Part shown: positions 1 to 44,682 of the stretch, piece after piece | Layout: each line of letters begins with the position of its first letter | Position numbering within the stretch: position 1 is the first letter of the stretch | Sequence record: PX123008.1 | Origin: a phage | Reading direction: 5' to 3' (one strand) | Length of the DNA stretch: 44,682 bases | Notes under the pieces: generated by a model | The model's input: the letters and a program-made list of their open reading frames with translations, nothing else | What the model was told of the DNA's origin: nothing | Database searches by the model: none | Position numbers and translations under genes: made by a program

Positions 1-20
1 TGCACAAAAGGGCTTATATC

Positions 21-572
21 ATGGCAGAAATTAAAGTTAAAGGCCGTCGCGCTAAACTGGACGGACGAGTAGCAGTTACCCCGCGCCGTAAACCAGGCGA
101 GCAAACCGAGCATACCAATCTCGGACCTGAAATCGAGTACGGAAAGCGCCGTAAAGGCGGCAAATGTGGACGCCCTACTGACTACCGATCCGTTTACTGC
201 GACCAGCTTCGCCGCTATTTTGCCGACGCCGACGCCTGGCAGGTTAACTACTCCGATAAAGGCGCTGCGCAAGTAATCCCCCGCAACAAAATGCCGACCT
301 TCGGTCGTTTTGCCGCAGAAATTGGCGTAGGCGTTGCCTGCCTGTACCGCTGGGCGCGCGCACATGAGGAGTTCGCCGAGGCGATGGCGGACGCTATGGA
401 GCTACAGAAAACGTTCCTGATGGAAGCTGGCGGCGTAACCATCGCGGCGGGCTTCGCTACGTTCCTGCTTAAAGCTAACCACGGCATCCGGGACGATGTA
501 CCGCTGGATGACGACGAAGATGATAACGGCGACGTCGTTGTGGAACCTACCGGCAAAGGTCAGGGTGATTAA
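21..572 (+). CDS. terminase small subunit
   Basis: 183-aa ORF immediately upstream of and overlapping TerL by 1 nt; central helical segment (IGVGVACLYRWARAHEEFAEAMADAMELQ...FLLKANHGIRDD) resembles the Terminase_2-type small subunit from memory; acidic C-terminus. Confidence 0.7.
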   Translation: MAEIKVKGRRAKLDGRVAVTPRRKPGEQTEHTNLGPEIEYGKRRKGGKCGRPTDYRSVYCDQLRRYFADADAWQVNYSDKGAAQVIPRNKMPTFGRFAAEIGVGVACLYRWARAHEEFAEAMADAMELQKTFLMEAGGVTIAAGFATFLLKANHGIRDDVPLDDDEDDNGDVVVEPTGKGQGD

Positions 573-1957
573 TGCGTAACTATGCGGCAGAACACCGCGC
601 ACTGGAACGCGCGATCGCAAAGCGCAACCGACCGCCACGCCCAACACGCGTTGCGCAGGCCGTCCGCCTTTACCAGCCGGATTGCTTGCCGCACCAGGTT
701 GAACTACTGCGCGACACGAAGACTAAAATCCTCGGCCTGTGTTCCGGCTTCGGTGGCGGTAAGTCATGGGTAGCGGCACGTAAGGTCATCCAGCTTCTCA
801 CACTTAACCCTGGTCATGATGGCATCGTGACAGAACCGACTATTCCACTTCTGGTTAAAATCATGTATCCGGAATTGGAAAAGGCGTTTGACGAGGCGGG
901 CTTCCGGTGGAAGTTCAATAAGCAGGACAAGATCTACAGCGTTCTGGTGAAAGGCAAATGGACCCGCGTAATCTGCGAGTCAATGGAGAACTACACACGT
1001 CTTATCGGGGTTAACGCCGCATGGATTGTTGCCGACGAGTTCGACACCACGAAGCAAGCCGTCGCGATGGCGGCATATCACAAATTGCTCGGTCGTCTGC
1101 GTGCGGGCTTTGTCCGCCAGTTCGTCATCGTGTCCACCCCGGAAGGCTACCGGGCGATGTACCAGATTTTCGAAGTGGAGAAGGATAGCCAGAAGCGTTT
1201 GATCCGGGCGAAGACTACCGATAACCACCACCTACCGGCAGACTTTATCGACACGCTGCGCAGCCAATACCCGGCTAACCTGATTGACGCGTACCTGAAC
1301 GGCCTGTTTGTTAACCTTACGTCGGGCGCGGTCTACAAGATGTTTAATCGTGAGGAGAACGCCAGCACCGAAGAAGTGCAACCCGACGACACGCTGATTA
1401 TCGGTATGGACTTTAACGTCACGAAAATGGCGGCGGTCGTGTACGTCAGACGGCAGCGCATCACCGAAAACAAGGAGTTCCGCGACGAGATTCACGCAGT
1501 GGATGAATTTGTGGACCTGTTTGACACCCCAGCTATGATTGAGGCGATCGAGGAGCGCTACCCCGATCATTGTGCTGCCGGTCGGGTCGTCGTTTACCCG
1601 GATAGCAGTGGTAAGTCGCGTAAGACTGTTAACGCATCGTCGTCAGATATCGCGCAACTGGAAGACGCGGGCTTCGAGGTGGAATACGACAGCGTTAACC
1701 CGCCTGTGAAAGACCGATTAATCGCGATGAATACGATGATGTGCAACTCGAAGGGTGTGCGCCAGTATTTTGTCAACCTGGATAAATGCCCTACACTAGC
1801 GAAATGCCTGGAACAGCAGGTTTACGACCTGAAGAAAGGCGAGCCGGATAAAACCGCTGGGGTGGACCACATGAACGATGCCGCGGGCTATCCAATTGCG
1901 CACCTGTTCCCAGTGATTCGTCCGATCGCCGTTGTTCCAACTGTAGACTTCTACTAA
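572..1957 (+). CDS. terminase large subunit
   Basis: 461 aa; P-loop-like GLCSGFGGGKSW near the N-terminus and acidic nuclease-like C-terminal half; canonical position between TerS and portal. Confidence 0.88.
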   Translation: MRNYAAEHRALERAIAKRNRPPRPTRVAQAVRLYQPDCLPHQVELLRDTKTKILGLCSGFGGGKSWVAARKVIQLLTLNPGHDGIVTEPTIPLLVKIMYPELEKAFDEAGFRWKFNKQDKIYSVLVKGKWTRVICESMENYTRLIGVNAAWIVADEFDTTKQAVAMAAYHKLLGRLRAGFVRQFVIVSTPEGYRAMYQIFEVEKDSQKRLIRAKTTDNHHLPADFIDTLRSQYPANLIDAYLNGLFVNLTSGAVYKMFNREENASTEEVQPDDTLIIGMDFNVTKMAAVVYVRRQRITENKEFRDEIHAVDEFVDLFDTPAMIEAIEERYPDHCAAGRVVVYPDSSGKSRKTVNASSSDIAQLEDAGFEVEYDSVNPPVKDRLIAMNTMMCNSKGVRQYFVNLDKCPTLAKCLEQQVYDLKKGEPDKTAGVDHMNDAAGYPIAHLFPVIRPIAVVPTVDFY

Positions 1958-1968
1958 GGAAAACGACC

Positions 1969-3489
1969 ATGACCGTTAACGTTGACAACCAGCACCCACT
2001 TTATGCGCGCATCGCGCCAGAGTGGAAAATGATCCGTGATTGTGTAGCAGGGGAGCGCGCCGTGAAGGCGTGCGGCCCTTTGTACCTGCCTCATCCCGCC
2101 AGTGGCGACAATACTGACCCGAAAGCACGGGCGCGGTATAAGGCGTACAAGCAACGCGCTGTATTCCTGAACGCCACCGCCCGCACACTTAACGCGCTGT
2201 TAGGCGTCGCCTTTGCTAAACCGGTAAGTCTGGACCTTTCCGGGGCGATGGCTGACCTGATTGACGACGTTGACGGCAGCGGTATGCCTCTGCCGCAACT
2301 CCTGCGCGGTGCAATGTCGGAAGTTCTGCAATCGGGCCGCGCAGGCTTTATGGTGGACTACGACCGCCAGGCCCACTTTGATGAACTGGGTAATGTAGTG
2401 CCGCAGACCGCCGCCGAGATGGCTACACACCGCCCGCTTATCCGCCTGTATACGGCAGAGCAGATCATCAACTGGCGGCAGACCCACGGTGTTGACACGC
2501 TAATCGTGCTGAAGGAAACGGACGAAATCAGCACCGAAGACCCGGACGACTTCGCAAACCACGAAGTAACCATCTGGACCGAGCTTCGCATGATTAACGG
2601 TGCGGCACACGCCCGCCGCTGGTTTTATAACGCCGACACGTCCGAGGTGCAAATGGACTTGCCGCGTGGATTTACCCGCACCGACCTTGTGCCGCTGGTG
2701 GATGCTGCCGGTAAAGCGCTGACACAGCTTCCGTTTTGCTGGTGTGGCGCGGTGGACAACAACGCAACGCCTGACGCCGCTCCGCTGGCGGATATTGCGT
2801 CCATCAACATTAAGCACTACAACGCCGAAGCGGACGTCGCCGAGATCGCGCACATCGTGGGCCAGCCTACCCTGGTTGCGACGGGCTTGACTCAATCATG
2901 GGCTGACAAGAACCTGAAGGGAGGCATTGCCCTCGGTGCGACTAAGGGCGTTATTCTGGGTCAGAACATGGACGCTAAACTGATTCAGGCGGAGGAGCGC
3001 AACTTGTCGGTTGCACTGTGTGAGCGTCGCGAATTGCAAATGGCTAAACTGGGCGCGGCCCTGGTTGAGAAGGGGACTGCACCTAAGACGGCAACCGAAG
3101 CGGCCTACGATGCGCAGACTGATAACAGTATCCTGTCGCTTATTGCCGGTAACGTTGAGAAGGCTTTCAACCGTGCGCTGCAAATCGTCCAGCTATTCAC
3201 GGGCGACACCGCCGACCAGCGTGTGACGCTGAATAAGTTCTACACCGAAATCACGGTTGATGCGCAGCTTATGACCGCGATGATGTCGGGTGTGCAGACG
3301 GGTACGGTCCGACTGGCTGACTTTATCAAGTGGATGATGGCGCAGGGCGTCATCGACGACTCGCAAACCGTCGAGCAGGTGGAAGACGAATTGCGAAATC
3401 AGAATCCATTGCCTCAAATGTCCCCTGATGCGGTAGAATCTACCGAAGAAGACCCGGACAAGGTAGCGGACAATGGCGAAGACAATTAA
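1969..3489 (+). CDS. portal protein
   Basis: 506 aa directly after TerL with AAGGA RBS; acidic C-terminal tail; size and position typical of portal. Confidence 0.8.
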   Translation: MTVNVDNQHPLYARIAPEWKMIRDCVAGERAVKACGPLYLPHPASGDNTDPKARARYKAYKQRAVFLNATARTLNALLGVAFAKPVSLDLSGAMADLIDDVDGSGMPLPQLLRGAMSEVLQSGRAGFMVDYDRQAHFDELGNVVPQTAAEMATHRPLIRLYTAEQIINWRQTHGVDTLIVLKETDEISTEDPDDFANHEVTIWTELRMINGAAHARRWFYNADTSEVQMDLPRGFTRTDLVPLVDAAGKALTQLPFCWCGAVDNNATPDAAPLADIASINIKHYNAEADVAEIAHIVGQPTLVATGLTQSWADKNLKGGIALGATKGVILGQNMDAKLIQAEERNLSVALCERRELQMAKLGAALVEKGTAPKTATEAAYDAQTDNSILSLIAGNVEKAFNRALQIVQLFTGDTADQRVTLNKFYTEITVDAQLMTAMMSGVQTGTVRLADFIKWMMAQGVIDDSQTVEQVEDELRNQNPLPQMSPDAVESTEEDPDKVADNGEDN

Positions 3490-4576
3490 TCAATATATGG
3501 CGGATCGAATGATTCGCCGTCACATCTTCACCCAGCGCCTGAGCAATGACCAGGCGCGTAGGGTGCTGGCTATGTGGGAGAAGTTCCGGCCCACGTTACT
3601 GGGTAAGCTGACCGAGTTACTTGATGGCAGAAAGTCCATGAACAACAAGGCACTTACCACTCTGTTAACGCAACTCGACAAGACCGTTAAATCAGAACTG
3701 CGCACCGAGTTTAAGGCGCTGGCAGAAAGCCTTCAGGAGTTCGCCGACACGGAGGCTGATTATCTTGCTGACACACTAACGGCAGCGATCCAGCCCGCGG
3801 TCGCCGTACCTGCTGTTGAGGTGGTGGGCGTAGTGACCGGCGCGCAGATCGCAGCGACGGCTATGAAAAACCCGTTCCAGGGTAACACCATGATGCAGTG
3901 GCCCGATTCACTTTCCGAGTGGACCAGGACGCAGATCGGCAATCAGGTGCGCGCCGGATTCATCCAGGGCAAGCCGACGATGGAAATTATTGCGGACGTG
4001 AGGCGCGCGCTAGGCGGTCGTAGTGCGCAAGCAATATCAAGCGTTGTTAAGTCCGCGGTCAACCACTATGCGGCGACCGCCCGCGAATTAATGGTAAAAG
4101 CTAATGACGATATTCTCGAAGGTCGCCAATGGTTGGCTACATTGGACACGCATACTTCTCCCATGTGCCAGCTACGCGATCGCCTGTTTTATCCGGTTGA
4201 TGTTACTCCCGACACAAAAGGGAAGCGCGGCGGAAAAGTGGTGGCGGGATCACAATATGGCGCTGGTCCGGGCAAGCTGCATTATTGCTGCCGTTCGACG
4301 GAGACGTGGAAAGTCAAAGGTATGGAATATTGGCCCAGTGGTAAGCGTCCGGCACTGAAGGCTGACGCAGGCAGATTGCTGAGTGAGCAGGTCGACGCGC
4401 AGACTGATTTCTTCTCATGGGTGCAGCGCCAGCCGCGCCATATCCTGGAAGAATTATACGGGGTGCAACGAGCCGACCAGATTATGCGAGGCGTGAAAGT
4501 GCCGAAGATGTTCACCGATACGGGCGAACTAATGACTATTGCGCAGCTTAAAAACAGGGGGCTATGGCGTGATTAA
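3473..4576 (+). CDS. head morphogenesis protein (Mu gpF / SPP1 gp7-like minor head protein)
   Basis: 367 aa overlapping the portal 3' end; conserved position after portal; assignment from memory. Confidence 0.6.
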   Translation: MAKTINQYMADRMIRRHIFTQRLSNDQARRVLAMWEKFRPTLLGKLTELLDGRKSMNNKALTTLLTQLDKTVKSELRTEFKALAESLQEFADTEADYLADTLTAAIQPAVAVPAVEVVGVVTGAQIAATAMKNPFQGNTMMQWPDSLSEWTRTQIGNQVRAGFIQGKPTMEIIADVRRALGGRSAQAISSVVKSAVNHYAATARELMVKANDDILEGRQWLATLDTHTSPMCQLRDRLFYPVDVTPDTKGKRGGKVVAGSQYGAGPGKLHYCCRSTETWKVKGMEYWPSGKRPALKADAGRLLSEQVDAQTDFFSWVQRQPRHILEELYGVQRADQIMRGVKVPKMFTDTGELMTIAQLKNRGLWRD

Positions 4577-4877
4577 ATACGCGGCGATCGGATTGGTAAT
4601 AGGTCTGGCGGTTGGATTCTGGCAGGGTGATTCCTACCGCACTGGCGTTGAGGCGAGAGCGGCGCAAGAAGCGCAAGCGAAAGCCCAACGGCAGCAAACT
4701 AAGGTTGTCGAGGGGGCAGTGCAGGCCGAACAGGCCCGCGATGTGGAATACCGGACTATCACGAAAGAGGTTGTGAAATATGTTACGCGTCCTAACCGTC
4801 CTGATTGCAGTTTTGATGCTGAGCGCGTGCGGATCAAGCAAAGCGCCATTGATGCCGCTAACCGAGTCGGTCTATAG
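4569..4877 (+). CDS. i-spanin (Rz-like)
   Basis: GTG start with AGGGGG RBS; N-terminal TM segment (IKYAAIGLVIGLAVGFW) followed by a charged coiled-coil-like periplasmic domain; fully overlaps the o-spanin ORF in another frame. Confidence 0.55.
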   Translation: MIKYAAIGLVIGLAVGFWQGDSYRTGVEARAAQEAQAKAQRQQTKVVEGAVQAEQARDVEYRTITKEVVKYVTRPNRPDCSFDAERVRIKQSAIDAANRVGL

Positions 4878-5010
4878 ACCTCCTTGCACCTTTGAGAATG
4901 CCTCGGCAGATCCAGACGAAGACTTGCTGGTTGATGTTAAGAATATGGAGTGTGGTGCTAAGCTAAGGGCGCAAGTGCTGGAGTTGCAGAAAATAATTCG
5001 GGGGCTGTGA
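4780..5010 (+). CDS. o-spanin (Rz1-like outer-membrane lipoprotein)
   Basis: 76 aa; signal peptide with lipobox LSAC; proline-rich mature part; starts inside the i-spanin ORF in the +1 frame. Confidence 0.6.
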   Translation: MLRVLTVLIAVLMLSACGSSKAPLMPLTESVYRPPCTFENASADPDEDLLVDVKNMECGAKLRAQVLELQKIIRGL

Positions 5011-5025
5011 TGGCCCCCTTTTTTG
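5000..5025 (+). terminator. rho-independent terminator
   Basis: GGGGGC-tgtgatg-GCCCCC hairpin followed by TTTTTT; the o-spanin stop codon lies in the loop. Confidence 0.65.
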
Positions 5026-5295
5026 TTAGCGCGGAATGCCGCAAATCTCGTTTAACGTCTTCACGTCCAGCGCCACCGCCGTGGACTTCGGCTTGTCCGG
5101 GTAGGGAATGAACTGTTCCACTTCAGGCCACGCCTTGATCAGCTTCTTATCGGTATTGTGCAAATCCAGCACGCCGGTAACTGTTAGTTTGAACGCGTCA
5201 TACTTCGCACGCAAATCGCGGCGGGCCTTGTCGTTACGGTCCAGGCGCTTACAGAAGTCGTGGTCCGCCGGGTAGTCTATACGACCGCGTGGCAT
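5026..5295 (-). CDS. hypothetical protein; possibly the C-terminal part of the upstream ORF, see (AT)5 finding
   Basis: ORF MPRGRIDYPADHDF...; frame junction with ORF 5277..5792 coincides with an (AT)5 tract. Confidence 0.4.
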   Translation of the reverse strand: MPRGRIDYPADHDFCKRLDRNDKARRDLRAKYDAFKLTVTGVLDLHNTDKKLIKAWPEVEQFIPYPDKPKSTAVALDVKTLNEICGIPR

Positions 5296-5792
5296 ATATA
5301 TATCGGCAGCGCTTTCCCGTCGTCGTCGACTTCGCACACTGACGCTAACAAAATTTCCTCATACCCTGGCACAATATCGCCGAGATCGGGAGACAGTTTA
5401 TTCATGTATTTATACTCCCAGTATCCGCGATGTGCTCGGAATCGGTGTCCGTCTCCGCTCAATGACACGGTACGGACGTTTCCGCCTGCGTTGATTTCGA
5501 AAGTGGCGTCGTAAACGCTGCCTATACCATATGGGTTGTCGGCGTCATGTCTATACGTCGCCTTATTGGTGTACACACAGACGCCGTATATCTGCGACGG
5601 GTCATTGCCGATTGCATAAATGCGCTCACGTAGCTCGGCGAACGTATGAATGCCTTCCGGCATACAGTCCAGCGTAATGGCGTACGCCAGATTTCGAGAG
5701 TCCATCATGATTGATTTGGCTTCGGTCGCGATTTCGTGGTCGCGCAGGATGTTAGCCAGAATCTGGTTTTTAATGTCTTTCGTCAGTCTCAT
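5277..5792 (-). CDS. hypothetical protein
   Basis: 171 aa, ATG with GAGGA RBS 8 nt upstream; no recognisable motif. Confidence 0.5.
   Translation of the reverse strand: MRLTKDIKNQILANILRDHEIATEAKSIMMDSRNLAYAITLDCMPEGIHTFAELRERIYAIGNDPSQIYGVCVYTNKATYRHDADNPYGIGSVYDATFEINAGGNVRTVSLSGDGHRFRAHRGYWEYKYMNKLSPDLGDIVPGYEEILLASVCEVDDDGKALPIYICHAVV
5294..5303. repeat. (AT)5 dinucleotide tract at the junction of two ORFs
   Basis: atatatatat read directly; removing one AT unit would fuse ORF 5277..5792 to ORF 5026..5295 in frame. Confidence 0.9.
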
Positions 5793-5874
5793 TTTTGTGT
5801 CCTCGTTGTTGGGGCTTTCGCCCCTGTTGGTTTAGTTAAACTTGATGTTGCCGCCAATAGGCTGCTTTTGTTAG

Positions 5875-6393
5875 CTACAAACGCATCGGCATGATAACAA
5901 GGAAGGCACCGCCTTTGAACAGCACACGTGTCGCCTTGTCTACTCCCTGAAATTCCAGTTTTAAGCTATCAAACTTACGGTCGAACAATTTAGCAATTTT
6001 GCAGGCGTCGGACAGGTATGCCCCGGCAAACCCTATAGCCTCCACTTTAGCGCTGTCAAAAGACGTAACTCTACGCCAGTCTGGGAATCGGCCGTCTATG
6101 ATCTCTACGGGTATGGTACCGATTAATACGTCTTTACTATCAAAGAACGCAGCGGAGGTGCCGTCTATGTTGCAATATTCGAATTTAGTAGGTAAGCGTC
6201 CTTTAATTGCTACTATTTTACTTTCACCTTCGGGAACAACCGCGGACCCGCAGAACAAGCGATGACCGTCGGTGGCCACAATGAATCCTTTCTCGTCGAA
6301 AAATACACCGTTCAGATAGTATCGCACGTCATTAGTTGCGGCGCACATCATAGCGGCTTTAAGATCAGCATAGTTAACTTTAATCATTGTCAT
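5875..6393 (-). CDS. truncated beta sliding clamp (DnaN domain II-III) homologue
   Basis: 173 aa from ATG with GAGGA RBS; motifs DVRYYLNGVFF, VATDGHRL, DGRFPDWRRV and C-terminal VIMPMRL match E. coli DnaN residues ~145-366 as recalled; no domain I. Confidence 0.7.
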   Translation of the reverse strand: MTMIKVNYADLKAAMMCAATNDVRYYLNGVFFDEKGFIVATDGHRLFCGSAVVPEGESKIVAIKGRLPTKFEYCNIDGTSAAFFDSKDVLIGTIPVEIIDGRFPDWRRVTSFDSAKVEAIGFAGAYLSDACKIAKLFDRKFDSLKLEFQGVDKATRVLFKGGAFLVIMPMRL

Positions 6394-6416
6394 TTCCTCG
6401 TTGTTGGAGTGCAACC

Positions 6417-6446
6417 AATATAGTGCAACCAATACGAGGATTGCAA
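6417..6446 (-). promoter_or_regulatory. sigma70-like promoter (TTGCAA-N18-TATATT) for the clamp-like gene, with ATTGGTTGCAC motif copies
   Basis: hexamers read directly on the minus strand; downstream leader GGTTGCACTCCAACAACGAGGA then ATG at 6393. Confidence 0.5.
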
Positions 6447-6453
6447 GCGAATT

Positions 6454-6481
6454 TTGCGATTATTTTTATCGCTGATAATAT
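6454..6481 (+). promoter_or_regulatory. putative sigma70-like promoter for the scaffold/capsid operon (TTGCGA-N16-TAATAT)
   Basis: hexamer matches read directly ~55 nt upstream of the scaffold start. Confidence 0.35.
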
Positions 6482-6536
6482 TAGAAGCGTGAAGTCGAGC
6501 GGGTGGCCTGCTCTGCCACAATCCCAGGGGGATAGC

Positions 6537-7241
6537 ATGAAACTTACTAAAGCAGAATATGACGCGTTGCCGGAAGGTATGAAGGCGCTTTTTGTTGCCG
6601 ATGGCGACGGGTATAAATCAACTTTCATGACCGCAGAAGAAGTACAGGCGGAAATCAAGGGTCTGAAAGACAACAACGCGAAGCTGGTGAGCGAGAAGAA
6701 AGCAGAAGCTGAACGCCGCGCCGAAGCCGAGCGACTTGCGAAAGAGAAAGAGGAAGCCGCTGCGCGCAAAAATGGCGACCTCGAAGCGATCGACAAGTCC
6801 TGGAAAGATAAGTTTGCTAAACACGAAGCAGACACATCGGGAAAAATCGAAGCCTACCGCAAGCAGATCCACGATCTCACCATCGGCAGCGCTGCCAAAG
6901 ACCTGGCATCGAAGCTGTTCGGTAAGAATGCTGGGATCATGCAACGTCACGTAATGGACCGCCTGACGCTGGAAGACGGCGAAGACGGCAGCTTGAAAGT
7001 GCGTGTCTTGCAGGATGGCAAACCGTCCGCGCTGACTATGGAAGAGCTTGAGAAAGAGTTCCGTAATAACGCCGATTTTGCATCCGTCCTGGCTGGCACG
7101 CCAGCCGGTGGCGCGCCTAGCAAACCGACGCAGGTTGTCGAAGATGTGAAGTCGAAAATCACTATGGGCCACAGCTTCGGTATCACTGACCTTACGAAAC
7201 AGGCAGGTGAAATCATCGCTAAGATGGGCGACGACGAGTAA
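6537..7241 (+). CDS. scaffolding protein
   Basis: 234 aa from ATG with GGGGGA RBS; highly charged, alanine/lysine/glutamate-rich coiled-coil-like protein directly upstream of the major capsid gene. Confidence 0.6.
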   Translation: MKLTKAEYDALPEGMKALFVADGDGYKSTFMTAEEVQAEIKGLKDNNAKLVSEKKAEAERRAEAERLAKEKEEAAARKNGDLEAIDKSWKDKFAKHEADTSGKIEAYRKQIHDLTIGSAAKDLASKLFGKNAGIMQRHVMDRLTLEDGEDGSLKVRVLQDGKPSALTMEELEKEFRNNADFASVLAGTPAGGAPSKPTQVVEDVKSKITMGHSFGITDLTKQAGEIIAKMGDDE

Positions 7242-7338
7242 GCAGATTGCCCGCGAAAGCGGGCAATTTTGCGAGCGCGTAAATCTAAGGTAACATTAAC
7301 GTCACTGGGCGAATGCTCACAACTCAAAGGATTTCGAT

Positions 7339-8439
7339 ATGTCTTTAACAGTGTTCCAGCGTAAACTCGTTACCGCGGTTACGCAAATGATCCCCGACAA
7401 CCTGAACGTTTTCAACGCCGCCGCCAATGGCGCTGTTGTTCTCGGTACTGGTGAAGTGCTGAAGGATGTTATTGAGAAAATGTCCGTAGGCTTGATCGCC
7501 AACCTCGTTACCGACCGTAACGCCTACGCCCCTGTCGGCACTCCGGCAACCGCGAAAGTGCTGGCGCGTATGCTGACCAACTCGGTTAACCTTTCCGCTA
7601 AAGTAGGTCCGGTAGCAATCACGAAGGCCATGATGGCTAAGATCGAAACCAACGTTAACAGCGTTGCGGCTGAGATTGCGGCACAGGCGACTCAAGCGAT
7701 TATGCTGCATTACCTGAAAGCGGGTATCGGTGCGGGTAAAGCGGCGATCGAGAGCAACAACAACGCGGTATACACCCAACCGGCGCGCGTTGACGGCGTT
7801 GGCGGTCGTACCTTCCCGACCCTGGCTGACTTCCCTCTGGCGGCTTCTAAGTTCGGCGATCAGGCGTCTTTGATTAAGTCCTGGTTTATGGACGGCGTTA
7901 CCTGGGCAAACTTCATCGCGTACCAGGCGCTCCCTTCCGCTGAACAGGTATTCGCAATTGGCGATCTTCAGGTAATGGGTGATGGCCTGGGCCGTCGTTT
8001 CATTATCTCCGATGCCGCTGCCGATGCTATGGGTGCTGGTAAAATGCTTGGTCTGGTACCGGGTGCGGTTGCAGTTACCACCAACGGCCTCGATATGCTG
8101 GCGCAGGAAAAAGGCGGCAACGAGAACATCGAACGCTGGTGGCAGGGCGAGTTCGACTTCAACGTGGCGGTTAAAGGCTACCGTCTGAAGGCGTCCGCTC
8201 GTACCCCGATCGAAGGCATTCGCTCGTTCAAGCTGTCAGATATCACCACTAAGGACAACTGGGAGCTTGACCAGGGCCAGGTAGACAACGCACCGGCAAC
8301 CGTGCAGGACGTGGGCGCTGTTGGTGATGGCGATACTAAAGGCCGTCGTAAGACCCAGGCCGCACAGGAAGTGCCGACCCGTCACATCAAGGAAACGGCG
8401 GGCGTACTGGTTACGCTGACTGCGACCAAAGCGTCCTGA
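7339..8439 (+). CDS. major capsid protein
   Basis: 366 aa after the scaffold gene with AAGGA RBS; followed by a strong terminator; position and size typical. Confidence 0.75.
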   Translation: MSLTVFQRKLVTAVTQMIPDNLNVFNAAANGAVVLGTGEVLKDVIEKMSVGLIANLVTDRNAYAPVGTPATAKVLARMLTNSVNLSAKVGPVAITKAMMAKIETNVNSVAAEIAAQATQAIMLHYLKAGIGAGKAAIESNNNAVYTQPARVDGVGGRTFPTLADFPLAASKFGDQASLIKSWFMDGVTWANFIAYQALPSAEQVFAIGDLQVMGDGLGRRFIISDAAADAMGAGKMLGLVPGAVAVTTNGLDMLAQEKGGNENIERWWQGEFDFNVAVKGYRLKASARTPIEGIRSFKLSDITTKDNWELDQGQVDNAPATVQDVGAVGDGDTKGRRKTQAAQEVPTRHIKETAGVLVTLTATKAS

Positions 8440-8458
8440 TCTACGCACATCCCAAATG

Positions 8459-8482
8459 GGCGGGCTTATGCCCGCCTTTTTT
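8459..8482 (+). terminator. rho-independent terminator after the capsid gene
   Basis: GGCGGGC-ttat-GCCCGCC hairpin followed by TTTTTT. Confidence 0.65.
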
Positions 8483-8497
8483 ATAGGAGTGAATACA

Positions 8498-8998
8498 ATG
8501 TATGGCGACCCGCAAACCTTTGTCGATTATGCCGCTGCGCGAGGCGTTGAAATTACGCTGGGCGATGCGACGCGACACCTTACCATCGTTAATGACTTCC
8601 TTAACGGCATCAACTGGATCGGCGAACAGGCGGACCAGACAGGAATAGACGCATGGCCCCGCATCAACTACCCATCGGACGGGAAGCCGGTGCGCGACAC
8701 GCTAACCGAAGTCGTGGCGGTAGTGCCTGTCGGGCAAATCGTAGACTTTGCATCAATCCCCGTTGCCGTTGAGCAAGCCGTTTACCGGCTGGCGATGTTG
8801 GTGGCAGACGAGATCGATATTTCTCCGGTCGGCGATGGTAAAGAGACTATCCGCGAAACGGTCGGCCCGATCACGATGGAATACGACCCGGCGTCGATTG
8901 GTAGCGGGGTGTCGTTTCCGTGGTGGGATGGCTTGTTAGGGCACTGGGTTGATTCTGGCGGCAACGCCGCAGGCAATTTCGACGTATTCAGGGGGTAA
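8498..8998 (+). CDS. head-tail connector / head completion protein (tentative)
   Basis: 167 aa from ATG with AGGAG RBS; first gene after the capsid terminator; no specific motif recognised. Confidence 0.45.
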   Translation: MYGDPQTFVDYAAARGVEITLGDATRHLTIVNDFLNGINWIGEQADQTGIDAWPRINYPSDGKPVRDTLTEVVAVVPVGQIVDFASIPVAVEQAVYRLAMLVADEIDISPVGDGKETIRETVGPITMEYDPASIGSGVSFPWWDGLLGHWVDSGGNAAGNFDVFRG

Positions 8999-8999
8999 T

Positions 9000-9119
9000 A
9001 TGAATCCTGCATTACTCGCGGCGATTATCGCCGCCAACACTAAACGGCAACCAGAACAACCGGAGCCAGAACCAGTACCACCGGCACGGGAGAGTGAAGA
9101 AGATGGCGGGCTTTAATTA
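9000..9119 (+). CDS. small Pro/Glu-rich ORF (39 aa), doubtful
   Basis: ATG preceded by GGGGG; MNPALLAAIIAANTKRQPEQPEPEPVPPARESEEDGGL; overlaps the start of the next gene. Confidence 0.25.
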
Positions 9120-9456
9120 CGCAGGATTAAAGCGGAAAGTGAATCCGCTGATTAAAAAATTCGGCATGACCGTTACGGTTACGCGTCCGGGATCGGTTGA
9201 CCGCGTAGACGGCGAAGAAGTTGTCATCCCACCGACCTCGTTTGACGTCATCGGTCTTCGCGAGGAGTACAAGCCGAGCGAGATCGACGGAACGCGTATC
9301 GTTGCCGGTGATGTGAAGTTTTTATGTTGGGCGGTTGAGCAATTGCGGGTGGGCGACCTGGTTAACCTGAACGGTGCAGACTACCGGGTCGTCAATCCTA
9401 ACCCACTGCAACCGGCAGGCACGACCATGCTGTTTCAACTACAGCTAAGGGGCTAA
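9103..9456 (+). CDS. head-tail joining protein (tentative)
   Basis: 118 aa; position in the neck module. Confidence 0.45.
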   Translation: MAGFNYAGLKRKVNPLIKKFGMTVTVTRPGSVDRVDGEEVVIPPTSFDVIGLREEYKPSEIDGTRIVAGDVKFLCWAVEQLRVGDLVNLNGADYRVVNPNPLQPAGTTMLFQLQLRG

Positions 9457-9457
9457 C

Positions 9458-10051
9458 GTGGCTGAGGTCTACTCATTCGCCGCCACCATTGCTACGTGGG
9501 TGGATAAGACGAAGGAGAACAACGATAAGGCGGTGCGGGCGTACGGTATGCAAATACTAGGACGCCTGATCGAGATCTCCCCGGTAGGCGATCCCCGCCG
9601 GTGGAAGATTAACAAGGCTTACGCGCTTGCACGCGAACACGCGAACAAGGTGAACGCCGCACAGCGCCGCAAGAATGGCGGCAAACTGAAGCGTGGGCAG
9701 AAGAAGCACGCCAGTGTGCTCGTCTCATTCAAGACTAAAAACGGCAACGTCACGTTCCGCCAGCGTGGCTGGGCTGCGAAGAATTACACCGGCGGACGCT
9801 TCCGGGGAAACTGGCAGGTTACGTTCGACCGCCCGGCTGTAGGCGCTATCGACCGCGTGGACAAGGCCGGAACGGCAACATTAGCCGCAGGGCGTGAAGT
9901 GCTGGCACATTACGATTCAGGTGAATACAGGTCGATCTGGTTTACTAACAATGTGCCGTATGCGCAGCGACTTGAGTATGGTTGGAGTAAACAAGCGCCC
10001 GCGGGGATTGTTCGCGTCGTAGCGGCAGAAATTAATTCGAAGGTGAAATAA
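9458..10051 (+). CDS. neck / tail completion protein (HK97 gp10-like, tentative)
   Basis: GTG start with AAGGGG RBS; 197 aa; position between head-tail joining and tail tube genes. Confidence 0.45.
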   Translation: MAEVYSFAATIATWVDKTKENNDKAVRAYGMQILGRLIEISPVGDPRRWKINKAYALAREHANKVNAAQRRKNGGKLKRGQKKHASVLVSFKTKNGNVTFRQRGWAAKNYTGGRFRGNWQVTFDRPAVGAIDRVDKAGTATLAAGREVLAHYDSGEYRSIWFTNNVPYAQRLEYGWSKQAPAGIVRVVAAEINSKVK

Positions 10052-10473
10052 TGAGCAATACTCTAATCCGCAAGGCGCTTAACCGCGTTGTCGAAGAATT
10101 ATCGGTAAGCCTGAGCACTAACCCGCGCCCGATAAAGGTTAACTGGGAGAACGTGAGCGGCGACCACGCAAACGGCAGCGGTGTCTACCTAGAACCATAT
10201 CTGCTTCCGGCCCCTACCCAGTTTGTGGGCTTCCAGCAGAAGGGCCGGATCTATGCAGGCGTGTATCAGATTGCCGTGGTATTTCCTGCGGGCACGGGCA
10301 CACAGTATGCGAGCGAACTGGCGGACGCCATTGCGACGTCAGACAAGTGGCAGGCCGTAAGGCTTACCGGCGCTGCATTCCAGCTTCAGGACGCGCCATA
10401 CACCAGTTCAGTGATTGAGGATGTTGACCGCGCCCGCATCGTGGTTACAGTGCCCTATTCCTGTTGTGCCTGA
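10051..10473 (+). CDS. tail terminator / tail completion protein (tentative)
   Basis: 140 aa, start overlaps the previous stop (ATGA); immediately upstream of the major tail protein gene. Confidence 0.45.
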   Translation: MSNTLIRKALNRVVEELSVSLSTNPRPIKVNWENVSGDHANGSGVYLEPYLLPAPTQFVGFQQKGRIYAGVYQIAVVFPAGTGTQYASELADAIATSDKWQAVRLTGAAFQLQDAPYTSSVIEDVDRARIVVTVPYSCCA

Positions 10474-10534
10474 TTTGGCGCAATTCTGCGCGTGCTGTAT
10501 CATTAAACCGTATATCTAAACAGGAGCGTTCATT

Positions 10535-11260
10535 ATGGGTTATCAACTTCCTAACGGGTCCAGCGTCCAGATTGGGTCCGTACTGGGCAGCGGCATCGCT
10601 GTTACGGCAGCTACCAACGCCGCCGCGTCGATCTCCGACCTTACGCAAGGTTGCGTAATTACCTGTGCGGCTTCGCATGGCCTGGTTGTTGGCGACGTTG
10701 TTATGTTCACTAAAACCCCGTGGGTCCGAGCGCTTAACCGCGCATTCATCGTGGGTAAAGTGGACACCAACGACGTTACGCTGGCGCGCTTCGACACCGA
10801 AGACGTCACAAAATACCCGACCGGCGCTTTCAGCGTAGGCACTCCGGGCGAAGTGGTGAAGGTGTCGGGCTTTATCGACTTCCCTTTCATTACTAACGTT
10901 GCCGTGTCTGGTGGCGACCAGCAGACGACTACCTTCCAGCCGTTGCAGGTGAACACCGCAATCAGTCTGAACACCACGAAAAACCCGTTGGTACAGACTT
11001 ACACTTTCACCCACGACGAAGAAGACCCGATCCGCCCAATCCTGGAAGACCTGGACGACACACAGAAAACCACTGTGATTAAGTTCACTAACCCAGCGGC
11101 AGCAAGCGGCAAAGGTGAGATCCGTATCTACCCGGCAAAGGTATCTTTCCAGAAGATTCCTTCCGCTGAAGTAAACAACGTGGAAACGGTACAGTCTACT
11201 CTGACCATGCAGTCTGATATGGTTATCTACCGTAAGGATCTGGTCGAGGCATTGTCTTGA
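10535..11260 (+). CDS. major tail (tube) protein
   Basis: 241 aa with CAGGAG RBS; followed by a terminator and then the chaperone and tape measure genes, the conserved siphovirus order. Confidence 0.7.
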   Translation: MGYQLPNGSSVQIGSVLGSGIAVTAATNAAASISDLTQGCVITCAASHGLVVGDVVMFTKTPWVRALNRAFIVGKVDTNDVTLARFDTEDVTKYPTGAFSVGTPGEVVKVSGFIDFPFITNVAVSGGDQQTTTFQPLQVNTAISLNTTKNPLVQTYTFTHDEEDPIRPILEDLDDTQKTTVIKFTNPAAASGKGEIRIYPAKVSFQKIPSAEVNNVETVQSTLTMQSDMVIYRKDLVEALS

Positions 11261-11290
11261 TTTGGTCGCTTAAATAGCGAGTGTTAATAT

Positions 11291-11314
11291 GGGGCCCGCA
11301 CGGCCCCTTTTTTA
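11291..11314 (+). terminator. rho-independent terminator after the major tail gene
   Basis: GGGGCC-cgcac-GGCCCC hairpin followed by TTTTTTATT. Confidence 0.6.
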
Positions 11315-11329
11315 TTGGAGAATACTACA

Positions 11330-11692
11330 ATGGCTAAAGCACCACTCTTCACACTTGACCCTAAACCAACCTTTAAGCTGCCGATTGAGATCCCGCGCCC
11401 TGGTGAGAACGAACCCGGCAAGATGACGTTTACCGTACGCCACCGCCCGATCGACGAATTTTCGCAGACCATGCAGGACACTGAGCGCAAGCTATCGGAA
11501 TATGACGACAATGACCCGGACGGCTTTAACGTTATGGTCGAGGCCATCATGCACGTCGCTGAAGGCTGGAACCTGCCGGACGAATTTAACGCGGAGAACG
11601 TCCGCCGCCTGGTGGTCAACTATCCACGTGCGTTCGGTGTGTTCCACACGTCGTACTATCTCGAACTGATGGGATTGCGTGAAAAAAACTAA
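11330..11692 (+). CDS. tail assembly chaperone (lambda gpG-like)
   Basis: 120 aa, acidic, directly upstream of the tape measure gene; ends with slippery heptamer A_AAA_AAC 3 nt before the stop. Confidence 0.65.
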   Translation: MAKAPLFTLDPKPTFKLPIEIPRPGENEPGKMTFTVRHRPIDEFSQTMQDTERKLSEYDDNDPDGFNVMVEAIMHVAEGWNLPDEFNAENVRRLVVNYPRAFGVFHTSYYLELMGLREKN

Positions 11693-12006
11693 TTGAGGCG
11701 GCGCGACGCTTTTATGGCCCGCCGCCACCCTCTGAAGATTTAGCCGCAAGTTTATGGGGTGCGGCCCCCGAAGATGTTTGTCCGCCTGTTGCGCTATGGC
11801 CCGACAACGCGAAGGTAGTCGCAGTCTTCACAGATTGCTCCACGCAATGGCGCACCGGATTTGGTGGCGCATACGGCATCGACTACGGCGTGCTGGAGTG
11901 GTTATTTAAGATGCACGGTATCGAAAACGCGCAACGTGCGTTTAAAGATATCAAGCTAATGGAACGCGTTGCGCTGGATGAAATGGCGCGGCAGAACCCC
12001 GCATAA
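11330..12006 (+). CDS. tail assembly chaperone, -1 frameshift extension product (lambda gpGT-like)
   Basis: slippery A_AAA_AAC at 11683..11689 in the 0 frame; the -1 frame is open from 11689 to the TAA at 12004..12006, about 105 codons. Confidence 0.55.
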
Positions 12007-12010
12007 CGGA

Positions 12011-12327
12011 GCGGGACAGGCGGGACGTCCCGTTTTGTCCCGCACCTCTAAAACTGCATATTTACCCACTTACATTGCATAGATTAAAAGCGGGACAGGG
12101 GTGCTGTCCCGATCTGTCCCACCCCCGAAATGTGAATGTCTATTCAGTTTTCGTGCATAAAACAAACGGGACAGAAAGCGGGACAGAATGAGGCGGGACA
12201 AAGCGGGACAGCACCCCTGTCCCCGCCAGTGCTGCCGCGGGTTTTTAGCCGATCGGGACAGGCGGGACAAGCCCAGTCTTTCAGACTAGACGGGGGTCAT
12301 TGGCCCCCCTCGTCTGAGACTGAATAA
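12011..12327. repeat. iteron cluster A: ~8 direct and 4 inverted GCGGGACA copies plus a conserved ~60-bp terminal hairpin
   Basis: GGGACA at 12013, 12092, 12168, 12180, 12195, 12205, 12255, 12264; TGTCCC at 12036, 12105, 12115, 12218; terminal segment nearly identical to 39366..39430. Confidence 0.85.
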
Positions 12328-12390
12328 GGTTTGTTTTAAATTCGCTGATACAATGACCAACGGCAACTGCATAAAAAGGGGGACTGCATA

Positions 12391-15033
12391 ATGGCAGATC
12401 AGGCAGCGGGCATCACGCTCAAGGCGGACGTCGCGCAAATTAAAACGGCTAATACTGTGCTGGACACATTTGCGCAGAAATCCGAGAACACAGAACAGAA
12501 AGTAAAAAAATTAAACGACACCCTCGGCAAGTCGAAAAAGGTTACTGGCGACGCTGCGGGCGGAATGGAAAAGTTAGCGACTGAATCGCAGCGTGCCGCC
12601 GATGGCATGACGAAACAAGAGCGACTCGCCAGCCGATTAGGCATGTCGACCAAAAACCTGGGATTCGCATCGCGGAACGCCGCATTCCAGTTACAGGATA
12701 TCGCGGTTACGCTTGAGATGGGTATGCCGGTGCACCGCGTTATGCTTCAGCAGCTACCACAGCTTACTGGGGCGTTTGGCGGGTTGGGTAACACACTGCG
12801 TTATGTCGTCGGCACCCTCGGCCCGTTAGGTATCGGCATCGCGGCCTTGACGGCAACGCTTGGCGTAGGGGTGGCAATTACGACCCGCGCAGAGAACCAA
12901 GTGGCGGCGCTTAATAAGACGCTGGCGCTGTCCGGTAATATTTCGGGCCTCACAGCTAACCAGATCCTTGTGCTGTCCGAGAACGCTGAGCGCATGGGCG
13001 GGTCATTTCGCAAGACGCGCGACACAATCCAGGCGCTGGCGGCGGCGGGTGTGAAAGCGGGTGGTGACTTCGGCGCATTGGCTAAGGTAGTTAATGACTT
13101 TGCGAAGGTGTCCAGCCAGCCGATCGAGGATGTGGTAGCGGCGGTGGCGAAGCTGTCAACCGACCCCGTTGGCGGACTGCGTGCGCTGGCGGATAAGTAT
13201 CACGTCGTAAACGAAGCGCAGATCCAGCAGGTACAGTCGCTCGTTGATGCGGGTCGTGAGACAGACGCAGTTGCGTTGGCTAACAAAACAGCCGCTGCGT
13301 CGTTCACCAGCATGACCAATGAGATCAAGGCGAACATGGGTACGCTTGAGCGGTCGATGAACGTCGTCACATCGGCAGCCAAATCGATGTGGGACGCTAT
13401 CCTGGATGTGGGTCGCGCGCAGTCCTCCAATGAATCCGAGATGAAAGCGCGCGAATCACTGCAGCGGCTGACCACGGCTTACTATGCCGAGATGAAAGCG
13501 GTAAACGCTGCCGGTGGGGTAATGACTGAAGCGCAGAAAGCACGTATTAACATGCTTTACAGCGAACTGGTCGCCCAGGAAAAAGTGGTGGCGTCGCTCA
13601 CCCTGCGTAACCGTGCCGAGCGGGACAACGCCAGCGCCGCGGAAGAAGCAGCAAAGGCGAACGAGGAGGCCAACCGCACCGCCCGCGACCGCGCCGCGTT
13701 TGAGAAGGAGTACGCAACCAACGCGAAGCGGCGCGCCGACGAGATCGCCCGCCTCAATTTGCTGAATAAGCGTGGCGTTATTGACGAGAAAGAGCTTGCT
13801 GAGGCGGTGAAGCAGGTCAACGAGCGCTACAAAGACCCGGCACCGAAGAAGGCCGCGGCTGTTCGCGTGGATGCAGGGATGAAAATGCTGGAAGTCGCGC
13901 GCAGCGAACTGGCACAGCTTCGAGAATCAGGCAAGCAGATCGAAGCCAACGCGTCGACGCAGACCCGCACGCAACGCGCTCAAGCGGCCCTAAACAAGCT
14001 GATCGCGGATAATGAGCAGTTAATCGCAGCAAGCAAAGAAAGGGCACTAACGGCAGCAGAAAAGCAGCAGATTGCAGAATTCGGACGCGTGAAGGAAGTA
14101 CGCGAGCAGATCGTCGAAGAAGCCAAATTGCTGGACGCGAAAGAGAAGCAGGTCAAGGCGCACGCGCAGATCGACGCCTTCGTTAAGAACCAGAACGCCG
14201 AGCTAAAAGCCACCGCGGCGGGCTATGCGCTTTCCACTCGCGAAGCGGCAAACCTGCGTGAAGAATTGCAGCTAATTGACCGCCTGAAGCGGGTTGGAGC
14301 TAACGATACTGATATTGATCTGGCGGTATCTAAGCTGCGCGAAGTGCAGGAAGCACAGACCGGTGCTAACGCCTCGCTATGGGATGGCTTCAGCCGCGGG
14401 CTTAAGGATAGCGTGGATGAAATGGGTAACGGCTATACGCAGATGACGTCACTCACAAAATTCACGTTCGGCGCTATGCAGGACACGATGAACGAGTTTT
14501 TTGAGACGGGCAAGCTGAACGCAAAGGATATGGTTAAATCCATCCTGAGCGAATTAATAAAGCTGGCTACCTCGCAGGCATTCAAGTCCATCGTTAGCGC
14601 TTTCGGTGGCGACGGCGGAAAAAACGGATTGTTCGGCGCTATCTTCTCGGGCCTCACTAAGAATGCGGACGGCGGAGCGTACGCAGGAGGCAATCTCGCG
14701 GCATATTCGGGGAAAGTGGTAAGCCAGCCTACCTTTTTCAGTTATGGCGTTCAGGCGTTCGCTAAGGGCGCGGGATTGATGGGCGAGGCTGGACCCGAGG
14801 CCATCATGCCACTGAAGCGCGGGCCGGACGGGAAACTGGGTGTTGCCGCGTCTGGCGCAGGCGGTGGTATGGTCGTGACGACTAACGTTTACACGGGGTC
14901 CGGTAAAACAGATACCAGTGTCAGCGGGCCGGACCCCCGTACCGCGCAGGCGTTCGGCAAGCAAATCACCGAAGCGGTGAAGGCCGAGATCGTGAAAGCG
15001 ACGAAACCGGGTGGTGTACTTTACAAACGATGA
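12391..15033 (+). CDS. tail tape measure protein
   Basis: 880 aa, alanine-rich coiled-coil-like with a glycine-rich C-terminal region; follows the G/GT-like chaperone. Confidence 0.85.
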   Translation: MADQAAGITLKADVAQIKTANTVLDTFAQKSENTEQKVKKLNDTLGKSKKVTGDAAGGMEKLATESQRAADGMTKQERLASRLGMSTKNLGFASRNAAFQLQDIAVTLEMGMPVHRVMLQQLPQLTGAFGGLGNTLRYVVGTLGPLGIGIAALTATLGVGVAITTRAENQVAALNKTLALSGNISGLTANQILVLSENAERMGGSFRKTRDTIQALAAAGVKAGGDFGALAKVVNDFAKVSSQPIEDVVAAVAKLSTDPVGGLRALADKYHVVNEAQIQQVQSLVDAGRETDAVALANKTAAASFTSMTNEIKANMGTLERSMNVVTSAAKSMWDAILDVGRAQSSNESEMKARESLQRLTTAYYAEMKAVNAAGGVMTEAQKARINMLYSELVAQEKVVASLTLRNRAERDNASAAEEAAKANEEANRTARDRAAFEKEYATNAKRRADEIARLNLLNKRGVIDEKELAEAVKQVNERYKDPAPKKAAAVRVDAGMKMLEVARSELAQLRESGKQIEANASTQTRTQRAQAALNKLIADNEQLIAASKERALTAAEKQQIAEFGRVKEVREQIVEEAKLLDAKEKQVKAHAQIDAFVKNQNAELKATAAGYALSTREAANLREELQLIDRLKRVGANDTDIDLAVSKLREVQEAQTGANASLWDGFSRGLKDSVDEMGNGYTQMTSLTKFTFGAMQDTMNEFFETGKLNAKDMVKSILSELIKLATSQAFKSIVSAFGGDGGKNGLFGAIFSGLTKNADGGAYAGGNLAAYSGKVVSQPTFFSYGVQAFAKGAGLMGEAGPEAIMPLKRGPDGKLGVAASGAGGGMVVTTNVYTGSGKTDTSVSGPDPRTAQAFGKQITEAVKAEIVKATKPGGVLYKR

Positions 15034-15039
15034 TAAAAT

Positions 15040-15069
15040 GGCCCTCACATCCATCGTGGGGGCTTTTTT
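15040..15069 (+). terminator. hairpin plus T6 immediately upstream of the gpM-like gene, possible attenuator
   Basis: imperfect hairpin GCCCTCAC...GTGGGGGC followed by TTTTTT abutting the ATG at 15070. Confidence 0.35.
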
Positions 15070-15669
15070 ATGTCACAAGGTACAATCACATTAACTAAGG
15101 GGAGTAAGACCGTTACGGGCGCGGGAACGGCGTTCCTTAGCGAGATCGGGAAGGTACGCGTATTCGCCCGCATCGACGGCAACGACTACACCGGCAAAAT
15201 TGCGGCATTCAACTCGAACACGGTCATTACACTGAAAGATAACTGGGCCGGTCCGACGAAATCCGGTGCGGCATATGAGCTAATCGAAGCACACGACCCA
15301 CGGTCAAACGAATGGCCCTATTACTGGCACATGCAATTGCAGGGCGGCGGCGACGTGCAGTTAGCTTTCCGGTCGGAGGAATTGCAATTCGGTAATGGCT
15401 ACGGACAGAACATCGCGGACGGACCGAACGCAGAAACGAAACAGTTCCCCGTGCAATTCGTCGGACTGACTACTGATAAGTGGTGCGACCCTAAACTGGT
15501 TTATAACTTTCTGCGCGGTCACTTCGTCAAGCCGTTTGTTGTCACCGCTCCGGATGGCGAAACGGGTTTATTCGTGGTCGAGCGTTCGAGCTTGTCGTAC
15601 ACTGACAACGGGCACAACACGGCAACGGTGTCCGCCACCCTTAAGACCGCTATTGGATTCGTAAGATGA
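15070..15669 (+). CDS. minor tail protein (lambda gpM-like)
   Basis: 199 aa; segment FGNGYGQNIADGPNA recalls lambda gpM; position after the tape measure gene. Confidence 0.6.
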   Translation: MSQGTITLTKGSKTVTGAGTAFLSEIGKVRVFARIDGNDYTGKIAAFNSNTVITLKDNWAGPTKSGAAYELIEAHDPRSNEWPYYWHMQLQGGGDVQLAFRSEELQFGNGYGQNIADGPNAETKQFPVQFVGLTTDKWCDPKLVYNFLRGHFVKPFVVTAPDGETGLFVVERSSLSYTDNGHNTATVSATLKTAIGFVR

Positions 15670-16454
15670 ATAAACTATATCGTGAGGCGACGCGCTTTGA
15701 CCCATCGGGACGCGTTCGCCTGATTCACATTGACGCGCAGGACGTGGAGCCTGGAGACGGCGCGATCGGCGCGGGTCATCACTATTTTCACTATTGCTTT
15801 ATTCCGCACACTGCCGAGGATATTGCCGCAGCAGGAGGTGACGAGGACAAGCTAAAACCTAAATCCATCTTCTTCGGCGGGCAGGAGTTCGAATTTTGGC
15901 CCTTCGATTTGTCCGGCCTTAACTTCTCCACATCAACGGCAGCAGAACCGCAGCTGACCATTGTCGATATTGGCGGCATTATCACCAGGCTGTCACTGAA
16001 TCATGACCAGCTACTGGGCGCGAAGGTTGAAATAATCGACACGTTTGCGAAGTTCCTGGATAACGGGTCGGATCCAGACCCGACGCAAAAACGTGTCCAG
16101 GAGTATTACATCGACTCACAGGTTGGGCGCAATCCGGGCAAGCAGATCACCTTCGCATTATCCTCACCTGCGGATATGGAGGGGCAAGTAGTTCCCCGCC
16201 GCCAGATCATGAACATGTGCGAATGGGCGCTCAATGGGAAGTACGCCAGCGGGGACGGCTGCACGTGGAACCTTGCGAAGCCTGGTATCAAGTATTACGA
16301 CGAGCGAGGTAATGAAGTCATCGCGATGAACATGGACCGATGCGGCGGCTGTTTGTCCGACTGTTATCTTCGATTTGGGCAAGGTCTTGCGGACCCTAAA
16401 GCGGCGGTGCTGGACTTCGGTGGCTTTCCTGGGTCCAGATTAATTAAGGGGTAG
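15666..16454 (+). CDS. minor tail protein (lambda gpL-like)
   Basis: 262 aa; C-terminal cysteine cluster (CTW...CGGCLSDC) and GGFPGSRL as in lambda gpL from memory. Confidence 0.75.
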   Translation: MNKLYREATRFDPSGRVRLIHIDAQDVEPGDGAIGAGHHYFHYCFIPHTAEDIAAAGGDEDKLKPKSIFFGGQEFEFWPFDLSGLNFSTSTAAEPQLTIVDIGGIITRLSLNHDQLLGAKVEIIDTFAKFLDNGSDPDPTQKRVQEYYIDSQVGRNPGKQITFALSSPADMEGQVVPRRQIMNMCEWALNGKYASGDGCTWNLAKPGIKYYDERGNEVIAMNMDRCGGCLSDCYLRFGQGLADPKAAVLDFGGFPGSRLIKG

Positions 16455-16456
16455 TC

Positions 16457-17252
16457 ATGTTAACGAAGAAGGTTAAAAGCGATATCGCCGCACACGTCGC
16501 GGCATGTCTGCCGGAAGAAGCCTGCGGCCTGGTTGTCATGGTGGGCCGCAAACAAGTTTTTATCCCGTGCGTTAACGTATTCGAAGACCCTACCGGTGCG
16601 CGCTCGCGTAAGGACGCGTTTACAATCAGTGATACGGCCTGGATGGATGCGGAGGAGCTCGCGTAAGGACGCGTTTACAATCAGTGATACGGCCTGGATG
16701 GATGCGGAGGATATGGGAGACGTCGTTCGCGTAGTCCACTCACACCCAGGTCAGCGCGAGTTAACCCCGTCATTGGGTGACGTCAACGGCTGCAACGGCA
16801 GCGGCGTCGTCTGGACCATCACTAACGAATATGGCGACTTCATCGAGATCGACCCGGAAGACCCGCCGCTGGTAGGCCGCCGATTTGTTCTCGGAATTAC
16901 GGATTGCTATGGCCTCGTAATGGACTGGCACAAAAAGCAGGGCGTGATTCTTCCGGACTTCCGCGTGCCGTACAACTGGTGGGAGGCAGGCGAAAACCTG
17001 TATATGGACAATTGGTATGGAGCTGGCTTCCGGGAGTGTGCGGAGAATACGCCTGGGGCGATGGTCATCATGCAGATTAGCGCGCCAGTGCCTAACCATG
17101 CCGGAATCTACCTTCCGGGCAACCAACTCCTACACCATATCTACGGCAGCTTGTCGAGCGTCGTCCCCTTCCGGGCAGGATTTTTCCGCGACAATGTGGT
17201 TAAATGGGTGCGTCACAAAGACTTACCGTGGGATATCACAGAATGGCAATGA
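16457..17252 (+). pseudogene. tail assembly protein gpK-like (MPN/JAMM + NlpC/P60) split by a 55-bp tandem duplication
   Basis: N-terminal ORF 16457..16666 (EACGL...PCVN) stops inside the repeat; the rest (VVHSHPG...TDCYG...) continues in a frame shifted by +1; removing one repeat copy restores one 247-codon ORF. Confidence 0.7.
16602..16711. repeat. perfect 55-bp tandem duplication (2 copies)
   Basis: 16602..16656 is identical to 16657..16711, read directly. Confidence 0.95.
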
Positions 17253-17860
17253 CCACATTTAAATTATACGGCGTCTTAGGGCGTCGTTTTGGTAAAGTGC
17301 ACAAGCTGGATTGCTTCACCCCGGGCGAAGGTATCACAGGCCTATGCGTGAAGCTGCCTGGCTTACAGGACTTTCTAATGTCGGCCCACCTGGAAAATAT
17401 TATGTTCAAGGTGCGCAAAGGCAATCACACAATGACCGGATACGACGAGTTAGGAGAGTTCCACGGCGACCGCGTAGTTACCATCGCACCGGTTATGACC
17501 GGCGCAAAACGCGGACTAGGCCAATTACTGGCGGGCGTAGCCATCGTGGTGGCGTCGTTCTACACCGGCGGGCTTGCTACTGCCGCTTTCGGAGCTTCAG
17601 CCGCGACCGCTGCCGCTATCGGTACGGCAACGTTTTCGTTCGGGATGTCGATGGCGCTGGGTGGCGTTATGCAATTGCTGTCACCGCAACCGAAAGGATT
17701 GCAGACACGGCAGGACGTGGATAACAAGGCGTCTTATGCGTTCGGCGGACCGGTAAACACGACCGCGCAAGGTACGGCACTTGGTGTATTATGGGGCGAG
17801 CGTGAGATCGGCGGCGCTATTATTTCCGCCGGAATCGTAACCGAGGACTTGAACGAATGA
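17243..17860 (+). CDS. tail assembly protein (lambda gpI-like)
   Basis: 206 aa; start overlaps the gpK-like stop; hydrophobic glycine/alanine-rich C-terminal half; position between the K-like and J-like genes. Confidence 0.6.
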   Translation: MAMTTFKLYGVLGRRFGKVHKLDCFTPGEGITGLCVKLPGLQDFLMSAHLENIMFKVRKGNHTMTGYDELGEFHGDRVVTIAPVMTGAKRGLGQLLAGVAIVVASFYTGGLATAAFGASAATAAAIGTATFSFGMSMALGGVMQLLSPQPKGLQTRQDVDNKASYAFGGPVNTTAQGTALGVLWGEREIGGAIISAGIVTEDLNE

Positions 17861-20800
17861 CGATTATCTACGACGTCACAGGCCATAAAGGCGGAGGCGG
17901 CAAACAGCACACCCCACAGGAGACGCCTGACAGCCTGCATTCGCTGGCTAAAATCCGCATCTTGCTCGCACTGGGCGAAGGTGAGTTCGAAGGCATTACC
18001 GACCCTAACGAATTACGGCAGCGCGTATACCTGGACGGAACACCGATCCAGAACGCCGACCGATCCGAAAACTTCCCCGGCGCGCGCGTGGAGTTCCGTC
18101 CAGGCACACAGCACCAGGATGTGATCCACGGATTTTCCGCAGTGGAAAGCGAGCAAACAGTTGGCGTAAAACTGGAAAACGGCACGCCGTGGGTGCGCCA
18201 GATTAACGACACCAGTTTGGACGCCGTGCGCATTCGAATCGGCATTCCGGCCCTGTACACTAACGAAGATAATGGCGACCTGGTGGGCGGGCGCATTGAC
18301 TATAAAATCGTGGTGTATACGGATAACGCGGATCCGCGCGAGTTCCGCTTCTCTGCCGTCGGTAAGACAATGTCGCTGTACGAGCGCGACCACCGCATTG
18401 AGTTACCGCCGAACGTGAATACCGGCTGGCGCGTGGAGGTGCACCGCACGACGGCAGACTCCACATCGGCGAAAGTGGTCAATGATATTCGGGTGCAATC
18501 CATTACTGAGATTATCGACGCCCGCCTGCGATACCCGCTAACCGCGCTGTTGTTCGTGGAGTTCGACGCTAAGGCTTTCCAGAACATCCCGCGCGTGTCC
18601 ATCAAGTGCAAAGGACGTAAAGTGCTGGTGCCGAACAACTATGACCCGATTAGGCATACCTATTCGGGAAACTGGGATGGCACGTTTAAACGCGCATGGA
18701 CGGATAACCCGGCGTGGCACTGGTACGATATTTGTATTACTGAGCGCTTCGGCCTCGGTCGGCGTATCAAACCGCAAATGTTAAACCGGTACGCGCTCTA
18801 CCAGATTGCGCAGCGCTGCGATCAGCTGGTCAGTGACGGCAACGGCGGACGGGAAATCCGATTTAAGAATGATATGTACATTCAGTCACAGACGGATGCC
18901 TGGACCGTGCTTAAGGATTTAGCCGCTATCTTTGCCGGTATGACCTGGTGGGGAAATCAGATGTTGAATATCGTCAGTGACCAGCCGGTCGCAGCGGTAT
19001 CGCACACCATCACCAACGCCTCGGTCATTGATGGTAGATTCGACTACGCGTCCGGTAGCCAGAAAACTCGGTATTCCACGTTCGCGGTAGCATACGGCAA
19101 CCCGAAGAACCACTATGAAGACGCCATTGCTACGGGGCAGCGTGTCGAACTGGTACGCCGCCATAAGATTAACCGTCTGGATATAACGGCGATCGGCTGT
19201 ACGCGTGAGTCAGAAGCGCAACGACGTGGGCACTGGGCGCTAATCTCCAACCAGCTTGACCAGCAAGTTAGCTTTAAGGTTGGCATGGAGGGACTTTTCT
19301 TTATTCCGGGTAGCGTAGTCGCGATCGCCGATACAAACATTTCTGGCGGCTTCGAGACACGCGGCGGTCGCCTGTTGTCAGATCCAGGCACGCGTACTGT
19401 ACTGAACACAGACAGCGAAATCACGTTCCGCCCAGGTGATAAATTCCTGGTACGCACCGATAGCGGTAGTGTGGAGACTCGCGAGATCGCCAGCGTCAAC
19501 GGCAACAAGGTTACGCTAAAAACCGCACTGGACGCCGACCCTATTCCAGACCAGCCGTTTTGCGTTGATGGCGACGATATCCAGTTGCAGAAATTCCGCA
19601 TCACCGACCTGGAATATGACGACTCTACCAGCACTTTTTCAGTGCGCGGGATCGAGTACAACGATAGCAAATATGATGCCGTTGATAATGGCGCTCGCCT
19701 TGACCCTGGTATTTTCACGCAAGTGCCAGACGGCGTAATGAAGGGGCCGGAGTCCGTGACCATCACCCCGTCGCAGATTTCATCGCAAGGCCAGCTAATC
19801 ACCAACGTGGATATTGTTTTCCCGCCGGTGAAAGATGCCGTGGTGTATGAAATACAGTGGCGACGTACCAGCTTGCAGAATATGGAAATCCAGTGGGGTA
19901 ACGACTGGGTGAACATCCCCCGCACGGCATCGAACGGTGCGCACATCCCGAACGTGTTTTCCGGTAACTATCAGGCACGCGTCCGCGCGATCGGTATGGG
20001 TGAGATTTCATCCCCGTGGGTGTCGTCTGCCATCACGCCGATCGAAGGTCGTCTCGGTGGGCTTAACGCGCCTATCATCACCAACGCGATTTCGGGCCTC
20101 CACCAAATTTTGTGGAAGTGGAACCACAACAACGCCGCGACGGATATTTCGTATACCGAGCTTGAGGTCCGCAAGCGGGGCGAAACGGAATGGAAGTTCT
20201 TGACCAACGTCCCATATCCGGGGTCGGACTATGCGCAAACGTCGCTGGAGTTCGGCATATACCAGCAGTTGCGCGCCCGCGTAGCGGATAAAATCGGCAA
20301 CCTGTCGGACTGGTCTGCCCCGTTTGAAGGCCAGGTGAGTGACAAAGTTGACGAGTACATGAAGGGGCTTGATGACGAGTTCTTGACTTCCGAGGATGGT
20401 AAACGCTTCCAGGAAGCGATCGACACCATGCCGCAAGGCATTTATGAGGCCATGCTCACCGACGCACAGCAGTTGTTTAACGCCCGCGCCGAGTATAAAG
20501 GGATTTATGCGGAAATAACGGTGGCATATAACGTGGCGGCGGACGCCCACAAGGCGGTCGCTCAACTGGAGACGTTGATCGGCACGCGCCTTGACGATGC
20601 TGAAGCGGCGATCCACACGTTGCAGACGGCGCAGAGTACGCAGGAACAAGCGTTCGCCCAGTACCAGCAAACTGTTGCCGCTAAGTTCGCGGAACAGGAA
20701 GCTGCCATCCAGCAGGTACAAACGGCAACGGCAGACGTAGCGGGCGCGCTGGCGGAGTACAAGACCCATGTAGCGGCGCAGTTCGACCAACAGTCCGCAG

Positions 20801-21279
20801 CTATTGAGCAGAAGATGACGTCTTCGTTTAACCATGCTGGCGGTAGTGCCACATACAGCCTTAAGGCTGGCGTGACGTATAACGGGACTTACTACGATGC
20901 CGGTATGCAGCTTTCGGTCGTGGCGGAAGGTGGCGCGGTTAAATCCCGCATCGCGTTCAAGGCTGACCAGTTCTACATCATGCACCCATCTAACGGGTCG
21001 CTTTCGTCTGCGTTTATTGTAGACGGCGGGGCGGTGTACATCGACACGGCACGCATCAAGGACGCGACTATCAACTTCGCGCAGATCACGGACACGCTGC
21101 AATCTAATAACTACGACGGCAGCACGCGAGGCTGGCGCTTAGGGAAAGATGGGACGTTTATCAACCTGGGAACCGGTAGCGGTGGCGGGGCGATGAAAAT
21201 GACGAATGACACAATCAGCGTAAAGGATTCTAACGGGGTTTTGCGGGTCCAGATTGGTAAAATCACGGGGGGTTGGTGA
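17857..21279 (+). CDS. central tail fibre / host specificity protein (lambda gpJ-like)
   Basis: 1140 aa; N-terminus HKGGGGKQHTPQE parallels lambda J GKGSSKGHTPRE; size and position after the I-like gene. Confidence 0.88.
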   Translation: MTIIYDVTGHKGGGGKQHTPQETPDSLHSLAKIRILLALGEGEFEGITDPNELRQRVYLDGTPIQNADRSENFPGARVEFRPGTQHQDVIHGFSAVESEQTVGVKLENGTPWVRQINDTSLDAVRIRIGIPALYTNEDNGDLVGGRIDYKIVVYTDNADPREFRFSAVGKTMSLYERDHRIELPPNVNTGWRVEVHRTTADSTSAKVVNDIRVQSITEIIDARLRYPLTALLFVEFDAKAFQNIPRVSIKCKGRKVLVPNNYDPIRHTYSGNWDGTFKRAWTDNPAWHWYDICITERFGLGRRIKPQMLNRYALYQIAQRCDQLVSDGNGGREIRFKNDMYIQSQTDAWTVLKDLAAIFAGMTWWGNQMLNIVSDQPVAAVSHTITNASVIDGRFDYASGSQKTRYSTFAVAYGNPKNHYEDAIATGQRVELVRRHKINRLDITAIGCTRESEAQRRGHWALISNQLDQQVSFKVGMEGLFFIPGSVVAIADTNISGGFETRGGRLLSDPGTRTVLNTDSEITFRPGDKFLVRTDSGSVETREIASVNGNKVTLKTALDADPIPDQPFCVDGDDIQLQKFRITDLEYDDSTSTFSVRGIEYNDSKYDAVDNGARLDPGIFTQVPDGVMKGPESVTITPSQISSQGQLITNVDIVFPPVKDAVVYEIQWRRTSLQNMEIQWGNDWVNIPRTASNGAHIPNVFSGNYQARVRAIGMGEISSPWVSSAITPIEGRLGGLNAPIITNAISGLHQILWKWNHNNAATDISYTELEVRKRGETEWKFLTNVPYPGSDYAQTSLEFGIYQQLRARVADKIGNLSDWSAPFEGQVSDKVDEYMKGLDDEFLTSEDGKRFQEAIDTMPQGIYEAMLTDAQQLFNARAEYKGIYAEITVAYNVAADAHKAVAQLETLIGTRLDDAEAAIHTLQTAQSTQEQAFAQYQQTVAAKFAEQEAAIQQVQTATADVAGALAEYKTHVAAQFDQQSAAIEQKMTSSFNHAGGSATYSLKAGVTYNGTYYDAGMQLSVVAEGGAVKSRIAFKADQFYIMHPSNGSLSSAFIVDGGAVYIDTARIKDATINFAQITDTLQSNNYDGSTRGWRLGKDGTFINLGTGSGGGAMKMTNDTISVKDSNGVLRVQIGKITGGW

Positions 21280-21282
21280 TAT

Positions 21283-21300
21283 AGGGGCTTCGGCCCCTTC
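21283..21300. terminator. bidirectional hairpin between convergent genes
   Basis: GGGGC-ttcg-GCCCC between the J-like stop and the minus-strand gene at 21303. Confidence 0.45.
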
Positions 21301-21302
21301 TA

Positions 21303-21917
21303 TCAATCGTATTTAGCCGCATCTATTGCGAGTATGGATGGTGAATAATAAACGCCGAGCGGCCCTGGTGTGTGGGCTACTTGCTTAGATATCGAATAAA
21401 TGCCTGTTCCGGATGCGCCGGATTGTGATTCATAAATCGCGTGCCCACCAATCTGAGGGGTGGGAACCGAGTTTATTGCCGTTTGTTGTGGCGATACGGC
21501 ACATGTATACCCCAGATTAACATCAAAAGACAGACCATTTATCGGTATTTGGTGGGCCTCCAGCGGCAGCATTTTCCCGTGGTACACCATATTCCCCGCA
21601 GAATTATAGAATGCGATCCCGTAGTCTCCTGGCGGGGTAACCATATCACTAAAAGCATAAACCTTAATCCATCCTGGATTGTCAGTTTTGTCTAGCCGGA
21701 GCGCATGATAACCACCATTATTTATGTGGGTGAATGCCGTGTATGCACGCCCTCCCATCCTTACAAAGAAAAAGCACACGCGATCGAATGGTATTGGCGT
21801 TGTAAAAACAGAACCGCTATACACCCCCATATCACCGCGACTTATCAAATTAACAGGCGTAAAATCCGGGCTTAACCAAATGGACCCATCCGGCTTTGTG
21901 ATCTGCATTCCGTACAT
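21303..21917 (-). CDS. hypothetical protein
   Basis: 204 aa, ATG with GGGGG RBS; possible own promoter TTTAAC-N17-TATATA upstream. Confidence 0.5.
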   Translation of the reverse strand: MYGMQITKPDGSIWLSPDFTPVNLISRGDMGVYSGSVFTTPIPFDRVCFFFVRMGGRAYTAFTHINNGGYHALRLDKTDNPGWIKVYAFSDMVTPPGDYGIAFYNSAGNMVYHGKMLPLEAHQIPINGLSFDVNLGYTCAVSPQQTAINSVPTPQIGGHAIYESQSGASGTGIYSISKQVAHTPGPLGVYYSPSILAIDAAKYD

Positions 21918-21918
21918 G

Positions 21919-22200
21919 CTACCCCCAATACGTATATATAAATCTTGATTCGCCAGCGTTAAAGCCGCTCCAGGAGACAGTGTTGTCGCTTACGGATATC
22001 GATGGCGCACCCCATGATGTGCCGCTCCAGGTATGCGTACCAACGTAACCTGCCTTTAAACTTTTCCCCGGCGGACGGTTGTGATACGTCTTGCTCCCGG
22101 ATGGTTGTGTGAATTTGTCAAGAAAAAAAACCGGCGTTAACAGGCCGGTGACGTCACGGCCATGTTCGTCATAAATCGCGTACCCATAGTTACTCACTTT
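21919..22200 (-). CDS. hypothetical ORF, doubtful (contains a terminator)
   Basis: open frame with only GTG/TTG starts; a hairpin plus T8 terminator lies inside it. Confidence 0.2.
   Translation of the reverse strand, partial: KVSNYGYAIYDEHGRDVTGLLTPVFFLDKFTQPSGSKTYHNRPPGKSLKAGYVGTHTWSGTSWGAPSISVSDNTVSWSGFNAGESRFIYTYWG
22105..22134 (-). terminator. rho-independent terminator downstream of the lipoprotein gene
   Basis: minus-strand ACCGGC-ctgttaac-GCCGGT followed by TTTTTTTT. Confidence 0.6.
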
Positions 22201-22459
22201 TACACTCCACAATTTCAAATTTATCTTCGCTTTGCCATCTGTGAACGAAAGTTACAAATTTCTGTGATGGGGCTACCCGGTATTGTTTTTCGCCAAATCG
22301 GTTTTCACGCACCGCGTTTAGTTTAACAGGGTAGCTATCGTTTACGGGGAATGTTTTAACTACATATTGGCCTGTGCAATTAATGGCCTTGTAGTTGCCG
22401 TCTGGTGACGCGGAGCAACCGGACAAAAGAACCGCACAAATCATAATTAAAGTTTTCAT
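22190..22459 (-). CDS. small lipoprotein, candidate Cor/Llp-like superinfection-exclusion protein
   Basis: 89 aa, AGGAG RBS; signal peptide with lipobox LSGC; two further cysteines; sits between the J-like and tail-fibre genes. Confidence 0.55.
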   Translation of the reverse strand: MKTLIMICAVLLSGCSASPDGNYKAINCTGQYVVKTFPVNDSYPVKLNAVRENRFGEKQYRVAPSQKFVTFVHRWQSEDKFEIVECKSE

Positions 22460-22539
22460 GGTATCATCTCCTATATTTGGTTGAGTTTTAGTATTACACC
22501 GCTCGATCAAGAATGCAACCAATTTACGAGGATTTAGCT

Positions 22540-23925
22540 ATGGCGGCGGGAACATTATCCGTAACGAATAACAGCAAGGCAGTTGCAGGGGTTGACACGA
22601 CGTTCACCGCGTTTAAAGCTGGCGACTTCTTAACTCTGGTGGTGGGGCAAGTGCCTTACACCGTGGCAATCGCATCCATCGAAAGCGACACCGCGCTTAC
22701 GCTTGTGCTGCCGTTCGACGGACCCACGGCAACCGGCCTCGCGTGGGATGGCGTTAAGCGCGATACCATGTCACTGGCAACGATGGGCGTTACCGTACAG
22801 GCGCAGAAAGCACTGCGCTTGATGATTGCGGACGAAAACAACTGGCGTGCAATCTTCGGAGACGAAGAAGAAATCACGGTAACGCTGCCGAACGGGCAAG
22901 TTATGCAGGGTATGTCGTGGGGATACCTGTCGCAATTGCTGAAGGAAGTTGACCCCGTTGAAATGCGCAACCTGCAACAACAAGCCGCGGCATCTGAAGC
23001 AGCAGCGCAAGGATTTCGCGATCAGGCCAATGCTGCGAAGTTAGACGCACAAGCCGCGCGCGACGCGGCAAAGACCTCCGAGACTAACGCCGAGCAATGG
23101 GCGCAAAGCGTGAACGCCAACAACCTGCTAACAAAATCCGGCAACCTGCTAACAAAATCCGGCAACCTGGCGGGCATTACGGATTCGGCGGAGGCTCGTA
23201 ACAATCTTGGTCTGGGTCCTTTGTCTACAGCAAATGTGGTACCGGTAGAAAACGGTGGTACGGGAGTAACCAGGGCCGAGGATCTATGGCCTGTAGTTCG
23301 ACCTGTCGACGTGTTCGGAAACGTAGGTCACCTTATAGGTATTCCTAACGGTATTACACGAAATCATATCTGGCTGTGGAACACCGCAGATACACCACCT
23401 GCCGGTTGGGTTAACTACATGGAGGGGGGTTGGTTTAATGGTGTATGGCGTTTAGGTGGGGTTCGTGGCGGTAACGAGAACTTATCACATGCGCAGATTA
23501 CCGTTAATAGCGGTCAGGGTTCGGAAGCTCACTTCATGTTTTATCCTGATGGTTCCGCGCTCGCCGCAAACTGGGTGTCAACATCTGACCCACGTGTCAA
23601 GTCTCTGGTTGAGGTTATACCGGACCCTCTTGATTTGATGCGCAGTATCCGGGGTTATTCGTGGTACTACGAGCATACTGGTAGTAAGGGCTTCGGGTTC
23701 CTGTCTTCCGAGGTGAAGGTTAACTTCCGCGGGGCTGTTAAGACATTCGGTGATGCTGAGTTGCCCGATGGCACCGTAGTCCATGATGTAGAAGGTGTTG
23801 ATGTATCTGGTGTATCTGCCGCCCTCCACCATGAAGCCATTCTTGCTTTGATGGATAAAATGGAGGATATGCAGAAGGAACTGGAGGAGTTGAAAACTGC
23901 CGTAGCGGCCAAGACTAAAGCATAA
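22540..23925 (+). CDS. tail fibre protein
   Basis: ATG with GAGGA RBS 8 nt upstream (the track start at 22513 has no RBS); contains an in-frame NLLTKSG x2 repeat; 3' end duplicated. Confidence 0.65.
   Translation: MAAGTLSVTNNSKAVAGVDTTFTAFKAGDFLTLVVGQVPYTVAIASIESDTALTLVLPFDGPTATGLAWDGVKRDTMSLATMGVTVQAQKALRLMIADENNWRAIFGDEEEITVTLPNGQVMQGMSWGYLSQLLKEVDPVEMRNLQQQAAASEAAAQGFRDQANAAKLDAQAARDAAKTSETNAEQWAQSVNANNLLTKSGNLLTKSGNLAGITDSAEARNNLGLGPLSTANVVPVENGGTGVTRAEDLWPVVRPVDVFGNVGHLIGIPNGITRNHIWLWNTADTPPAGWVNYMEGGWFNGVWRLGGVRGGNENLSHAQITVNSGQGSEAHFMFYPDGSALAANWVSTSDPRVKSLVEVIPDPLDLMRSIRGYSWYYEHTGSKGFGFLSSEVKVNFRGAVKTFGDAELPDGTVVHDVEGVDVSGVSAALHHEAILALMDKMEDMQKELEELKTAVAAKTKA
23121..23162. repeat. 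21-bp in-frame tandem repeat inside the tail fibre gene
   Basis: caacctgctaacaaaatccgg twice, encoding NLLTKSG twice. Confidence 0.9.
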
Positions 23926-23981
23926 GGAGAAAGGGCCATACGGCCCAGACTAAAGCATAAGGAGAAAGGGCCATACGGCCC
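23912..23981. repeat. 35-bp tandem duplication covering the tail fibre stop codon and terminator hairpin
   Basis: agactaaagcataaggagaaagggccatacggccc twice; only the second copy is followed by T9. Confidence 0.9.
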
Positions 23982-23990
23982 TTTTTTTTT
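23966..23990 (+). terminator. rho-independent terminator after the tail fibre gene
   Basis: GGGCC-atac-GGCCC hairpin followed by T9. Confidence 0.6.
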
Positions 23991-24564
23991 AGTTTGAGTT
24001 TTCCCAATCCATTTTGCGCCTCACCAGCGGGCTTTCGTAGTATTCCTTACCTTCAACTTCCACTAAAGGCCAATCGTTCACGATCACGTATGGCTCTGCT
24101 ATATCCTCAATCACACCGCTGGCGCTATGTTGTCCGAACGACACACCGACCAGAATAACACCGGCAACTCGACGAGCAAGATACTCGCGAGCGCAACGTG
24201 CCTCGACCAGTCCTCGACGGATGCCGCTGGTGGCTTTGACCTCATAGGTCCAGACGGCATCAATCATATGTTCGCGGAAGTCAGGGCCGGATTTTACCTT
24301 GCGCTTGCCAACCATGATAATATCGCCGCGGTCGATAGTGTTAGCGCTAAACAGGCCGGTACGCATTAGCAAACCTTGCGGGATACAGCTACGCCCGCCC
24401 GCCTGCCCTTCGAGGTACATGCCCGCAAACATTTCGCCCAGCACACCGACGAGTCTGCTTTGCTTGCACGCGTCGGACTTTAAGCGCCACTGATCAAACT
24501 CGATGCTTGCAATCATTGCCGCCAGGTGGAATTGTTTACCGGTTATTTCATACTCGCCGTACAT
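23989..24564 (-). CDS. hypothetical protein, possible PD-(D/E)xK-type nuclease
   Basis: 191 aa, GAGGG RBS; weak D...EVK pattern (IDAVWTYEVK); last gene of the minus-strand early block. Confidence 0.4.
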   Translation of the reverse strand: MYGEYEITGKQFHLAAMIASIEFDQWRLKSDACKQSRLVGVLGEMFAGMYLEGQAGGRSCIPQGLLMRTGLFSANTIDRGDIIMVGKRKVKSGPDFREHMIDAVWTYEVKATSGIRRGLVEARCAREYLARRVAGVILVGVSFGQHSASGVIEDIAEPYVIVNDWPLVEVEGKEYYESPLVRRKMDWENSN

Positions 24565-24606
24565 TGTGAATCCCTCATTGATGCGGGCCGAAGCCCGCTA
24601 TTAGCA

Positions 24607-25104
24607 TTATTTAAGAGCGCCAGTCACCAGTGTTTTTTCCATGTTGCGGAAATCTTCCGGCGTCATGAGGATTTTAGATCCATCCTCGCCGGTTAGCACG
24701 ACCATAGGCTGCGCATCTTGTGCCTCGACAGCCTTAACAGTCTTGCCTGGGGTTAATGCGCCGCCTGTTTTGACGGGCCAACCTTTGAGGCTTTCAAACT
24801 GTTCTGCCGTTGTATCGATCTGGATCTCGTCATGCACGGTCATGTAAGACTCGCCCAGCAGGGCGGCATACGCTACCAGGTCCACGATGTTATCGTCCCG
24901 GTGCTTACGGATCTGGCGCACCAGCTTCAGGCAGATCAGGAAGGTCCAGGCCTCCTGCTCGGTAAGGTCGCGACCGGTAAGCGCGTTAAACACGGCCGCA
25001 ATCTGTTTGGCGATGCGTTCTTCTTTCTCGTTGCCATAGCCGTTTTCTTTCCCGCGCTGTTCCATAGTGGTGGCGGCGTTTTTGCAGTATTCGTATGCTT
25101 TCAC
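24607..25104 (-). CDS. hypothetical protein
   Basis: start placed at GTG 25104 downstream of the promoter at 25151..25180; the track start at 25152 would lie upstream of the predicted transcription start. Confidence 0.4.
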   Translation of the reverse strand: MKAYEYCKNAATTMEQRGKENGYGNEKEERIAKQIAAVFNALTGRDLTEQEAWTFLICLKLVRQIRKHRDDNIVDLVAYAALLGESYMTVHDEIQIDTTAEQFESLKGWPVKTGGALTPGKTVKAVEAQDAQPMVVLTGEDGSKILMTPEDFRNMEKTLVTGALK

Positions 25105-25150
25105 AGTATTACCCTTTTTAGCGAGGGGGCTGTATTGCCCCGACACGTTC

Positions 25151-25180
25151 ACTATAGTGCAACCAACCTATTGGTTGCAA
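25151..25180 (-). promoter_or_regulatory. sigma70-like promoter (TTGCAA-N18-TATAGT) overlapping a palindromic TGCAACCAA-N4-TTGGTTGCA site
   Basis: hexamers and the inverted repeat at 25158..25179 read directly. Confidence 0.5.
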
Positions 25181-25638
25181 GTGAATTTTGCAACGTTTAT
25201 CGCGTAAATTTTCGGGACCAAATCACCACACGCCCGACGAATTGCCGCGATGTTCTTCTCGCAATCTTCAATGATGACCAGTTCCGACACGTCTGCATAG
25301 CAAACCATTTTGAACACGGCGCACGCCTTAAACTCTGGCGGCGGGGTGTCGTCCAGCATGTGGCGCATAAACAACCGGCCTGTCGGGAATACTTCCAGTT
25401 GTTCGGCGGTGGTTTCCCAGCATTCTCGCTGCCGGTTTGTCAGATACGCGATCTCGAAGCCTTGCTCTTTGTACATGCGCAACAGCGGCAGCATATCCAT
25501 GTTCAGGTCTTCGCGTACATGCGCTTTGTGCCACTTTGCCCAAAAGGTTGATTTCGTTTTTATACCCGGCACCAGGTCGGCACGCGCGTCGCTTGAACCG
25601 TTAATAACGCCATCCAGATCACAAATCAGTAGTTTCAT
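25168..25638 (-). CDS. HAD-superfamily phosphatase-like protein
   Basis: 156 aa, GAGGAG RBS; N-terminal motif ICDLDGVI (DxDG). Confidence 0.55.
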   Translation of the reverse strand: MKLLICDLDGVINGSSDARADLVPGIKTKSTFWAKWHKAHVREDLNMDMLPLLRMYKEQGFEIAYLTNRQRECWETTAEQLEVFPTGRLFMRHMLDDTPPPEFKACAVFKMVCYADVSELVIIEDCEKNIAAIRRACGDLVPKIYAINVAKFTCNQ

Positions 25639-25859
25639 TTCAACTCCTCGATAAGATTCGTACGAACAATACGGGCGGAAAACGTGTCACACACAAGATG
25701 CCAGCGGGCCGTCATTACAAGCCAGCCGGTAAGGTCCAGGCCGAGCAATTGCTCCGGGCGGCTGACCCGCCGTACTTTGTTCTCCCTCGGGTTAATTTGG
25801 TAGCGTTTAACAATTTCGTCCACGACGCGCATACTGCGGTCAACGATTAAGATATTCAT
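25635..25859 (-). CDS. hypothetical protein
   Basis: 74 aa from ATG; the track start at 25868 is GTG. Confidence 0.4.
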   Translation of the reverse strand: MNILIVDRSMRVVDEIVKRYQINPRENKVRRVSRPEQLLGLDLTGWLVMTARWHLVCDTFSARIVRTNLIEELK

Positions 25860-26325
25860 GTAACTCACTCTCGCTCATTATTTCAATTTGTGCGCTGCCG
25901 ATTGGTGGCGCTTCGTCAAAGATTATCAATTGCTGGCACTTGTTATTGCTCGGCCCGACTTCACCGGTGACGGCGTGAATGAATCTAATCCGCCAGTCCA
26001 GAAGAATTATCAGGTTTGCAGTCTTCCGGGCCAGCTTCGCCCACTTCGTCGACGTGTCCTGATTCAGTAGCATGACAGTCCGGCGACCGTGCGCTGCGCA
26101 TTCCACCCACGGCAGCGGATCGGAATACGGCGGATTGCACCACTTCCACCCTTTCAACTCTGACCAGTCCGCATCGAGCGCGCTGTGCTCTGCCGTGAAG
26201 TAACGCGGTAGAAGGTGGTTGTCATCGCTCGCCGCCATGTCATAACGGAATCGGAACTTCCGGCGCAGCGGTTTAAATAAAGCTGGCGGCGTGCGCCAGC
26301 TATCTTTTTGCTCACTCTTCTGCAT
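25840..26325 (-). CDS. DNA N6-adenine methyltransferase (phage Dam family)
   Basis: 161 aa with WRTPPALF near the N-terminus and the catalytic NPPYS motif. Confidence 0.75.
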   Translation of the reverse strand: MQKSEQKDSWRTPPALFKPLRRKFRFRYDMAASDDNHLLPRYFTAEHSALDADWSELKGWKWCNPPYSDPLPWVECAAHGRRTVMLLNQDTSTKWAKLARKTANLIILLDWRIRFIHAVTGEVGPSNNKCQQLIIFDEAPPIGSAQIEIMSESELHEYLNR

Positions 26326-26776
26326 GGTCGGTGTCTATCGCATACAGGGCGATTTTATTGCCGGTTTTGAGAATGCGTTGCACGCGCTTTGTCTCCTCAG
26401 CACTAAGCGGGCGCGCGTCCGGGTAGAAGCTGCCATTTGTAGGGTTGCGCCACGCCATAAGCACCAAATCTTTACGGTCAACCTTAGACTGGCGACACTT
26501 CGGTCGCACGTACTCCTCGGCCCGTTTGCAATGCTCACGCAGCCCGTCGGCAGTGATGCGGTTTAGTGCAACGCTGGTGGTGTATCCGGTGCGCTGCATA
26601 ATCCCCATCAATTCGAATAGCAGTTCGAAGCGCTCCTCTAGCTCCTGGCGCACTTTCTTCTCTCCTTCATATAGCGCCTTGTTGGTGTCCGCCAACGCGT
26701 TCGCGCGTTCGGCCTGTTCGCGGGCTTCGAGGCATTGCGCGGCCCAGTAGTTTTTCTCTTCTTGTAAAATTTTCAT
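26312..26776 (-). CDS. hypothetical protein
   Basis: 154 aa, GGAG RBS; downstream of the promoter at 26824..26852. Confidence 0.5.
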   Translation of the reverse strand: MKILQEEKNYWAAQCLEAREQAERANALADTNKALYEGEKKVRQELEERFELLFELMGIMQRTGYTTSVALNRITADGLREHCKRAEEYVRPKCRQSKVDRKDLVLMAWRNPTNGSFYPDARPLSAEETKRVQRILKTGNKIALYAIDTDHAEE

Positions 26777-26795
26777 CGTGTTGTCTCCAGGTATT

Positions 26796-26821
26796 AAAAA
26801 GGGCGTCCAAACCGGACACCC
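26796..26821 (-). terminator. hairpin plus U-tract overlapping the start region of the promoter at 26824..26852
   Basis: minus-strand GGGTGTCC-ggttt-GGACGCCC followed by TTTTT. Confidence 0.4.
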
Positions 26822-26823
26822 TC

Positions 26824-26852
26824 AATATAATGCAACCAATATGATTATGCAA
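26824..26852 (-). promoter_or_regulatory. sigma70-like promoter (TTGCAT-N17-TATATT) with two ATTGGTTGCAT copies
   Basis: hexamers read directly; motif copies at 26831..26840 and 26848..26857. Confidence 0.5.
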
Positions 26853-26857
26853 CCAAT

Positions 26858-27181
26858 TTACGCATAAAAGTTAGGGTCGCGCGCAACGTCCACCAAATAA
26901 AGATTGCTGATCCGGTTGCCGTAGTGGCCTGGTGTGCGCTGGCGACACACAACGGCGAAGCCTGGAGGGATTGTATTGCCCGTCTCTATAATCCACGCCA
27001 CGCGTGCGCCAGACAGCGTCTTGCCGTTGCACTCGATACGTGTTCCGCCGTCGGCAGTGTTAAGGTTGCCAATCTTGCAGCCTGTGGACTTCAGACGGAT
27101 GACGCCGGTCTTGCTGTCGTAGGAAAAAAGCTGATTGGTCATTGCCACTGAAAAGTCGATGGCGTCGAATGCAGTATTCAT
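26858..27181 (-). CDS. hypothetical protein
   Basis: 107 aa, GAGGA RBS; a loose HNH_3-like pattern (GNRISNLYLV) lacks the catalytic histidines, so left unassigned. Confidence 0.45.
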   Translation of the reverse strand: MNTAFDAIDFSVAMTNQLFSYDSKTGVIRLKSTGCKIGNLNTADGGTRIECNGKTLSGARVAWIIETGNTIPPGFAVVCRQRTPGHYGNRISNLYLVDVARDPNFYA

Positions 27182-27873
27182 TTTAAATTTTCCTCGTTAA
27201 CCGCTATCGCGAAGCCGCGCGGGGTGAGCGACCTGATTAATTTGGTGCGGGCGGATTTGCCTCCGAGGCGACTATACTGCTTCGAGTACCCTTTTTCAAC
27301 GAAAACAGGTTTCTTCTCTGGCATACGGAAGCCGTTGCCGGTCCATAAGCAGGTCAGCTTCGGATATGAATCGCGGGCGTTGATGTATTCTGGGAAGAGC
27401 GGGTGTACGTCATCCTCCGGCAGATATCCGCCATACTCCCACGGGTCAAACGAGTGGTCCGGCTTACGCCATTGATTTGATAGCACGCTGCGCGGATTCT
27501 CAATCATATACGGCACTTCAAAGAAATCACCCAGGTAAGCGGCGATCTTCGCGGTGCGCACCGCCTTAAGCTGGAAGGCTGGGTCGCGGGCGCGTTTGCG
27601 CGGGAAAGCTGGCGCACCGCTAACCGCCAGATCCGTGCACGGCGGGAATGCGTATATGATATCCGGCGTACCGAAATCACCATTCATCGCACGGTCTACA
27701 AAGTCCAGATCGATAAACTCATTGCGATACCGGATTCCGCGACCATAAATCCGGTAGTCAAGGTACGACCCGTGATCGGCTTCGGAGTAGTTAAAACAGT
27801 AGCACTTATGCCCCATCTCGGCAGCACGCTCAATCATCAAGCCGCTGCCGTCAAACAATGACCAGATTATCAT
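27178..27873 (-). CDS. DNA cytosine-5 methyltransferase-like protein (short)
   Basis: 231 aa; motif I-like LFDGSG, motif IV-like FPPCTDLAVSG and motif VI-like MIENP in the canonical order; no obvious target-recognition domain. Confidence 0.5.
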   Translation of the reverse strand: MIIWSLFDGSGLMIERAAEMGHKCYCFNYSEADHGSYLDYRIYGRGIRYRNEFIDLDFVDRAMNGDFGTPDIIYAFPPCTDLAVSGAPAFPRKRARDPAFQLKAVRTAKIAAYLGDFFEVPYMIENPRSVLSNQWRKPDHSFDPWEYGGYLPEDDVHPLFPEYINARDSYPKLTCLWTGNGFRMPEKKPVFVEKGYSKQYSRLGGKSARTKLIRSLTPRGFAIAVNEENLK

Positions 27874-29294
27874 TTGCGCGCCTTTTTAGCTTTCATGTAT
27901 TCCATCAAGTCGTCCTGGATATCTCGCTTACTGTCGCGACGCTCGGCGACCAATTCATCCAGTGTCCCACGCGCCTGGATAATGTAGACGAATACCGGAC
28001 GGGGGTGTCCTGCTTGCATCTGGCGAACCGGCCCGATACGTTCAACGATCTGCGAAAAGTGCTCAAAGTTCCAGGTATCGGAGAAGATTGCCAGGTGATG
28101 ACCGCCGTCCTGCAAGTTAAGGCCGTGGCCCGCCGATGCCGGGTGCGCAAACATGATGGGGATCTCGCCTCTGTTCCACGCTTCCATATCCTTATTGCCC
28201 TGCTTACCTTTACCCAGCGCAACGCCGTGCGGAAATTTCTTCTTGAGACGTGCCAGGTCATGTTTGTATTGGTACGCAACGAGCAACGGCGCTCCGTTCA
28301 ACTCCTCCACGATACTTTCCAGCGCGTCCAGCTTCGCGTCGTGAATCTTCACCCACTCGTCGGTCCGTTCGCCGTCTTCGTCCACCTTATACACCGCGCC
28401 GGAAGCAAGCTGAAGGCACTTAATTGTCTTCGCCGCGGCGTTCGCCGCTTCCACTGTTCCGCTTTCCAGTTCGGCAAATAGCTCGCTTTCAAACTGGTCG
28501 TAAATCTTGCGGGCTTTCTTCGGCAGGTCCACAACAACCGGCGTATAGATTGGCTTGTCGCATCCGAAGTATTCAGCCGCGTCAACGGTTAGTGATACGT
28601 CAGACAGGCGTTGTTGTATTTCTTTCTCGGAGTTCTTTAGCGGGGCGTGCTGCATCGTGAAGCTGCCAGGCTTAACAGGCTTGCTAATGAACCAGCGATC
28701 GGTGAATGCCTTATAACTACTGCCGAGTCGTTCACCACCGTCGACAAACCACGTCTGCCCCCACAGGTCTTTCAAGCCGTTTGGCGCTGGTGTGCCGGTC
28801 AGGTTAATCCAGCGCTTGACGTGTTTATGCGCAATCGCTGCCAGTGCGCGTGCGCGCTTACTGCCTTGCTTGCTTCGGTAGCCTTTCAGCTTAGTGGATT
28901 CATCGGCAACAACGACCGTAAATGGCCACGCATCGCCGTAATAGTCAACCAGCCACTCAACCACATCATAGTTAACACAAACCACGTTAGCGTCGCTCTC
29001 AAGCGCGGCTATGCGGTCTTTTTCGGATCCTGTGCCGTCTACCACCAGCAAGGCGGGGAATCGCCATTTTTCTTGCTCCGGGGGCCACGTACCGGACGCA
29101 ACGCGCAGCGGGGCCAGCACCAGTACGCGGTCCTCCAGGCTGGACAGGATACCAGTCTGGAACATTTTATTCAGCGCCCACATTGTCGCGCCGGTTTTCC
29201 CTGATCCCATTGTCGCCCAGATATTACATCGCTTATGCTTGAGGATGAACGCGGTTATCAACTTCTGATATTCGCGGCGTCGGAATCGTGCCAT
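27870..29294 (-). CDS. SNF2-family ATP-dependent helicase
   Basis: 475 aa from ATG 29294; Walker A ATMGSGKTG, motif II VVADEST, motif III LTGTPAPNGLKDLW. Confidence 0.75.
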   Translation of the reverse strand: MARFRRREYQKLITAFILKHKRCNIWATMGSGKTGATMWALNKMFQTGILSSLEDRVLVLAPLRVASGTWPPEQEKWRFPALLVVDGTGSEKDRIAALESDANVVCVNYDVVEWLVDYYGDAWPFTVVVADESTKLKGYRSKQGSKRARALAAIAHKHVKRWINLTGTPAPNGLKDLWGQTWFVDGGERLGSSYKAFTDRWFISKPVKPGSFTMQHAPLKNSEKEIQQRLSDVSLTVDAAEYFGCDKPIYTPVVVDLPKKARKIYDQFESELFAELESGTVEAANAAAKTIKCLQLASGAVYKVDEDGERTDEWVKIHDAKLDALESIVEELNGAPLLVAYQYKHDLARLKKKFPHGVALGKGKQGNKDMEAWNRGEIPIMFAHPASAGHGLNLQDGGHHLAIFSDTWNFEHFSQIVERIGPVRQMQAGHPRPVFVYIIQARGTLDELVAERRDSKRDIQDDLMEYMKAKKARK

Positions 29295-29298
29295 CTCT

Positions 29299-29517
29299 TT
29301 ATTCCGCCTTTTTCCAGACTTCGGTTTCACTGTTCCAGTTCCTTTTTGTAGCGTCGTAGTTGGTGGCGTGTCCGATGTGCACACCGGTAGCCCGGAAGCT
29401 CTTAAATTTTTGCCAGCACACCGTCAACGGCAGCGGATCATTCATGCCCGCGATAAACCATACGCGATCGCCCGGTTTACATTCGCCCAGCTTGGTGAGT
29501 CGGTAATGTTCTTTCAT
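29299..29517 (-). CDS. hypothetical protein
   Basis: 72 aa from ATG with GGGAG RBS. Confidence 0.4.
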   Translation of the reverse strand: MKEHYRLTKLGECKPGDRVWFIAGMNDPLPLTVCWQKFKSFRATGVHIGHATNYDATKRNWNSETEVWKKAE

Positions 29518-29532
29518 CGTCATGTCTCCCAA

Positions 29533-29557
29533 AAATGGCGGGACAAGCCCGCCGTAT
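29533..29557 (-). terminator. hairpin plus U-tract
   Basis: minus-strand GGCGGGC-ttgt-CCCGCC followed by ATTTTT; contains a GGGACA unit. Confidence 0.4.
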
Positions 29558-29560
29558 TAA

Positions 29561-29734
29561 TTATTTTTGTTCTGCACGGTAGCGGCGCTGCCGTTCGCGC
29601 TCTTTCTTATTGCGGCACGATTTGCACTCTGCCCGATACCCGTCTGGACTGCGCGCAGTCTTACCGGTGTATTTGTGGAACTGGGATAGCGGCTTTACAC
29701 AGCCGCAATTACTACAACGTTTTTCTTCAATCAT
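29561..29734 (-). CDS. small zinc-ribbon protein
   Basis: 57 aa from ATG with GAGGA RBS; CxxC...C...CxxC (CSNCGC...ECKSC); promoter-like TTGCTG-N17-TATAGT with motif copies upstream. Confidence 0.4.
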   Translation of the reverse strand: MIEEKRCSNCGCVKPLSQFHKYTGKTARSPDGYRAECKSCRNKKERERQRRYRAEQK

Positions 29735-29774
29735 CTCTAAAATCCTCGATATGGCTAACCGGCACACTATACCG

Positions 29775-30053
29775 CTATGCGACCAATTCAGCAACCAATA
29801 AATCGCAGTCGGCTATGTTGTCGATAACGCGAACGTCAGCACCGCGGCGGGCCATTCGCTCATGTTCACGTACCTGGTGCGGCTTCGGTTTTCCGCCTGG
29901 GCGCTTCACTTCGACGAACACTATTATGCCGTTGATGATAATAATCAGGTCGGGCGCACCTGCGCGCCCCTCCCATGCCAGTTTTCGGCAGAATCCGCCA
30001 ACCTCTTTAACCCGTTTCATAAGGTGACGCTGCACCTTGCCTTCTGGTGTCAT
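29775..30053 (-). CDS. VRR-NUC domain nuclease
   Basis: 92 aa, start overlaps the polymerase stop; PDLIII...VEVKRPGGK PD-(D/E)xK-like core. Confidence 0.6.
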   Translation of the reverse strand: MTPEGKVQRHLMKRVKEVGGFCRKLAWEGRAGAPDLIIIINGIIVFVEVKRPGGKPKPHQVREHERMARRGADVRVIDNIADCDLLVAELVA

Positions 30054-32344
30054 TATTTTCTGTACCTGTACATAATGTCGCCTTCGGCGGCAAGTGGGAA
30101 GCCTTTCGCCCAAATAGGCAGGTCGCACATCAGCGCGCAAAGCTCCTCTGTCGTGTAGTCGTCGGTGTCCGGCACTTCTGTGACCAATTCATCATGCACC
30201 GATAGAACGATTTCATAGCCCGCGGCTTCAACGCCAGGCATTGACCAGGCGAGAATATCACGGCATAACGCCTGTACGATGTTCTCCGTCAGTTTGCCGC
30301 CGTAGGTATACTGGAATCCCCACTGGCGCGTCGTCTGATTCTCGCCCTGGTATTTGATGCGGGTGCTGGTGCGCTTCTTGCCGGTGTCTTCGTCGATCTC
30401 TGTAGTGACAGACAGCGCGATGCCGGGGTAGCTCATGATGCGCCCCGACGGCAACTCAATTTTCAACCACCACCCCGCGGCGTTCGGGTCGTCGCGCTCC
30501 TCGTCAAAGGTTGGGTCGTGCTTCGCCTTCGTACGGACAATCTTGAGCGCTTTTCTGCCGTCCGGGCGAACGGTAGCGCCAGCCCAGTATGCTTTGCCCG
30601 GATTGCGTATTGCACACAACACCGCGTCCTCAAGCTCGGCCCAAAAGGCTACAGTCTTCGGGTGAGCCTCACGCCACATACGTTTGATCGCGTCACAGGT
30701 TAGCCACACGTTTTTAGGCAGTATGTATGTTGGGCGCTCGTCCTTCTTGCCTGGCTTCGGCGGGCGTTTCGCTTCGTTAATGCGGGCGTACTCATAGCCG
30801 CGTTTCGCCGCCGCCCAAATGTGATCCGGGAACGTGCCTTTCATCACGTCAGCCATAGTGTAAAGGTCGAGGCCCAGGTTTTTAGCGAACTGCAAGAACG
30901 CCGCGACGCCGCCACCATAGCCCAGTCCCAATTCGCACGCCTTACCGATCTGGCGTAAGTCCTTGCGGTTGGCTTTAATGTAGTCTGGGTCTAAGCCGAA
31001 CATCTTACCGGCAGTCTCGCAATAGATATCGCGCCCGGCCTTAAACACCATTAGCGCGGTTTTCTCGCCTGCTATCCAGGCAAGGCCGCGCCCCTCCACG
31101 TTGGAGTAGTCAGCTACAACAAACTTCTTACCCTTAGCCGGGATAATGCAGCTGCGTACGGTAGATGCTGTCAGCTTCGATATGTCGTACGCCCAGTGTG
31201 CGGTCCCGCGTAATAGGGAATTGATGCCGTTGGTGAGCATGTGCGACCGGACCCAAAACGACACGTCGCTTTCACCATCACGGCGCTTGATCTTGCCTTC
31301 GTGGTCGTCGCTGTACTCGCCACGCGCCAGGTTTTGAGGCTGAAAACCTTTACCGGCCCAACGCAGTGTACGCTTTGCCCCACCATACTGAATGCAACCA
31401 CGGCGGCGTCCATCGGCAGACAGGCCGTTGACGAGCGGATTGTACTTAGTCGATGCCGTTGATGACGCACCGAGACGCATCTCAATCAGCGCTTTGCCCT
31501 CGTCGGGGAAGTCCGGATCTTCCAGTAGGTCGTTTAGCGTGGATTTCTGCGCGTTGTGGATCGTGAACGCCGGGGCGATATCACGCAGGATTGGCAGGAA
31601 GTCATTGCCTGTCAGTTTACCGCCAAATCGCTCCCAGGCTTCCTCCTTCAATTCTTCCTTATGCGCCTGCACCGCTTTGATCGCGGCGTTCGCCAGGTCA
31701 ACGTCCACATAGAAGCCGCGGTCGTTGATCAACTGGTCGATAAGCAGGATTTCATCTTCCTTCGGAGTATTACCCCAGTCCGGTATGCGCCAGTAGACCT
31801 CACGCATCGCGATAATATCCAGCGCGGCATATCGCAGAAATTTGGCCCATTCTTCAGGGTGAGTCTCGCGCGTGTAGCGGCGTATTTTGTAGGTCTTAGG
31901 GGTAGGCTTACAGAATCGTTTGATCAGCGCCTTGCCTGCCTTATCCTTCGCGTGCTCTGCGTCAACGCCCAGCACCTGACACTGCATATCGAGGCTACCC
32001 GGCAGCGCGTGCCGAAAGGCCATAATCATGGTATCTTCGATCTGGCTTACCGGCAGGTCGATTCCCCACTTCTCACGGATAACCAGGCGGTCAAACAGGA
32101 GGCCGTTAGCCATCACGATTTTTGCTTTCTTGCGGGATACCTGACGGAGCGCCTTGCGCAGTTCACGCGGCATTGTTGGGGGTTCAGTGGCATCCCATGT
32201 CTGCACGCGGCCTTCGTCGATGGCGTAGGTGCAAATCATAATCTCGGTGGTTGGGTGCTCTGCGTAGGCGTACGCCCCTACTTTCTTCAGGTCCACCCCG
32301 CTAAATGTCTCGGTGTCGAGAAACAGACGTTCGAAGTCTTTCAT
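30053..32344 (-). CDS. DNA polymerase, family A, with 3'-5' exonuclease domain
   Basis: 763 aa, GAGGA RBS; exo motif FLDTETFSG; polymerase motif A ADYSNVEGRGLAWIAGE and motif C LSVHDELVTEV. Confidence 0.85.
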   Translation of the reverse strand: MKDFERLFLDTETFSGVDLKKVGAYAYAEHPTTEIMICTYAIDEGRVQTWDATEPPTMPRELRKALRQVSRKKAKIVMANGLLFDRLVIREKWGIDLPVSQIEDTMIMAFRHALPGSLDMQCQVLGVDAEHAKDKAGKALIKRFCKPTPKTYKIRRYTRETHPEEWAKFLRYAALDIIAMREVYWRIPDWGNTPKEDEILLIDQLINDRGFYVDVDLANAAIKAVQAHKEELKEEAWERFGGKLTGNDFLPILRDIAPAFTIHNAQKSTLNDLLEDPDFPDEGKALIEMRLGASSTASTKYNPLVNGLSADGRRRGCIQYGGAKRTLRWAGKGFQPQNLARGEYSDDHEGKIKRRDGESDVSFWVRSHMLTNGINSLLRGTAHWAYDISKLTASTVRSCIIPAKGKKFVVADYSNVEGRGLAWIAGEKTALMVFKAGRDIYCETAGKMFGLDPDYIKANRKDLRQIGKACELGLGYGGGVAAFLQFAKNLGLDLYTMADVMKGTFPDHIWAAAKRGYEYARINEAKRPPKPGKKDERPTYILPKNVWLTCDAIKRMWREAHPKTVAFWAELEDAVLCAIRNPGKAYWAGATVRPDGRKALKIVRTKAKHDPTFDEERDDPNAAGWWLKIELPSGRIMSYPGIALSVTTEIDEDTGKKRTSTRIKYQGENQTTRQWGFQYTYGGKLTENIVQALCRDILAWSMPGVEAAGYEIVLSVHDELVTEVPDTDDYTTEELCALMCDLPIWAKGFPLAAEGDIMYRYRK

Positions 32345-32511
32345 TGCTTTATCCTCACTACGGCGTCAGCGCTGCCGATCATGGAGAAGATGCCGTCTGA
32401 CAGGGCGATCTCTTCGCCGTTGTTGCGAATCTCGGCAACTGTGAAATATTCCCCCAGTAGCTTGGACCATACTTGCATTCCGACTTTTACTTCGCTGGCT
32501 TTAATACGCAT
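32341..32511 (-). CDS. small ORF (56 aa), doubtful
   Basis: ATG with AGGA upstream; stop overlaps the polymerase start codon; not in the supplied track. Confidence 0.3.
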   Translation of the reverse strand: MRIKASEVKVGMQVWSKLLGEYFTVAEIRNNGEEIALSDGIFSMIGSADAVVRIKQ

Positions 32512-32526
32512 TTTTCATTGTCCTAT

Positions 32527-32552
32527 TAAAAAGCCCGCATTAAGCGGGCTTG
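32527..32552 (-). terminator. rho-independent terminator after the SSB gene
   Basis: minus-strand AGCCCGC-ttaat-GCGGGCT followed by TTTTT. Confidence 0.55.
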
Positions 32553-32569
32553 AATAGTGGGCTTTGCCC

Positions 32570-33355
32570 TTAACGGCGGCGACGTTTACGTGGTGCTTCG
32601 TCTTCGTCGTCTTCGTCCTCATCTTCGTCATCGCGGGACTTGCGGCGTTTGCGAGGTTTTTCATCTTCCTCATCGTCGTCGTCATCGCGGCGCTTTGACT
32701 TTTTGGACTTACGCGGCTTGTCGTCTTCGTCATCGTCATCACGACGTTTTGACTTTTTGGACTTGCGCGGGCTTTCGTCTTCGTCATCGTTGTCCAGGTC
32801 TTCGTCGGAACATGAAGACCCGCCACCTCCGAAGGCTTCGCCGTCTTCACGGAAGCGTAAACCCAGCAAGCCAGCACCGAGTCCCTTGCCGTTGGTGTTG
32901 TTCCACGCCCAAATATCAAGGGACACGTTGCAATAACAACCGGAGTAGATCTCCTGGCCTTCAATCTCGTCGCCGTCGATGGTCAGACCTTGTTCAGTCT
33001 GCTTCTCGCCGAGTGACGTTTGAATGATAGGCTGTTTGAACGATTTGGCGTTGATATACAACATGCCTTCGAATTCTTCGGTCACTTCGTCGCGCTCGTC
33101 ACCGTCGCGGACTGCGCATTCCTTCGAATCCTGGGCGTAGTGGCGGTCCATCCACTTATCGGCATTCTTCTCGGATTTCAGCTTGTCGGTGAGCACTGCG
33201 CGTGCTGCCGCTTCCACTTTGTCCACCTGCGGATCTTCTTTATCCAGAAGAATCACGGCACGGTATGCCGGTTTTTGTCCATCCTGTTTAGGGGTGTCAC
33301 GTTCCCAGATTTTCAGGAAGCATACGCGCACATTTTTCAGGTTGACTTTAGCCAT
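32570..33355 (-). CDS. single-stranded DNA-binding protein (T7 gp2.5-like), with a repetitive charged C-terminal tail
   Basis: 261 aa from ATG 33355; N-terminal MAKVNLKNVRVCFLK recalls gp2.5-type SSBs; sits between the Cas4-like nuclease and the polymerase; tail of three ~20-aa K/R-D/E repeats ending APRKRRRR. Confidence 0.5.
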   Translation of the reverse strand: MAKVNLKNVRVCFLKIWERDTPKQDGQKPAYRAVILLDKEDPQVDKVEAAARAVLTDKLKSEKNADKWMDRHYAQDSKECAVRDGDERDEVTEEFEGMLYINAKSFKQPIIQTSLGEKQTEQGLTIDGDEIEGQEIYSGCYCNVSLDIWAWNNTNGKGLGAGLLGLRFREDGEAFGGGGSSCSDEDLDNDDEDESPRKSKKSKRRDDDDEDDKPRKSKKSKRRDDDDDEEDEKPRKRRKSRDDEDEDEDDEDEAPRKRRRR

Positions 33356-33420
33356 TTTCCAATTCCTCATTTTCACATGTATCGGGGTTATTGGAAGCCA
33401 CCCCGTTCGGCTTGGTTGCC

Positions 33421-33449
33421 AATTTACTTGGTTGCGCCTGAGCGGTCAA
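33421..33449 (-). promoter_or_regulatory. sigma70-like promoter (TTGACC-N17-TAAATT) for the SSB gene, flanked by GCAACCAAG copies
   Basis: hexamers read directly; motif copies at 33412..33420 and 33428..33436. Confidence 0.45.
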
Positions 33450-33688
33450 GCATTTTCATTAAAAAGATTTCTGGTCACGTAGTTGGTAGCGTTCTCGATC
33501 CAGCTTAATGGCGGGCGGTCGCCATGTCTCGCGATCCACGCCACGGCAATGGTGCTGTAACCATCGTCCAGCCATTGGGTTGGATGGCGAATCATCCAGG
33601 CCACCATTAACACGCCTTGCACACAATGCAGGATAAAGCCCAGCGCGCCGAGCAAAAACATCAATAAGATCGCAAATACTTTATTCAT
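33446..33688 (-). CDS. small membrane protein
   Basis: 80 aa, GAGGA RBS; two hydrophobic segments. Confidence 0.45.
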   Translation of the reverse strand: MNKVFAILLMFLLGALGFILHCVQGVLMVAWMIRHPTQWLDDGYSTIAVAWIARHGDRPPLSWIENATNYVTRNLFNENA

Positions 33689-35111
33689 TGCTTAAGTCCT
33701 CGTCAGTAGCTACAGACCACGCAGGGCGCGGGTCGTCGATGGGTGCTAATACCGGTTTAGCGGGTGCGCGCGTGATTTTATCACATAGCTTCGCCCATAC
33801 TTTCGGTTTCTCGTCCTTCAGTACCTTCTCGGCATCCGTAGGACTGAGTAATGTTTCTTTGTACATCACATCACGCTTGATCCGGGCCTTCGTGAAGATT
33901 TCAATCACTTCGCTCTCGTCCGCCCACTTACGGATTCCTTCCTTACCGGCAACCATCTTGAGGCCCAGCGATTCGCCATCGCCCGCCATTACGGCCTTGA
34001 ATACTGCGGACTCGATAGCCTTGATGTGCTGGCGCATTGCGTCTAGACCTTCATATGCCTTGCGCAGTTCCGCGGCGGTCATAGCGCCGGGGGCCGCTTC
34101 TTTCTTACCACGCTTCTCACGTCGTGCCGCTTTGCGGGCTTCGCGGGCCATATTGCGGTCGTGATTGGCGCATTCTTCCTCTGTCGCAATACTCACGTCG
34201 TCGCCCAGGTCTTCGTCTGTTGCCGTTGGTTGGGTCATCGTGTCGATTGCAGCCTTAGCGCGGGCGCTACACTGATCCGCAAATCGGCACCACTGACACG
34301 CATCAACGCTCGGACGGAAGTCGGCGCGGGTGAGTCCCTTTTTGCCTCGGGCGTACGCTTCCAGGGCGGCGATAGCACGCTTGGACGCAAACTTAGCGAA
34401 TATCTCCAGGGCTTCTACCGAAATATCCCACTCCGACGCCCCGCCGCAATACGGCTGGAAGATAACCAGGCGCACGGTAGTAATGTCGTACATAGTTTTC
34501 AGCTTGCGCAGCAGGCCGAGCGCGTACAACATAAGCTGTTTGTTTTCTTTCGCCTCGACCTTATGCCGTCCCGTCTTCAGGTCGCCAACAATCAGCATGT
34601 ACGTGCCGTCGGTCTTCTTCATGACCATGACCATATCGGCAGTGCCGAACGTCTTAACCCTGTTGCCGTCGATCTCGAAGCCAGAGTGTAGGACACGGGT
34701 TAGATCGGCGCGCATCTCAAGCTGGACAAACTCCGCAACTTCGAGGAGCGGTCGCCAGTGGTCGATGTACGCGTCGCACTGTTTCACCATATCGTCGTTG
34801 ACCAGTATGCCGCCTTTCGGTGCTTTCGGGTGCGACTTTACCGGCCCCTTACCTTCGTTCTCGACGTAGCACCCTTTGTAAGTCTTCGCGGTTATCAGCT
34901 TCCCCCCGGCGATAATGCGGTTGAGCACGACTTCCGATACGGTGTGCATACTCGTACCGTTAATTGCCGCTTGCCCGGATTCGTTCGGGATCCCTTGTTC
35001 TACCACCAGGGCGGCGGGGCAACCCATCCATTTTTTAGCACCGGATGGGCCGAGTAATGAGTGTTCCGTGTTGCTACCGGATTGCGTTTTACGTTTTGGT
35101 TTAATCGCCAT
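33681..35111 (-). CDS. Cas4-like PD-(D/E)xK exonuclease with C-terminal Cys cluster
   Basis: 476 aa; cysteine cluster YCGG...CQWCRFADQC; charged lysine-rich C-terminal region; commonly next to gp2.5-like SSB and PolA in phage replication modules (memory). Confidence 0.6.
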   Translation of the reverse strand: MAIKPKRKTQSGSNTEHSLLGPSGAKKWMGCPAALVVEQGIPNESGQAAINGTSMHTVSEVVLNRIIAGGKLITAKTYKGCYVENEGKGPVKSHPKAPKGGILVNDDMVKQCDAYIDHWRPLLEVAEFVQLEMRADLTRVLHSGFEIDGNRVKTFGTADMVMVMKKTDGTYMLIVGDLKTGRHKVEAKENKQLMLYALGLLRKLKTMYDITTVRLVIFQPYCGGASEWDISVEALEIFAKFASKRAIAALEAYARGKKGLTRADFRPSVDACQWCRFADQCSARAKAAIDTMTQPTATDEDLGDDVSIATEEECANHDRNMAREARKAARREKRGKKEAAPGAMTAAELRKAYEGLDAMRQHIKAIESAVFKAVMAGDGESLGLKMVAGKEGIRKWADESEVIEIFTKARIKRDVMYKETLLSPTDAEKVLKDEKPKVWAKLCDKITRAPAKPVLAPIDDPRPAWSVATDEDLSNE

Positions 35112-35290
35112 TATTCCACCCGTGTAAACTGGACAATTACATATTTCACATTAGCCATGCCCGCTTTTTCGACGCGGCGCTTAACTTCATTTTGTGCGTC
35201 CACAAAGCAATTGCTTGCGTTGGTGTTTTCAACAATAAAAGAGCAATGGTCGTCTAATTCGTGGCATGTTGCCAGGACGAAGAATTTCAT
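35111..35290 (-). CDS. hypothetical small protein
   Basis: 59 aa from ATG with GGGAG RBS; cysteine-containing (CHELDDHC). Confidence 0.35.
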   Translation of the reverse strand: MKFFVLATCHELDDHCSFIVENTNASNCFVDAQNEVKRRVEKAGMANVKYVIVQFTRVE

Positions 35291-35541
35291 TATTGTGTCT
35301 CCCAGCGGTCGATTGTTTTTGCTTCGGATGCAACAGCGAAGCGAACAAATTCCAGATTGGAATCCGCCCAAATATAAAAGTCGGGATTAATAAAGGTGGT
35401 GCGCTTAATTTGCGCGGGGGTGTTGCGGCGTTTGTCTATTACGGCAACGCGTGACTGAAAATTGCCGATGCGTTCGAATAGCCAATAATATGGGCGTTGG
35501 TCGCGGGAGTCCACCGCCTCGATTAGCGTGAAGCGTGCCAT
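35290..35541 (-). CDS. hypothetical protein
   Basis: 83 aa, ATG preceded by a terminator and a weak RBS. Confidence 0.4.
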   Translation of the reverse strand: MARFTLIEAVDSRDQRPYYWLFERIGNFQSRVAVIDKRRNTPAQIKRTTFINPDFYIWADSNLEFVRFAVASEAKTIDRWETQ

Positions 35542-35556
35542 TGTCTCGTCCTCTAA

Positions 35557-35583
35557 AAAGAGGCCCGCTAATCTGCGGGCCGG
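35557..35583 (-). terminator. rho-independent terminator
   Basis: minus-strand GGCCCGC-agattag-CGGGCC followed by TCTTTTT. Confidence 0.5.
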
Positions 35584-35589
35584 AATATA

Positions 35590-36102
35590 TTAATCTTCCA
35601 GTTCGAAATAGGTTTCGACGATTTCTTTTAACTCGGTGTGGAAGTCTTCGACGTCGTCATCTTCCAGCTTGGCGATTGATTTGATCTCGAACGATTCCAG
35701 CAGGTCGTCGAATTCGTCGTTCGCGTCGTCGTCATCACCACCGGCAATAATCGCGGCATACTGTTTGATTTCGTCGCGCATCTCCGCCAGCGGATCGGCA
35801 TCTTTCTTACCTTTGCCTTTCGCCGGTGCTTTCTTAGCCTTAGCCGGTTTTTCGTCTTCGGCGTCTTCGTCGTCGTCATCTTCTACGACTTCTTTTTTGG
35901 ACTTACCTTTCGCCGGTGCTTTTTTAGTTTTCGCAGGTGCTTCGTCTTCAGCGTCGTCATCTTCGACAACTTCCTTTTTGGCCTTAGACGGCTTCTTGTC
36001 TTCCTGCTTACCAACTGCAGCGCCAACGGTTTCATAATGCTTTGCAATGGTTTCCAGTGCTACGACGCCGCGAGTGATCAGGTTTACGATTTGTTCGAAC
36101 AT
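35590..36102 (-). CDS. acidic tandem-repeat protein, first gene of the leftward early operon
   Basis: 170 aa from ATG 36102 with GGAGATATACC RBS; two ~30-aa repeats (KKEVVEDDDAEDE...APAKGK) and a strongly acidic C-terminus; an in-frame ATG at 36282 has a weak RBS. Confidence 0.5.
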   Translation of the reverse strand: MFEQIVNLITRGVVALETIAKHYETVGAAVGKQEDKKPSKAKKEVVEDDDAEDEAPAKTKKAPAKGKSKKEVVEDDDDEDAEDEKPAKAKKAPAKGKGKKDADPLAEMRDEIKQYAAIIAGGDDDDANDEFDDLLESFEIKSIAKLEDDDVEDFHTELKEIVETYFELED

Positions 36103-36338
36103 GGTATATCTCCGATTGGTTAAGTTTAGGTGTCGGCAGTTAACTTCGTCGGTGGCCTTAACATATTGCCAGGTTACGCGTTCTCCCGTTCGGGTAGTGG
36201 ACCTGGTTATATAATCACGGTTGGGAATCCTGACACTTCGATCCGGCCCCTGCGTTGCCCCTCTCCAGTTTGCGTCCTGCATCCTGTCGACGGAGTGAAT
36301 GATAGATTGGTTGCAGGATGGGTGTCAACAACTAATTT

Positions 36339-36400
36339 CAAAAAAAAGCGCCGAGGCAAAATGCGACGGCGCTAACCAATAAGAGACAATGAGACGAGAA
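36339..36400 (-). ncRNA. candidate small RNA (~60 nt) with its own promoter and terminator
   Basis: minus-strand TTGAAA-N16-TAATAA promoter at 36402..36431; terminator AGCGCCG-loop-CGGCGCT plus T8 at 36339..36373; no ORF. Confidence 0.3.
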
Positions 36401-36443
36401 TTATTATTACACGCGTGCGCGCCCGTTTCAATATCCAAAGGAT

Positions 36444-36472
36444 TTGACACCGTGCGGTTTTGGGTGTAGTTT
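36444..36472 (+). promoter_or_regulatory. sigma70-like promoter (TTGACA-N17-TAGTTT) for the HTH gene
   Basis: hexamers read directly ~30 nt upstream of the GAGGA RBS. Confidence 0.45.
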
Positions 36473-36503
36473 CGTTGGTCATTAACCAACTGAGGACAGA
36501 GCA

Positions 36504-36833
36504 ATGAATGTAAACGACGCAATCGAAATGTTAACGAAGACTGTTTGCAGTGAGACAAGCCGGTCATGGGCTTACACCGATGCCGTGGGGGCGGTGTTAT
36601 TTGAAATCGAACGACTGCGGCTTGCCGAAAAAGAATTGCGCGCCAGGCTGGAACTACTCAATGGTACGGCAGCCAGCAAGCTGCAAAAGCACAATGAAGA
36701 AATGGAAGAATACAAAAAACAGGTTATTCGTTTGCGCGATGAGGGGAAGTCATGGGCGATGATCGCCGAGCTAACCGGAATTAATCAGAGCACCGTGCGA
36801 TCCTGGGTACGCAATAATAAAACCTCTAAGTAA
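36504..36833 (+). CDS. helix-turn-helix DNA-binding protein
   Basis: 109 aa, GAGGA RBS; C-terminal HTH-like segment GKSWAMIAELTGINQSTVRSWVRN preceded by a coiled-coil; directly upstream of the primase-helicase gene. Confidence 0.55.
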   Translation: MNVNDAIEMLTKTVCSETSRSWAYTDAVGAVLFEIERLRLAEKELRARLELLNGTAASKLQKHNEEMEEYKKQVIRLRDEGKSWAMIAELTGINQSTVRSWVRNNKTSK

Positions 36834-36843
36834 GGCAACGGCA

Positions 36844-39108
36844 ATGAGCTTAATTAAATTCGCAGTAACACGACCCGCTAAAAAAGGCGAAAAAGCCAGG
36901 GCGGAAAACTTCCAGATGACCACCGATGAGTTTTTCGAATTTATCAAAGATGCGAAAGAAATCTCCTCGGTGCATATCAACAAGACGGAAGATAAAGCCG
37001 AGTATGCGCGCCGCAAGCGTAAGGCCGATGGCATCGTGGCGTATACCAGTGACGGATTGCGTCGTAAGACCAGTGCGGTGGACCGCTCGATCCTGTTCTT
37101 TGATATTGACCGCACAGACACCCGCACCCTGCGCCGCTGCCGTAAGGCGTTCATCGACGCGGGTCTGGAACACGTATTTCACACCACCACCGGCGATCGC
37201 CACCCGCTGAAGGGCGGCACGCGTTGCGCCCGTTTCCTGGTGCTCACTGACAAGCCTGTACCGGCTGAAGACCTGGGCCGCGTCCAGTATGCACTATTAC
37301 ACCAACTCGGCCTGTCAGATGTGGACTTCGATGATTGCACGAAAGACACAAACCGCCTTATGTACCTGCCTCACCAGCAATCGGTTGTTAAGTGTCACTA
37401 CGGCAAACGTGCCCGCGTCCGTCGTCTGCTTCGCCTGGCGGATAAGCTGGGAGTGAAAAAAGAGGAAGTACGCCGCGAATTAACCCAGGGCGATGACGGC
37501 GTGGCGGACGGCATTCTGGATTGGTGCTTCCAGGCAGGATTCGAACCGCTGTCGTCCGGTCGTGGTTATGAAGTGCCGTGCCCTAACGAACACCTGCACA
37601 GCGGCGAAGGGTCCACCGCTATCATGGTTAAGGATGGCGAGATCCGTTTCAAGTGTATGCACACCGGCAACGAGTGTTGCTCGGAACTGAATAGACACCA
37701 GCACCTGGCGCTACGTCTTATCGGGATCCCGGACCACCTGAACGTCGAACCGCACAACATGTCCCGCAAGCAAATCGCCGCCATCCTTCCGGGACTGGAC
37801 GACGAGGAAGTGGAATCGTGCTATGAACATATCGTTGATGCTGTTGGCGACGGCGAAGAATACGGCGTGTGCACCGATGCGGATCTGGATAACGAGCCGG
37901 TAGCGCTGTTTAGCAAGCACGACCCGATCATCGAGGGGCTGATTAACTTTAAATCGACCTGGTATCTTGCCGGTGAGTCGAACATCGGTAAGTCGTTCTA
38001 TGTGCTGGGCCAGATGGCGTCCGTATCTGCCGGTATCCCGTTTGGCGGTGCGAAGGTCGTCCAGTGCCATAACTTCTATTTCGACGCGGAAGGTGGTGAA
38101 GCCTCCAACCAGCGTAAGGAAGCATTGCAGATCAAATATGAGCACGACCTGGACAAGCTGCACATTATCGATCTGCAATCACGCGGCTGGGATATCACCA
38201 GCAAATCCGGCTTGCGTGAAGTTATCAGCTTCATCAACCGCACCGCTAACGGCGAACCGGTTGGCCTGGTGGCGTTCGACTCACTCAACCAGACTGTTGC
38301 GCTGCGGTCCGCCGATGCGAAGCCGTTCGACGAGAACAACGCCAGCGATATGGGCGAAGTGGTCAAAGCGCTGAAGGCCATCGCGGAAAATACAGGCGGC
38401 AGTGCGGGCGTCATCCACCACCCGGCGAAAGGTGCAAACGGCAGCAGAACGCCACGCGGGTCCGGCGCGCTTCATGGTGCTGTCGATTCTGCGTTCTTCC
38501 TGGAGCAACCGGACGACAATCAGCCCGGCCAATTGAACCTGTATCACGAGAAGGCACGTAACGGCATCAAGCAAGCGCCGCGCGGCTTCGTCCTGCTCAA
38601 GTGCAAGGTTAAGGTGGATCTCCGCAAGTCCGAAGCGTTCGAAGCCCACCAGTCCGCCAGCACCGGGCCGGACTTCGGCGATGTGGTTGCCGGTTGGGAC
38701 GTCAAGCCAATCGCATCCACGCCACGCGACGAGACTCTTTACCTCGTACCGGTCGCCCTGGCACCGTTCGCTATCGAACAGGCAAAGGCCGCTGGCAAAG
38801 CAGCAGTTAAGGAAGAGAACGCCGCAGGACCGCGCAACGAAAAAGAGAAAGTGCTTTATGCGGCGCTGGAAAAACTGATGGAAGATAACCCGGACCATAC
38901 CGGATTCAGTAAGTCGGCAATTGTCCGCCAGGCTGGACTGGCGAAAGGCGGCACATCGACGAAGGCAATCGACGATATGGTCGAGCGCGGCGTACTCGGT
39001 TTTTATACAGATCCGCACACCGGGGCCATCTATGGGTCGTCTAATATCGTCATAAAAACGAATATACCCATCACGCTTTCGGCGACCGATGACGACCTGA
39101 AAGATTAA
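36844..39108 (+). CDS. primase-helicase (AEP-type primase-polymerase domain + P-loop helicase domain)
   Basis: 754 aa; N-terminal ILFFDIDRTD acidic motif; central Walker A LAGESNIGKS and Walker B-like VAFDSL. Confidence 0.75.
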   Translation: MSLIKFAVTRPAKKGEKARAENFQMTTDEFFEFIKDAKEISSVHINKTEDKAEYARRKRKADGIVAYTSDGLRRKTSAVDRSILFFDIDRTDTRTLRRCRKAFIDAGLEHVFHTTTGDRHPLKGGTRCARFLVLTDKPVPAEDLGRVQYALLHQLGLSDVDFDDCTKDTNRLMYLPHQQSVVKCHYGKRARVRRLLRLADKLGVKKEEVRRELTQGDDGVADGILDWCFQAGFEPLSSGRGYEVPCPNEHLHSGEGSTAIMVKDGEIRFKCMHTGNECCSELNRHQHLALRLIGIPDHLNVEPHNMSRKQIAAILPGLDDEEVESCYEHIVDAVGDGEEYGVCTDADLDNEPVALFSKHDPIIEGLINFKSTWYLAGESNIGKSFYVLGQMASVSAGIPFGGAKVVQCHNFYFDAEGGEASNQRKEALQIKYEHDLDKLHIIDLQSRGWDITSKSGLREVISFINRTANGEPVGLVAFDSLNQTVALRSADAKPFDENNASDMGEVVKALKAIAENTGGSAGVIHHPAKGANGSRTPRGSGALHGAVDSAFFLEQPDDNQPGQLNLYHEKARNGIKQAPRGFVLLKCKVKVDLRKSEAFEAHQSASTGPDFGDVVAGWDVKPIASTPRDETLYLVPVALAPFAIEQAKAAGKAAVKEENAAGPRNEKEKVLYAALEKLMEDNPDHTGFSKSAIVRQAGLAKGGTSTKAIDDMVERGVLGFYTDPHTGAIYGSSNIVIKTNIPITLSATDDDLKD

Positions 39109-39183
39109 ATTTTGCGCGCGTTGGTTGCCGATATGGGAATTCCCATATCGCTAAAAGATTAATTTGTGCGCGCGTTGGTTGCC
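39101..39183. repeat. imperfect ~29-bp direct repeats bracketing a perfect 22-bp palindrome
   Basis: aagattaaattttgcgcgcgttggttgcc (39101..39129) and aagattaatttgtgcgcgcgttggttgcc (39155..39183) flank cgatatgggaattcccatatcg (39129..39150); the first repeat includes the primase stop codon. Confidence 0.85.
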
Positions 39184-39250
39184 ATTTTGAGTGTTTTTAG
39201 TTGGTCGCATTGGTTGCCGTGTAGTGTGAATATAATGAATAGTTATGCAA

Positions 39251-39430
39251 TAAAACTGCATAAACTAAGCGGGACAGAAAGCGGGACAAACAAGGGGCGG
39301 GACAAAGCGGGACAGCACCCCCTGTCCCGCCCGGATGGCGCGGCCTGGAGAGGAGCGGGACAAGCGGGACAAAGCCCAGTCTTTCAGACTAGACGGGGGT
39401 CAACGGCCCCCCTCGTCTGAGACTGAATAA
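39251..39430. repeat. iteron cluster B: 6 direct and 1 inverted GCGGGACA copies plus the conserved ~60-bp terminal hairpin
   Basis: GGGACA at 39271, 39283, 39299, 39309, 39357, 39366; TGTCCC at 39323; 39366..39430 nearly identical to 12264..12327. Confidence 0.85.
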
Positions 39431-39585
39431 AATCCGGAGATTGCAAAATACACGGCAGCATGATGCGAAGTGCGGTCGCGGATGAACTAGGCAACCAATG
39501 CTAGTTGCATTATGCGGAGTGGAAAACGCAGTTTGCAGTTACAGCAGATAGCGATCAACTTTTTCATGCGCGTGATTAATATTGG

Positions 39586-39614
39586 TTGCATTCACCCCGG
39601 CACCCTGCTATATT
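39586..39614 (+). promoter_or_regulatory. sigma70-like promoter (TTGCAT-N17-TATATT) with ATTGGTTGCA copies and a conserved leader
   Basis: hexamers read directly; leader GGTTGCACACCAACATGAGGA then ATG at 39643. Confidence 0.55.
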
Positions 39615-39642
39615 GGTTGCACACCAACATGAGGACTGAACA

Positions 39643-39840
39643 ATGGAACACGAAGACCTGGTCGACGAATTGCTTGAGCTGATTGAGGCTGAGAACAAAG
39701 CCGATTTGCAAGCACGCGCAGCATACATGGTCGGCAACATTAAGAAATCGCGCCACTACGCCGGATTGCGTGTAAAGGCGCAAGAGGCATTGCTGCAATT
39801 CCTGGACAGCGTAACCATCACGAAGAGGACTGAACGATGA
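39643..39840 (+). CDS. hypothetical early protein
   Basis: 65 aa, GAGGA RBS, first gene after the consensus-like promoter. Confidence 0.5.
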   Translation: MEHEDLVDELLELIEAENKADLQARAAYMVGNIKKSRHYAGLRVKAQEALLQFLDSVTITKRTER

Positions 39841-40142
39841 GAGCATTAATATGGAATTACACAATGGCTGTGGCGAAGCTGTATGAAGCAAAACACACTA
39901 ACGGCAACGCAGACGACGCGCGCCAGGCTGTCATCCTGGCCCAGCAGGGAATCATGAACGCGTTCGACGATATGTTTGCCAGCCTGGACGAACTGGAACC
40001 GCTGCGCGTGGCAATCTGCGAATATGCGATGGCATTTGCCCGTGAACGCCTGGCGTATCGCTTCGGGATCGGCGAGACGGCAGTGACAAACGTCGCCCGG
40101 ATTAAAGCCCAGCGCGAACTATTCGCCCAGCTTGCGAAATAA
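39837..40142 (+). CDS. hypothetical early protein
   Basis: 101 aa, ATGA overlap with the upstream gene. Confidence 0.45.
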   Translation: MRALIWNYTMAVAKLYEAKHTNGNADDARQAVILAQQGIMNAFDDMFASLDELEPLRVAICEYAMAFARERLAYRFGIGETAVTNVARIKAQRELFAQLAK

Positions 40143-40421
40143 GTGGTAAAAATGGGCCGTAGACGAGCAAAACAGCTTTCGTGGCATATTCCACTGCATT
40201 GCATACGAATATGGGCTAAGAATGCGAATGCGGGGGATTCTGTATTCTGGTGCTATCGCGATGACGTAAAGCCGTTGACGCAGATTCGCTACCTGCACCA
40301 GTTCGCAGCGCAACACGATTTCAGGGTGCGGACCTCCTTGCAACCAATGGGGATTCGTATTACATTACGCCGGAAGCCCGCCGTTGAGCGGGTAGGAAAA
40401 CACTGGAGACTGAGCAAATGA
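40143..40421 (+). CDS. hypothetical early protein
   Basis: 92 aa; start uncertain (GTG 40143 or ATG 40152, both with weak RBS). Confidence 0.35.
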   Translation: MVKMGRRRAKQLSWHIPLHCIRIWAKNANAGDSVFWCYRDDVKPLTQIRYLHQFAAQHDFRVRTSLQPMGIRITLRRKPAVERVGKHWRLSK

Positions 40422-40570
40422 CACCAATGCAAAGAGCACTAATGGCGGGATTCTCGCAGAAGTTTATTTCAGTAGACGCCTGCATAGCTGATTATGAGAT
40501 GGACGGCATCGCTACGGTATGCGATGGCGACTATAAGACTGTTGACGAGATTGAGGAGACTGAGCAATGA
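40418..40570 (+). CDS. small ORF (50 aa), not in the supplied track
   Basis: ATG preceded by GGAGACTGAGCAA, the same context that precedes the next gene; ATGA overlaps on both sides. Confidence 0.4.
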   Translation: MTPMQRALMAGFSQKFISVDACIADYEMDGIATVCDGDYKTVDEIEETEQ

Positions 40571-41094
40571 GATTACTATTCCGCCGCAAATCAGACGGTC
40601 GCATACTGAAGCCGATCCAGACCCTGGATTCCTACGTCCGCTTGCACCGCGCGGCAAGCGATCGGGTATTCCGCGCATCGAAGGGCACATTGCCGCAGTT
40701 CTTCGAAGTCCTCACACACGATATTGAGCGCGGCGATGTGTTGCGTGATATTCGCGACGGGCAATTGTGGGTCGTCGAGTATGTCGGTCTTCATGGCCTG
40801 CGTATGCAATCCCGCAAGGATGGCGTAGCTGGTATGACGTACTTCGGGCTAATCCACTACGTGCGCGTGGGTCGCAAGTACAGCCTTCGCGACCGCCAGC
40901 CGCATGAGCGCGCTACTTACGACGCGACCCAGGTGCAATCTAAAATTCGCCGTGCCGCGCACGAAATCGTCAATCGCTTTGATGCCGTGACGAATGCGCA
41001 GCGCCAGGCACGGGAATACGGCGTCGGGTTTATCCGTGTCGAACCAGACGGCAGCATGAAGGCCATCGACCCGCGCTCGGTGATTCTGAAATGA
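40567..41094 (+). CDS. hypothetical protein
   Basis: 175 aa, GGAG RBS. Confidence 0.5.
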   Translation: MRLLFRRKSDGRILKPIQTLDSYVRLHRAASDRVFRASKGTLPQFFEVLTHDIERGDVLRDIRDGQLWVVEYVGLHGLRMQSRKDGVAGMTYFGLIHYVRVGRKYSLRDRQPHERATYDATQVQSKIRRAAHEIVNRFDAVTNAQRQAREYGVGFIRVEPDGSMKAIDPRSVILK

Positions 41095-41231
41095 GTGCGA
41101 CGATCCGTGATATGCTGATGCACAACCGCTTTGAGATAGGCGGTCGTGTGTTCCGCAATTACTTCGTGGCGCGAGCCTGGGCGCGCCATATTGGCAAACC
41201 AGAGGGGGCAATACGATGCTACACGATTTGA
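41091..41231 (+). CDS. small ORF (46 aa), doubtful
   Basis: ATGA overlap with the upstream stop; overlaps the next gene start. Confidence 0.3.
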   Translation: MSATIRDMLMHNRFEIGGRVFRNYFVARAWARHIGKPEGAIRCYTI

Positions 41232-41503
41232 TTTATTGGTTTGGATTGGGGTGCGCGACACTCTTTGTTACTGTGCTGGCGCTGTTGGTATGGGTGTTCC
41301 TGATTTGGCCCGCGGTGGAAGCCGCCAGCATTACCCGCATGACGTTTCAGATATACAAGCGCCGTGGCATCACTGAGCACCCTACCAGGTTGCGCATGTG
41401 GTGGCTATGGTATCGGGATATGATAGGGGGCAGGATGTTCGAGGCCGTCCGATCGGAAGGGTGGGAGTGGAAAGGCGTCGGCAAGTGGTCCATTTTCGAT
41501 TAA
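41216..41503 (+). CDS. small membrane protein
   Basis: 95 aa, GAGGGGG RBS; N-terminal TM segment (YWFGLGCATLFVTVLALLVWVFLIW). Confidence 0.45.
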   Translation: MLHDLIYWFGLGCATLFVTVLALLVWVFLIWPAVEAASITRMTFQIYKRRGITEHPTRLRMWWLWYRDMIGGRMFEAVRSEGWEWKGVGKWSIFD

Positions 41504-41520
41504 ATACGCAAGCGTGATAT

Positions 41521-41555
41521 AGTCCCAGTGAGATAAAACTTACTGGGACTTTTTT
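41521..41555 (+). terminator. hairpin plus T6 immediately upstream of the holin start
   Basis: AGTCCCAGT-gagataaaactt-ACTGGGACT followed by TTTTTT, then ATG at 41556. Confidence 0.5.
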
Positions 41556-41846
41556 ATGGATAAGCTAAACGAGTGGTTATTTGCCATCGCATGTCTGGCT
41601 GGCGGCTTCGTAGGCGCACGCATTCATGGCGAGGCAACGAAAGGGCCGTTGAACTTCGTTTTATATATCGTGGTTGGCTTCCTGTGTGCCATATTTGGTG
41701 CGCCAGCTATCGCCGAGTGGTCTGGTTTGTCCGGCGAGCGCACTGTCGCCGGTTTGGGCTTCGTAACTGCCATCTTCTGGATGCCAATCGCCGATCGGAT
41801 CAGGGAGACTATTGCGTCGTTCCGACTTCCGGGGGGTGCAAAATGA
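41556..41846 (+). CDS. holin (class I-like, three predicted TM segments)
   Basis: 96 aa with three hydrophobic segments and a charged C-terminus; first gene of the lysis cassette. Confidence 0.6.
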   Translation: MDKLNEWLFAIACLAGGFVGARIHGEATKGPLNFVLYIVVGFLCAIFGAPAIAEWSGLSGERTVAGLGFVTAIFWMPIADRIRETIASFRLPGGAK

Positions 41847-42088
41847 TTATCACCGTCCTGTTGTTTGTTATCATAGGGGCTTCGTCCCTGTTTAACGTGT
41901 ATGCGCCGTCCGTTCAGGATGGCATTTTAGGCCGGGTGTTATATCTGCTAACGGCGATGATCTGCGTTATCGGATTGTTGCAAACAGGAGACGTATCTGA
42001 CACCACCTGGACCGCGTTAATCTGGCTGTTTGCATTGCGCACGCTGCGTAATGCTGTTTTAAATGGGGTAAAACATGCGATTCAGTGA
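41843..42088 (+). CDS. second holin-like membrane protein (holin/antiholin or pinholin candidate)
   Basis: 81 aa, GGGGGG RBS, two hydrophobic segments; ATGA overlap with the holin and overlap with the endolysin start. Confidence 0.5.
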   Translation: MIITVLLFVIIGASSLFNVYAPSVQDGILGRVLYLLTAMICVIGLLQTGDVSDTTWTALIWLFALRTLRNAVLNGVKHAIQ

Positions 42089-42566
42089 CAACGGTCTAAG
42101 ATTTACGGCAGCATGGGAGACTTTCAGCCCAGTGCCGTATTTCGCGACTAAGAAAGAGCAGGCCCGCGGCCTGTACACCTGGGGATATGGTCACACCGGC
42201 ACTAACCCGCCTCGAAGCATTACCCGCGCGGAAGCGCTGGAGCTACTTAAGCGCGATGTGGCGTATGCTGAGGACTGGGTGAATAAATACGCACATCCCA
42301 GCATCAACCAGGCGCAATTCGACGCGCTGGTGGACCTGGTAATCAATGCAGGTCCGGGTCCGATTGTACCGGATAACGTTGCCAATGACTTCGATGATGC
42401 GGTGCGCCTGGGTGACTGGGCGAAGGTCCGTGCTACTCTGCCACAGTTCCGCAAGCAAGGTGGGGAAGTGCTGAAGGGGTTAGTCCGTCGAGCAATCGGC
42501 AGGCAGGCGCTATTCGATGGTAAGCAGTGGGACGTTGCCGAGAAGATCGGACGTAACGCAGCATAA
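42075..42566 (+). CDS. endolysin, GH24 lysozyme family
   Basis: 163 aa; FSDNGLRF...WETFSPVPY...YTWGYGHTG and QAQFDALVDLVINAG match the phage lysozyme pattern from memory. Confidence 0.85.
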   Translation: MRFSDNGLRFTAAWETFSPVPYFATKKEQARGLYTWGYGHTGTNPPRSITRAEALELLKRDVAYAEDWVNKYAHPSINQAQFDALVDLVINAGPGPIVPDNVANDFDDAVRLGDWAKVRATLPQFRKQGGEVLKGLVRRAIGRQALFDGKQWDVAEKIGRNAA

Positions 42567-42582
42567 TACGGGGTAACACAGT

Positions 42583-42996
42583 ATGTTAAAAAGTATTCTT
42601 GATCATAACGCCGACGCGCTCGCCGCGCTGGCTAAAACCAAAGACCCAGGCGCACGCGCTATTGTAGCGGATACGATCAGCCATGCGGGGGTCTTCGACG
42701 CGAAGTTACCCAGCCCGCCGGAAAGTAAGCCGGTGACAAGTGCAACCGTAACTATCACACCGGAATCCGCCGCAGTTGGTGCGAAGGCCACCGCTTCGGT
42801 TGCGGTACAGCCATCCGACGCAACTAACAAGGCCGGGTCGTGGGTGTCGTCGAATCCTGCCTGCGCGGCAATCGATCAGACTACCGGAGAAATCACAGCC
42901 CAAACGGAAGGTAGCGCCCACATCTTTTGGGTGGCATCCGACGGCAGCGGGGTGCTAGCGTCCGCCATCTTCACCGTAACGGGGGCAGAAGAATAA
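42583..42996 (+). CDS. bacterial Ig-like (Big_2-type) domain protein
   Basis: 137 aa; C-terminal ~80 aa resemble a Big_2 fold (TVTITPESAAVGAKATASVAV...SWVSSNPACAAIDQTTGEITAQTEGSAHI). Confidence 0.55.
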   Translation: MLKSILDHNADALAALAKTKDPGARAIVADTISHAGVFDAKLPSPPESKPVTSATVTITPESAAVGAKATASVAVQPSDATNKAGSWVSSNPACAAIDQTTGEITAQTEGSAHIFWVASDGSGVLASAIFTVTGAEE

Positions 42997-43003
42997 AACC
43001 ACA

Positions 43004-43028
43004 AGCCCGGTTAATTCCGGGCTTTTTA
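43004..43028 (+). terminator. rho-independent terminator after the Ig-like gene
   Basis: AGCCCGG-ttaatt-CCGGGCT followed by TTTTT. Confidence 0.65.
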
Positions 43029-43032
43029 TTGC

Positions 43033-43061
43033 TTGACTTGCAACCAATTAATAGCTCATAC
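43033..43061 (+). promoter_or_regulatory. putative promoter (TTGACT-N17-TCATAC) containing TGCAACCAAT
   Basis: good -35, weak -10; followed by leader GCGACCAATCAACGAGAGGAG and a 26-codon ORF. Confidence 0.35.
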
Positions 43062-43093
43062 TGCGACCAATCAACGAGAGGAGTGGTAAACTA

Positions 43094-43174
43094 TGGCACG
43101 TAATGATATTTGGGTATTGGCGATCTGGTCAGCCGCAGCATTTATCGGTATGGTTATTTGCGAATTGCTATAAC
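43094..43174 (+). CDS. small hydrophobic peptide ORF (26 aa), doubtful
   Basis: ATG 9 nt after GAGAGGAG; MARNDIWVLAIWSAAAFIGMVICELL. Confidence 0.3.
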
Positions 43175-43234
43175 CCGCCACAATAGGGACCGTGGTATAT
43201 TGTCCTCGGTCCCATAATCAGGAAGTGGATTAAT

Positions 43235-44377
43235 ATGCACCCGCAAACTAAAATCACCGACGAGCAATTGATTGCTGAATTACAATCCGGCGCTACATCG
43301 AAAGAGATTTCTAAGAAGTACGGTTTATCCCTACGAAACGTCTACATGCGCAAAGCACGCCTGTCGAAAAAGGGGATCGGGCACGGTAATGATGCCGTAA
43401 TCCGTAAGCGCGTTGCCGATGGCTTCGGCGTTAAGCGCGTATCCGCCCTGGTGCGCGGCAATGGTGAAGAGGTCATGTCGTGGGTCATCACCGAGCAGGA
43501 CAAGGAGCGCCAGCTTGAAGCAATGCGCGCCGTTGTCGAGGGCATGAACAGCGAAATCACACCGGCAGCACCCGTAAGCGCCCCGCCTATCCCGATCCAG
43601 GCACTTGACCTACTCAACCTGTACACCGTGTCAGACTTCCACCTGGGCATGTTGGCCTGGGGCGAGGAGACTGGCGAAGACTGGGATATGGCGATTGCCG
43701 AAGACCTGTTCTACCGCTGGTTTGTCGAAGCCTTCGCACGCGCACCGGACGCAGGCACTGCCGTAATTAATATTCTCGGTGATATGGCGCACTTTGATAG
43801 CCTCGATGCCGTCACCCCAGCCAGCGGGCACGTACTGGACGCGGATACTCGCTACCAGAAGCTGGTCCGCTACATGATTCGCATGGTGCGCAACGTGGTA
43901 GACCTGGCGCTGCAAAAACACCACAAAGTCAAACTGCTAATCGTCCAGGGTAATCATGACGAATCGGGTATGATTTGGCTTGCTGAGATGTTCAATACTC
44001 TGTACGAGAACGAGCCGCGCGTCGAGGTGGACACATCCCCGGATGTGTACAAAATGGTGCAGCACGGTAAAACAACGCTGTTCTTCCACCACGGGCACAA
44101 AGCACGTTTTGACGCTATTGAAACCGTCATGATTTCCAAATTCAGACAGGCTTTCGGGGCCAGCGAGTACAGCTACGCGCATGTAGGCCACTTGCACCAC
44201 CAGAAGATTGTAGAATCCCGCAACATGATTGTTGAACAACACCGGACCCTCGCAGCGAAGGACGCCTATGCCAGCCGCGGCGGTTGGATGTCCGGTCGTA
44301 GCGCCAACGTCATCACCTATAGCGCCAACTACGGCGAAGTAGCGCGCTTAACCATTAGCCCGGAAATGTTGAAATGA
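43235..44377 (+). CDS. metallophosphoesterase (calcineurin-like) with N-terminal HTH-like segment
   Basis: 380 aa, AGGAAG RBS; motifs SDFHLG, GDMAHFD, QGNHDE, HHGH, GHLHH; N-terminal SKEISKKYGLSLRNVYMRKARL. Confidence 0.6.
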   Translation: MHPQTKITDEQLIAELQSGATSKEISKKYGLSLRNVYMRKARLSKKGIGHGNDAVIRKRVADGFGVKRVSALVRGNGEEVMSWVITEQDKERQLEAMRAVVEGMNSEITPAAPVSAPPIPIQALDLLNLYTVSDFHLGMLAWGEETGEDWDMAIAEDLFYRWFVEAFARAPDAGTAVINILGDMAHFDSLDAVTPASGHVLDADTRYQKLVRYMIRMVRNVVDLALQKHHKVKLLIVQGNHDESGMIWLAEMFNTLYENEPRVEVDTSPDVYKMVQHGKTTLFFHHGHKARFDAIETVMISKFRQAFGASEYSYAHVGHLHHQKIVESRNMIVEQHRTLAAKDAYASRGGWMSGRSANVITYSANYGEVARLTISPEMLK

Positions 44378-44586
44378 TTAGACAAGTATTCATGAGCACG
44401 CAGGCGGACCGCCTGAAGGAACTACGCAAGCAACTCGAAGGCTTGCGCCGATTCGAACGAACGGCAGCGGCGATAGGCATGTCTATCAGCGAGAGGATCG
44501 AGATACTGACTCAAATACGCTACACAGAAGGCGCCATAAGCGAAGTAGAAAGCATGTTAACCCGATACTACGGGCGCGCCGTTTAA
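44374..44586 (+). CDS. hypothetical protein
   Basis: 70 aa, ATGA overlap; followed by a terminator. Confidence 0.45.
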   Translation: MIRQVFMSTQADRLKELRKQLEGLRRFERTAAAIGMSISERIEILTQIRYTEGAISEVESMLTRYYGRAV

Positions 44587-44593
44587 CCCTCCT

Positions 44594-44619
44594 AGCCCAC
44601 CGATTTGGTGGGCTTTTTT
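44594..44619 (+). terminator. rho-independent terminator
   Basis: GCCCACC-gattt-GGTGGGC followed by TTTTTT. Confidence 0.65.
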
Positions 44620-44682
44620 GTGCCTGTTATAATCCCCTTAGATGGCAGGGCCGTCTCTTATGTTGCCGATGGTCGGCGCATA

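Follow-up and report, generated by a model that had tools for sequence, protein, structure and literature searches.

In the head-gene module of the phage genome deposited as PX123008.1, two short, overlapping reading frames follow the head morphogenesis gene. The question that they raise is whether they encode the spanins of this phage, how such proteins would act at a distance from the holin and endolysin genes, and with which genes they would be transcribed. The window referred to below is the whole stretch of DNA that was analysed, 44,682 nucleotides in length. We think it very probable that the window is a Dhillonvirus genome in which 4569..5010 encodes an overlapped two-component spanin of the 'Jersey' family, that these genes would be expressed as part of a transcription unit starting ahead of the small terminase gene (terS), and that their products would fuse the two membranes of the host once the cell wall has been destroyed.

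Using positions 3400-6500 of the window as a megablast query, matches were obtained in 158 phage records, nearly all from Escherichia or Shigella phages of the genus Dhillonvirus (HK578-like siphophages), and in 128 of these the query coverage was at least 80%. None of the records was identical to the window in this region, the best match being about 96%. Judged from its sequence matches, PX123008.1 is the complete genome of a Dhillonvirus, an HK578-like virulent Escherichia coli siphophage. terS begins 20 nt into the window, which is the same cut as in the GeorgBuechner and EP23 records. The WF5505 record is cut at another point, and in it the last and first bases of the window are contiguous; we therefore take the window to be a complete genome with arbitrarily cut ends. 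The original prediction, which was made from the letters of this DNA, had placed the spanins and the other lysis genes apart from each other across the genome ends. This is an artefact of the cut point of the record, as the WF5505 map is continuous there.

The locus is made up of the following features.

3473..4576, plus strand: head morphogenesis gene (SPP1 gp7/Mu F-like; phrog_241, E = 1.7e-116)
4555..4576, plus strand: junction of the head morphogenesis and i-spanin genes, with a stop/start overlap and a Shine-Dalgarno-like GGGGG
4569..4877, plus strand: predicted i-spanin gene, 102 aa (ORF, sequence, phrog_2536 and the GeorgBuechner annotation at the same position)
4780..4877, plus strand: dual-coding overlap of 98 nt, encoding the i-spanin C-terminus and the o-spanin signal peptide (diversity by codon position)
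4780..5010, plus strand: predicted o-spanin gene, 76 aa (ORF, sequence, phrog_5672, phrog_1267 and the GeorgBuechner annotation)
5000-5018, between the o-spanin and Nmad5 genes: terminator-like hairpin followed by TTTTTT (-15.2 kcal/mol, z = -2.6)

An Rz1-like lipoprotein in the +1 frame, right after the head morphogenesis gene, had been proposed here, and the coordinates proved to be exact. The head morphogenesis gene lies directly upstream of the i-spanin gene, and the i-spanin GTG start at 4569 overlaps its stop codon by 8 nt (GTGATTAA); the GGGGG stands 8 nt before the GTG, and this junction is kept in every Dhillonvirus locus examined. The i-spanin stop codon ends at 4877, while the o-spanin frame opens with an ATG at 4780 and its stop codon ends at 5010. 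With 4569 mod 3 = 0 and 4780 mod 3 = 1, the o-spanin gene is in the +1 frame of the i-spanin gene. It starts inside 4569..4877 and extends past this interval to 5010, and the pair thus has the 'overlapped' architecture and not the lambda-type 'embedded' one. On the other side, the minus-strand Nmad5 gene is convergent with the o-spanin gene, and the G+C-rich hairpin at 5000-5018, which carries the o-spanin stop codon in its loop, lies between the two. The i-spanin of PX123008.1 is the 102-aa variant and not the 109-aa one, and the overlap accordingly measures 98 nt rather than 119 nt.

The two predicted proteins have the features of a two-component spanin. The i-spanin begins with MIKYAAIGLVIGLAVGFWQG, followed by a charged region rich in Ala, Gln and Glu. 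Its hydrophobic segment covers approximately residues 4-20 (top 15-residue Kyte-Doolittle mean 2.05), and a single periplasmic Cys is found at position 80. In an AlphaFold2 model the protein forms helices at residues 5-72 and 84-99 with a linker at 73-83, and it is thus predicted to consist of one transmembrane domain, at the N-terminus, and a periplasmic domain that is largely alpha-helical, as is typical of i-spanins. The o-spanin begins with MLRVLTVLIAVLMLSAC and continues with GSS; it has the lipobox LSAC with the lipidation site at Cys17, followed by Gly-Ser, and this lipoprotein signal has Gly and not Asp at the +2 position. Since Asp is absent from +2, the o-spanin is predicted to be sorted to the outer membrane. 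Its middle part is Pro-rich, and in the model this stretch is unstructured and flanked by helices at residues 2-16 (the signal) and 50-75 (the C-terminal helix). Both models were made from single sequences and are of low confidence (pLDDT 59 for the i-spanin and 57 for the o-spanin), and they were used for secondary structure only. The o-spanin has two further Cys residues in its periplasmic part, at positions 36 and 58, and these as well as Cys80 of the i-spanin are kept in all Dhillonvirus loci. Periplasmic cysteines for intermolecular disulfide bonds are near-universal in two-component spanins (Kongari et al., 2018; PMC6139136).

In profile searches the i-spanin matched phrog_2536 (E = 5.7e-35) and the o-spanin matched phrog_5672 (2e-25) and phrog_1267 (2.4e-12), all of which are 'Rz-like spanin' families. 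Both proteins are 87-99% identical to their counterparts in other Dhillonviruses, the genes of which have been annotated or catalogued as spanins. In GeorgBuechner (BASEL Bas16) these two genes have identical relative coordinates and are annotated as i-spanin and o-spanin, and in the RefSeq record of EP23 the two genes are annotated as Rz-like spanins; compared with EP23, identity is approximately 87-88% for the i-spanin and 80% for the o-spanin. EP23, HK578, JL1, SSL-2009a, SO-1 and EK99P-1 have been placed, with both components, in the overlapped 'Jersey' family of spanins (Kongari et al., 2018; PMC6139136), and the pair in PX123008.1 resembles listed members of this family in both components. 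Using tblastn, homologues of the i-spanin were found in 611 phage records and homologues of the o-spanin in 646, mostly in phages of Salmonella (Jerseyvirus) and Escherichia (Dhillonvirus and Kagunavirus). Even with the Jerseyvirus Shelanagig, where identity is 39% for the i-spanin (E = 3e-14) and 46% for the o-spanin (E = 2e-19), the Cys residues are aligned. Together with the protein features described above, these matches support the prediction that 4569..5010 encodes a two-component spanin pair.

Neither ORF is long, and in several deposited genomes (e.g. WF5505) at least one of the two is unannotated or 'hypothetical', which might suggest that one or both are chance reading frames. This was examined in a set of 18 Dhillonvirus sequences, 17 of them distinct. 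Both frames are open in all 18 genomes, with the GTG and the ATG start kept, the Shine-Dalgarno sequence conserved and the i-spanin ORF intact throughout, and the lipobox, as L[ST]AC, and all Cys residues are likewise present in every one. In the part that encodes only the i-spanin, nucleotide diversity is 0.077 at codon position 1, 0.038 at position 2 and 0.215 at position 3 (0.110 overall), and in the part that encodes only the o-spanin the corresponding values are 0.085, 0.044 and 0.247 (0.126 overall). In each non-overlapping part, diversity at third codon positions thus exceeds that at the other two positions 3- to 6-fold, and each single-coding part is under purifying selection in its own frame in these 18 genomes. 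Dual coding predicts a lower diversity in the overlap, with which the overall mean of 0.076 found there agrees; the most variable site in the overlap is position 3 of the i-spanin frame, which is position 2 of the o-spanin frame. With homologues at 39-46% identity across three genera in addition, we attach practically no credence to chance reading frames, an explanation that is refuted by this conservation pattern.

The remaining lysis genes lie elsewhere in the genome. These genes, and the one other lipoprotein gene of relevance here, are as follows.

41556..41846, plus strand: holin gene (phrog_2359, 1e-31)
41843..42088, plus strand: second holin-like gene (phrog_2508, 2e-26)
42075..42566, plus strand: endolysin gene (phrog_7, 8e-36)
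22190..22459, minus strand: gene for a Cor-like superinfection-exclusion lipoprotein (phrog_1119), beside the tail fibre gene

The holin, second holin-like and endolysin genes had been assigned to 41556..42566, and all three are borne out by their PHROG matches. The same holds for the distance of about 6.7 kb from the endolysin gene to the i-spanin gene on the same strand (44682 - 42566 + 4569). This interval had been described as holding the terminase and portal genes, and both are indeed there, but four further genes also intervene: in order, the interval comprises an Ig-domain ORF, an exonuclease-like gene, a 70-aa ORF, terS, the large terminase gene (terL), the portal gene and the head morphogenesis gene. 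In a canonical lysis cassette the spanin genes immediately follow the endolysin gene. Here no spanin gene is found beside the endolysin gene, the ORF after it encoding the Ig-domain protein; this is a matter of gene order and not of spanin identity. Apart from the pair at 4569..5010, the genome has no candidate spanin. A genome-wide lipobox scan returned no spanin candidate besides the o-spanin, the sole other lipobox ORF being the Cor-like gene. A unimolecular spanin or an alternative spanin pair elsewhere in the genome is excluded by the ORF and genome-wide lipobox scans.

The position of the pair among head genes could also be taken to mean that it is not a spanin at all, and that a membrane protein and a lipoprotein serve here in superinfection exclusion, in the manner of T5 Llp or Cor, or as accessory factors in head assembly. 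We found no genetic or biochemical test of the 'Jersey' spanin family in the literature, and to our knowledge no member has been tested in this way, which leaves some room for such a function. The domain databases do so as well. Scanning both proteins against Pfam gave no Rz or Rz1 family at E <= 1, and the NCBIfam scan gave nothing at threshold, with P2_Rz1 (NF038368, P2 LysC) scoring 14.5 bits (E = 0.03) where the cut-off is 27; otherwise there were weak matches to lipoprotein signals and LapA-like noise. As nothing in Pfam or NCBIfam is matched at threshold, what the pair shares with experimentally proven spanins is its architecture rather than a demonstrated homology. However, it is to spanin families that the PHROG profile matches lead, those of the 4780..5010 product included, and a separate gene, next to that of the tail fibre, encodes the Cor-like exclusion lipoprotein. 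A transmembrane protein and a lipoprotein that overlap in the +1 frame and carry conserved periplasmic cysteines are, moreover, the specific signature of two-component spanins (PMC6139136), and if the pair had another function the genome would have no means to breach the outer membrane. We therefore regard a non-spanin function as highly improbable.

With the spanin assignment preferred, the next point is how the two genes would be transcribed. The original prediction had them transcribed with the head genes rather than with the lysis cassette, and ending in a strong terminator. The hairpin with its T-run at 5000-5018 is present, and is kept in all 18 Dhillonvirus loci, but by its folding energy and z score it is moderate and not exceptionally strong. 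Further signals of interest are located on the far side of terS.

41521-41550, plus strand: terminator-like hairpin with a T-run, directly before the holin ATG
43003-43024, plus strand: terminator-like, G+C-rich hairpin with a T-run (z about -3.9)
44594-44614, plus strand: terminator-like, G+C-rich hairpin with a T-run (z about -3.9), upstream of terS
44625-44633, plus strand: extended -10 motif TGTTATAAT, just after the preceding hairpin and 70 nt before terS

In a sigma-70 consensus scan, neither the head morphogenesis and spanin genes themselves nor the DNA just ahead of them gave a plus-strand promoter. No other perfect extended -10 motif than TGTTATAAT occurs in the genome, and since about 0.8 such motifs are expected per genome by chance, it is its location alone that is telling. 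The layout of a terminator followed by an extended -10 motif upstream of terS is kept in WF5505, and in the divergent LM40P1 a terminator and TGATATAAT are found at the same place while the sequence of the stem has changed. We therefore propose 44594..44633 as a candidate start of a transcription unit that extends from terS to the o-spanin gene. Most likely, this unit would begin at a promoter just upstream of terS, continue through terS, terL, the portal, head morphogenesis, i-spanin and o-spanin genes and end at the 5000-5018 terminator. The spanin genes would then be its last two cistrons, and the i-spanin gene may be translationally coupled to the head morphogenesis gene. This unit is drawn from motif scans and its terminators may be leaky; transcription of the spanin genes with the packaging and head genes is plausible, and the 8-nt overlap of the i-spanin start with the upstream stop codon is in keeping with it.

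It is conceivable that the lysis cassette is instead entered by one long plus-strand transcript from further upstream, which passes the hairpins at 41521-41550, 43003-43024 and 44594-44614 without terminating and carries the holin, endolysin and spanin genes together, which would leave the genes and their function unchanged. From 36844 around to 5010 all genes share the plus strand, and the scan called no consensus sigma-70 promoter upstream of terS. In addition, 5 nt separate the holin ATG from the terminator-like hairpin before it, too few to hold a promoter; holin expression would thus need read-through of this hairpin, and if one hairpin is read through, the others could be as well. Against such a transcript, two G+C-rich hairpins with T-runs intervene between the endolysin gene and terS, the sole perfect extended -10 motif of the genome is placed between the second of these and terS, and this layout has been retained in a divergent relative although the stem itself has changed. 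We found no Dhillonvirus transcriptome in the literature. On balance we consider the long transcript unlikely and prefer a unit starting just upstream of terS.

The mode of action that we propose for the spanin pair is modelled on the lambda Rz/Rz1 and T4 PseT.3/PseT.2 proteins, for which the spanin mechanism has been summarized (PMC6139136). The N-terminal helix of the i-spanin would hold this protein in the inner membrane, with its mostly helical domain extending into the periplasm, and the o-spanin would receive its lipid at Cys17 and be sorted to the outer membrane. By analogy with the lambda and T4 proteins, the two would bind each other and form a disulfide-linked bridge that is threaded through the peptidoglycan mesh. 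In late infection such complexes might accumulate harmlessly, held in check by the intact peptidoglycan, until the holins and endolysin destroy the wall and the spanins fuse the inner and outer membranes as the last step of lysis. For this pair, complex formation, membrane fusion and the lysis phenotype are thus inferred by analogy, while its architecture, conservation and family membership are borne out by the sequences. As spanin activity would be gated by the destruction of the wall and not by synthesis, the genes would call for no separate timing signal, and neither linkage to nor co-regulation with the holin and endolysin genes would be required.

The spanin pair and its placement are not new, and have already been annotated and published. 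Synteny in related phages, which had been suggested as a check, is seen in GeorgBuechner and EP23, which have the pair at the same position, and in the Jerseyvirus Shelanagig and the Kagunavirus K1H, in which a homologous pair is also found in the head module, after the head morphogenesis and decoration genes and before the scaffold gene. Judged from gene order and sequence, the placement in the head module away from the holin and endolysin genes is inherited and conserved in Dhillonvirus, Jerseyvirus and Kagunavirus. A 2019 genome announcement, for Schulenberg (PMC6763661), already states that the spanin genes are separate from those of the holin and endolysin. In SeF1 the spanins are Gp_009/010, which have the same PHROGs as those of PX123008.1, while the holins and endolysin are Gp_063-065 (PMC9409062), and in the Dhillonvirus P78 the spanin is ORF40 as against ORFs 31-33 (PMC12677095). 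The pair studied here and the 'Jersey' family have in common the overlapped +1 architecture, the Cys pattern and the position after the head morphogenesis gene, and there is no difference of substance between them. The neighbourhood differs in that the Dhillonvirus pair lies directly between the head morphogenesis gene and cargo genes of the minus strand, whereas the Jerseyvirus and Kagunavirus pair lies between the decoration and scaffold genes.

Comparable arrangements are known from other phages. The T4 pair PseT.3/PseT.2 is likewise a two-component spanin unlinked to the holin and endolysin genes, t and e, and the T4 o-spanin, too, is rather long and has a helix predicted at its C-terminus as well as Cys residues in the periplasm that are essential (PMC6139136); however, the T4 genes are 'separated' and not overlapped, and we detected no sequence similarity to the PX123008.1 pair. 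In T7, the pair gp18.5/gp18.7 belongs to the DNA packaging module, where it has the small terminase gene on one side and the large terminase gene on the other, a long way from the lysozyme gene. It differs from the present pair in being 'embedded', with 18.7 entirely within 18.5, in lying 370 nt downstream of the holin gene 17.5, and in belonging to a podovirus system transcribed by T7 RNA polymerase. Lambda Rz/Rz1 also combine a type II inner-membrane protein with an outer-membrane lipoprotein that is read in the +1 frame, and membrane fusion presumably works alike in both systems. In lambda, however, the whole of the Rz1 gene is embedded in Rz, and both are part of the S-R-Rz lysis cassette; furthermore, the PX123008.1 i-spanin is much shorter, with 102 aa compared with the 153 aa of Rz.

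It could be asked whether the head-module position has itself been selected, such that spanin dosage would be tied to the output of virion assembly rather than to the holin clock, or such that the spanins would have a second role. Between genera the spanins have 39-46% identity, compared with 24% for the adjacent head morphogenesis protein, and this better conservation is at most a weak hint at a selected linkage. The idea also draws on the position at the 3' end of the proposed packaging and head-morphogenesis operon, on the probable translational coupling and on the fact that the position is kept across Dhillonvirus, Jerseyvirus and Kagunavirus. We consider it improbable.

Beyond correct annotation, the finding is of little importance. 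Several deposited Dhillonvirus records miss or truncate the o-spanin gene, and annotators should look for it at this position. The genome has a complete lysis system, consisting of two holins, an endolysin and a two-component spanin and split over two loci, both of which must be considered when lysis is to be altered in phage engineering. The separation repeats what is seen in T4, T7 and the Guernseyvirinae, namely that spanin genes can do without linkage to those for the holin and endolysin.

The i-spanin of Dhillonvirus is found in two forms that differ at the C-terminus, one of 102 aa (...ANRVGL) and one of 109 aa (...ANGVGTATAVQVR), and the extent of the overlap with the o-spanin gene tracks the form, being 98 nt with the 102 aa protein and 119 nt with the 109 aa protein. 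The variation maps to:

4857..4877: C-terminal variation of the i-spanin in the window, with the equivalent site in the RefSeq EP23 locus (L002) and in the further Dhillonvirus loci L008-L019

Public records disagree in the annotation of the o-spanin gene, and in many of them both spanin genes are labelled hypothetical. In the RefSeq EP23 record the 76 aa o-spanin ORF occupies 4836..5066, yet its annotated start is at 4908, resulting in a product of 52 aa without a signal peptide or lipobox. In WF5505 (L020) the o-spanin CDS is absent from the annotation, the ORF lying at about 10113..10343.

Spanin genes are usually viewed as fast evolving. When the window (3473..5010) was compared with the locus of the Jerseyvirus Shelanagig (L003, 4201..6518), the two spanins showed 39% and 46% identity between the genera, as against 24% for the neighbouring head morphogenesis protein. 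Stronger cross-genus conservation of the spanins than of the head morphogenesis protein is unusual for genes held to evolve fast, and it may be caused by horizontal exchange or by constraints of the host envelope.

Two genes on the minus strand are located downstream of the spanins:

5026..5792, minus strand: Nmad5-domain gene, split into a 171 aa ORF and a 103 aa ORF
5875..6432, minus strand: DNA polymerase III beta-like or 'RusA-like' gene, phrog_3007, 185 aa

The Nmad5-domain gene is broken by a 2-nt insertion at about 5293-5294, within a (TA)n run, and is whole in GeorgBuechner and EP23, where a single ORF encodes 254 aa; the split reflects a sequencing error or else a true frameshift or pseudogene. 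The phrog_3007 gene was found only in a subset of Dhillonviruses (EP23, CHD5UKE2 and WF5505) and is missing from most, for which the query coverage is 81%. In WF5505 the order of the two genes is swapped. The head module is thus divided in two by a variable cargo spot.

A further lipoprotein gene is flanked by a membrane-associated protein gene and a tail fibre gene:

22190..22459, minus strand: 89 aa lipoprotein (MKTLIMICAVLLSGC...) matching the Cor superinfection-exclusion family

Hairpins precede both the small terminase gene (terS) and the lysis cassette, which has a further gene on either side:

44594..44633: terminator-like hairpin, then extended -10 motif TGTTATAAT, 70 nt before terS
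41216..41503: membrane protein gene, 95 aa, phrog_2531, just 5' of the holin hairpin
within 41521..41558: very stable 12 bp hairpin (-24.1 kcal/mol, z = -7.5), then a T-run
42583..42996: Ig-like-domain protein gene, 137 aa, directly 3' of the endolysin gene

The motif upstream of terS is the sole perfect extended -10 motif of the genome, and this layout is kept in the divergent Dhillonvirus LM40P1 despite a different stem sequence. At the site of the Ig-like-domain gene, WF5505 has only a 55 aa ORF. The holin ATG (41556) lies just 5 nt 3' of the 12 bp hairpin, and the likely holin Shine-Dalgarno sequence (GGGA) falls within the 3' arm. WF5505 conserves this hairpin, and LM40P1 retains it through compensatory changes in the stem. 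Its effect could be to attenuate transcription that enters the lysis cassette, to hold down translation of the holin, or to do both.

Follow-up and report, generated by a model that had tools for sequence, protein, structure and literature searches.

We analysed a 44,682-nt stretch of DNA (the window), which belongs to a Dhillonvirus, an E. coli siphophage, with ~92–94% identity to the best-matching deposited genomes; no near-identical (≥ 99%) genome record was found for it in the phage collection searched. In the morphogenesis region, two overlapping antisense ORFs, with the spanin genes on one side and the head genes on the other, meet at a run of AT units (Table 1). This tract, ATATATATAT, has the flanks GGGAAAGCGCTGCCG...CCACGCGGTCG and is the sole (AT)5 in the window; 0 of 100 dinucleotide-preserving shuffles contained one. 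An earlier note on this DNA had placed an (AT)5 at the junction of the two ORFs, with one ORF ending 15 nt past it and the other starting within it in the +2 frame, and all of this was confirmed in the sequence. The upstream ORF, which reads ...GKALPIY-ICHAVV-stop, consists of native residues 1–165 and a frameshift tail of six residues, and its TAG begins at the 15th nt past the tract. The downstream ORF lies in the −1/+2 frame relative to it, with an overlap of 19 nt, and its ATG (5295..5293) is made of the last AT unit plus a G. An alternative start, a GTG at 5337 in the program's ORF list, would give 103 aa. No Shine-Dalgarno motif was seen within 20 nt before the downstream ORF's ATG. When one AT unit was removed in silico the reading became ...ALPIY-MPRGRIDYPADHDF..., giving a single protein of 254 aa which reads ...PIYMPRGRIDYPADHDF... 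across the junction.

Table 1 Features of the disrupted nmad5 locus in the window.
Feature	Position	Strand	Basis
Whole disrupted nmad5 gene; 765 nt / 254 aa without one AT unit	5026..5792	-	Pfam PF18757, PHROG 1965, 20 relatives
Upstream ORF, 171 aa, ATG start	5792..5277	-	Translation and Pfam Nmad5 match
(AT)5 coding microsatellite, out-of-frame length allele	5294..5303	-	Sequence and relatives' DNA
Downstream ORF, 89 aa, native residues 166–254	5295..5026	-	Translation and Pfam Nmad5 match
Codon of K216 (residue 51 of downstream ORF)	5143..5145	-	Position checked; invariant in family alignment
GAGGA Shine-Dalgarno motif, 7 nt 5' of nmad5 ATG (5792..5790)	5800..5804	-	Read from sequence
Terminator-like G+C-rich hairpin, T runs on either strand, between o-spanin gene (+) and nmad5 (-)	5000..5018	.	

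The fused protein was found to match the Pfam family Nmad5 (PF18757) over its whole length, with residues 1–253 aligned to positions 1–206 of the 206-position profile (E = 5.9e−54, 183.7 bits); the gathering score of this family is 27 bits, and we took a full-length match above that score as membership. Each ORF alone also matched, the 171-aa ORF at profile positions 1–115 (E = 4.2e−19, 69.9 bits) and the 89-aa ORF at positions 122–206 (E = 3.9e−31, 109.2 bits). The tract therefore cuts one family model into two complementary parts. The fused protein also belongs to PHROG 1965, a PHROG without an assigned function, and in relatives the annotation shows one CDS of 765 nt, sometimes named “Nmad5 domain-containing protein”. 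We regard nmad5 as an accessory gene; a start signal of its own and a terminator-like site are listed in Table 1. Confidence in the predicted structure was only moderate around the break. PADLOC defence-system models gave 0 matches for Nmad5 or for the neighbouring 185-aa ORF. It should be noted that the DNA-modification label of PF18757 rests on gene neighbourhoods, such as the thymidine-hypermodification cassette of M6/YuA; Dhillonvirus nmad5 stands among head and lysis genes, and its modification role is putative.

We extracted the gene from 20 fully covered relatives, comprising isolates and four metagenome contigs, and in every one nmad5 was a single open frame of 765 nt encoding 254 aa. 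The comparison of single with split genes that the earlier note had called for thus gave 20/20 single ORFs, and an arrangement of two genes with independent starts was not seen among them. Its suggestion that loss of one unit fuses the ORFs was borne out by the complete Nmad5 domain and by these relatives, with a small correction of the length, from ~255 aa to 254 aa. The difference between the window and its relatives at the tract is exactly 2 nt; the locus is one gene carrying an insertion of one 2-nt repeat unit. The run is interrupted in most of the relatives: several carry ATATATAAG (Ile-Tyr-Lys) and several ATATATCTY (Ile-Tyr-Leu), while KS_S9 and phiEco273 carry ATATACATG (Ile-Tyr-Met) and GeorgBuechner carries ATCTATATA (Ile-Tyr-Ile). 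Four of the 20 (bob, SM_W22, McMelon and BEK2-2) have an uninterrupted (AT)4, ATATATATG, which also encodes Ile-Tyr-Met. The codon at the start position of the downstream ORF is therefore Met, Lys, Leu or Ile depending on the phage, and the ATG is not conserved. Two independent overlapping genes were rejected on account of this variable start position and of the missing Shine-Dalgarno motif.

Site lengths were also taken from the alignment spans in three BLAST listings. Among the matches listed, which cover ~100 of the ~129 GenBank records at the site, phage Opt212 alone had the length of the window and the others were 2 nt shorter. Opt212 carries (AT)5 and is annotated, like the window, as two overlapping genes; a literature search on this phage found no relevant paper. 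The two “hypothetical proteins”, annotated separately in Opt212 too, ought to be merged in the annotation into a single frameshifted nmad5 gene.

Further expanded alleles were sought among the members of the Dhillonvirus Nmad5 protein cluster from public assemblies, and their DNA was reached through the 89-aa cluster representative P0204. Three longer tracts could be read from DNA: (AT)6 in L040 (ERR11503997), with the 178-aa protein P0173 ending in ...PIYIYATRSRRLPGGP; (AT)8 in L041 (ERZ1478606), with the 173-aa protein P0172 ending in ...PIYIYICHAVA; and (AT)14 in L039 (SRR36242122), with a 177-aa form ending in ...PIYIYIYIYICHAVA. An (AT)5 on an Ile-type allele is known from protein evidence only, as the 171-aa P0114 with the tail ...PIYISHAVA and its partner P0206, whose other-frame reading ...ADIYIPRGR confirms this state. 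One more split allele was found as a separately called 89-aa C-module (P0207) on a 44,684-nt contig, from protein evidence only. The tract is thus length-variable, as had been proposed, with (AT)4, 5, 6, 8 and 14 present in the DNA of relatives. A search with the tract flanks and a variable gap in IMG/VR, JGI metagenomes and GTDB genomes gave 8 Dhillonvirus contigs, all unexpanded, and otherwise chance matches in unrelated bacteria. The window's two ORFs and the fused protein had no exact match in the protein collection, nor did (AT)5 and (AT)7 proteins simulated on five backgrounds of the Met type.

We simulated the effect of tract length on the gene. With n = 4 the product is 254 aa and with n = 7 it is 256 aa, while n = 5 or 8 gives 171 or 173 aa and n = 6 gives 178 aa. 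On the BEK2-2 gene the simulation reproduced the exact tails and lengths of P0172 and P0173, and on the bob gene it gave the ICHAVV tail of the window. Since simulated and observed tails match, changes in tract length move nmad5 in and out of frame.

The expanded alleles do not share one background. The Opt212 gene is 1 nt from that of bob, which is intact with (AT)4, and 28 nt from the window, and it has no unique substitution; the nearest allele to the window is that of GeorgBuechner, at 23 differences. The stretch around the tract over which the window and Opt212 are identical is ~65 nt long, which is unremarkable at 3.7% divergence. The economical reading is that the two would represent two separate events from (AT)4 to (AT)5. 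The (AT)6, (AT)8 and (AT)14 alleles lie on BEK2-2-like backgrounds at 65–72 nt from the window. To judge by these backgrounds, expansions of this site arose repeatedly, and independently of one another, among other Dhillonviruses, reaching (AT)5, 6, 8 and 14.

Frameshifts at the tract were found to depend strongly on its type. Among ~165 junction-bearing proteins, Met/Ile-type backgrounds had 7 tract frameshifts against ~12 intact alleles, a denominator which is approximate for the Met type because protein sequences do not separate pure (AT)4 from TAC-interrupted tracts such as that of KS_S9. Lys/Leu-type backgrounds had 0 among ~146 alleles, and every tract of this type read from DNA was (AT)3 (Fisher: p = 9e−8, hand-tallied counts). 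This pattern is the signature that length-dependent slippage would be predicted to leave, with a threshold between 3 and 4 units. The ratio of 7 out-of-frame to ~12 intact alleles suggests that selection acts besides mutation. It should also be noted that four AT units make a short tract for a hypermutable repeat, which counts against a pure hot-spot explanation.

The part of the protein which the frameshift detaches is the most constrained part of nmad5. Across the 20 intact alleles dN/dS was 0.19 for residues 1–165 and 0.043 for residues 166–254, and the majority of the family's invariant columns fall in the latter, C-terminal module. In tblastn searches this module alone reached YuA/M6-like Pseudomonas phages, Bordetella phages and lambdoid/Stx phages; at the YuA and HK542 loci, which we inspected, it forms the C-terminus of a single protein of 186–207 aa, and a Klebsiella phage has a full-length match in the form of a single 232-aa protein. 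The downstream ORF of the window shows the same constraint: compared with relatives it has dN of 0.015 and dS of 0.13–0.63 (dN/dS of ~0.1 or lower), only 3 changes are unique to it, 2 of them silent, and all 89 codons are open. Downstream, 11–12 silent and 0 replacement differences separate the (AT)14 allele from those with (AT)6 and (AT)8. As the downstream frames are undamaged, the out-of-frame alleles would be young or often exchanged with in-frame ones. A decayed pseudogene was therefore rejected, there being neither relaxed selection nor secondary lesions. The fixed frameshift pseudogene offered as an alternative in the earlier note survives in so far as the gene is frameshifted, and fails on the lack of decay.

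Other lesions were found in the same gene. SM_S24 has a net deletion of ~238 nt in nmad5, L035 a deletion of 268 nt and L036 a deletion of 127 nt between two GTGCGAAGT repeats, while P0167 has, on protein evidence, a deletion anchored in the tract. In L037 an A8 run frameshifts codon 27. Halves of 125–126 aa occur on many contigs, and in P0211, P0205 and P0213 the C-module stands without the N-module or with a foreign one: P0211 (107 aa, on 4 contigs) is nearly the C-module alone, and P0205 and P0213 have an unrelated short N-terminus. The N-module alone occurs in the natural variants SM_S24, P0041 and P0042. The frameshift at codon 27 and the variants without an N-module ruled out the idea that losses are confined to the C-terminal part. 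Breakpoints cluster near residues 148–172, which suggests two potentially separable modules, and on this range of lesions nmad5 is evidently a gene in flux.

What is known of the gene's function comes from the Tmn defence. Tmn-escape mutants of the Dhillonviruses SM_A8 and SM_S22 carry nmad5 K216E (K296E in the longer SM_S22 annotation), and reversion of this change brings Tmn sensitivity back (Yamashita et al. 2025, PMC11846954). In the same study nmad5 could not be cloned and was apparently toxic, nmad5 deletion phages were viable but without Tmn escape, SM_S24, whose C-terminally shortened nmad5 is without the C-module, was still Tmn-sensitive, and the anti-Tmn gene was ORF35 of SM_S22 (PMC11846954). 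K216 is invariant in the family alignment and lies in the module detached by the window's frameshift. Because deletion gives no escape and SM_S24 is still sensitive, we expect the frameshift to be tolerated and do not expect it to mimic K216E. The escape mutations of SM_A8 and SM_S22 thus concern the same gene and phage genus as the window, but differ in that a specific missense change is needed.

We consider it probable that the two ORFs are a single nmad5 gene split by slippage at a length-polymorphic coding microsatellite, which would be a mutational hot spot and not a proven switch. In some allele lineages the Ile-Tyr-Met codons (ATA TAT ATG) constitute an uninterrupted (AT)4, at which slipped-strand mispairing during replication of the phage DNA may add or remove AT units. 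Translation of the (AT)5 allele would yield 165 native residues, then ICHAVV and a stop, uncoupling the C-module with K216. The main product would be the N-terminal fragment, cut off after residue 165 plus its tail, possibly with a little free C-module from re-initiation at the tract's ATG. The phage probably tolerates such an allele because it can form plaques without nmad5, and the event is probably recent, given the undamaged downstream frame. Among the three alternatives of the earlier note, which were a length-variable switch between long and short forms, a fixed pseudogene and a sequencing error, a long/short allele produced by a length-variable tract fits best.

A stronger version of this would be a true contingency locus, at which (AT)n would turn nmad5 ON/OFF or toggle it between long and short forms, reversibly and at high frequency, and each lysate would hold both nmad5 states, hedging against Nmad5-sensing defences or against toxicity. 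Lengths of 4, 5, 6, 8 and 14 units in independent lineages and samples are consistent with it, and the repeat lies inside an ORF, is polymorphic among relatives and shifts the frame with its length, which are three criteria for such a locus. No out-of-frame allele has a damaged downstream ORF, the silent differences of the (AT)14 allele being a case in point; nmad5 is linked to the Tmn defence and reported as toxic; and the A8 run at codon 27 is a second repeat frameshift in other alleles. Experiments on T2 agt and T4 rIIA have demonstrated homopolymer contingency loci that evade defence (Gomez, Barrick & Waters, bioRxiv 10.1101/2025.10.21.683753). However, the lineage has not kept the nmad5 repeat, ~146 of the ~165 alleles being of the Lys/Leu type with (AT)3 in the DNA read, and no in-frame expansion ((AT)7, 10 or 13; 256–260 aa) was seen among ~150 listed cluster members or in exact look-ups. 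A one-way ratchet following inactivation would account for the allele pattern just as well as cycling would, and neither nmad5 deletion nor the shortened gene of SM_S24 gives escape from Tmn. We therefore regard such a switch as unlikely. It is equally unlikely that, with the tract at the junction of the two modules as a switch, natural populations of this lytic coliphage cycle between full-length Nmad5 (n = 4, 7, 10 or 13) and the N-module alone, or both modules made separately, as a hedge against Tmn or other defences and against toxicity.

The split could alternatively be functional, with both modules made separately, the C-module by termination-reinitiation at the tract's ATG, and with the modules acting apart or reassembling. 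The geometry would allow this, as the ATG opens the frame of an intact module of 89 aa, the overlap is short and the upstream stop lies only 16 nt past the ATG, and the natural C-module-only and N-module-only variants described above point the same way. We nevertheless think it quite unlikely: no Shine-Dalgarno motif precedes the ATG within the 20 nt inspected, neither the Ile-type (AT)5 allele P0114/P0206 nor most of the relatives have the ATG itself, and Pfam models the protein as one domain.

It is very unlikely that the phage truly carries (AT)4 and that the extra AT is a sequencing or assembly artefact, a possibility raised in the earlier note. The window does contain a perfect 55-nt tandem duplication which breaks a minor tail protein gene and looks like an artefact; the absence of secondary decay in the frameshifted gene would fit an error as well. 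On the other hand, 55 nt is among the k-mer sizes that SPAdes uses by default and would suggest short reads, which are expected only rarely to mis-size a 10-nt dinucleotide run at the consensus level. The same state was deposited independently for Opt212, longer tracts, beyond any base-calling error, were assembled in three other data sets, and every other window protein that matches GeorgBuechner is in a single frame, save the gene with the 55-nt duplication.

That full-length Nmad5 is made from (AT)5 by recoding, through a +2 (= −1) tRNA hop on the AU repeat or transcriptional slippage, is extremely unlikely: tRNA-Tyr on UAU could re-pair two bases downstream with AUA waiting in the A site (giving PIY-MPRGR), the take-off and landing codons are identical, the next codon is the rare AUA and low-level +2 shifts are known in E. 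coli, but the 101 nt of tract and downstream sequence offer no stimulatory structure and fold less well than shuffled sequences (MFE −24.1 kcal/mol, shuffles averaging −28.1; z = +1.29), neither the two-ORF layout nor the slippery site is conserved (a single ORF in 20/20 of the relatives extracted), another kind of shift would be required for the (AT)6 allele and any such event is expected to be rare.

On the preferred reading, of a single nmad5 gene split by slippage, the tract is a new addition to a known class of phage repeat-mediated frameshift loci. Repeat-driven switching of phage genes has so far been demonstrated for homopolymers in laboratory T-even phages, while nmad5 offers a natural dinucleotide series of 4 to 14 units and a concrete locus for asking whether wild phage populations hedge with repeats. 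If the phase-variable switch were real, no dinucleotide contingency locus would have been described in a phage before this one, for which a series of natural alleles is already in hand. There is also a practical side, as Dhillonviruses are being engineered for therapy via nmad5 and anti-Tmn, and stocks with Met-type alleles may mix nmad5 states.

Among bacteria, phase-variable di- to tetranucleotide repeats such as the TA repeats of Haemophilus hif and those of the mod phasevarions toggle expression by slipped-strand mispairing; their long tracts are usually kept under selection, with measured rates of 1e−2 to 1e−5. The nmad5 tract would share short-tandem-repeat slippage with these loci, but it is known from natural alleles and is not maintained. 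In the Fletchervirus phages, length-variable polyG coding repeats produce subpopulations with truncated or full-length protein, and these G7–11 tracts are conserved across the phage group in host-range genes. Both they and nmad5 are length-variable coding repeats, whereas (AT)n occurs in a minority of nmad5 alleles and the biochemical function of nmad5 is only putative. The Campylobacter Fletchervirus tracts, in receptor-binding protein genes, are cited in the work on T2 agt and T4 rIIA, homopolymer contingency loci for which reversion was measured (bioRxiv 10.1101/2025.10.21.683753). Like the nmad5 tract, the latter two are simple repeats in a phage ORF at which slippage causes frameshifts, in non-essential genes tied to defence, and agt is, like nmad5, labelled a DNA-modification gene. 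They differ in being homopolymers of at least 6 bp, while nmad5 has a dinucleotide repeat with only 4 units in its in-frame state and most of its alleles are without the repeat; and where switching was measured at the T2 and T4 loci, nmad5 provides a natural allele series instead.

The nmad5 gene of other Dhillonviruses was found to carry a further repeat-associated frameshift, at an A8 run in codon 27, where the locus L037, from a public assembly, reads GCCAAAAAAAATC vs GCCAAATCAATC in the window. This shift of frame accounts for gene calls of 225-227 aa which start at Met-29/30. The 185-aa accessory ORF adjoining nmad5 matched PHROG 3007 ("RusA-like resolvase") at E 1e-56, and sliding-clamp families gave a weak match as well; the annotation of phage EP23 calls it DNA polymerase III beta subunit. 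No gene was found at this position in the phages BF9, GeorgBuechner and UDS3lw.

Positions of frameshift, repeat and ORF features in the window and in L037
Feature	Sequence	Position	Strand	Details
A8 frameshift in nmad5	L037 (ENA ERZ27318444, 44-kb contig)	about 1480-1495		identical protein on 6 contigs
Accessory ORF, 185 aa	window	5875-6432	-	adjoins nmad5
Paralogous small ORFs (two), about 54-61 aa	window	12132-12314 and 39235-39417		
Perfect 55-nt tandem duplication	window	16602-16711		16602-16656 = 16657-16711; within minor tail protein gene
Tandem repeat	window	23121-23169		21 nt x 2.3, 100% matches
Tandem repeat	window	23906-23981		35 nt x 2.2, 97%
Tandem repeat	window	32666-32790		54 nt x 2.3, 86%

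Elsewhere in the window, the 55-nt duplication breaks a homologue of the GeorgBuechner minor tail protein gene bas16_0022 into two ORFs (16457..16666 and 16533..17252), and a 246-aa ORF is regained once one copy is taken out. Since 55 nt is among the k-mer sizes that SPAdes uses by default, the duplication is most likely an untrimmed overlap of a circular contig, made internal by rotation of the genome, rather than biology. Within each of the two small paralogous ORFs, which match GeorgBuechner bas16_0018 and bas16_0052, lies a tandem repeat with a degenerate 12-nt unit (CGGGACAGAAAG or AAGCGGGACAGA).

Independent deletions have cost nmad5 its C-terminal module in phage SM_S24 (L033) and in the loci from SRR25542883 (L035) and ERR10744563 (L036); the first comes to about 238 nt net, the second to 268 nt, and the third, which is bounded by two GTGCGAAGT repeats, to 127 nt. 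Further variants (L042/L043) retain the C-terminal 107 aa alone. Breakpoints are concentrated around residues 148-172, which suggests that Nmad5 consists of two separable modules.

The conserved C-terminal module was followed in the phage records of HK542 (L031), Stx1/Stx2 phages, YuA (L032) and Klebsiella phage VLCpiS11a (L030), and is common in phages other than those which hypermodify their DNA. In the lambdoid phage HK542 it lies in a 207-aa protein encoded immediately downstream of gene N, and it is present in many Stx-converting phages. Because of this wide spread outside DNA-hypermodifying phages, the "nucleotide modification" label of the Nmad5 family sits oddly with the module.

Follow-up and report, generated by a model that had tools for sequence, protein, structure and literature searches.

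What use could a phage have for a fragment of a bacterial sliding clamp? The question is raised by a short minus-strand open reading frame (ORF) in the phage record PX123008.1, in which an initial annotation had recognized pieces of the beta clamp DnaN by eye. We analyzed the whole stretch of 44,682 nucleotides, referred to here as the window, and confirmed that the ORF ending at position 5875 is present in it. The phage is a Dhillonvirus (HK578-like siphovirus), and the ORF product, which we call the mini-clamp, is 98% identical to gp7 of Sodalis phage SO-1 and 92% identical to the homologue in Shigella phage EP23.

5875–6393, minus strand: mini-clamp coding sequence, with a probable start at the ATG at 6387 and the stop codon at 5875–5877

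Translation from the ATG at 6393 would give a product of 172 aa, and from the ATG at 6387 one of 170 aa. The second is the likely start, since a GAGGA lies 7 nt upstream of it and the nearest homologues and the EP23 annotation begin with MIKVN. The closest database relatives are 170 aa long with this same N-terminus, and the alternative ATG is only 1 nt away from the GAGGA. The protein is mildly basic; DnaN is acidic.

The mini-clamp is a truncated relative of DnaN

All the motifs cited in the initial annotation (DVRYYLNG, ATDGHRL, DGRFPDWRRV and the C-terminal VIMPMRL) are found in the ORF, and the truncated DnaN homology that it proposed was borne out, well beyond chance, by sequence and profile comparison. 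Searched with phmmer against PDB sequences, the mini-clamp matched 34 beta clamps, that of E. coli (1mmi) with an E value of 2.7e-8. An hhalign comparison, with a profile from 36 mini-clamp family members as query and E. coli DnaN as target (its sequence verified as identical to 1mmi), gave a probability of 99.15% (E 4e-19). Unlike DnaN, the mini-clamp stays under the Pfam and NCBIfam thresholds. It falls just short for the DnaN central domain, PF02767 (E 3.7e-5; 24.4 bits against a cut-off of 27), scores 28.9 bits for TIGR00663 against a cut-off of 137.65, and has no Pfam match to PF00712 or PF02768.

The hhalign alignment delimits what has been kept. Residues 10–116 of the mini-clamp correspond to DnaN 138–254 and residues 117–172 to DnaN 314–366, while domain I and DnaN 255–313, the first half of domain III, have no counterpart. 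This coverage agrees with the earlier view that domain I and roughly half of domain III are absent. Within domain II, the mini-clamp has an 8-residue gap at the site of the second inner helix, which is replaced by a loop in the AF2 model. That model is a confident, compact monomer (pTM 0.89) with the beta-alpha-beta-beta-beta repeats of the clamp fold. The two retained pieces can be superposed jointly on a single chain, so their placement relative to each other is predicted to match the native one. Set beside E. coli DnaN (P0A988; PDB 1mmi, 2pol), with its 366 aa in three complete domains, the mini-clamp of ~170 aa thus lacks domain I, the first half of domain III, the second inner helix of domain II and the dimer-interface residues. 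It is a truncated beta clamp composed of domain II and the C-terminal half of domain III, and the published ring-closing contacts are missing from it.

The initial annotation had likened the protein to beta*. In 1996, Skaliter, Paz-Elizur and colleagues reportedly described beta* of E. coli as a shorter, UV-inducible DnaN product made from an internal start. Beta* retains domains II and III in full and has been proposed to oligomerize into a working clamp. The likeness holds at the N-terminus, which in both proteins lies at the start of domain II (DnaN about 130–138), without domain I. It breaks down further along. The mini-clamp does not have the complete domains II and III that define beta*, as its domain II is without the second inner helix and an internal deletion of DnaN 255–313 removes the interface strand from domain III. 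The mini-clamp is also a separate gene family, not an alternative product of dnaN.

Pocket residues map to retained segments and interface residues to missing ones

Clamp-binding motifs (CBMs) of the QL[SD]LF type dock in a hydrophobic pocket at the junction of DnaN domains II and III. Published assignments place R152, L155, T172, G174, H175, R176, L177, P242, R246, V247, V360 and M362 in subsite I of this pocket and H175, N320, Y323, V344, M362, P363, M364 and R365 in subsite II, with H175 bridging the two, and they name I78, F106, I272, L273, R103, E298 and E304 as residues of the dimer interface (PMC11139829, a 2024 clamp review). Mapped through the hhalign alignment, all 18 published pocket residues fall in segments that the mini-clamp retains, and all seven interface residues fall within DnaN segments that it lacks. 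The main pocket segments are listed here with residue frequencies in the family.

6307–6330, minus strand: codons for DVRYYLNG (aa 22–29), equivalent to DnaN D150–G157, with pocket residues R152 (0.97) and L155 (0.93)
6256–6273, minus strand: codons for TDGHRL (aa 41–46), equivalent to DnaN T172–L177 in subsite I (T 0.94, G 0.99, H 0.92)
6067–6096, minus strand: codons for DGRFPDWRRV (aa 100–109), equivalent to DnaN D238–V247, with pocket residues P242 (0.99), R246 and V247
6013–6036, minus strand: codons for IGFAGAYL (aa 120–127), equivalent to DnaN I317–V324
5878–5898, minus strand: codons for VIMPMRL (aa 166–172), read straight from the sequence, equivalent to DnaN V360–L366, with pocket residues V360, M362, P363, M364 and R365 (M 0.97, P 0.92, R 0.85)

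DGRFPDWRRV ends the domain II part of the protein, and IGFAGAYL marks the beginning of the retained half of domain III. At the N320 position of subsite II the window protein has Ala, the residue there being Asn in 70% of the family and in the EP23 homologue (IGFNGAYL); the Tyr at the Y323 position is kept. We measured conservation in 143 members, of which 142 are cluster representatives that the HMM search found in a library built at 50% identity. Conservation in the family peaks in the pocket, where the most frequent residue of each position has a mean frequency of 0.73, compared with 0.38 at other positions (Mann-Whitney p 1e-6), and the E. coli residue at R152, L155, T172, G174, H175, P242, Y323, M362, P363 and R365 occurs in 85–99% of the members. 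Conservation of these motifs would not by itself prove peptide binding, because the same motifs are the most conserved core motifs of DnaN generally. Among the roles first suggested for the protein, competition for clamp-binding partners is the best supported, with all pocket residues mapping to what is kept and the pocket the most conserved part.

A geometry can be read from what was kept and lost. Since part of the pocket comes from the second half of domain III, that half must adjoin domain II; since the deleted first half bears I272 and L273, it must be the distal half, which touches the other protomer. By this geometry, the mini-clamp is the II/III junction with both distal sides trimmed.

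The mini-clamp represents a large family of fixed length

Far from being a one-off truncation, the mini-clamp is one of a large family whose members, found in many phages and prophages, have a fixed length of about 165–220 aa. A word-indexed protein search returned 423 homologues, the best 120 of which are 165–269 aa long. When 1.84 billion cluster representatives were searched exhaustively with the HMM, there were 13,258 matches at E<=1e-3 and 3453 at E<=1e-10, the latter possibly including full-length DnaN. The best 150 of the HMM matches are all short (104–236 aa) and mostly span the profile from end to end. In BFVD, many viral proteins of 178–250 aa share the predicted mini-clamp fold (TM up to 0.87). 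Comparison of the gene in the window with that of EP23 gives a dN/dS of 0.19, indicating that the mini-clamp is under purifying selection.

Existing labels for this family disagree. The mini-clamp matches PHROG_3007 over its full length (E 1.1e-56; residues 3–172 on profile positions 2–186 of 190), which bears the label 'RusA-like Holliday junction resolvase', repeated in RefSeq for NC_016566 (EP23), NC_013600 (SO-1), NC_005342 (Bcep43) and others. We found no similarity to RusA among the Pfam matches (E<=1), the PDB sequence matches or the structural neighbors of the mini-clamp. With no sequence or structure search in favor of a RusA-like resolvase, the label appears to be a propagated mis-annotation. 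Membership in an anti-phage defense system was rejected, as the mini-clamp had no match at E<=0.1 among the PADLOC defense-system models. Homology to the clamp is already on record, in that GenBank carries 'DNA polymerase III beta subunit' entries in many phages; labels for the family include EP23 gp8, SO-1 gp7 and Bcep43 gp15 'DNA Pol III b subunit fragment'. The PHROG_3007 and GenBank entries represent the same family as the mini-clamp, and we found them to be labels only, without a functional or structural description. Open-access papers and bioRxiv yielded no description of the architecture or function of truncated DnaN-like clamps of phages, though an earlier study may have been missed. 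What appears to be new here is the recognition of a clamp derivative reduced to its binding pocket, whose function has apparently not been studied.

The mini-clamp is an accessory cassette in Dhillonvirus

In the window, the mini-clamp gene belongs to a minus-strand island flanked by the spanin genes on one side and the scaffold gene on the other, both of them encoded on the opposite strand.

5000–5018, no strand assigned: bidirectional terminator-like hairpin, GGGGGC...GCCCCC with a T-run, closing the minus-strand island and the plus-strand spanin genes
5026–5792, minus strand: Nmad5 (PF18757), co-transcribed downstream of the mini-clamp and split into ORFs of 171 and 103 aa
5800–5812, minus strand: downstream copy of the 13-nt direct repeat TCCTCGTTGTTGG, including the Nmad5 ribosome-binding site; the other cassette boundary
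6395–6407, minus strand: upstream copy of the 13-nt direct repeat TCCTCGTTGTTGG (coding strand CCAACAACGAGGA), including the mini-clamp ribosome-binding site
6417–6446, minus strand: sigma-70-like promoter candidate, TTGCAA-18-TATATT, in the divergent intergenic region, matching at 9/12 positions and not above chance

The island had been described as three genes under a strong consensus-like promoter, and neither part of this description stood. Only two genes are present, the mini-clamp and Nmad5, the second of which looks like two because it is split. In EP23 and UDS3lw the gene is intact, at 254 aa; by comparison, the window is altered by +2 nt within the (TA)5 run of 5294–5303, and Pfam places the N- and C-terminal halves of PF18757 on two separate ORFs. 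The frameshift could be a sequencing error or a natural knockout. Work on the Tmn defense system and Dhillonvirus has found that a missense change in Nmad5 allows escape from Tmn and that the gene is dispensable and toxic when cloned; its deletion did not abolish Tmn sensitivity, and the clamp is never mentioned (PMC11846954). As for the promoter, three sites matching at 9/12 positions occur where 2.4 are expected by chance from shuffled sequence, which is no enrichment. A 12-nt direct repeat, GTGCAACCAATA, occurs twice, at 6409 and 6423 (14 nt apart, 6409–6434), overlapping the -10 element of the promoter candidate; it could be an operator or regulator-binding site.

Comparison with relatives suggests how the gene comes and goes. 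The window has exact copies of the 13-nt repeat TCCTCGTTGTTGG only at 5800 and 6395. In UDS3lw, which has no mini-clamp, the two copies are joined precisely, with 595 bp missing and a single copy at the junction. Since the repeat brackets the cassette and clamp-less relatives keep a single copy, the sequences suggest gain or loss by recombination between duplicated ribosome-binding regions. Among 158 phage records with a Dhillonvirus PolA gene at least 80% identical at the DNA level (90–95% in most), about 16, or some nine distinct phages, carry the cassette. The mini-clamp is thus an accessory cassette that is dispensable within the genus. Among the BASEL phages it varies, being present in Bas14 and absent from its close relatives Bas16 and Bas18.

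The spanin–scaffold locus (window 5000–6540) is an accessory-gene hot spot with four arrangements: promoter, clamp and Nmad5 in the window phage and EP23; promoter, Nmad5 and clamp in phage rolling; Nmad5 alone in UDS3lw and GeorgBuechner/Bas16; and the clamp alone in TheodorHerzl/Bas14. The spanin (lysis) genes are also embedded at this locus, inside the head module. An obligate link between the mini-clamp and Nmad5 was rejected, as each occurs without the other and both orders are seen.

Homologues occupy varied genomic settings

Outside Dhillonvirus, the mini-clamp gene is again in the head module on the opposite strand in Kagunavirus XY2, Skatevirus Skate and Burkholderia Naesvirus Bcep43. 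In Skate (2927–4531) it is the last gene of a small opposite-strand operon within the structural module, its start overlapping the stop of a 57-aa ORF, with a gene for a ParB-HTH/KorB-type DNA-binding protein further upstream. Acinetobacter phage ZC3 has it between head and tail genes. Elsewhere it keeps company with genes of DNA metabolism: Skarpretter has it among Dam, Dcm and dUTPase genes, between the two methyltransferase genes; in Pseudoalteromonas phage C7 it adjoins a primase-polymerase gene; and in Edwardsiella phage PEi21 it directly follows exonuclease, SSB and polymerase genes, a position that fits a replisome role. The PEi21 homologue (3992–4519) is annotated as two CDSs, ORF-53 and ORF-52, which points to a frameshift or sequencing error.

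In P22-like (lambdoid) prophages of Atlantibacter and other bacteria, the mini-clamp gene is part of the early rightward operon, where it separates the immunity genes (cII, or cro if cII is uncalled) from the replication initiator; in the Atlantibacter type, orf48/DUF2740 and a DnaB-type helicase accompany it. Phages of this kind depend on the host Pol III holoenzyme and its clamp, and no polymerase gene was present in the 16 kb fetched around these homologues.

A proposed pocket module outside the ring

We propose, at roughly even chances of being right, that the mini-clamp works as a soluble pocket module outside any ring, binding proteins that bear CBMs and serving as a decoy or adaptor. 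It is a stable, independently evolving derivative of bacterial DnaN in which domain II, its second inner helix reduced to a loop, is fused directly to the C-terminal half of domain III. With the ring-closing elements gone, namely domain I and the half of domain III bearing I272/L273, it would not encircle DNA. As a decoy, it would titrate host clamp clients such as the clamp-loader delta, Hda, or repair or translesion factors; as an adaptor, it would bring a host clamp client to phage DNA. The cassette would apparently be transcribed from the intergenic region that it has in common with the scaffold gene, upstream of Nmad5. That the protein binds peptides, that it forms no ring, which ligands it takes and when it is expressed are points that we infer.

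Published work offers some precedent, including for strong binding by a monomer. Delta has a ~50-fold higher affinity for monomeric beta than for the ring (PMC11139829). MuC of phage Mu, which carries two CBMs, acts via the clamp pocket, and its overexpression disturbs Hda/clamp control of replication initiation (PMC12867686). MuC and Gp168 of Staphylococcus phage Twort (PDB 7evp) are cases of phages manipulating the clamp interaction network by binding the host clamp, whereas the mini-clamp is a copy of the clamp's binding site and would bind the clamp's partners. An indiscriminate decoy that poisons Pol III is argued against by the P22-like prophages, which need host Pol III and its clamp and yet carry homologues. 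Any decoy action must then be selective or mild.

Alternative roles and the search for a partner

The initial annotation had also raised a role as processivity factor for the phage polymerase. In that role, it would serve the family-A polymerase of the phage as an accessory or processivity subunit that forms no ring, with the pocket holding PolA and the remaining inner helices touching DNA, comparable to UL42 of herpesviruses. We consider this improbable. HSV UL42, HCMV UL44 and KSHV PF-8 consist of two full clamp domains, are essential polymerase subunits and have no detectable sequence relationship to the mini-clamp, which by contrast is accessory, does not co-vary with the phage polymerase and has lost one of the two inner helices of domain II. 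About 90% of the Dhillonvirus records that bear the PolA gene do without the mini-clamp, and PolA is 99% identical at the protein level between the window and the clamp-less GeorgBuechner/Bas16.

We scanned all 71 candidate ORFs with the canonical CBM pattern (QL[SDNGA]LF) and with looser patterns of five or six residues. No canonical CBM turned up in any of the phage proteins, and no CBM-like motif in PolA or at a protein terminus. The one notable match is a QLIIF in the Dam-type methyltransferase (PF05869; 25840–26325, minus strand), 25 residues from its C-terminus and inside the folded domain, which is probably a coincidence. Given that the mini-clamp is dispensable in the genus, shows no co-variation with PolA, meets no canonical CBM in the phage proteins scanned and is present in Pol III-dependent phages whose fetched regions hold no polymerase, an obligatory role in PolA processivity is unlikely.

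Other partners were sought in two ways. When the window, Bas14 and rolling, which have the clamp, were compared with Bas16, the single clamp-less genome in the comparison, only the mini-clamp ORF itself separated the groups, and no co-varying phage ORF was found among all window ORFs; SSB, nuclease and helicases are 93–98% identical between the window and Bas16. The genes adjoining the mini-clamp elsewhere (the Skate 57-aa ORF, DUF2740/orf48 of P22-like prophages, small ORFs of Skarpretter) include no common protein and no CBM. As these neighbors share no protein, we rejected a conserved small partner gene.

Could the mini-clamp instead close a ring of its own, as a true sliding clamp? At ~1.5 domains per protein the arithmetic fits, since four protomers of three half-domains each, for example, would supply the twelve half-domains of a normal clamp. 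A packing surface should also be left without its partner by the loss of half of domain III, and this surface may be exposed and drive self-association; for beta*, too, oligomerization into a clamp has been proposed. We think such a ring quite unlikely. Every published native interface residue is absent, one of the three expected inner helices is missing, AF2 predicts a confident, compact monomer, and the survey of ORFs found no clamp loader encoded within the window. Taken as a whole, the sequence evidence argues against a closed ring of the DnaN type.

Another possibility is that the protein ties late transcription, or the packaging of DNA, to replication, on the model of T4 gp45 and of Mu MuC working via the host clamp. 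Its attraction is in gene position. In four unrelated groups (Dhillonvirus, Kagunavirus XY2, Skatevirus and Naesvirus Bcep43) the gene lies in the head-morphogenesis module, between head-morphogenesis/portal and scaffold/capsid genes, and clamp-dependent late transcription is documented for T4 (PMC2988020) and Mu (PMC12867686). The mini-clamp gene is nonetheless on the opposite strand to the head genes in all these cases and is dispensable in Dhillonvirus, it sits elsewhere in replication or DNA-modification modules, no transcription-factor partner was found, and the site also houses spanins and Nmad5, resembling a general insertion hot spot. Such a coupling role is very unlikely in our estimate.

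Poisoning of the host clamp, in which the mini-clamp pairs with a DnaN protomer, would draw on the clamp fold and the beta-sheet edges that the two proteins have in common. Both halves of the head-to-tail interface are gone (I78/F106/R103 with domain I and I272/L273/E298/E304 with the first half of domain III), and homologues are carried by P22-like prophages, which need the host clamp. The hetero-oligomerization with the host clamp suggested initially accordingly finds no support, all seven interface residues being in the missing segments, and we give host-clamp poisoning only a slight chance. Finally, a decaying remnant without function is hardly credible: the gene is a fragment of a cellular one, is dispensable within Dhillonvirus and is annotated as two split CDSs in PEi21, but dN/dS of 0.19, a length and architecture fixed over hundreds of divergent clusters, strong motif conservation and a confident fold prediction all speak against decay.

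Implications for a possible phage takeover of the replisome

Besides being an antibiotic target, the pocket of the beta clamp is the hub where replication, repair and translesion synthesis are coordinated, along with the control of initiation and some mobile elements. The mini-clamp family presents a natural, minimal and probably monomeric version of this pocket domain, which selection has maintained in divergent phage lineages numbering at least in the hundreds. We suggest, more tentatively than for the pocket module as such and with the balance somewhat against us, that mini-clamps are widespread, unrecognized phage factors that rewire the host clamp network by sequestering or redirecting CBM-bearing proteins. 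Candidates for such proteins would be the clamp-loader delta, Hda, mismatch-repair or translesion factors, or a defense protein that uses the clamp. If so, mini-clamps would be the mirror image of phage proteins that bind the clamp itself. Recognition of the family would also correct its widely propagated mis-annotation as a 'RusA-like resolvase', or as a 'DNA polymerase III beta subunit' with its implication of a working clamp. If the proposal is right, the mini-clamp would provide a compact scaffold for the study or screening of CBM ligands, and would represent a new phage route to the takeover or tuning of the host replisome.

Follow-up and report, generated by a model that had tools for sequence, protein, structure and literature searches.

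A predicted leftward promoter at 6410..6446 (P1) carries two copies of a short word, TGCAACCAAT, that recurs in the phage genome around it. This raises the question of whether the word reflects the duplication of promoter cassettes or a site that is read by a regulator, and, in the latter case, which protein might read it. The window, i.e., the whole stretch of DNA that was analysed (44,682 nucleotides, record PX123008.1), comprises the genome, complete or almost so, of a virulent Escherichia coli siphophage that belongs to the HK578-like Dhillonviruses; it shares 91-95% identity with Shigella phage EP23, Sodalis phage SO-1, and Escherichia phage GeorgBuechner. On a gene map made by tblastn with GeorgBuechner proteins, structural and lysis genes run rightward, and a divergent region at 36283-36503 is the point from which the genes for DNA metabolism extend leftward. 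Dhillonviruses are common coliphages that appear in the BASEL collection, in defence-system studies, and among phage therapy isolates. The literature searched contained neither the motif in a phage context nor work on Dhillonvirus promoters, regulators, or transcriptomes, and the public records annotate three consensus promoters only for HK578 and 'repeat regions A and B' only for SO-1.

A ten-base-pair word in predicted sigma70-type promoters

The word is an asymmetric 10-bp sequence with the consensus KGCRACCAAY. Twelve exact copies of TGCAACCAA are present where 0.37 are expected, a number that none of 100 shuffles reached, and the commonest 10-mer of the genome is ATTGGTTGCA (n = 11). With the pattern KGCRACCAA[TCG], 22 sites were found against 1.96 +/- 1.35 expected from order-2 Markov simulations; non-coding DNA makes up 7.0% of the genome, yet it holds 17 of the 22 (binomial P = 4e-16). 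When 23 sites were aligned, the core GCRACCAA was invariant, with T or G preferred before it and T or C after it, and conservation ended sharply at both edges of the 10 bp, the flanks not being conserved. The initial annotation had listed copies of the word as a recurrent motif. Every listed copy is present at its coordinate, and the Markov background scan (22 sites against about two) shows an excess over chance, but the list was incomplete, as it lacked a copy at 39200 and an intragenic one at 40339.

All promoters discussed here are predictions from the sigma70 consensus, and "forward" denotes the orientation ATTGGTTGCA along the direction of transcription (Table 1). The interval from -45 to +5 of a sigma70-like hexamer pair contains 71% of the 8-mer cores, compared with 11.8% of the genome. 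Eleven hexamer pairs with the word, their hexamers 16-18 bp apart, score 8-11 of 12 consensus matches, and at least ten sigma70-type promoters are predicted to carry the word, which is thus present in the core of almost all promoters that can be recognised in this phage. It recurs at three positions, namely, I) forward at -39; II) in either orientation at -22; and III) over the -10/+1 region, forward at -8 or reverse at -6. Most promoters have two copies, spaced by 9, 12, 14, 16, 17, 23, or 31 bp; the pair at PB is inverted, and all other pairs are direct. The promoters with the word in the spacer include near-consensus ones, i.e., PG, PF, and TTGACA-17-TATCTT of the relative L005.

Table 1. 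Predicted promoters, word copies, and related features of the window, followed by the placement classes of the word relative to the predicted start
Feature	Coordinates	Strand or orientation	Predicted elements	Word copies and remarks
P1	6410..6446	-	TTGCAA 6446-6441, 18-nt spacer, TATATT 6422-6417	6424-6433 in spacer (-23..-14); 6410-6419 over -9..+1
GCGGGACA array	12011-12262			between tail chaperone genes and tape-measure gene
Leftward promoter	22491..22523	-	TTGCAT (22518-22513)-16-TAATAC (22496-22491)	-35 supplied by copy 22514-22523; degenerate reversed TCAACCAAA at 22476-22485 near +1
PB	25151..25180	-	TTGCAA-18-TATAGT	perfect inverted pair 25158-25166 / 25171-25179 across promoter
PC	26824..26857	-	TTGCAT-17-TATATT	26848-26857 = -35; 26831-26840 fills spacer to 1 nt before -10
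Zinc-ribbon protein	29564..29734	-		57 aa, four cysteines, basic tail; alternative candidate binder
PE	29766..29799	-	TTGCTG-17-TATAGT	29790-29799 (-35); 29778-29787 (spacer); upstream of zinc-ribbon gene 29564-29734
PF	33411..33449	-	TTGACC-17-TAAATT	reversed copies 33427-33436 (spacer) and 33411-33420 (-6..+4); upstream of SSB gene
PG	36299..36328	-	TTGACA-18-TATCAT (11/12 consensus matches)	reversed copy 36306-36315 in spacer, end 1 nt before -10
Promoter of HTH / helicase-primase operon	36444..36489	+	TTGACA 36444-36449, 17-nt spacer, TAGTTT 36467-36472
HTH protein	36504..36833	+		109 aa; long helix, then C-terminal HTH
Four copies	39120..39218	-		at 39120, 39174, 39200, 39209
GCGGGACA array B	39269-39364			just after helicase-primase gene
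Single copy GGCAACCAAT	39490..39499	+		overlaps end of weak leftward hexamer pair (TAGCAT|TGGTTGCC)
PD	39581..39621	+	TTGCAT-17-TATATT	39581-39590 = -35; 39612-39621 covers -9..+1; small rightward genes starting at 39643
Intragenic hexamer pair	40338..40366	+	TTGCAA-17-TACATT	40339-40348
PK	43033..43071	+	TTGACT-18-CATACT	reversed copies 43039-43048 (spacer) and 43062-43071 (-7..+3); just after terminator
Placement -40..-31	PC 26852, PE 29794, PD 39586, 22518	forward	TTGCA = -35 hexamer
Placement -23..-14	P1 6446, PB 25180, PC	forward	ends 1 nt before -10
Placement -23..-14	PG 36328	reverse	ends 1 nt before -10
Placement -22..-13	PF 33449	reverse	abuts -10
Placement -9..+1	P1, PD	forward
Placement -7..+4	PF, PK 43033	reverse
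Placement -35..-26	PB, 40338	reverse
Placement -30..-21	PK	reverse

The placement of the word differs in part from what had been described earlier. GGTTGCAC had been reported immediately after the -10 hexamer of four promoters, which is the case at 6417..6446 and 39586..39614 only, whereas at 25151..25180 and 26824..26852 a copy stops 1 nt short of the -10. The previously noted inverted repeat at 25158..25179, TGCAACCAA-ccta-TTGGTTGCA, is exact. A separate context in sense leaders, just upstream of the Shine-Dalgarno sequence, had also been proposed, and it found no support here, since such copies are accounted for by promoters that lie next to them or diverge from them. For example, the copy at 22514, read as a tail-fibre leader element, is the -35 of a leftward TTGCAT-16-TAATAC (22518..22491), and the one at 43062 overlaps the -10/+1 region of PK (43033..43062). 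The sequence ACGAGGA is this phage's usual ribosome-binding site. It is extremely improbable that the copies are replication iterons or an RNA-level leader element: seven copies at 39120-39621 do lie beside the helicase-primase gene, and ACGAG(A)GGA follows three copies, but most copies are dispersed, single or paired, at promoters over 37 kb, they occur on both strands relative to transcription, many are upstream of predicted starts, and separate GCGGGACA arrays have the anatomy of iterons. An Rfam scan of the whole window at the gathering threshold gave no match.

The four copies at 39120..39218 lie beyond the end of the helicase-primase gene, ahead of the GCGGGACA array, and a perfect TATAAT is present at 39231-39236; a perfect 20-bp palindrome, GATATGGGAATTCCCATATC, was also observed right after the helicase-primase stop, between two word copies (39130-39149). 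Upstream of terS, an extended -10 (TGtTATAAT, 44625-44633) lacks both a -35 and a word copy and is likely the promoter of the structural operon; in this region (44601-44633), the extended -10 is preceded by a terminator, CCCACCgatttGGTGGG with a T run.

Several further features were observed around the word-bearing promoters. The variable leftward genes under P1 (5875-6390 and 5277-5792) encode an Nmad5-domain protein (nucleotide-modification associated) and a DNA polymerase III beta clamp-like protein, and in relatives other genes occupy this slot (5277-6390) behind the same promoter. Right after PC, at 26796-26829, lies a terminator-like hairpin (GGGTGTCC-ggttt-GGACGCCC and a T run) that is kept in L005 with different arm sequences. 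As the predicted start of PC falls inside its 5' arm, PC transcripts may escape a terminator that stops upstream transcripts. Directly downstream of PK, a 26-codon ORF (43093-43173) with a strong ribosome-binding site encodes the hydrophobic peptide MARNDIWVLAIWSAAAFIGMVICELL, and its start is conserved in HK578.

Duplication and conservation among relatives

P1 shares a block of 42 nt (79%) with PB, of 22 nt (91%) with PC, and of 22 nt (95%) with PD. PE, PF, PG, and PK have only the 8-10-bp word in common with other promoters, and its orientation is reversed in PF, PG, and PK. The earlier suggestion of a cassette spread by duplication is accordingly retained for P1, PB, PC, and PD, which contain paralogous blocks, but not for PE, PF, PG, and PK, which match in the core only. 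Because four promoters use the TTGCA of the word as their -35 and several are paralogous cassettes, part of the repetition reflects shared ancestry. That there is no dedicated factor at all, and that a family of promoter cassettes (-35 TTGCA with context, GG-rich discriminator) was duplicated and kept as good sigma70 promoters, is quite unlikely. This would be consistent with the paralogous blocks, with the fact that no fewer than six hexamer pairs have TTGCA as their -35, and with the recurrence of TATATTGGTTGCA. It is at odds with the opposite-orientation 10-mer in the spacers of PF, PG, and PK, which own a good -35, and with the retention of the word in spacers, which are normally unconstrained, while the remaining spacer diverges; moreover, conservation stops exactly at the edges of the 10-mer.

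In GeorgBuechner, HK578, and SO-1, copies are present at homologous places, also beside different downstream 'moron' genes, and the intragenic hexamer pair at 40338..40366 is kept with its copy in these three phages and in L021 despite differing flanks. Distant relatives (L005, L007, L021, and L022; 71-79% DNA identity) were found via homologues of the HTH protein encoded at 36504-36833. In these, GCAACCAA is again the top 8-mer and again lies inside promoters, and the alignments show conserved -35, -10, and word sequences with a diverged remaining spacer. Across relatives of 71-79% identity, 76 of 96 word columns are invariant, compared with 260 of 514 other intergenic columns (Fisher p = 1.7e-7), and both PE copies are 100% conserved in relatives that are 72% identical. 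The number of copies per promoter varies, e.g., the single copy of PG in the window corresponds to two overlapping ones in L005, and PF and PK, with two copies each in the window, have only one in L005. This turnover of copy number with retained occupancy points to selection on occupancy rather than simple inheritance.

The word is enriched 10-40-fold in all 23 related loci examined, namely, in 22 loci with an HTH homologue and in the further locus L145, which has 12 copies of TGCAACCAAT within 20 kb, at the same promoters. Of three outgroups whose replication module is related, Kagunavirus-like L004 and Scappvirus L024 have no copy, and Jerseyvirus L023 has one. A MAFFT alignment of all word-bearing promoters was uninformative, and when viral contigs were scanned for pairs of cores, the matches listed were mainly chance hits and tandem repeats. 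As judged from these sequence comparisons, the word is real, conserved, and lineage-specific, it defines a predicted Dhillonvirus promoter set, and it is under purifying selection. Of the initial proposal of a phage-specific regulator site, a lineage-specific, promoter-embedded element in either orientation that is conserved at about 70% identity is upheld indirectly, but its leader context is not.

Candidate binders and a second repeat

The HTH protein at the divergent region is the only stand-alone HTH protein of the window that is detectable with Pfam, and it matches HTH_23, Sigma70_r4_2, and HTH_28. Its AlphaFold2 model (mean pLDDT 85) has a long helix (residues 21-79) and a C-terminal HTH. 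A Foldseek search of the model against the PDB gave generic HTH matches only (DeoR, LuxR/GerE, resolvase, sigma-4), all with E > 0.9, and a sequence search of the PDB returned a designed repeat protein and coiled coils only. Among 1.84 billion protein representatives, three full-length relatives were found, the remainder being generic HTH repeats; one of the three, P0025, led to the locus L145.

It was considered whether this protein, encoded at the divergent early promoter region, binds the word and acts as an autoregulated, Cro-like global repressor; this tentative reading is unlikely. In its favour, the C-terminal HTH sits on a long helix, and the protein is found in every word-bearing locus and is absent from word-less outgroups. 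Among 16 homologues that differ entirely at their N-termini, residues 47-106 do not vary, and this segment is also the best conserved in the comparison with L005 (83% identity). Exact or degenerate word copies lie at the protein's own promoter, namely, a degenerate dyad, TTGGTcattaACCAA, at 36475-36489 in the window and an exact GCAACCAAT in L005 and L007, and in Serratia phage Scapp the corresponding gene position is occupied by an HTH protein of the Cro/C1 type. HK578, however, has no word copy at this promoter, and in L145 the HTH domain is only 43% identical, with a changed recognition helix, while TGCAACCAAT is unchanged. The divergence of L145 is otherwise about that of L005 (PolA 81%, TerL 81%, helicase-primase 68%; other proteins 68-83%). 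What does change with the HTH in L145 is a second repeat: at 12684-12880 of this locus, GGGGTGCCA arrays precede the same conserved hairpin that follows GCGGGACA at the counterpart in the window (39269-39364). The HTH thus co-varies with the iteron-like arrays and not with the word, which lowers the probability that it binds TGCAACCAAT, the co-variation being a single switch event. The co-occurrence of protein and word stands, but the initial suggestion of the HTH protein as the binder has become doubtful.

In the window, 14 of the 17 copies of the second repeat, GCGGGACA(A/G), lie in two arrays, and each array is followed by a 59-nt hairpin block (12269-12327 and 39372-39430) that is 97% identical between the sites. 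The arrays look like iterons at an origin and at a second cis site, and an annotated ORF that overlaps array B (39235-39420) is probably not a gene. The switch in L145 suggests that the HTH protein may bind the GCGGGACA arrays and act as an origin-binding protein.

Possible binders of the word include the zinc-ribbon protein encoded at 29564-29734, another phage protein, or a host factor. The zinc-ribbon protein is 65-70% conserved in all word-bearing relatives examined, and PE, the site pair with the strongest conservation, lies immediately upstream of its gene; a homologue in Scapp, which lacks the word, is 47% identical. An HTH-metallophosphatase (43235-44377) was rejected as a candidate, as the word-less L004 and L023 have homologues (76% and 75% identical, respectively) and no match was found in the sampled stretches (~17-20 kb) of the word-bearing L005, L022, and L145.

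That a host DNA-binding protein reads the word, so that the phage couples its transcription to host physiology, is very unlikely. The word does not vary among phages whose own small proteins show little conservation, which fits a slowly evolving partner. The half-word ATTGGT/ACCAAT presumably resembles half-sites of enterobacterial GntR-family regulators, and TGCAAC resembles what we take to be a CytR half-site. On the other hand, no copy is present in a Kagunavirus-like coliphage that shares the host, and most sites lack the dyad partners that GntR-type or NtrC-type dimers need. Bacterial genomes were scanned for paired 10-mers; the matches listed came from scattered, unrelated taxa, with no enterobacterial regulon visible among them. 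We know of no E. coli consensus that matches the full 10-mer; to our knowledge, those of Sigma54, NtrC, PdhR/GntR-type regulators, PurR, CytR, and the marbox do not fit, either because the full word is not accommodated or because dyad partners are missing. E. coli CytR operators consist of GTTGCATT octamers in direct or inverted order with flexible spacing. The word resembles them in its core TGCAAC and in that paired half-sites tolerate both orientations and variable spacing; it differs in that its invariant CCAAT end is not part of the CytR site and that AA precedes TGCAAC in only 3-4 of 22 copies.

Proposed function and likeness to known systems

The reading that is favoured, with a confidence slightly above even, is that the word is an operator-like site of a sequence-specific regulator that limits early and middle transcription. 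The regulator would bind the 10-bp word within the core of host-type (sigma70) promoters and would compete with RNA polymerase for the -35, for the spacer beside the -10, or for the -10/+1 region, resulting in repression or in a feedback limit on early and middle genes (DNA-metabolism, host-takeover, and 'moron' genes). A negative effect is predicted because the word covers core promoter elements, so that a bound protein would compete with the polymerase. An operator-type element is further favoured by the near-consensus promoters, which carry the word and should need no activator, and the terS promoter, which has no copy, was counted for the same reading. The variable spacing and mostly direct repeats count against it, as these are unusual for classical dimeric repressors; they would imply a monomer-like or flexibly linked recognition rather than a rigid dimer. 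We infer from the sequence comparisons that a protein binds the word, that its effect is negative, and which proteins might be the binder.

A positive or architectural role is possible if nearly all promoters carry the word. In an unlikely, broader variant, a single factor would bind as a monomer, in either orientation, at about every promoter and act as a genome-wide governor of dosage or timing, with the HTH protein being an origin-binding protein in a two-site replication system (origin and second cis site). Such a governor could repress leftward early promoters and favour the back-to-back late promoters at 6410-6536 and 22460-22540, or, alternatively, it could couple all phage transcription to a host protein.

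As a proposed operator-like site, the word is functionally closest to lambda-type operators and to the phi29 p4 switch; its kind is known, and this member is new. As for Cro/CI at OR and OL, short sites lie over the -35, the spacer, and the -10, with several per promoter, and a small HTH gene is found at a divergent early region. The overlap with core promoter elements was found (-40..-31, -23..-14, and -9..+4), whereas dyad-symmetric sites of 14-20 bp, as for a dimer, were not, and only PB has an inverted pair. The lambda operators are 17-bp pseudo-palindromes at two loci of a temperate phage; here, a 10-bp asymmetric word occurs mostly in direct pairs, 9-31 bp apart, at no fewer than ten promoters of a virulent phage. 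The phi29 p4 system likewise belongs to a virulent phage that relies on the sigma-A/sigma70 polymerase of its host, with several promoters bearing a phage-specific site, but p4 sites are inverted repeats at fixed upstream positions, and no p4 or p6 homologue was found. The back-to-back arrangement of word-bearing leftward promoters with late genes (6410-6536 and 22460-22540) would allow simultaneous repression and activation; phi29-like activation in this phage is pure speculation.

The T4 MotA box is likewise an asymmetric, phage-specific word of about 9-10 bp that is present at many promoters and replaces a poor -35, and at four promoters here the word replaces the -35 in the same register. 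The MotA box, however, is confined to one orientation and to a position of about -30 and depends on MotA and AsiA, whereas the word occurs in both orientations and in at least five position classes, and several of its promoters have a consensus -35; no MotA or AsiA domain came up when about 40 proteins of the window were scanned with Pfam and PHROG. The lambda Q-binding element belongs to a single late promoter and consists of a site between the -35 and the -10, with a promoter-proximal pause and a downstream terminator that has to be overridden. The word is instead found at ten or more promoters, mostly of early or DNA-metabolism genes, and PC is the only one that is directly followed by a terminator-like hairpin. 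Replication iterons form clustered arrays of direct repeats, confined to one or two loci beside replication genes, a feature of the GCGGGACA repeat, and TGCAACCAAT is dispersed.

The word yields a promoter map of at least ten predicted promoters and a testable regulon, and its copies are mutable sites for engineering or for synthetic phage-responsive promoters. The comparison also separates two DNA-word systems in one genome, namely, the promoter word TGCAACCAAT and the GCGGGACA arrays.

Two tandem duplications were also observed in the window. A 35-bp duplication with 97% identity (23906-23975) lies at the 3' end of the tail-fibre gene and adjoins the terminator of that gene. In the gene for the minor tail protein, a perfect 55-bp duplication (16602-16711) divides the coding sequence between ORFs 16457-16666 and 16533-17252, and the GeorgBuechner protein aligns from residue 50 only; this is either a frameshift mutation or an artefact of assembly.

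What the first reader, a model, noticed from the sequence alone, without database searches (positions are those of the whole stretch)
11683..11689. Programmed -1 frameshift site (A_AAA_AAC) linking the tail chaperone to a gpT-like extension
The chaperone ORF ends gaa aaa aac taa. The heptamer A AAA AAC is in the correct phase for simultaneous -1 slippage, 3 nt before the stop. The -1 frame is open for about 105 codons (to 12006) and ends at the start of the iteron region. This reproduces the conserved G/GT arrangement upstream of tape measure genes.
Basis: partly seen in the sequence, partly recalled or inferred. Interest (0 to 1): 0.45.

Follow-up and report, generated by a model that had tools for sequence, protein, structure and literature searches.

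The report
Tail chaperone -1 frameshift site
This is the usual programmed -1 ribosomal slip that lets a long-tailed phage make a short and a long tail-assembly chaperone from one gene; it is real and strongly conserved but ordinary, and its main value is correcting annotation in this phage genus.

Summary
The window is a Dhillonvirus (HK578/SO-1-like coliphage). The 120-aa chaperone gene (11330-11692, Pfam Phage_TAC_4) ends CGT GAA AAA AAC TAA, so A_AAA_AAC (11683-11689) is in phase and forms its last two sense codons. The -1 frame is closed by TGA at 11680-11682. It opens at the heptamer and runs 105 codons to the stop at 12004-12006. It has no ATG/GTG/TTG for its first 67 codons and encodes a complete DUF1799 domain (E 3e-21). 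In 95 of 97 related loci (down to about 30% identity) the second domain lies in the -1 frame. 88 of those 95 end in A_AAA_AAC plus stop; the other seven carry G_GGA_AAC or an A_AAG/A_AAA-type site. The codon before the heptamer changes amino acid (E/V/G/A) but keeps its third-base A. Within 14 Dhillonviruses the extension varies mainly at third codon positions of the -1 frame. The best explanation is -1 ribosomal frameshifting giving G (14 kDa) and G-T (25.6 kDa), as in lambda G/GT. The extension is T-like by position only, with no sequence similarity to lambda gpT. A GC hairpin 7 nt downstream is a possible, weakly supported stimulator. This is a new member of a known kind and of low interest.

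The parts
10535..11260 (+). Major tail tube protein gene (upstream context of the G/GT pair)
   Evidence: PF08813 Phage_tail_3, E 7.5e-32. Annotated as major tail / tail tube protein in related records.
11291..11313 (+). Terminator-like GC hairpin plus T run between the tube gene and the chaperone gene (context; it probably lowers expression of the downstream genes)
   Evidence: Terminator scan hit GGGGCCCGCACGGCCCC followed by TTTTTT. Annotated as a terminator in the phage CS16 record.
11330..11692 (+). Gene G: tail assembly (tape measure) chaperone, 120 aa, 13.96 kDa, the product of standard decoding
   Evidence: ORF and translation. PF08748 Phage_TAC_4, E 1.4e-23, full length. phrog_569, E 1e-40. 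GGAG lies 9 nt upstream of the ATG. Mass.
11680..11682 (+). TGA in the -1 frame that closes that frame just upstream of the heptamer, limiting any frame change to 11683-11692
   Evidence: It is present in most Dhillonvirus relatives, which also have a 10-nt overlap.
11683..11689 (+). Slippery heptamer A_AAA_AAC in X_XXY_YYZ phase; it forms the last two sense codons of G
   Evidence: It is invariant in 14 Dhillonviruses. AAA AAC are the last two codons in 88 of the 95 -1-frame loci, and G_GGA_AAC or A_AAG-type sites occupy the same place in the rest.
11690..11692 (+). Zero-frame stop TAA directly 3' of the heptamer; a possible 'shifty stop' contributor
   Evidence: The stop is adjacent to the heptamer in all 88 -1-frame A_AAA_AAC loci and in the single G_GGA_AAC locus. 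Any stimulatory role is inferred, not tested.
11697..11726 (+). Candidate stimulatory hairpin (arms GGCGGCG / CGCCGCC), starting 7 nt after the heptamer
   Evidence: MFE -17.1 kcal/mol, z -1.8, 7 of 200 shuffles fold as well. Both arms are invariant in 14 Dhillonviruses: 0 of 5 synonymous sites in the arms vary against 6 of 8 in the loop and 3' flank, Fisher p = 0.016. It is not conserved across the wider family: mean z -0.38, 1 of 17 lineages below -2.
11689..12006 (+). T-type extension read in the -1 frame: 105 codons plus stop TAA 12004-12006. The G-T fusion is join(11330..11689,11689..12006), 225 aa, 25.57 kDa
   Evidence: PF08809 DUF1799, E 3.3e-21, profile positions 1-80 of 80. phrog_17368 covers fusion residues 1-223 over profile positions 1-212 of 213, E 7.5e-32. 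Variable columns by codon position 3:1:2 are 63:17:7, and pairwise synonymous:nonsynonymous differences are 1694:430 in this frame against 186:1920 in frame 0. Mass.
12391..15033 (+). Tape measure protein gene (downstream context; the presumed ligand of the G domain)
   Evidence: PF06791 TMP_2, E 1.8e-42, and PF09718 Tape_meas_lam_C, E 7.6e-14.

Best explanation
Most ribosomes translating the chaperone gene terminate at TAA 11690-11692 and release the 120-aa chaperone G. A small fraction slip back one base on A_AAA_AAC, with tRNA-Lys moving from AAA to AAA and tRNA-Asn from AAC to AAA. These ribosomes then read CTA ATT GAG ... in the -1 frame to the stop at 12004-12006. The result is a 225-aa G-T fusion with the junction ...LREKN-LIEAARR....

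By analogy with lambda gpG/gpGT, the shared G domain would coat the tape measure protein. The rarer DUF1799 'T' domain would recruit the tail tube protein, so that the tube polymerises around the tape measure. Neither protein would stay in the virion.

Shown here: the site, its phase, the start-less coding -1 ORF, both domain identities, conservation of the slippery site at the nucleotide level, and purifying selection on the extension.

Inferred: that slippage actually occurs, its efficiency (expected to be a few per cent, because A_AAA_AAC is a weaker site than A_AAA_AAG in E. coli), the roles of the adjacent stop codon and the downstream hairpin, and the binding partners of the two domains.
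For: - Phase, stop and -1 ORF are as described. The -1 frame is open only from 11683, and its first ATG/GTG/TTG is GTG at 11890, after 67 start-less codons. A product starting there would lack about 45 of the 77 residues of the DUF1799 domain, which spans residues 23-99 of the extension.
- Gene order is tube, TAC, extension, tape measure.
- phrog_17368 aligns end to end with the fused protein, so the two domains are known as a single protein family.
- In 17 of 17 annotated-phage relatives and 95 of 97 loci overall, T is in the -1 frame relative to G.
- 88 of the 95 -1-frame loci end in AAA AAC plus stop. The other seven carry G_GGA_AAC (Ralstonia phage) or A_AAG/A_AAA_G sites within one codon of the stop.
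- There is constraint at the nucleotide level. Elsewhere in these genes Lys is AAA:AAG 542:474 and Asn is AAC:AAT 438:129. Yet all 11 clusters (<75% identity) that have K-N at the site use AAA AAC. The preceding codon is GAA, GTA or GGA in the heptamer-bearing clusters (different amino acids) and always ends in A, although only 17% of third positions in G are A.
- In the extension frame, third-position variation is 63 against 17 and 7, and synonymous:nonsynonymous differences are 1694:430. All 14 Dhillonviruses keep it open.
- The 25 nt at 11681-11705 are invariant across 14 Dhillonviruses of 85-97% identity. This is the least variable 30-nt window of the gene pair.
- The Serratia phage Smarc4 homologue (about 31% identity) is deposited as a two-piece joined 'pre-tape measure frameshift protein'.
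- The G/GT frameshift is widely conserved (review PMC5009743). AAAAAAC abutting the chaperone stop has been proposed for Acinetobacter phage Loki (PMC5313236). Tail chaperone frameshift efficiencies of 6-7% have been measured in reporters (PMC3711429).
Against: - There is no direct evidence of the fusion protein.
- A_AAA_AAC is reported to be much less shift-prone than A_AAA_AAG in E. coli (PMC5009743), so efficiency may be low. That still fits the roughly 30:1 G:GT ratio of lambda.
- The downstream hairpin is only marginally better than shuffled sequence and is not conserved in the wider family.
- The run of 7 A's means transcriptional slippage cannot be excluded as a contributor.
- None of the 10 annotated Dhillonvirus records inspected marks a frameshift. 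That reflects annotation practice rather than evidence of absence.
- Single-sequence AlphaFold2 models were too poor (pLDDT 53-55) to test fold similarity to solved chaperones.
Confidence: 0.88

Rival explanations
1. The same G-T fusion is made mainly by transcriptional slippage. RNA polymerase adds one extra A in the run GAAAAAAAC (7 A's), so a subset of mRNAs carry G and T in one frame, with the junction ...REKK-LIEAAR....
For: The site contains a 7-A homopolymer. One relative, L020, carries 8 A's in its DNA, and there G and T are fused in frame as REKKLRQ. This shows that a single extra A is enough. Reviews treat A-runs as substrates for both mechanisms (PMC5009743).
Against: Relatives keep the same -1 arrangement with sites that lack a long homopolymer: G_GGA_AAC in the Ralstonia phage, and GCAAAGG, CAAAAGA and CAAAAG in others. 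The family-wide mechanism therefore cannot be polymerase slippage. From my own knowledge, efficient slippage by E. coli RNA polymerase generally needs runs of about 9 or more. The strict conservation of the final C (AAC rather than any codon) and of the phase fits tRNA re-pairing better than run length does. L020 also has a second frame disruption downstream, with T truncated at ...FQLHGG, which looks like homopolymer sequencing error.
Confidence: 0.06
2. The extension is translated on its own as a separate small protein from a non-canonical start. An example is ATT at 11692, as in the Sodalis phage SO-1 gp16 annotation. No frameshift would be involved.
For: The SO-1 RefSeq record annotates gp16 starting at the position equivalent to 11692. 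Other records annotate short internal fragments of this frame as separate hypothetical proteins.
Against: No ATG/GTG/TTG occurs in the first 67 codons of the -1 frame after the slip. No Shine-Dalgarno-like sequence precedes 11692. The deposited fragment annotations disagree with one another and each cuts off much or most of the DUF1799 domain. Independent initiation would not explain the conserved in-phase slippery heptamer, the constant -1 offset in 95 of 97 loci, or the third-base A of the preceding codon. phrog_17368 contains full-length two-domain proteins.
Confidence: 0.03
3. The heptamer is coincidental and the extension is a decaying, unexpressed gene remnant.
For: AAAAAAC is no more frequent in the window than chance predicts. 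In-phase heptamers are common, 28 in 48 ORFs.
Against: The extension shows a clear coding signature, with a 63:17:7 codon-position bias, a synonymous excess and no stop in any of 14 genomes. It has a full-length Pfam match at E 3e-21. It is conserved in 1,154 phage records, 833 of which cover at least 80% of the fused query.
Confidence: 0.01

Closest known systems
Phage lambda G/GT programmed -1 frameshift (Levin, Hendrix & Casjens 1993; Xu, Hendrix & Duda 2004; reviewed in PMC5009743)
   Same: Both have two reading frames between the major tail gene and the tape measure gene. In both, the second frame is -1 and lacks its own start, and an in-phase heptamer lies near the end of the first ORF. 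Both give a short abundant product and a long rare fusion product. The inferred roles are also the same, with G binding the tape measure protein and T binding the tube protein.
   Different: The lambda site is G_GGA_AAG, while this one is A_AAA_AAC abutting the stop. Lambda G and T overlap by 19 nt (10115-10133) in the RefSeq annotation, whereas here the open overlap is 10 nt. The proteins belong to different Pfam families (Phage_TAC_4 plus DUF1799), and no sequence similarity to lambda gpT is detectable. Lambda T overlaps the start of H, whereas here a 384-bp repeat region separates T from the tape measure gene.
Serratia phage vB_SmaS-Smarc4 'pre-tape measure frameshift protein' (MT980833, QPB10168.1)
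   Same: It is homologous in both domains (about 30% and 33% identity), has the same -1 offset and gene order, and is deposited as a two-piece joined CDS.
   Different: Its shift site is the A_AAG type (GAA AAG TCC TAA) rather than A_AAA_AAC. In the window's own genus, none of the annotated records inspected carries a join.
T1-like phages (Drexlerviridae) 'tape measure chaperone' gene pairs, for example tuinn, GJL01, NBD2 and 12210I
   Same: They have homologous G and T domains (27-42% and 30-43% identity). Their ending, GTA AAA AAC TAA, contains the identical A_AAA_AAC heptamer plus stop, and T is in the -1 frame.
   Different: In the two of these four records that annotate the tape measure gene with a full-length second ORF (NBD2, 12210I), that gene follows T within about 35 nt. 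They have longer -1 overlaps (73-85 nt). [quoted passage not shown]
Acinetobacter phage vB_AbaS_Loki gp12/gp13 (PMC5313236)
   Same: [quoted passage not shown]
   Different: It is an unrelated phage, and homology of its proteins to those here was not tested. It is likewise a prediction only.
E. coli dnaX and IS-element -1 frameshift sites (A_AAA_AAG in dnaX; A6C in IS1, the latter from my own knowledge)
   Same: These are lysine-codon A-run heptamers decoded by the same E. coli tRNA-Lys. dnaX uses a downstream hairpin as a stimulator.
   Different: dnaX ends in G, which is far more slippery than C, and also uses an upstream Shine-Dalgarno-like stimulator. No such element is evident here, and the hairpin here is unproven.

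Membership tests
Conserved G/GT-type programmed frameshift of long-tailed phage tail assembly chaperones (Xu, Hendrix & Duda 2004) | Two overlapping reading frames located between the major tail (tube) gene and the tape measure gene | tested here: met
   The tube gene is 10535-11260 (PF08813), G is 11330-11692, the extension runs to 12006, and the tape measure gene is 12391-15033 (PF06791, PF09718).
Conserved G/GT-type programmed frameshift of long-tailed phage tail assembly chaperones (Xu, Hendrix & Duda 2004) | The downstream frame is offset by -1 and has no initiation signal of its own | tested here: met
   The offset is -1. The first ATG/GTG/TTG is at 11890, after 67 start-less codons, and no Shine-Dalgarno sequence lies near 11692.
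Conserved G/GT-type programmed frameshift of long-tailed phage tail assembly chaperones (Xu, Hendrix & Duda 2004) | A canonical X_XXY_YYZ slippery heptamer in phase within the overlap | tested here: met
   A_AAA_AAC lies at 11683-11689, and the overlap is only 10 nt.
Conserved G/GT-type programmed frameshift of long-tailed phage tail assembly chaperones (Xu, Hendrix & Duda 2004) | The arrangement and a slippery site are conserved among diverged relatives | tested here: met
   95 of 97 loci have T in the -1 frame. 88 of those 95 end in A_AAA_AAC and the rest carry G_GGA_AAC or A_AAG-type sites. Codon choice is constrained beyond what the amino-acid sequence requires.
Conserved G/GT-type programmed frameshift of long-tailed phage tail assembly chaperones (Xu, Hendrix & Duda 2004) | Both the short protein and the fusion protein are made, at a fixed low ratio | not testable with these tools
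   This needs a western blot, mass spectrometry or a reporter assay.
Conserved G/GT-type programmed frameshift of long-tailed phage tail assembly chaperones (Xu, Hendrix & Duda 2004) | Both products are required for tail assembly and are absent from mature virions | not testable with these tools
   This needs genetics and virion proteomics.
Pfam PF08748 Phage_TAC_4 (tail assembly chaperone) | A score above the curated gathering threshold over the whole domain | tested here: met
   83.9 bits against a cut-off of 21.1; residues 1-120 align to profile positions 1-124 of 124.
Pfam PF08809 DUF1799 | A score above the curated gathering threshold over the whole domain | tested here: met
   75.7 bits against a cut-off of 26; extension residues 23-99 align to profile positions 1-80 of 80.
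Lambda gpT family (Pfam Phage_tail_T; accession PF06223 recalled from memory) | Detectable sequence or profile similarity of the extension to lambda gpT | tested here: not met
   No Pfam hit other than DUF1799 at E<=0.1. hhalign of a 15-sequence extension profile against lambda gpT gives probability about 1% and E 0.055 over 14 columns.
Solved tail assembly chaperone folds (spiral TAC structures, Pell et al. 2013) | Structural similarity of the G domain to a solved chaperone | tested here: inconclusive
   The single-sequence AlphaFold2 model has pLDDT 55, and Foldseek against the PDB gives no match with E<=0.001. A profile search of PDB sequences found nothing relevant.
Programmed transcriptional slippage | A homopolymer run long enough for polymerase slippage, conserved as a run rather than as a phased heptamer | tested here: inconclusive
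   The window has a 7-A run. Homologues keep the -1 arrangement with G_GGA_AAC or with only 3-4 A's. That argues against slippage for the family but does not exclude a minor contribution here.
Rfam frameshift or recoding elements | A match to a curated RNA family at the site | tested here: not met
   No relevant hit in 11200-12450 at E<=1. The only hit overlapping the hairpin is on the minus strand (Acido-1), at 19.9 bits against a gathering score of 50.

The most novel reading that the evidence does not exclude
The Dhillonvirus site may be a three-part signal rather than a bare heptamer. The parts would be a deliberately weak A_AAA_AAC heptamer, a zero-frame stop codon that must abut it (a 'shifty stop'), and a lineage-specific 7-bp GC hairpin exactly 7 nt downstream. 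Together they would set the G:GT ratio. On this reading DUF1799 is a T-domain family unrelated in sequence to lambda gpT and made only by recoding, in more than 1,000 sequenced phages. That would give a function to a domain of unknown function.
Probability: 0.3. Interest if true: 0.25.

Novelty: new member of a known kind. Interest (0 to 1): 0.15.

Why it matters
The main value is practical. None of the 10 annotated Dhillonvirus records inspected encodes the fusion. They list the extension as one to three unrelated 'hypothetical', 'DUF1799' or mis-started fragments, or they omit it. The correct feature is join(11330..11689,11689..12006) with ribosomal slippage. The same correction applies to roughly 150 related genomes and, with the same heptamer, to many T1-like phages.

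The finding also links Pfam DUF1799 to a concrete role, as the frameshift-dependent C-terminal domain of a tail assembly chaperone. It adds a clean comparative example in which the slippery site is visibly conserved at the nucleotide level while the encoded residues change. It does not alter the understanding of frameshifting or of tail assembly.

Tried and rejected
- **Structure prediction.** Single-sequence AlphaFold2 models of G and of the extension had pLDDT 55 and 53. Foldseek of the G model against the PDB gave only noise, with the best E = 1. Alignments built from other phages could not be submitted, so fold-level comparison with solved chaperones failed.
- **PDB sequence search.** A profile search with the fusion alignment returned only a spurious ribosomal protein hit at E 0.36.
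- **Large protein database search.** The search for homologous proteins with the fused protein returned only 3 hits, none two-domain. It therefore could not show whether fused proteins are deposited.
- **Rfam scan.** No recoding element was found.
- **Family-wide hairpin.** Across 17 lineages the mean z was -0.38 and only one lineage was below -2. I therefore rejected the idea of a conserved family-wide stimulatory structure and kept only a lineage-specific candidate.
- **Upstream stimulator.** I looked by eye for a dnaX-like upstream Shine-Dalgarno element. The GGG of the conserved Met/Ala-Gly codons varies at its third base among relatives (GGA/GGG/GGC/GGT), so I did not pursue it.
- **Second candidate site.** The in-phase TTTAAAA/AAATTTA heptamers at 27187-27190 (minus strand), followed by a 107-codon -1 ORF, turned out to be an ordinary ATGA start/stop overlap with its own ATG and GAGGAAAA.
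- **Literature.** Searches for Dhillonvirus, HK578 or DUF1799 together with frameshift found no description of this particular site.

Full report
**What the window is.** Megablast of 10500-12450 finds 159 phage records at about 85-95% identity. Almost all are Escherichia phages of the genus Dhillonvirus (HK578, JL1, SO-1, SECphi18 and similar). The window length of 44.7 kb matches a whole genome of this genus.

**Checking the observation.** The ORF starting at ATG 11330 has GGAG 9 nt upstream and ends ...CGT GAA AAA AAC TAA at 11692. A_AAA_AAC therefore sits at 11683-11689 in X_XXY_YYZ phase. It forms the last two sense codons and abuts the stop.

- In the -1 frame a TGA at 11680-11682 closes the frame just upstream. 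The two frames are therefore open together for only 10 nt, which is the heptamer plus the stop.
- That frame has no ATG, GTG or TTG until 11890, after 67 start-less codons.
- The GCGGGACA repeat cluster begins at about 12008.

The heptamer alone is not remarkable. AAAAAAC occurs 6 times against 8 expected, and 28 in-phase canonical heptamers occur in the 48 long ORFs. This is, however, the only one at a gene end followed by a long start-less -1 ORF. The sole look-alike (27187, minus strand) is an ATGA overlap with its own ATG and ribosome-binding site.

**What the two frames encode.**

| Element | Match | E-value |
|---|---|---|
| Zero-frame product, 120 aa, 13.96 kDa | Pfam PF08748 Phage_TAC_4, full length | 1.4e-23 |
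| -1 extension | Pfam PF08809 DUF1799, complete (profile 1-80 of 80) | 3.3e-21 |
| Fused protein, residues 1-223 | phrog_17368, profile 1-212 of 213 | 7.5e-32 |
| Upstream gene | PF08813 tail tube | 7.5e-32 |
| Downstream gene | PF06791 and PF09718 tape measure | 1.8e-42, 7.6e-14 |

The phrog_17368 match means the two domains are already known together as one protein family. The gene order is the classical tube, chaperone, extension, tape measure.

**Comparative test.** tblastn with the fused protein finds 1,154 phage records. In 833 of them a single place covers at least 80% of the fused query, and in the sampled rows that span both domains the match is in two pieces, as expected for two frames. 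I fetched 17 annotated-phage loci and 80 IMG/VR loci.

- In 95 of 97 loci the second domain lies in the -1 frame relative to the first.
- One exception, L020, has 8 A's instead of 7. This fuses the frames as REKKLRQ, and a second frame break lies downstream, so sequencing error is likely.
- The other exception, L021, has the usual site (GAA AAA AAC TGA), but my script placed its T match in frame 0. I read this as an additional internal indel and did not check it.
- Of the 95 -1-frame loci, 88 end in AAA AAC plus stop.
- The remaining seven carry G_GGA_AAC (Ralstonia phage) or A_AAG/A_AAA_G sites within one codon of the stop.
- These relatives share only 27-45% amino-acid identity with the window protein.

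The constraint acts on nucleotides, not only on the protein.

- Elsewhere in the same genes Lys is AAA:AAG 542:474 and Asn is AAC:AAT 438:129.
- Yet all 11 clusters (<75% identity) that have Lys-Asn at the site use AAA AAC.
- The preceding codon is GAA, GTA or GGA in the heptamer-bearing clusters, so the amino acid changes, but it always ends in A. Only 17% of third positions in G are A.

**Selection on the extension.** I compared 14 Dhillonviruses of 85-97% identity.

- Variable columns in 11692-12003 fall 63:17:7 on codon positions 3:1:2 of the -1 frame.
- Pairwise synonymous:nonsynonymous differences are 1694:430 in that frame, against 186:1920 and 207:1947 in the other two frames.
- All 14 genomes keep the frame open for 105 codons.
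- The stretch 11681-11705 is invariant, and 11675-11704 is the least variable 30-nt window of the gene pair.

**Possible stimulators.** A hairpin with arms GGCGGCG and CGCCGCC (11697-11726) starts 7 nt after the heptamer.

- Its energy is -17.1 kcal/mol, z is -1.8, and 7 of 200 shuffles fold as well.
- In the 14 Dhillonviruses none of the 5 synonymous sites in the arms varies, while 6 of 8 in the loop and 3' flank do (Fisher p = 0.016).
- Hairpins at the same 7-nt spacing appear in Serratia phage Susuwatari (z -2.7) and Salmonella phage GJL01 (z -3.5).
- Across 17 lineages, however, the mean z is -0.38.

I therefore treat the hairpin as a lineage-specific candidate only. The stop codon abuts the heptamer in every A_AAA_AAC locus, which fits a 'shifty stop' contribution. 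It could also simply reflect the need to keep the whole G domain in the fusion. Rfam has no matching element.

**Mechanism.** The best-supported reading is -1 ribosomal frameshifting. It would yield G (120 aa) and, rarely, G-T (225 aa, 25.57 kDa) with the junction ...LREKN-LIEAARR.... This matches lambda G/GT, where the ratio is about 30:1, G binds the tape measure protein and T binds the tube protein (PMC5009743). A_AAA_AAC is reported as much less slippery than A_AAA_AAG in E. coli, which suits a low fusion ratio. Reporter measurements on other tail chaperone sites gave 6-7% (PMC3711429).

Transcriptional slippage on the 7-A run could give the same fusion with a Lys-Lys junction. It cannot be excluded as a minor route. 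The homologues with G_GGA_AAC or only 3-4 A's show that it is not the family's mechanism.

Independent initiation, such as the ATT start used for SO-1 gp16, has no supporting signal. It would also not explain the conserved heptamer.

**Comparison with what is known.** This is the conserved tail-chaperone frameshift of Xu, Hendrix and Duda (2004).

- The same site architecture, AAAAAAC next to the stop, has been proposed for Acinetobacter phage Loki (PMC5313236).
- A homologue in Serratia phage Smarc4 is deposited as a joined frameshift protein.
- The extension is 'gpT-like' only by position. hhalign of an extension profile against lambda gpT gives about 1% probability, and no Pfam hit other than DUF1799 appears.
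- Lambda T overlaps the start of H, and in phages NBD2 and 12210I the tape measure gene starts about 35 nt after T. In the window a 384-bp repeat region separates T from the tape measure gene.
- None of the 10 annotated Dhillonvirus records I opened marks the frameshift.
- Literature searches found no description of this site for the genus.

**Verdict.** This is a new member of a well-known kind. Its value lies in annotation: join(11330..11689,11689..12006), and DUF1799 as a frameshift-dependent chaperone domain. It has little conceptual novelty. Direct proof needs proteomics or a reporter assay.

Noticed in passing
window 12008-12270 and 39264-39373: There are two clusters of the motif (A)AGCGGGACA(G/A) in both orientations: 17 exact GCGGGACA copies against 2.1 expected, and none of 100 shuffles reaches 17. 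The first cluster fills most of the 384-bp gap between the T stop and the tape measure start, and it includes a 32-nt inverted repeat that is 91% complementary (12092-12123 / 12192-12223). The second cluster lies just downstream of a 754-aa ORF (36844-39108). The SO-1 record annotates them as 'region A' and 'region B' repeats. In phages NBD2 and 12210I the tape measure gene starts about 35 nt after T, so no comparable gap exists there. The function is unknown. The repeats look like binding sites for a DNA-binding protein, but the 'iteron' label is unverified.
   Followed up: partly
window 11291-11313: A strong terminator-like hairpin, GGGGCCCGCACGGCCCC followed by TTTTTT, lies between the tail tube gene and the chaperone gene. 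It is annotated as a terminator in phage CS16. It probably lowers transcription of the chaperone and tape measure genes relative to the abundant tube protein.
   Followed up: partly
L020 1520-1527 (IMG/VR UViG_2619619144_000009): This relative has GAAAAAAAAC (8 A's) at the slip site. G and T are therefore fused in frame as ...REKKLRQVAA..., and the T part is then cut short at ...FQLHGG. This is either a homopolymer sequencing error or a natural fusion-only variant.
   Followed up: partly
window 14619-14625 and 12504-12510: Two more in-phase A-run heptamers (A_AAA_AAC and A_AAA_AAA) lie inside the tape measure gene. Their -1 frames close after 11 and 24 codons, well inside the gene, so any slip there would only truncate the protein. 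They are probably chance occurrences.
   Followed up: yes
window 27177-27190, minus strand: In-phase TTTAAAA/AAATTTA heptamers lie at the end of a 231-aa ORF and are followed by a 107-codon -1 ORF, which looked like a second frameshift candidate. The downstream ORF has its own ATG in an ATGA overlap and GAGGAAAA upstream, so this is ordinary translational coupling.
   Followed up: yes
Related GenBank/RefSeq records: Annotation of this gene pair is inconsistent. The chaperone is variously called 'major tail protein', 'tail length tape measure protein' or 'hypothetical protein'. The extension is split into one to three short fragments or omitted. PHROG names for both domains (phrog_569, phrog_680 and phrog_17368, all 'tail length tape measure protein') appear to spread the mislabel.
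   Followed up: no

Follow-up and report, generated by a model that had tools for sequence, protein, structure and literature searches.

Why should an array of short repeats lie between two tail genes of a bacteriophage? The question is raised by the 44,682-nucleotide sequence analysed here (record PX123008.1, hereafter the window), which is a complete Dhillonvirus genome, belonging to an E. coli siphophage related to HK578, JL1 and SSL-2009a. As common E. coli phages, the Dhillonviruses have found a place in the BASEL collection, in studies of defence systems and among candidates for therapy; we know of no description of their replication origin. The repeats of the gap that separates the tail assembly chaperone gene from the tape measure gene (element A) are found again in a second gap, located 3' of the primase-helicase gene (element B). 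As judged from the sequence, element A most likely represents a further site at which the replication initiator binds, and not a feature of the tail genes.

Both elements are already flagged in one GenBank record. The entry of Sodalis phage SO-1 (NC_013600) annotates the two gaps as repeat_region "region A" and "region B", which are the same two elements at the same positions, and the accessible part of this entry mentions palindromic as well as direct and inverted repeats, the similarity of the two regions to each other and a "possible" function. A literature search covering the box, SO-1, and the repeats or origin of Dhillonvirus or HK578 returned no paper analysing the elements.

Organization of elements A and B

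Element A comprises the entire non-coding gap of 384 bp (12007-12390, + strand), from the TAA codon of the chaperone frameshift ORF (12004-12006) to the tape measure ATG (12391). An earlier interpretation based on the letters of the window (the sequence-only reading) had recognized both the gap and the hairpin at its end; these are real, the gap (given as 385 bp) measuring 384 bp and the hairpin (given as about 60 bp) 49 nt. The boxes are arranged in three clusters (12011-12043, 12090-12122 and 12167-12269), separated by spacers of 64-70% AT and followed by the hairpin (12274-12322). The first left cluster (12011-12043, + strand) consists of two direct boxes (GCGGGACA and GCGGGACG), the palindrome GGGACGTCCC and one inverted box. 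A spacer with 70% AT (12044-12089; genome 45.7%) leads to the second left cluster (12090-12122, + strand), composed of the palindrome CGGGACAG-GGGTG-CTGTCCCG and one further inverted core. Behind the next spacer (12123-12166, 64% AT) lies the core iteron array (12167-12269, + strand), homologous to element B, with direct boxes starting at 12166, 12178, 12193 and 12203, the palindrome GCGGGACAG-CACCC-CTGTCCCCGC (12203-12226), of which the palindrome in the second left cluster is the reverse complement, and a direct box pair starting at 12253 and 12262. All three palindromes quoted in the sequence-only reading are present in the element (cgggacgtcccg at 12021-12032, gggacaggggtgctgtccc at 12092-12110 and gcgggacagcacccctgtcccc at 12203-12224), and its count of eight direct and four inverted copies agrees with the occurrence of the 6-mer core GGGACA within 12011-12269.

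The window contains 17 exact copies of GCGGGACA versus 2.1 expected, a number reached in none of 100 shuffles. Seven of them are located in 12011-12269 (six on the + strand and one on the - strand) and seven in 39269-39371. Within the two elements the boxes are spaced 9-16 bp apart, mostly as head-to-tail pairs at distances of 9-12 bp (predominantly 9-10 bp), with a few inverted sets, so that a short box is repeated at helical-phase spacing, as is characteristic of iterons. The adjoining AT-rich spacers reach 64-77% AT, and two distant clusters of one iteron (12011-12269 in A, 39269-39371 in B) occur on one replicon. The dimeric binding protein proposed from these arrays is not established, as head-to-tail pairs are at least equally compatible with a hexameric helicase loaded cooperatively or as an oligomer. 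Another repeated sequence, GCGGGCTT (14 copies), was dropped, being mostly located within coding sequence and often in Ala-Gly-Phe-like codon contexts. The octamer ACGGCARC is over-represented genome-wide and strand-biased; the + strand carries about one copy every 1.1 kb, with copies in every codon phase.

Element B lies in the non-coding gap 3' of the primase-helicase gene (39109-39642, + strand). Its iteron array (39269-39371, + strand) begins 160 bp past the stop codon of this gene and includes direct boxes starting at 39269, 39281, 39297 and 39307, a palindrome (39307-39330) and a direct box pair starting at 39355 and 39364. A stretch with 77% AT (39225-39268) is found immediately upstream, and the terminal hairpin (39377-39425, + strand) possesses the stems of the A hairpin with an AACG loop versus ATTG in A. 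Alignment of 12140-12340 with 39240-39440 gave 88% identity, the hairpin stems being identical. The sequence-only reading had placed a second copy of the whole element near 39251-39430; the copy is real, but it corresponds only to the right half of A (~12167-12327), while the two additional iteron clusters that make up the left half (12011-12122) are absent from B of this genome.

The possibility that A and B are coding was rejected: an 85-codon open frame is present in most B copies, but the A copies vary in frame and length, and no PHROG match was obtained. The small ORFs across A lack both conservation and a PHROG match, and a scan of the whole window found neither tRNA nor tmRNA genes.

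Terminal hairpin and downstream sequence

The A element ends with the imperfect hairpin CAGTCT..AGACGGGGGG-loop-CCCCCCTCGTCT..AGACTG (12274-12322, + strand, 49 nt), which folds as DNA with -13.4 kcal/mol (z -4.0) and as RNA, in a 78-nt context, with -32.9 kcal/mol (z -4.9), and is stable on either strand. One conserved hairpin is present per element, like-oriented in A and B. The stems do not vary among 21 distinct copies, in contrast to the loop, which is hypervariable in both length and sequence. In sister lineages a compensatory change from AGACG/CGTCT to GGACG/CGTCC was identified; it was read from the sequences and single-sequence folds, MAFFT shifting the 3' arm of the sister lineage by one column. 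GC hairpins occupy the matching place in eiAU, L275, L398 and L399.

Such features could also indicate a structured RNA (a small RNA, a stabiliser or a put-like antitermination signal), present twice, with the boxes secondary. The invariant stems, hypervariable loop and one compensatory pair fit selection on pairing, and the two copies per genome recall the putL and putR sites of phage HK022. A DNA hairpin or cruciform, however, predicts the same conservation pattern; the covariation is one event, common to three related sequences, and a search of the whole window against Rfam 15 gave zero matches at the gathering threshold. Moreover, the palindromic box unit occurs in both orientations (12090-12111 versus 12203-12226), which argues for an array signal at the DNA level. 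An RNA as the primary function is therefore regarded as improbable.

On the 3' side of the A hairpin lies a conserved stretch (12346-12367, + strand), formed by TGATACAAT, which resembles an extended -10 promoter element, and by the octamer ACGGCAAC. In a further explanation, both elements would be cassettes that control transcription where operons meet: the hairpin would attenuate or end the upstream transcript (the primase-helicase mRNA at B, the head and tail-tube mRNA at A), the boxes would bind a phage regulator, and a downstream promoter would restart the late block. At A, such a cassette would keep the tape measure and tail-tip proteins scarce relative to the tail-tube protein. Several observations point in this direction. 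Both A and B are placed directly upstream of + strand late-gene blocks and are followed by conserved promoter-like sequence, which counts against the origin reading; after A, the extended -10-like GCTGATACAAT is invariant in 13 of 13 copies. The record of phage T1 annotates a terminator at the chaperone/tape measure junction, and the hairpin is stable as RNA. In the Dhillonvirus sister lineage and in Edwardsiella phage eiAU, the chaperone gene is separated from A by reverse-strand ORFs; a promoter of its own is therefore probable for the tape measure gene there. Against these stand the results of the signal searches. No rho-independent terminator was called on the + strand in 11600-12700 or 38900-39900, and the hairpin is followed by GAATAA without a U-tract. 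The scans for sigma-70-type promoters around A and B called none, and a consensus promoter scan did not flag TGATACAAT. Further evidence on this explanation comes from the distribution of the boxes among other phages.

The primase-helicase and its lineage-specific boxes

The gene preceding element B (36844-39108, + strand) encodes a primase-helicase of 754 aa, the putative reader of the boxes. The protein is composed of (i) a predicted AEP primase fold similar to RepB' of RSF1010 (residues 1 to ~205); (ii) a Cys/His motif (residues 246-287); (iii) a match to AAA_25, the RepA-type helicase (residues 357-531); (iv) a predicted winged helix (residues ~666-740, nt ~38839-39063, pLDDT 85-95), followed by an acidic C-terminal tail. 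The last ~100 residues are the least conserved part of the enzyme, with 16% identity to eiAU versus 50-70% in the helicase core.

In each examined relative the gene is followed by a non-coding gap of 360-900 bp with its own repeated box, and the linkage in cis of an element B counterpart to the initiator gene, with a lineage-specific box, was found in nine of the nine lineages examined. The protein of P0008 (69% identity to the window protein) is accompanied by the box GCGGGACA and the same hairpin. The other pairs are: Salmonella phage vB_STM-ZS (46% identity by MAFFT alignment, 44% by tblastn) with the box TCTCCCC, eiAU (42%) with CGCCCCG, P0015 (49%) with ACTCGCAA, P0016 (48%) with TCGCAA, P0018 (46%) with GGGGATC palindromes, P0022 (46%) with AGGGAT(AAA), P0103 (43%) with AGGGATAAA and P0023 (47%) with TTCCGCACA.

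The box type tracks the opening residues of helix 3 of the winged helix, an association confounded by phylogeny. A helix starting with GG-TSTK or GG-TNTT is found with the CGGGACA box, GG-DRYK with TCTCCCC, GG-(K/G/N)RRP with GGGAT-type boxes, and NYKK or HYGK with TCGCAA-type boxes. The small HTH gene upstream of the primase-helicase gene likewise differs between lineages.

Conservation of the second site

The 601 bases around A match 159 phage records at 80-97% identity, with two matching places in nearly all of them, and element A is present in at least 151 of the 159 Dhillonvirus records. When A and B were compared in 13 Dhillonvirus genomes, all boxes and both hairpin stems were invariant, while the flanks and the loop drift. 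A variant of the last box pair is patchily common to A and B copies of different genomes among these 13, which points to sequence exchange between A and B. The element has no match in 72,556 plasmids or 5,426 E. coli genomes, and a host mobile element or REP-like repeat was ruled out on these grounds.

Four lineages, namely Dhillonvirus with its sister lineage, eiAU, the P0018 contig and the P0022 contig, have a further copy in the interval from the tail chaperone gene to the tape measure gene, and this copy always uses the box of its own lineage. In the sister lineage, element A lies upstream of the tape measure gene with CGGGAC(A/G) boxes, and the GGGACGTCCC form recurs in its elements. In phage eiAU, one element follows the helicase-primase gene and the other, which ends in a GC hairpin, separates gp16 from the tape measure gene; the two share CGCCCCG boxes and 88% identity in the core. 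GGGAT-type boxes, matching those of the helicase-side element on the same contig, occupy the gap upstream of the tape measure gene in P0018 and P0022 and are followed by a GC hairpin. Phage vB_STM-ZS, with a different structural module, has only one array, which indicates that such a replisome can in general do without a second site.

The concerted change of the A and B boxes is the strongest argument that the same lineage-specific factor reads both elements and that A is functional. It bears directly on the explanation that A is a functionless duplicate of B, selfish or accidental, settled at a permissive spot of the tail operon. That the chaperone/tape measure gap accepts insertions of reverse ORFs in relatives agrees with such an origin. 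The duplicate would nevertheless have been kept throughout the Dhillonvirus records mentioned above and in four lineages whose proteins are only ~40-60% identical, with its boxes changing in step with those of B, and with boxes and stems invariant amid drifting flanks and loop; nor is there any copy in the plasmid and E. coli genome sets. A functionless duplicate is accordingly held to be very improbable.

CGGGACA arrays in other phages

A scan of IMG/VR for two GCGGGACA boxes separated by 1-12 bp gave at least 120 loci. Among the 120 matches listed, 59 hold 5-18 copies of CGGGACA within 400 bp at a spacing of 9-12 bp; a control box of matched composition gave such arrays at 9 of 120 listed loci, mostly tandem or coding repeats. 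The GC content of the 59 listed array loci ranges from 38 to 72%, and 56 of them have no nucleotide similarity to the window, the other three being Dhillonvirus contigs.

The ORFs located up to 5 kb from the 59 listed arrays were clustered into families. The commonest family, at ~28 of the 59 listed loci, consists of homologues of the window primase-helicase, with the array directly 3' of the gene in nearly all cases. At 15 of the 59 listed loci a second family was found, a protein of ~250 aa with an N-terminal winged-helix-like region, and here the array lies inside the ORF. Further listed arrays follow a P4-alpha-like Toprim/D5_N/DUF5906 protein, as in contig L097, or a Zn-ribbon/Toprim protein, or are again placed inside the ORF, here that of a DUF1376 protein. 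The pairings of array and initiator gene are repeated in bacterial genomes, in regions resembling prophages; a BLAST search with a synthetic box array gave no match, probably owing to the low-complexity filter. Where arrays lie 3' of primase-helicase genes in unrelated contigs, they consist of 3-7 direct boxes followed by a palindrome, which is formed by a box, a short self-complementary spacer of variable sequence and one to three inverted boxes.

These findings bear on the transcription cassettes described above. The boxes change with the primase-helicase lineage, and in unrelated phages they are found beside or inside initiator genes; a promoter or terminator role is unlikely for arrays inside ORFs. 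A role in transcription could coexist with an origin function, not replace it. Transcription control as the explanation of the elements is thus possible but rather unlikely.

The arrays with inverted copies also resemble the repeat arrays of P1 pac and the dispersed sopC sites of N15, and several Dhillonvirus records as well as eiAU are linearised at or near A or B. Both observations would suit a pac (TerS-binding) site or a partition centromere bound by a ParB- or SopB-like protein, alternatives raised in the sequence-only reading. The record breaks, however, occur at both A and B, as a 190-bp repeat causes in assemblies, so these ends are probably artefacts. The terS gene (21-572) lies at a distance of 11.4 kb from A and 5.3 kb from B, neither ParA nor ParB was detected among the scanned proteins, and the arrays in unrelated contigs track replication initiator genes, not terminase genes. 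Neither alternative gained support, and packaging or partition is seen as a highly improbable function.

The link to a primase-helicase and to an origin-type element, which the sequence-only reading had also suggested, has in turn received strong comparative support through the adjacency to initiator genes, the lineage-specific boxes and their concerted change. As to the protein that reads the boxes, HMM and hhalign comparisons gave no significant match for a DNA-binding domain common to the initiator families adjacent to CGGGACA arrays. Helix 3 also differs, being TSTKAIDDM in the window protein versus RKAFxRA in the metagenomic group of CGGGACA primase-helicases. On both grounds the box reader could be another factor. 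The 109-aa HTH protein (36504-36833) was rejected as a general reader of CGGGACA, being absent from eiAU, vB_STM-ZS, Kagunavirus and all non-Dhillonvirus CGGGACA loci.

Comparison with known replication systems

The comparison with the ori and crr sites of phage P4, drawn in the sequence-only reading, proved apt. As in P4, one short iteron forms two clusters of direct and inverted copies on the replicon, kilobases apart, and the presumed reader is, like the P4 alpha protein, a single multifunctional primase-helicase with a C-terminal winged-helix DNA-binding domain. The differences relate to the enzyme, which combines AEP with an AAA_25 (RecA-type) helicase in contrast to the Toprim, D5_N and SF3 helicase of P4 alpha; to the box, which is CGGGACA in the window, the P4 iteron box being TGTTCACC; and to the sites, which are 17.6 or 27.1 kb apart in the window and each end in a hairpin. 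The window system is an analogue of P4, not a member of the same family.

A second parallel is provided by the IncQ plasmid RSF1010, whose origin includes iterons, an AT-rich stretch and the hairpin start signals ssiA and ssiB. The window protein contains a RepA-type helicase (AAA_25) and a RepB'-type primase, and the window elements, like oriV of RSF1010, combine iterons, an AT-rich stretch and a hairpin. In RSF1010 primase, helicase and DNA binding are split among RepB', RepA and RepC, whereas in the window the three functions are fused in one polypeptide, and no separate RepC-like match was found among the window proteins scanned. The iterons differ as well: boxes of 7-8 bp at 9-16 bp spacing replace the 3.5 iterons of 20 bp. 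Instead of two hairpins on opposite strands, each window element has one hairpin in the same orientation. The window system resembles RSF1010 in function and P4 in layout, and is a member of neither family.

The position of the iterons, adjoining or lying within the initiator gene, is also known from the lambda ori in gene O, a layout repeated by the ~250-aa winged-helix and DUF1376 loci with the array inside the ORF. The ori of SaPIs lies 3' of the rep gene, as do the arrays immediately 3' of the helicase gene. Unlike the window system, neither lambda nor SaPIs are known to have a second copy in a structural operon, and their initiator families and box sequences differ.

Proposed mechanism

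The comparisons favour, on balance, the reading in which A and B are cis replication elements recognized by the primase-helicase, with B as the origin and A as a second loading site. Each copy would act as an array of 7-8 bp boxes with the core CGGGACA, accompanied by AT-rich spacers and a conserved imperfect hairpin, and the most likely ligand of the boxes is the primase-helicase of the phage itself, which would contact them with its variable winged helix at the C-terminus. Element B, directly 3' of the primase-helicase gene, would be the canonical origin, and A either another origin or an enhancer acting in cis, comparable to crr of phage P4. The enzyme may act in sequential order: the winged helices would dock onto the phased boxes, the helicase would assemble at the palindrome, the AT-rich spacer would be melted, and the extruded hairpin could then serve as the start signal for the primase domain, by analogy with the ssi hairpins of RSF1010. 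We infer the identity of the box binder, the melting of the DNA, priming at the hairpin and the contribution of A.

The cumulative GC skew turns at ~24 kb and at 35-36 kb, the points at which the genes change direction, and at neither A nor B; following gene orientation, the skew is uninformative on the origin.

A bolder extension, which is rather doubtful, is that Dhillonvirus has a single-polypeptide, IncQ-like replication machine uniting primase, helicase and origin binder, and two like-oriented origins of iterons and hairpin, one of them maintained inside the tail operon in at least four lineages, with ACGGCARC as the programmed lagging-strand priming signal of this enzyme or another polar signal.

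Implications

If the origin reading is true, it would provide Dhillonvirus with a candidate origin together with its initiator. It would also mean that a structural operon has preserved an origin-like site whose specificity changed in parallel with that of the initiator. For uncultured phages a rule for finding origins would follow, namely a box array 3' of the primase-helicase gene with a palindrome at its end, and the lineage-specific pairs of winged helix and box would constitute a natural set of orthogonal origin and initiator modules.

Sequence motifs around the iteron elements

The motif TTGGTTGC occurs 21 times in the window, against about 1.4 copies expected. Many copies are paired within intergenic regions, as at 6411/6425, 25159/25171, 26832/26849 and 33412/33428, among others. 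Further copies are located at 36307, 39121, 39175, 39210, 39491, 39582 and 39613, and the motif is present on both sides of element B, the iteron array and hairpin that follow the primase-helicase gene. The genome of Edwardsiella phage eiAU contains 23 copies, and the variants GTTGGCCGC, GTTGGCAGC and GTTGGCTGC adjoin iterons in other lineages. TTGGTTGC resembles an operator or a promoter element, and the factor that it would serve is better conserved than the reader of the iterons. A perfect 22-bp palindrome, CGATATGGGAATTCCCATATCG (39129-39150), is located a short distance upstream of element B, with one copy of TTGGTTGCC on either side.

A candidate binder of TTGGTTGC is a small HTH protein whose gene lies upstream of that for the primase-helicase. 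This protein of 109 residues (36504-36833) possesses a C-terminal HTH matching sigma-70 region 4 and HTH_23, and public records label it “transposase”. More distant lineages have a Cro/C1-type HTH_3 gene instead.

The commonest 8-mer of the window is ACGGCARC, found 51 times (39 on the plus and 12 on the minus strand; about 5 expected), a count reached in none of 100 shuffles. Its copies are distributed over genes and gaps, in all three codon phases and without a wider consensus. Element B and element A, the iteron array and hairpin preceding the tape measure gene, are each followed by one copy, at 39452-39459 and 12360-12367, respectively. The octamer is enriched 10-20-fold in eiAU, Salmonella phage vB_STM-ZS, a Kagunavirus and all close primase-helicase relatives, but only about 3-fold in T1, distant primase-helicase loci and control contigs. 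In vB_STM-ZS it is located mainly on the late-gene strand. ACGGCARC could mark sites of priming or act as a polar DNA signal of some other kind.

The primase-helicase ends in an acidic tail, SATDDDLKD (39085-39105), which is kept across lineages while the preceding domain is variable. The acidic tails of T7 gp4 and gp2.5 bind polymerase, and the tail described here is reminiscent of them; the phage also codes for Pol I and a gp2.5-like SSB.

Genome context of the elements

In relatives, one or two reverse-strand ORFs separate the chaperone gene from element A (L276, 10674-11054; L277, 10674-11422; L400, 1353-2101; eiAU, 42365-42718), and the tail operon is therefore physically broken at this junction. 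Many public genomes are linearised at element A or B, or within about 1 kb of one: MK373791 (WFI), NC_073081 (Sponge), NC_073063 (PNS1), MN158213 (BEK2-2), NC_073078 (welsh), NC_073059, NC_073077 and KF772233 (eiAU). These record ends are likely assembly breaks at the repeat of about 190 bp rather than physical ends.

Arrays within putative initiator genes

Among the matches listed in the IMG/VR scan, 16 named loci (L028, L032, L037, L049, L054, L055, L057, L059, L069, L076, L077, L084, L087, L104, L117 and L121) carry arrays of the iteron core CGGGACA within the coding sequence of winged-helix proteins of about 250 residues, or of a DUF1376 protein, where they code for Ser-Gly-Thr-rich linkers. 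In lambda, the origin lies within gene O; these loci, from uncharacterised phages and prophages, have a like layout.

Follow-up and report, generated by a model that had tools for sequence, protein, structure and literature searches.

The locus analyzed here lies in the tail region of a phage genome record of 44,682 nucleotides (the whole stretch is hereafter called the window), in which a gpK-like gene sits between gpL-like and gpI-like genes and upstream of gpJ, in the order L-K-I-J. The upstream neighbor (15666..16454, plus strand) encodes a gpL-like minor tail protein (Phage_tail_L), and the identical protein is present on many independent contigs. On the other side, a gene for a gpI-like tail assembly protein (phrog_32; 17243..17860, plus strand) overlaps the end of the gpK-like gene, as it does in relatives, and is followed by a J-like protein of 1140 amino acids (17857-21279). 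The gpK-like gene as a whole occupies 16457..17252 on the plus strand, and as written it is divided between two frames of 69 and up to 239 amino acids. The open reading frame (ORF) that starts at the ATG at 16457 and ends at 16666 (plus strand) encodes the 69-residue N-terminal fragment, which by itself covers only positions 2-63 of the JAB/MPN profile with a score under the Pfam cut-off. The downstream ORF in the +1 frame (16533..17252, plus strand) carries the rest of the JAB domain (HSHPG...SLGD) together with the whole NlpC/P60 domain (TDCYG).

By direct comparison, we found that the segments at 16602..16656 (copy 1, GCTCGCGTAAGGACGCGTTTACAATCAGTGATACGGCCTGGATGGATGCGGAGGA) and 16657..16711 (copy 2), both on the plus strand, are directly adjacent and identical at 55 of 55 positions; TRF reported a period of 55, 2.0 copies, 100% matches, and a score of 220. 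The repeat is blunt, that is, the identity extends 0 nt beyond either side and the flanking microhomology is 0 nt. An exact repeat of 55 nt cannot have arisen by chance in 44.7 kb. The junction between the copies reads GGATGCGGAGGA on the copy 1 side and GCTCGCGTAAGG on the copy 2 side, while the single-copy arrangement reads CCGGTGCGC, one unit, and TATGGGAGAC. A preliminary description of this DNA had reported the perfect duplication at 16602-16711, and both methods agree with it. The same holds for its reading of the coding frames: in our analysis, the frame from 16457 stops after 69 residues at the TAA at 16664..16666 inside copy 2, the remainder of the protein continues in the +1 frame (open from 16533 to 17252), and the removal of one copy yields a single gpK-like ORF of 741 nt, corresponding to 246 amino acids and a stop codon. 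It had also placed an in-frame ATG at about 16693, a position that needs revision, as the ATGs of the downstream frame are located at 16647, 16698, and 16713.

The 246-residue product obtained with one copy removed carries PF14464 (Prok-JAB, MPN/JAMM) at residues 4-106 and PF00877 (NlpC/P60) at residues 122-229; these two domains come together in one polypeptide only after this removal, since they fall in two frames in the sequence as written. The repaired protein matches phrog_30, “minor tail protein”, across its full length, is 96% identical to a 444-member Dhillonvirus cluster, and shows, by inspection of its translation, the putative catalytic motifs HSHPGQRELTPSLGD, TDCYG, and NHAGIY. None of the NCBIfam models matches the gene. 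In a collection of 15 billion proteins, there is no entry for the exact repaired gpK or for any of the candidate fragments, and no existing record was found for the 69-residue fragment, the tail fiber, the tape measure, or a 191-residue protein of the window. Judged from its predicted domain content, the gene is of the TAPK/gpK type, in which JAB/MPN and NlpC/P60 domains are combined, as described by Iyer et al. 2006 (PMC1779556). The repaired ORF shares the domain pair and the L-K-I-J gene order with gpK/TAPK of lambda, from which the gene in the window differs in being cut by the 55-bp repeat into its two frames. In lambda virions, gpK was undetected by mass spectrometry (PMC10721106).

A comparison with related phages had been proposed in the preliminary description, and it gave a consistent answer: a single copy is present in at least 129 relatives from GenBank and 24 contigs from independent assemblies, with an intact 246-residue K gene wherever the gene is complete. 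There are 158 phage records that match the region, of which 129 span the site, each aligning as two BLAST pieces over 55 fewer bases. A three-way alignment with SO-1 and P-GXEC-L2P5 shows one copy with clean borders, and the single copy and clean boundaries are also seen in an alignment of 12 loci drawn from GenBank, ENA, Logan, and NCBI assemblies. Among independent contigs with a gpL or gpM identical to that of the window, all 15 that extend across a complete K gene carry the intact 246-residue JAB and NlpC/P60 gene. At the protein level, fused two-domain proteins of about 230-260 amino acids account for 117 of the 120 best homologues, and the 444 members of the Dhillonvirus cluster are all represented at 246 amino acids.

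We also looked for the repeat itself in public collections. The junction between the two copies was absent from IMG/VR, from JGI metagenome contigs, and from 100,044 species genomes (one genome per species), both as an exact pattern and as a pattern made degenerate at the sites that vary among relatives; the control pattern of the single-copy arrangement matched 13 IMG/VR contigs. The allele-specific right flank, with its GGGAGAC variant, was not found in IMG/VR or in the JGI metagenomes. It is worth mentioning that a Logan contig from an independent assembly, SRR35159944_3166, matches the window from 16972 to 21833 with 0 mismatches over 4.86 kb; the one difference is a homopolymer slip (GGG to GG) within the first 10 nt of the contig, which points to low coverage at this tip. 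This contig encodes the identical 1140-residue J protein and begins 260 nt downstream of the 55-bp repeat, and its identity to the window implies that run SRR35159944 holds the same strain. One of the matching records, Escherichia phage P-GXEC-L2P5 (PQ843332.1), is itself unusual: its “complete genome” is deposited with 88,607 bp, whereas 44-45 kb, about half of this, is typical of Dhillonvirus, and the query aligns with it at two places. The record is probably a concatemer or a chimeric assembly.

The window as a whole is a complete, circularly permuted genome of a Dhillonvirus (HK578/SO-1-like). It is absent from the INPHARED phage collection, in which the best matches, to many coliphages, are about 92-94% identical overall, and there is no match to it among RefSeq E. 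coli assemblies. The last 1500 nt of the window followed by its first 1500 nt form one continuous alignment of 3000 nt in phage PTXU06, which indicates a circular or circularly permuted assembly. The record opens 20 nt upstream of the ATG of the small terminase gene terS (1..20, plus strand), and its position 1 aligns with record position 2 of both HK578 and EC115. The ends of a contig are placed arbitrarily by the assembler; a start that coincides with those of HK578 and EC115 therefore shows that the finished assembly was re-oriented on a reference, and the junction of the former contig ends has to lie at some interior point of the window. Such a re-orientation follows the convention given for siphoviruses in the Phage Annotation Guide (PMC8785237).

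These features led us to the interpretation that the 55-bp duplication is the untrimmed end-overlap of a circular contig, kept when the genome was re-opened, and is not phage biology; we assign this reading a probability of about 0.7. The default k-mer sets of SPAdes for short reads and of metaSPAdes end at k = 55, which equals the length of the end-overlap. An assembler of this de Bruijn type would write out a circular genome in linear form, with the first k bases of the contig present again at its end; k would here be 55, the largest default value for short reads. The original contig would by chance have begun and ended inside gene K, such that copy 1 represents its 3' end and copy 2 its 5' end. 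Cutting this contig at the HK578 start, just upstream of the small terminase, and joining the old ends with the overlap untrimmed would leave a perfect and blunt tandem repeat of 55 bp wherever the old ends happened to lie, and gene K would for this reason appear frameshifted, whereas the real phage would have a single copy and an intact gpK of 246 amino acids. Both the assembler and the omission of the trimming step are inferred.

Overlaps of this kind are documented. For a T4-like phage assembled with default SPAdes, the overlapping ends of “55 bp” were first trimmed, and the contig was then “reopened” on a reference (PMC8483715); a metagenomic plasmid contig in an assembly graph had ends “overlapping by 55 bp” (PMC8851603); and SPAdes short-read assemblies were noted to give artefactual terminal repeats in a 2026 INPHARED preprint. 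The repeat in the window resembles the terminal k-mer overlap of SPAdes and metaSPAdes circular contigs in its length of 55 bp, its identity, its blunt ends, and its occurrence in a re-opened permuted genome, but such an overlap usually sits at the contig ends and is trimmed, while the repeat in the window is interior. What can be checked of the closure model agrees with observation throughout: the two copies are identical and adjacent, their length equals an assembler k, the ends are blunt, the circular genome has been rotated, the arrangement is absent elsewhere, and the site is indifferent to gene function. A frameshift here would destroy a gene that is kept as a single ORF in nearly all of the best homologues, and this counts for an artefact.

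The 55-bp repeat is accompanied by other repeats in the window, two of which are likewise perfect and private. The first is a 21-bp tandem repeat of 2.33 copies at 23121-23169, in the lateral tail-fiber gene (22513-23925), where it inserts NLLTKSG without changing the frame. The 21-bp repeat has a native direct repeat of 7 nt, CAACCTG, at its boundaries, its junction was not found in IMG/VR, and it looks like a genuine slippage event that is possibly relevant to fiber length or host range. The other is a blunt 35-bp repeat of 2 copies at 23912-23981, which comprises the last four codons of the tail-fiber gene, the stop codon, and the GGGCCATACGGCCC terminator hairpin, and gives two hairpins between convergent genes; it is either a real duplication or a join artefact. 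The preliminary description had assigned two more duplications to the tail-fiber gene, which is right for the 21-bp repeat but not for the 35-bp repeat, as the latter straddles the stop codon and terminator. Both are single-copy in PEC9, PTXU06, GeorgBuechner, and ZCEC10, and perfect tandem duplications of more than 12 bp are absent from four full-length relatives. The two lie at the two borders of the C-terminal cassette of the tail fiber (about 23190-23956), which is variable and lacks a close counterpart at the DNA level among Dhillonviruses; relatives are similar up to about 23190 and again from about 23957, and the whole tail-fiber protein has no Pfam match. The cassette could be a recombination scar or the site of an assembly patch. 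Likewise, the two repeats may reflect a duplication-prone lineage or further joins in a stitched record.

Other repeats of the genome have counterparts in relatives. An imperfect 54-bp repeat of 2.3 copies (86% matches) at 32666-32790, in a minus-strand coding region, also occurs in relatives with varying length, with 15 gap positions against SO-1 and 51 against GeorgBuechner, whose corresponding gene is annotated as coding for a putative ssDNA-binding protein. The 54-bp array looks like a naturally occurring protein repeat of variable copy number. Arrays of a 12-nt motif (CGGGACAGAAAG / AAGCGGGACAGA) are found at two loci, 12167-12211 and 39267-39372. They match in position the repeat regions annotated in Sodalis phage SO-1 as “region A”, upstream of the tape measure gene, and “region B”, downstream of the primase/helicase gene, and may be binding sites for a regulator or a replication protein. 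We considered whether all tandem repeats of the window are artefactual and rejected this idea, because the 14-bp (6408) and 54-bp (32666) arrays are common to relatives and because the microhomology at the ends of the 21-bp repeat is the mark of real slippage. The notion that the periods 21, 35, and 55 are all SPAdes k values was also rejected, given that 35 is no default k and that 21 is set by a native direct repeat.

The two private duplications count against an artefact at the 55-bp site, since they could come from a lineage or a culture in which true duplications are frequent, and would then raise the prior for a real event there. It also counts against an artefact that the 35-bp repeat is blunt even though 35 is not a default k-mer size. 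Tandem duplications do occur in phages, and two of them within 7.4 kb hint at a lineage-specific tendency. The repeat could accordingly be a true duplication in the phage DNA, made by an error of replication or recombination and inactivating gpK. In that case, what was sequenced would be a variant that is defective or of recent origin, for example in a mixed lysate where wild-type co-infection complements it, and recombination between the repeats could readily remove one copy and restore the gene. Like the tandem duplications that arise by slipped-strand mispairing in phages, the repeat is short, exact, and head-to-tail. It differs from that class in disrupting a conserved gene and in the absence of microhomology at its end points (0 nt), unlike the 21-bp event, which has 7 nt and fits the class. 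On this account it would be by mere chance that the length, exactly 55, equals a default assembler k, and the frameshift would interrupt the JAB domain of a gene that is a single ORF in every relative examined. Since lambda needs its K gene for tail assembly, the frameshift should not be the consensus sequence of an isolate that forms plaques. The 21-bp and 35-bp duplications leave coding intact, and that only the 55-mer damages a gene is expected if it never faced selection. It is also the only one of the three whose length matches an assembler default. The junction is seen in no other public assembly searched. We regard a real inactivating duplication as unlikely, though deserving of some weight.

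A different artefact of assembly is also conceivable. The record might have been stitched from separately assembled or patched pieces, such as contigs, a reference-guided consensus with a de novo tail-fiber cassette, or amplicons, with overlaps left at the joins to give the 55-bp and perhaps the 35-bp repeat. The positions of the 21-bp and 35-bp repeats, at borders of a variable cassette where assemblies and consensus sequences tend to break, would suit this account, as would the blunt ends shared by the 35-bp and 55-bp repeats. The period of 21 bp, by contrast, is the spacing of the native 7-nt direct repeat, which slippage predicts and a random overlap would match by mere coincidence; similarity to relatives shows no change of pattern at 16602-16711 that would mark a contig break, and three overlap lengths would need an assembler other than SPAdes. 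We therefore consider stitching of separate pieces improbable. Still less credit is due to a tolerated duplication, in which the 69-residue N-terminal fragment and a C-terminal fragment re-initiated at the ATG at 16647, 16698, or 16713 would reassemble, sharing a duplicated overlap of 18 amino acids, or the intact NlpC/P60 half would suffice. The first of these in-frame ATGs precedes the TAA by 17 nt and the other two follow it by 32 and 47 nt, the C-terminal fragment keeps the complete NlpC/P60 domain, and TAPK versions with NlpC/P60 only exist in some phages (PMC1779556) as well as in phrog_2552 and P0054. The window does resemble naturally split or single-domain TAPK genes (phrog_2635 and phrog_2552) in having two ORFs where most phages have one, but the natural JAB-only (phrog_2635) and NlpC/P60-only (phrog_2552) forms divide at the domain border, at about residues 120-143, whereas the break in the window falls at about residue 66, inside the JAB fold, and parts the N-terminal strands and the conserved Glu (EEACG) from the HSHPG...SLGD metal site. 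Just one Shine-Dalgarno-like sequence (GGAGG) is present; with 2 nt between its end and the ATG at 16713, it is too near to the start codon for initiation to be efficient, and it belongs to the normal coding sequence that all relatives share; none of the relatives examined has the split arrangement. Expression as two separate domains, as put forward in the preliminary description, is thus not borne out.

Recoding would offer another way to a functional product. Frames 0 and +1 are both open from 16533 to 16664, and a programmed +1 frameshift anywhere in this interval would give full-length gpK with an insertion of 18 amino acids. Where both frames are open, there is no slippery heptamer and no known +1 motif, only a single run of T5; relatives lack both the segment and the frame change, and an exact copy of ordinary coding sequence cannot carry an evolved recoding signal. 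We give this account almost no credence. The preliminary description had left artefact, inactivating duplication, and two-domain expression unranked; our results favor the artefact, lend no support to the two-domain reading, and provide the real duplication with none from relatives or collections. That the 55-bp duplication is not a real feature is the most probable conclusion.

The untrimmed-overlap reading has practical implications beyond this record. A blunt and perfect tandem repeat of 55, 77, 99, or 127 bp in a re-oriented circular genome would be a screening signature for phage databases. If the second copy is an artefact and stays in the record, annotation of this essential tail gene would show a pseudogene and two ORFs that do not exist in the phage, which could misdirect comparative work or quality checks of therapeutic phages. 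Were the duplication real instead, a tail assembly gene would have been knocked out reversibly, and the phage would offer a natural experiment on the need for the JAB domain of gpK. If such a phage still made tails, with gpK working as two overlapping fragments or with the NlpC/P60 half alone, the JAB/MPN domain of lambda-type K would be dispensable or could be reconstituted in trans, and, together with the private 21-bp and 35-bp duplications, the phage would represent a lineage with an unusually high rate of tandem duplication. If the repeat is an artefact of contig closure, as we favor, one 55-bp copy should be deleted from the record, which brings it to 44,627 bp, and the phage would have an intact gpK of 246 amino acids.
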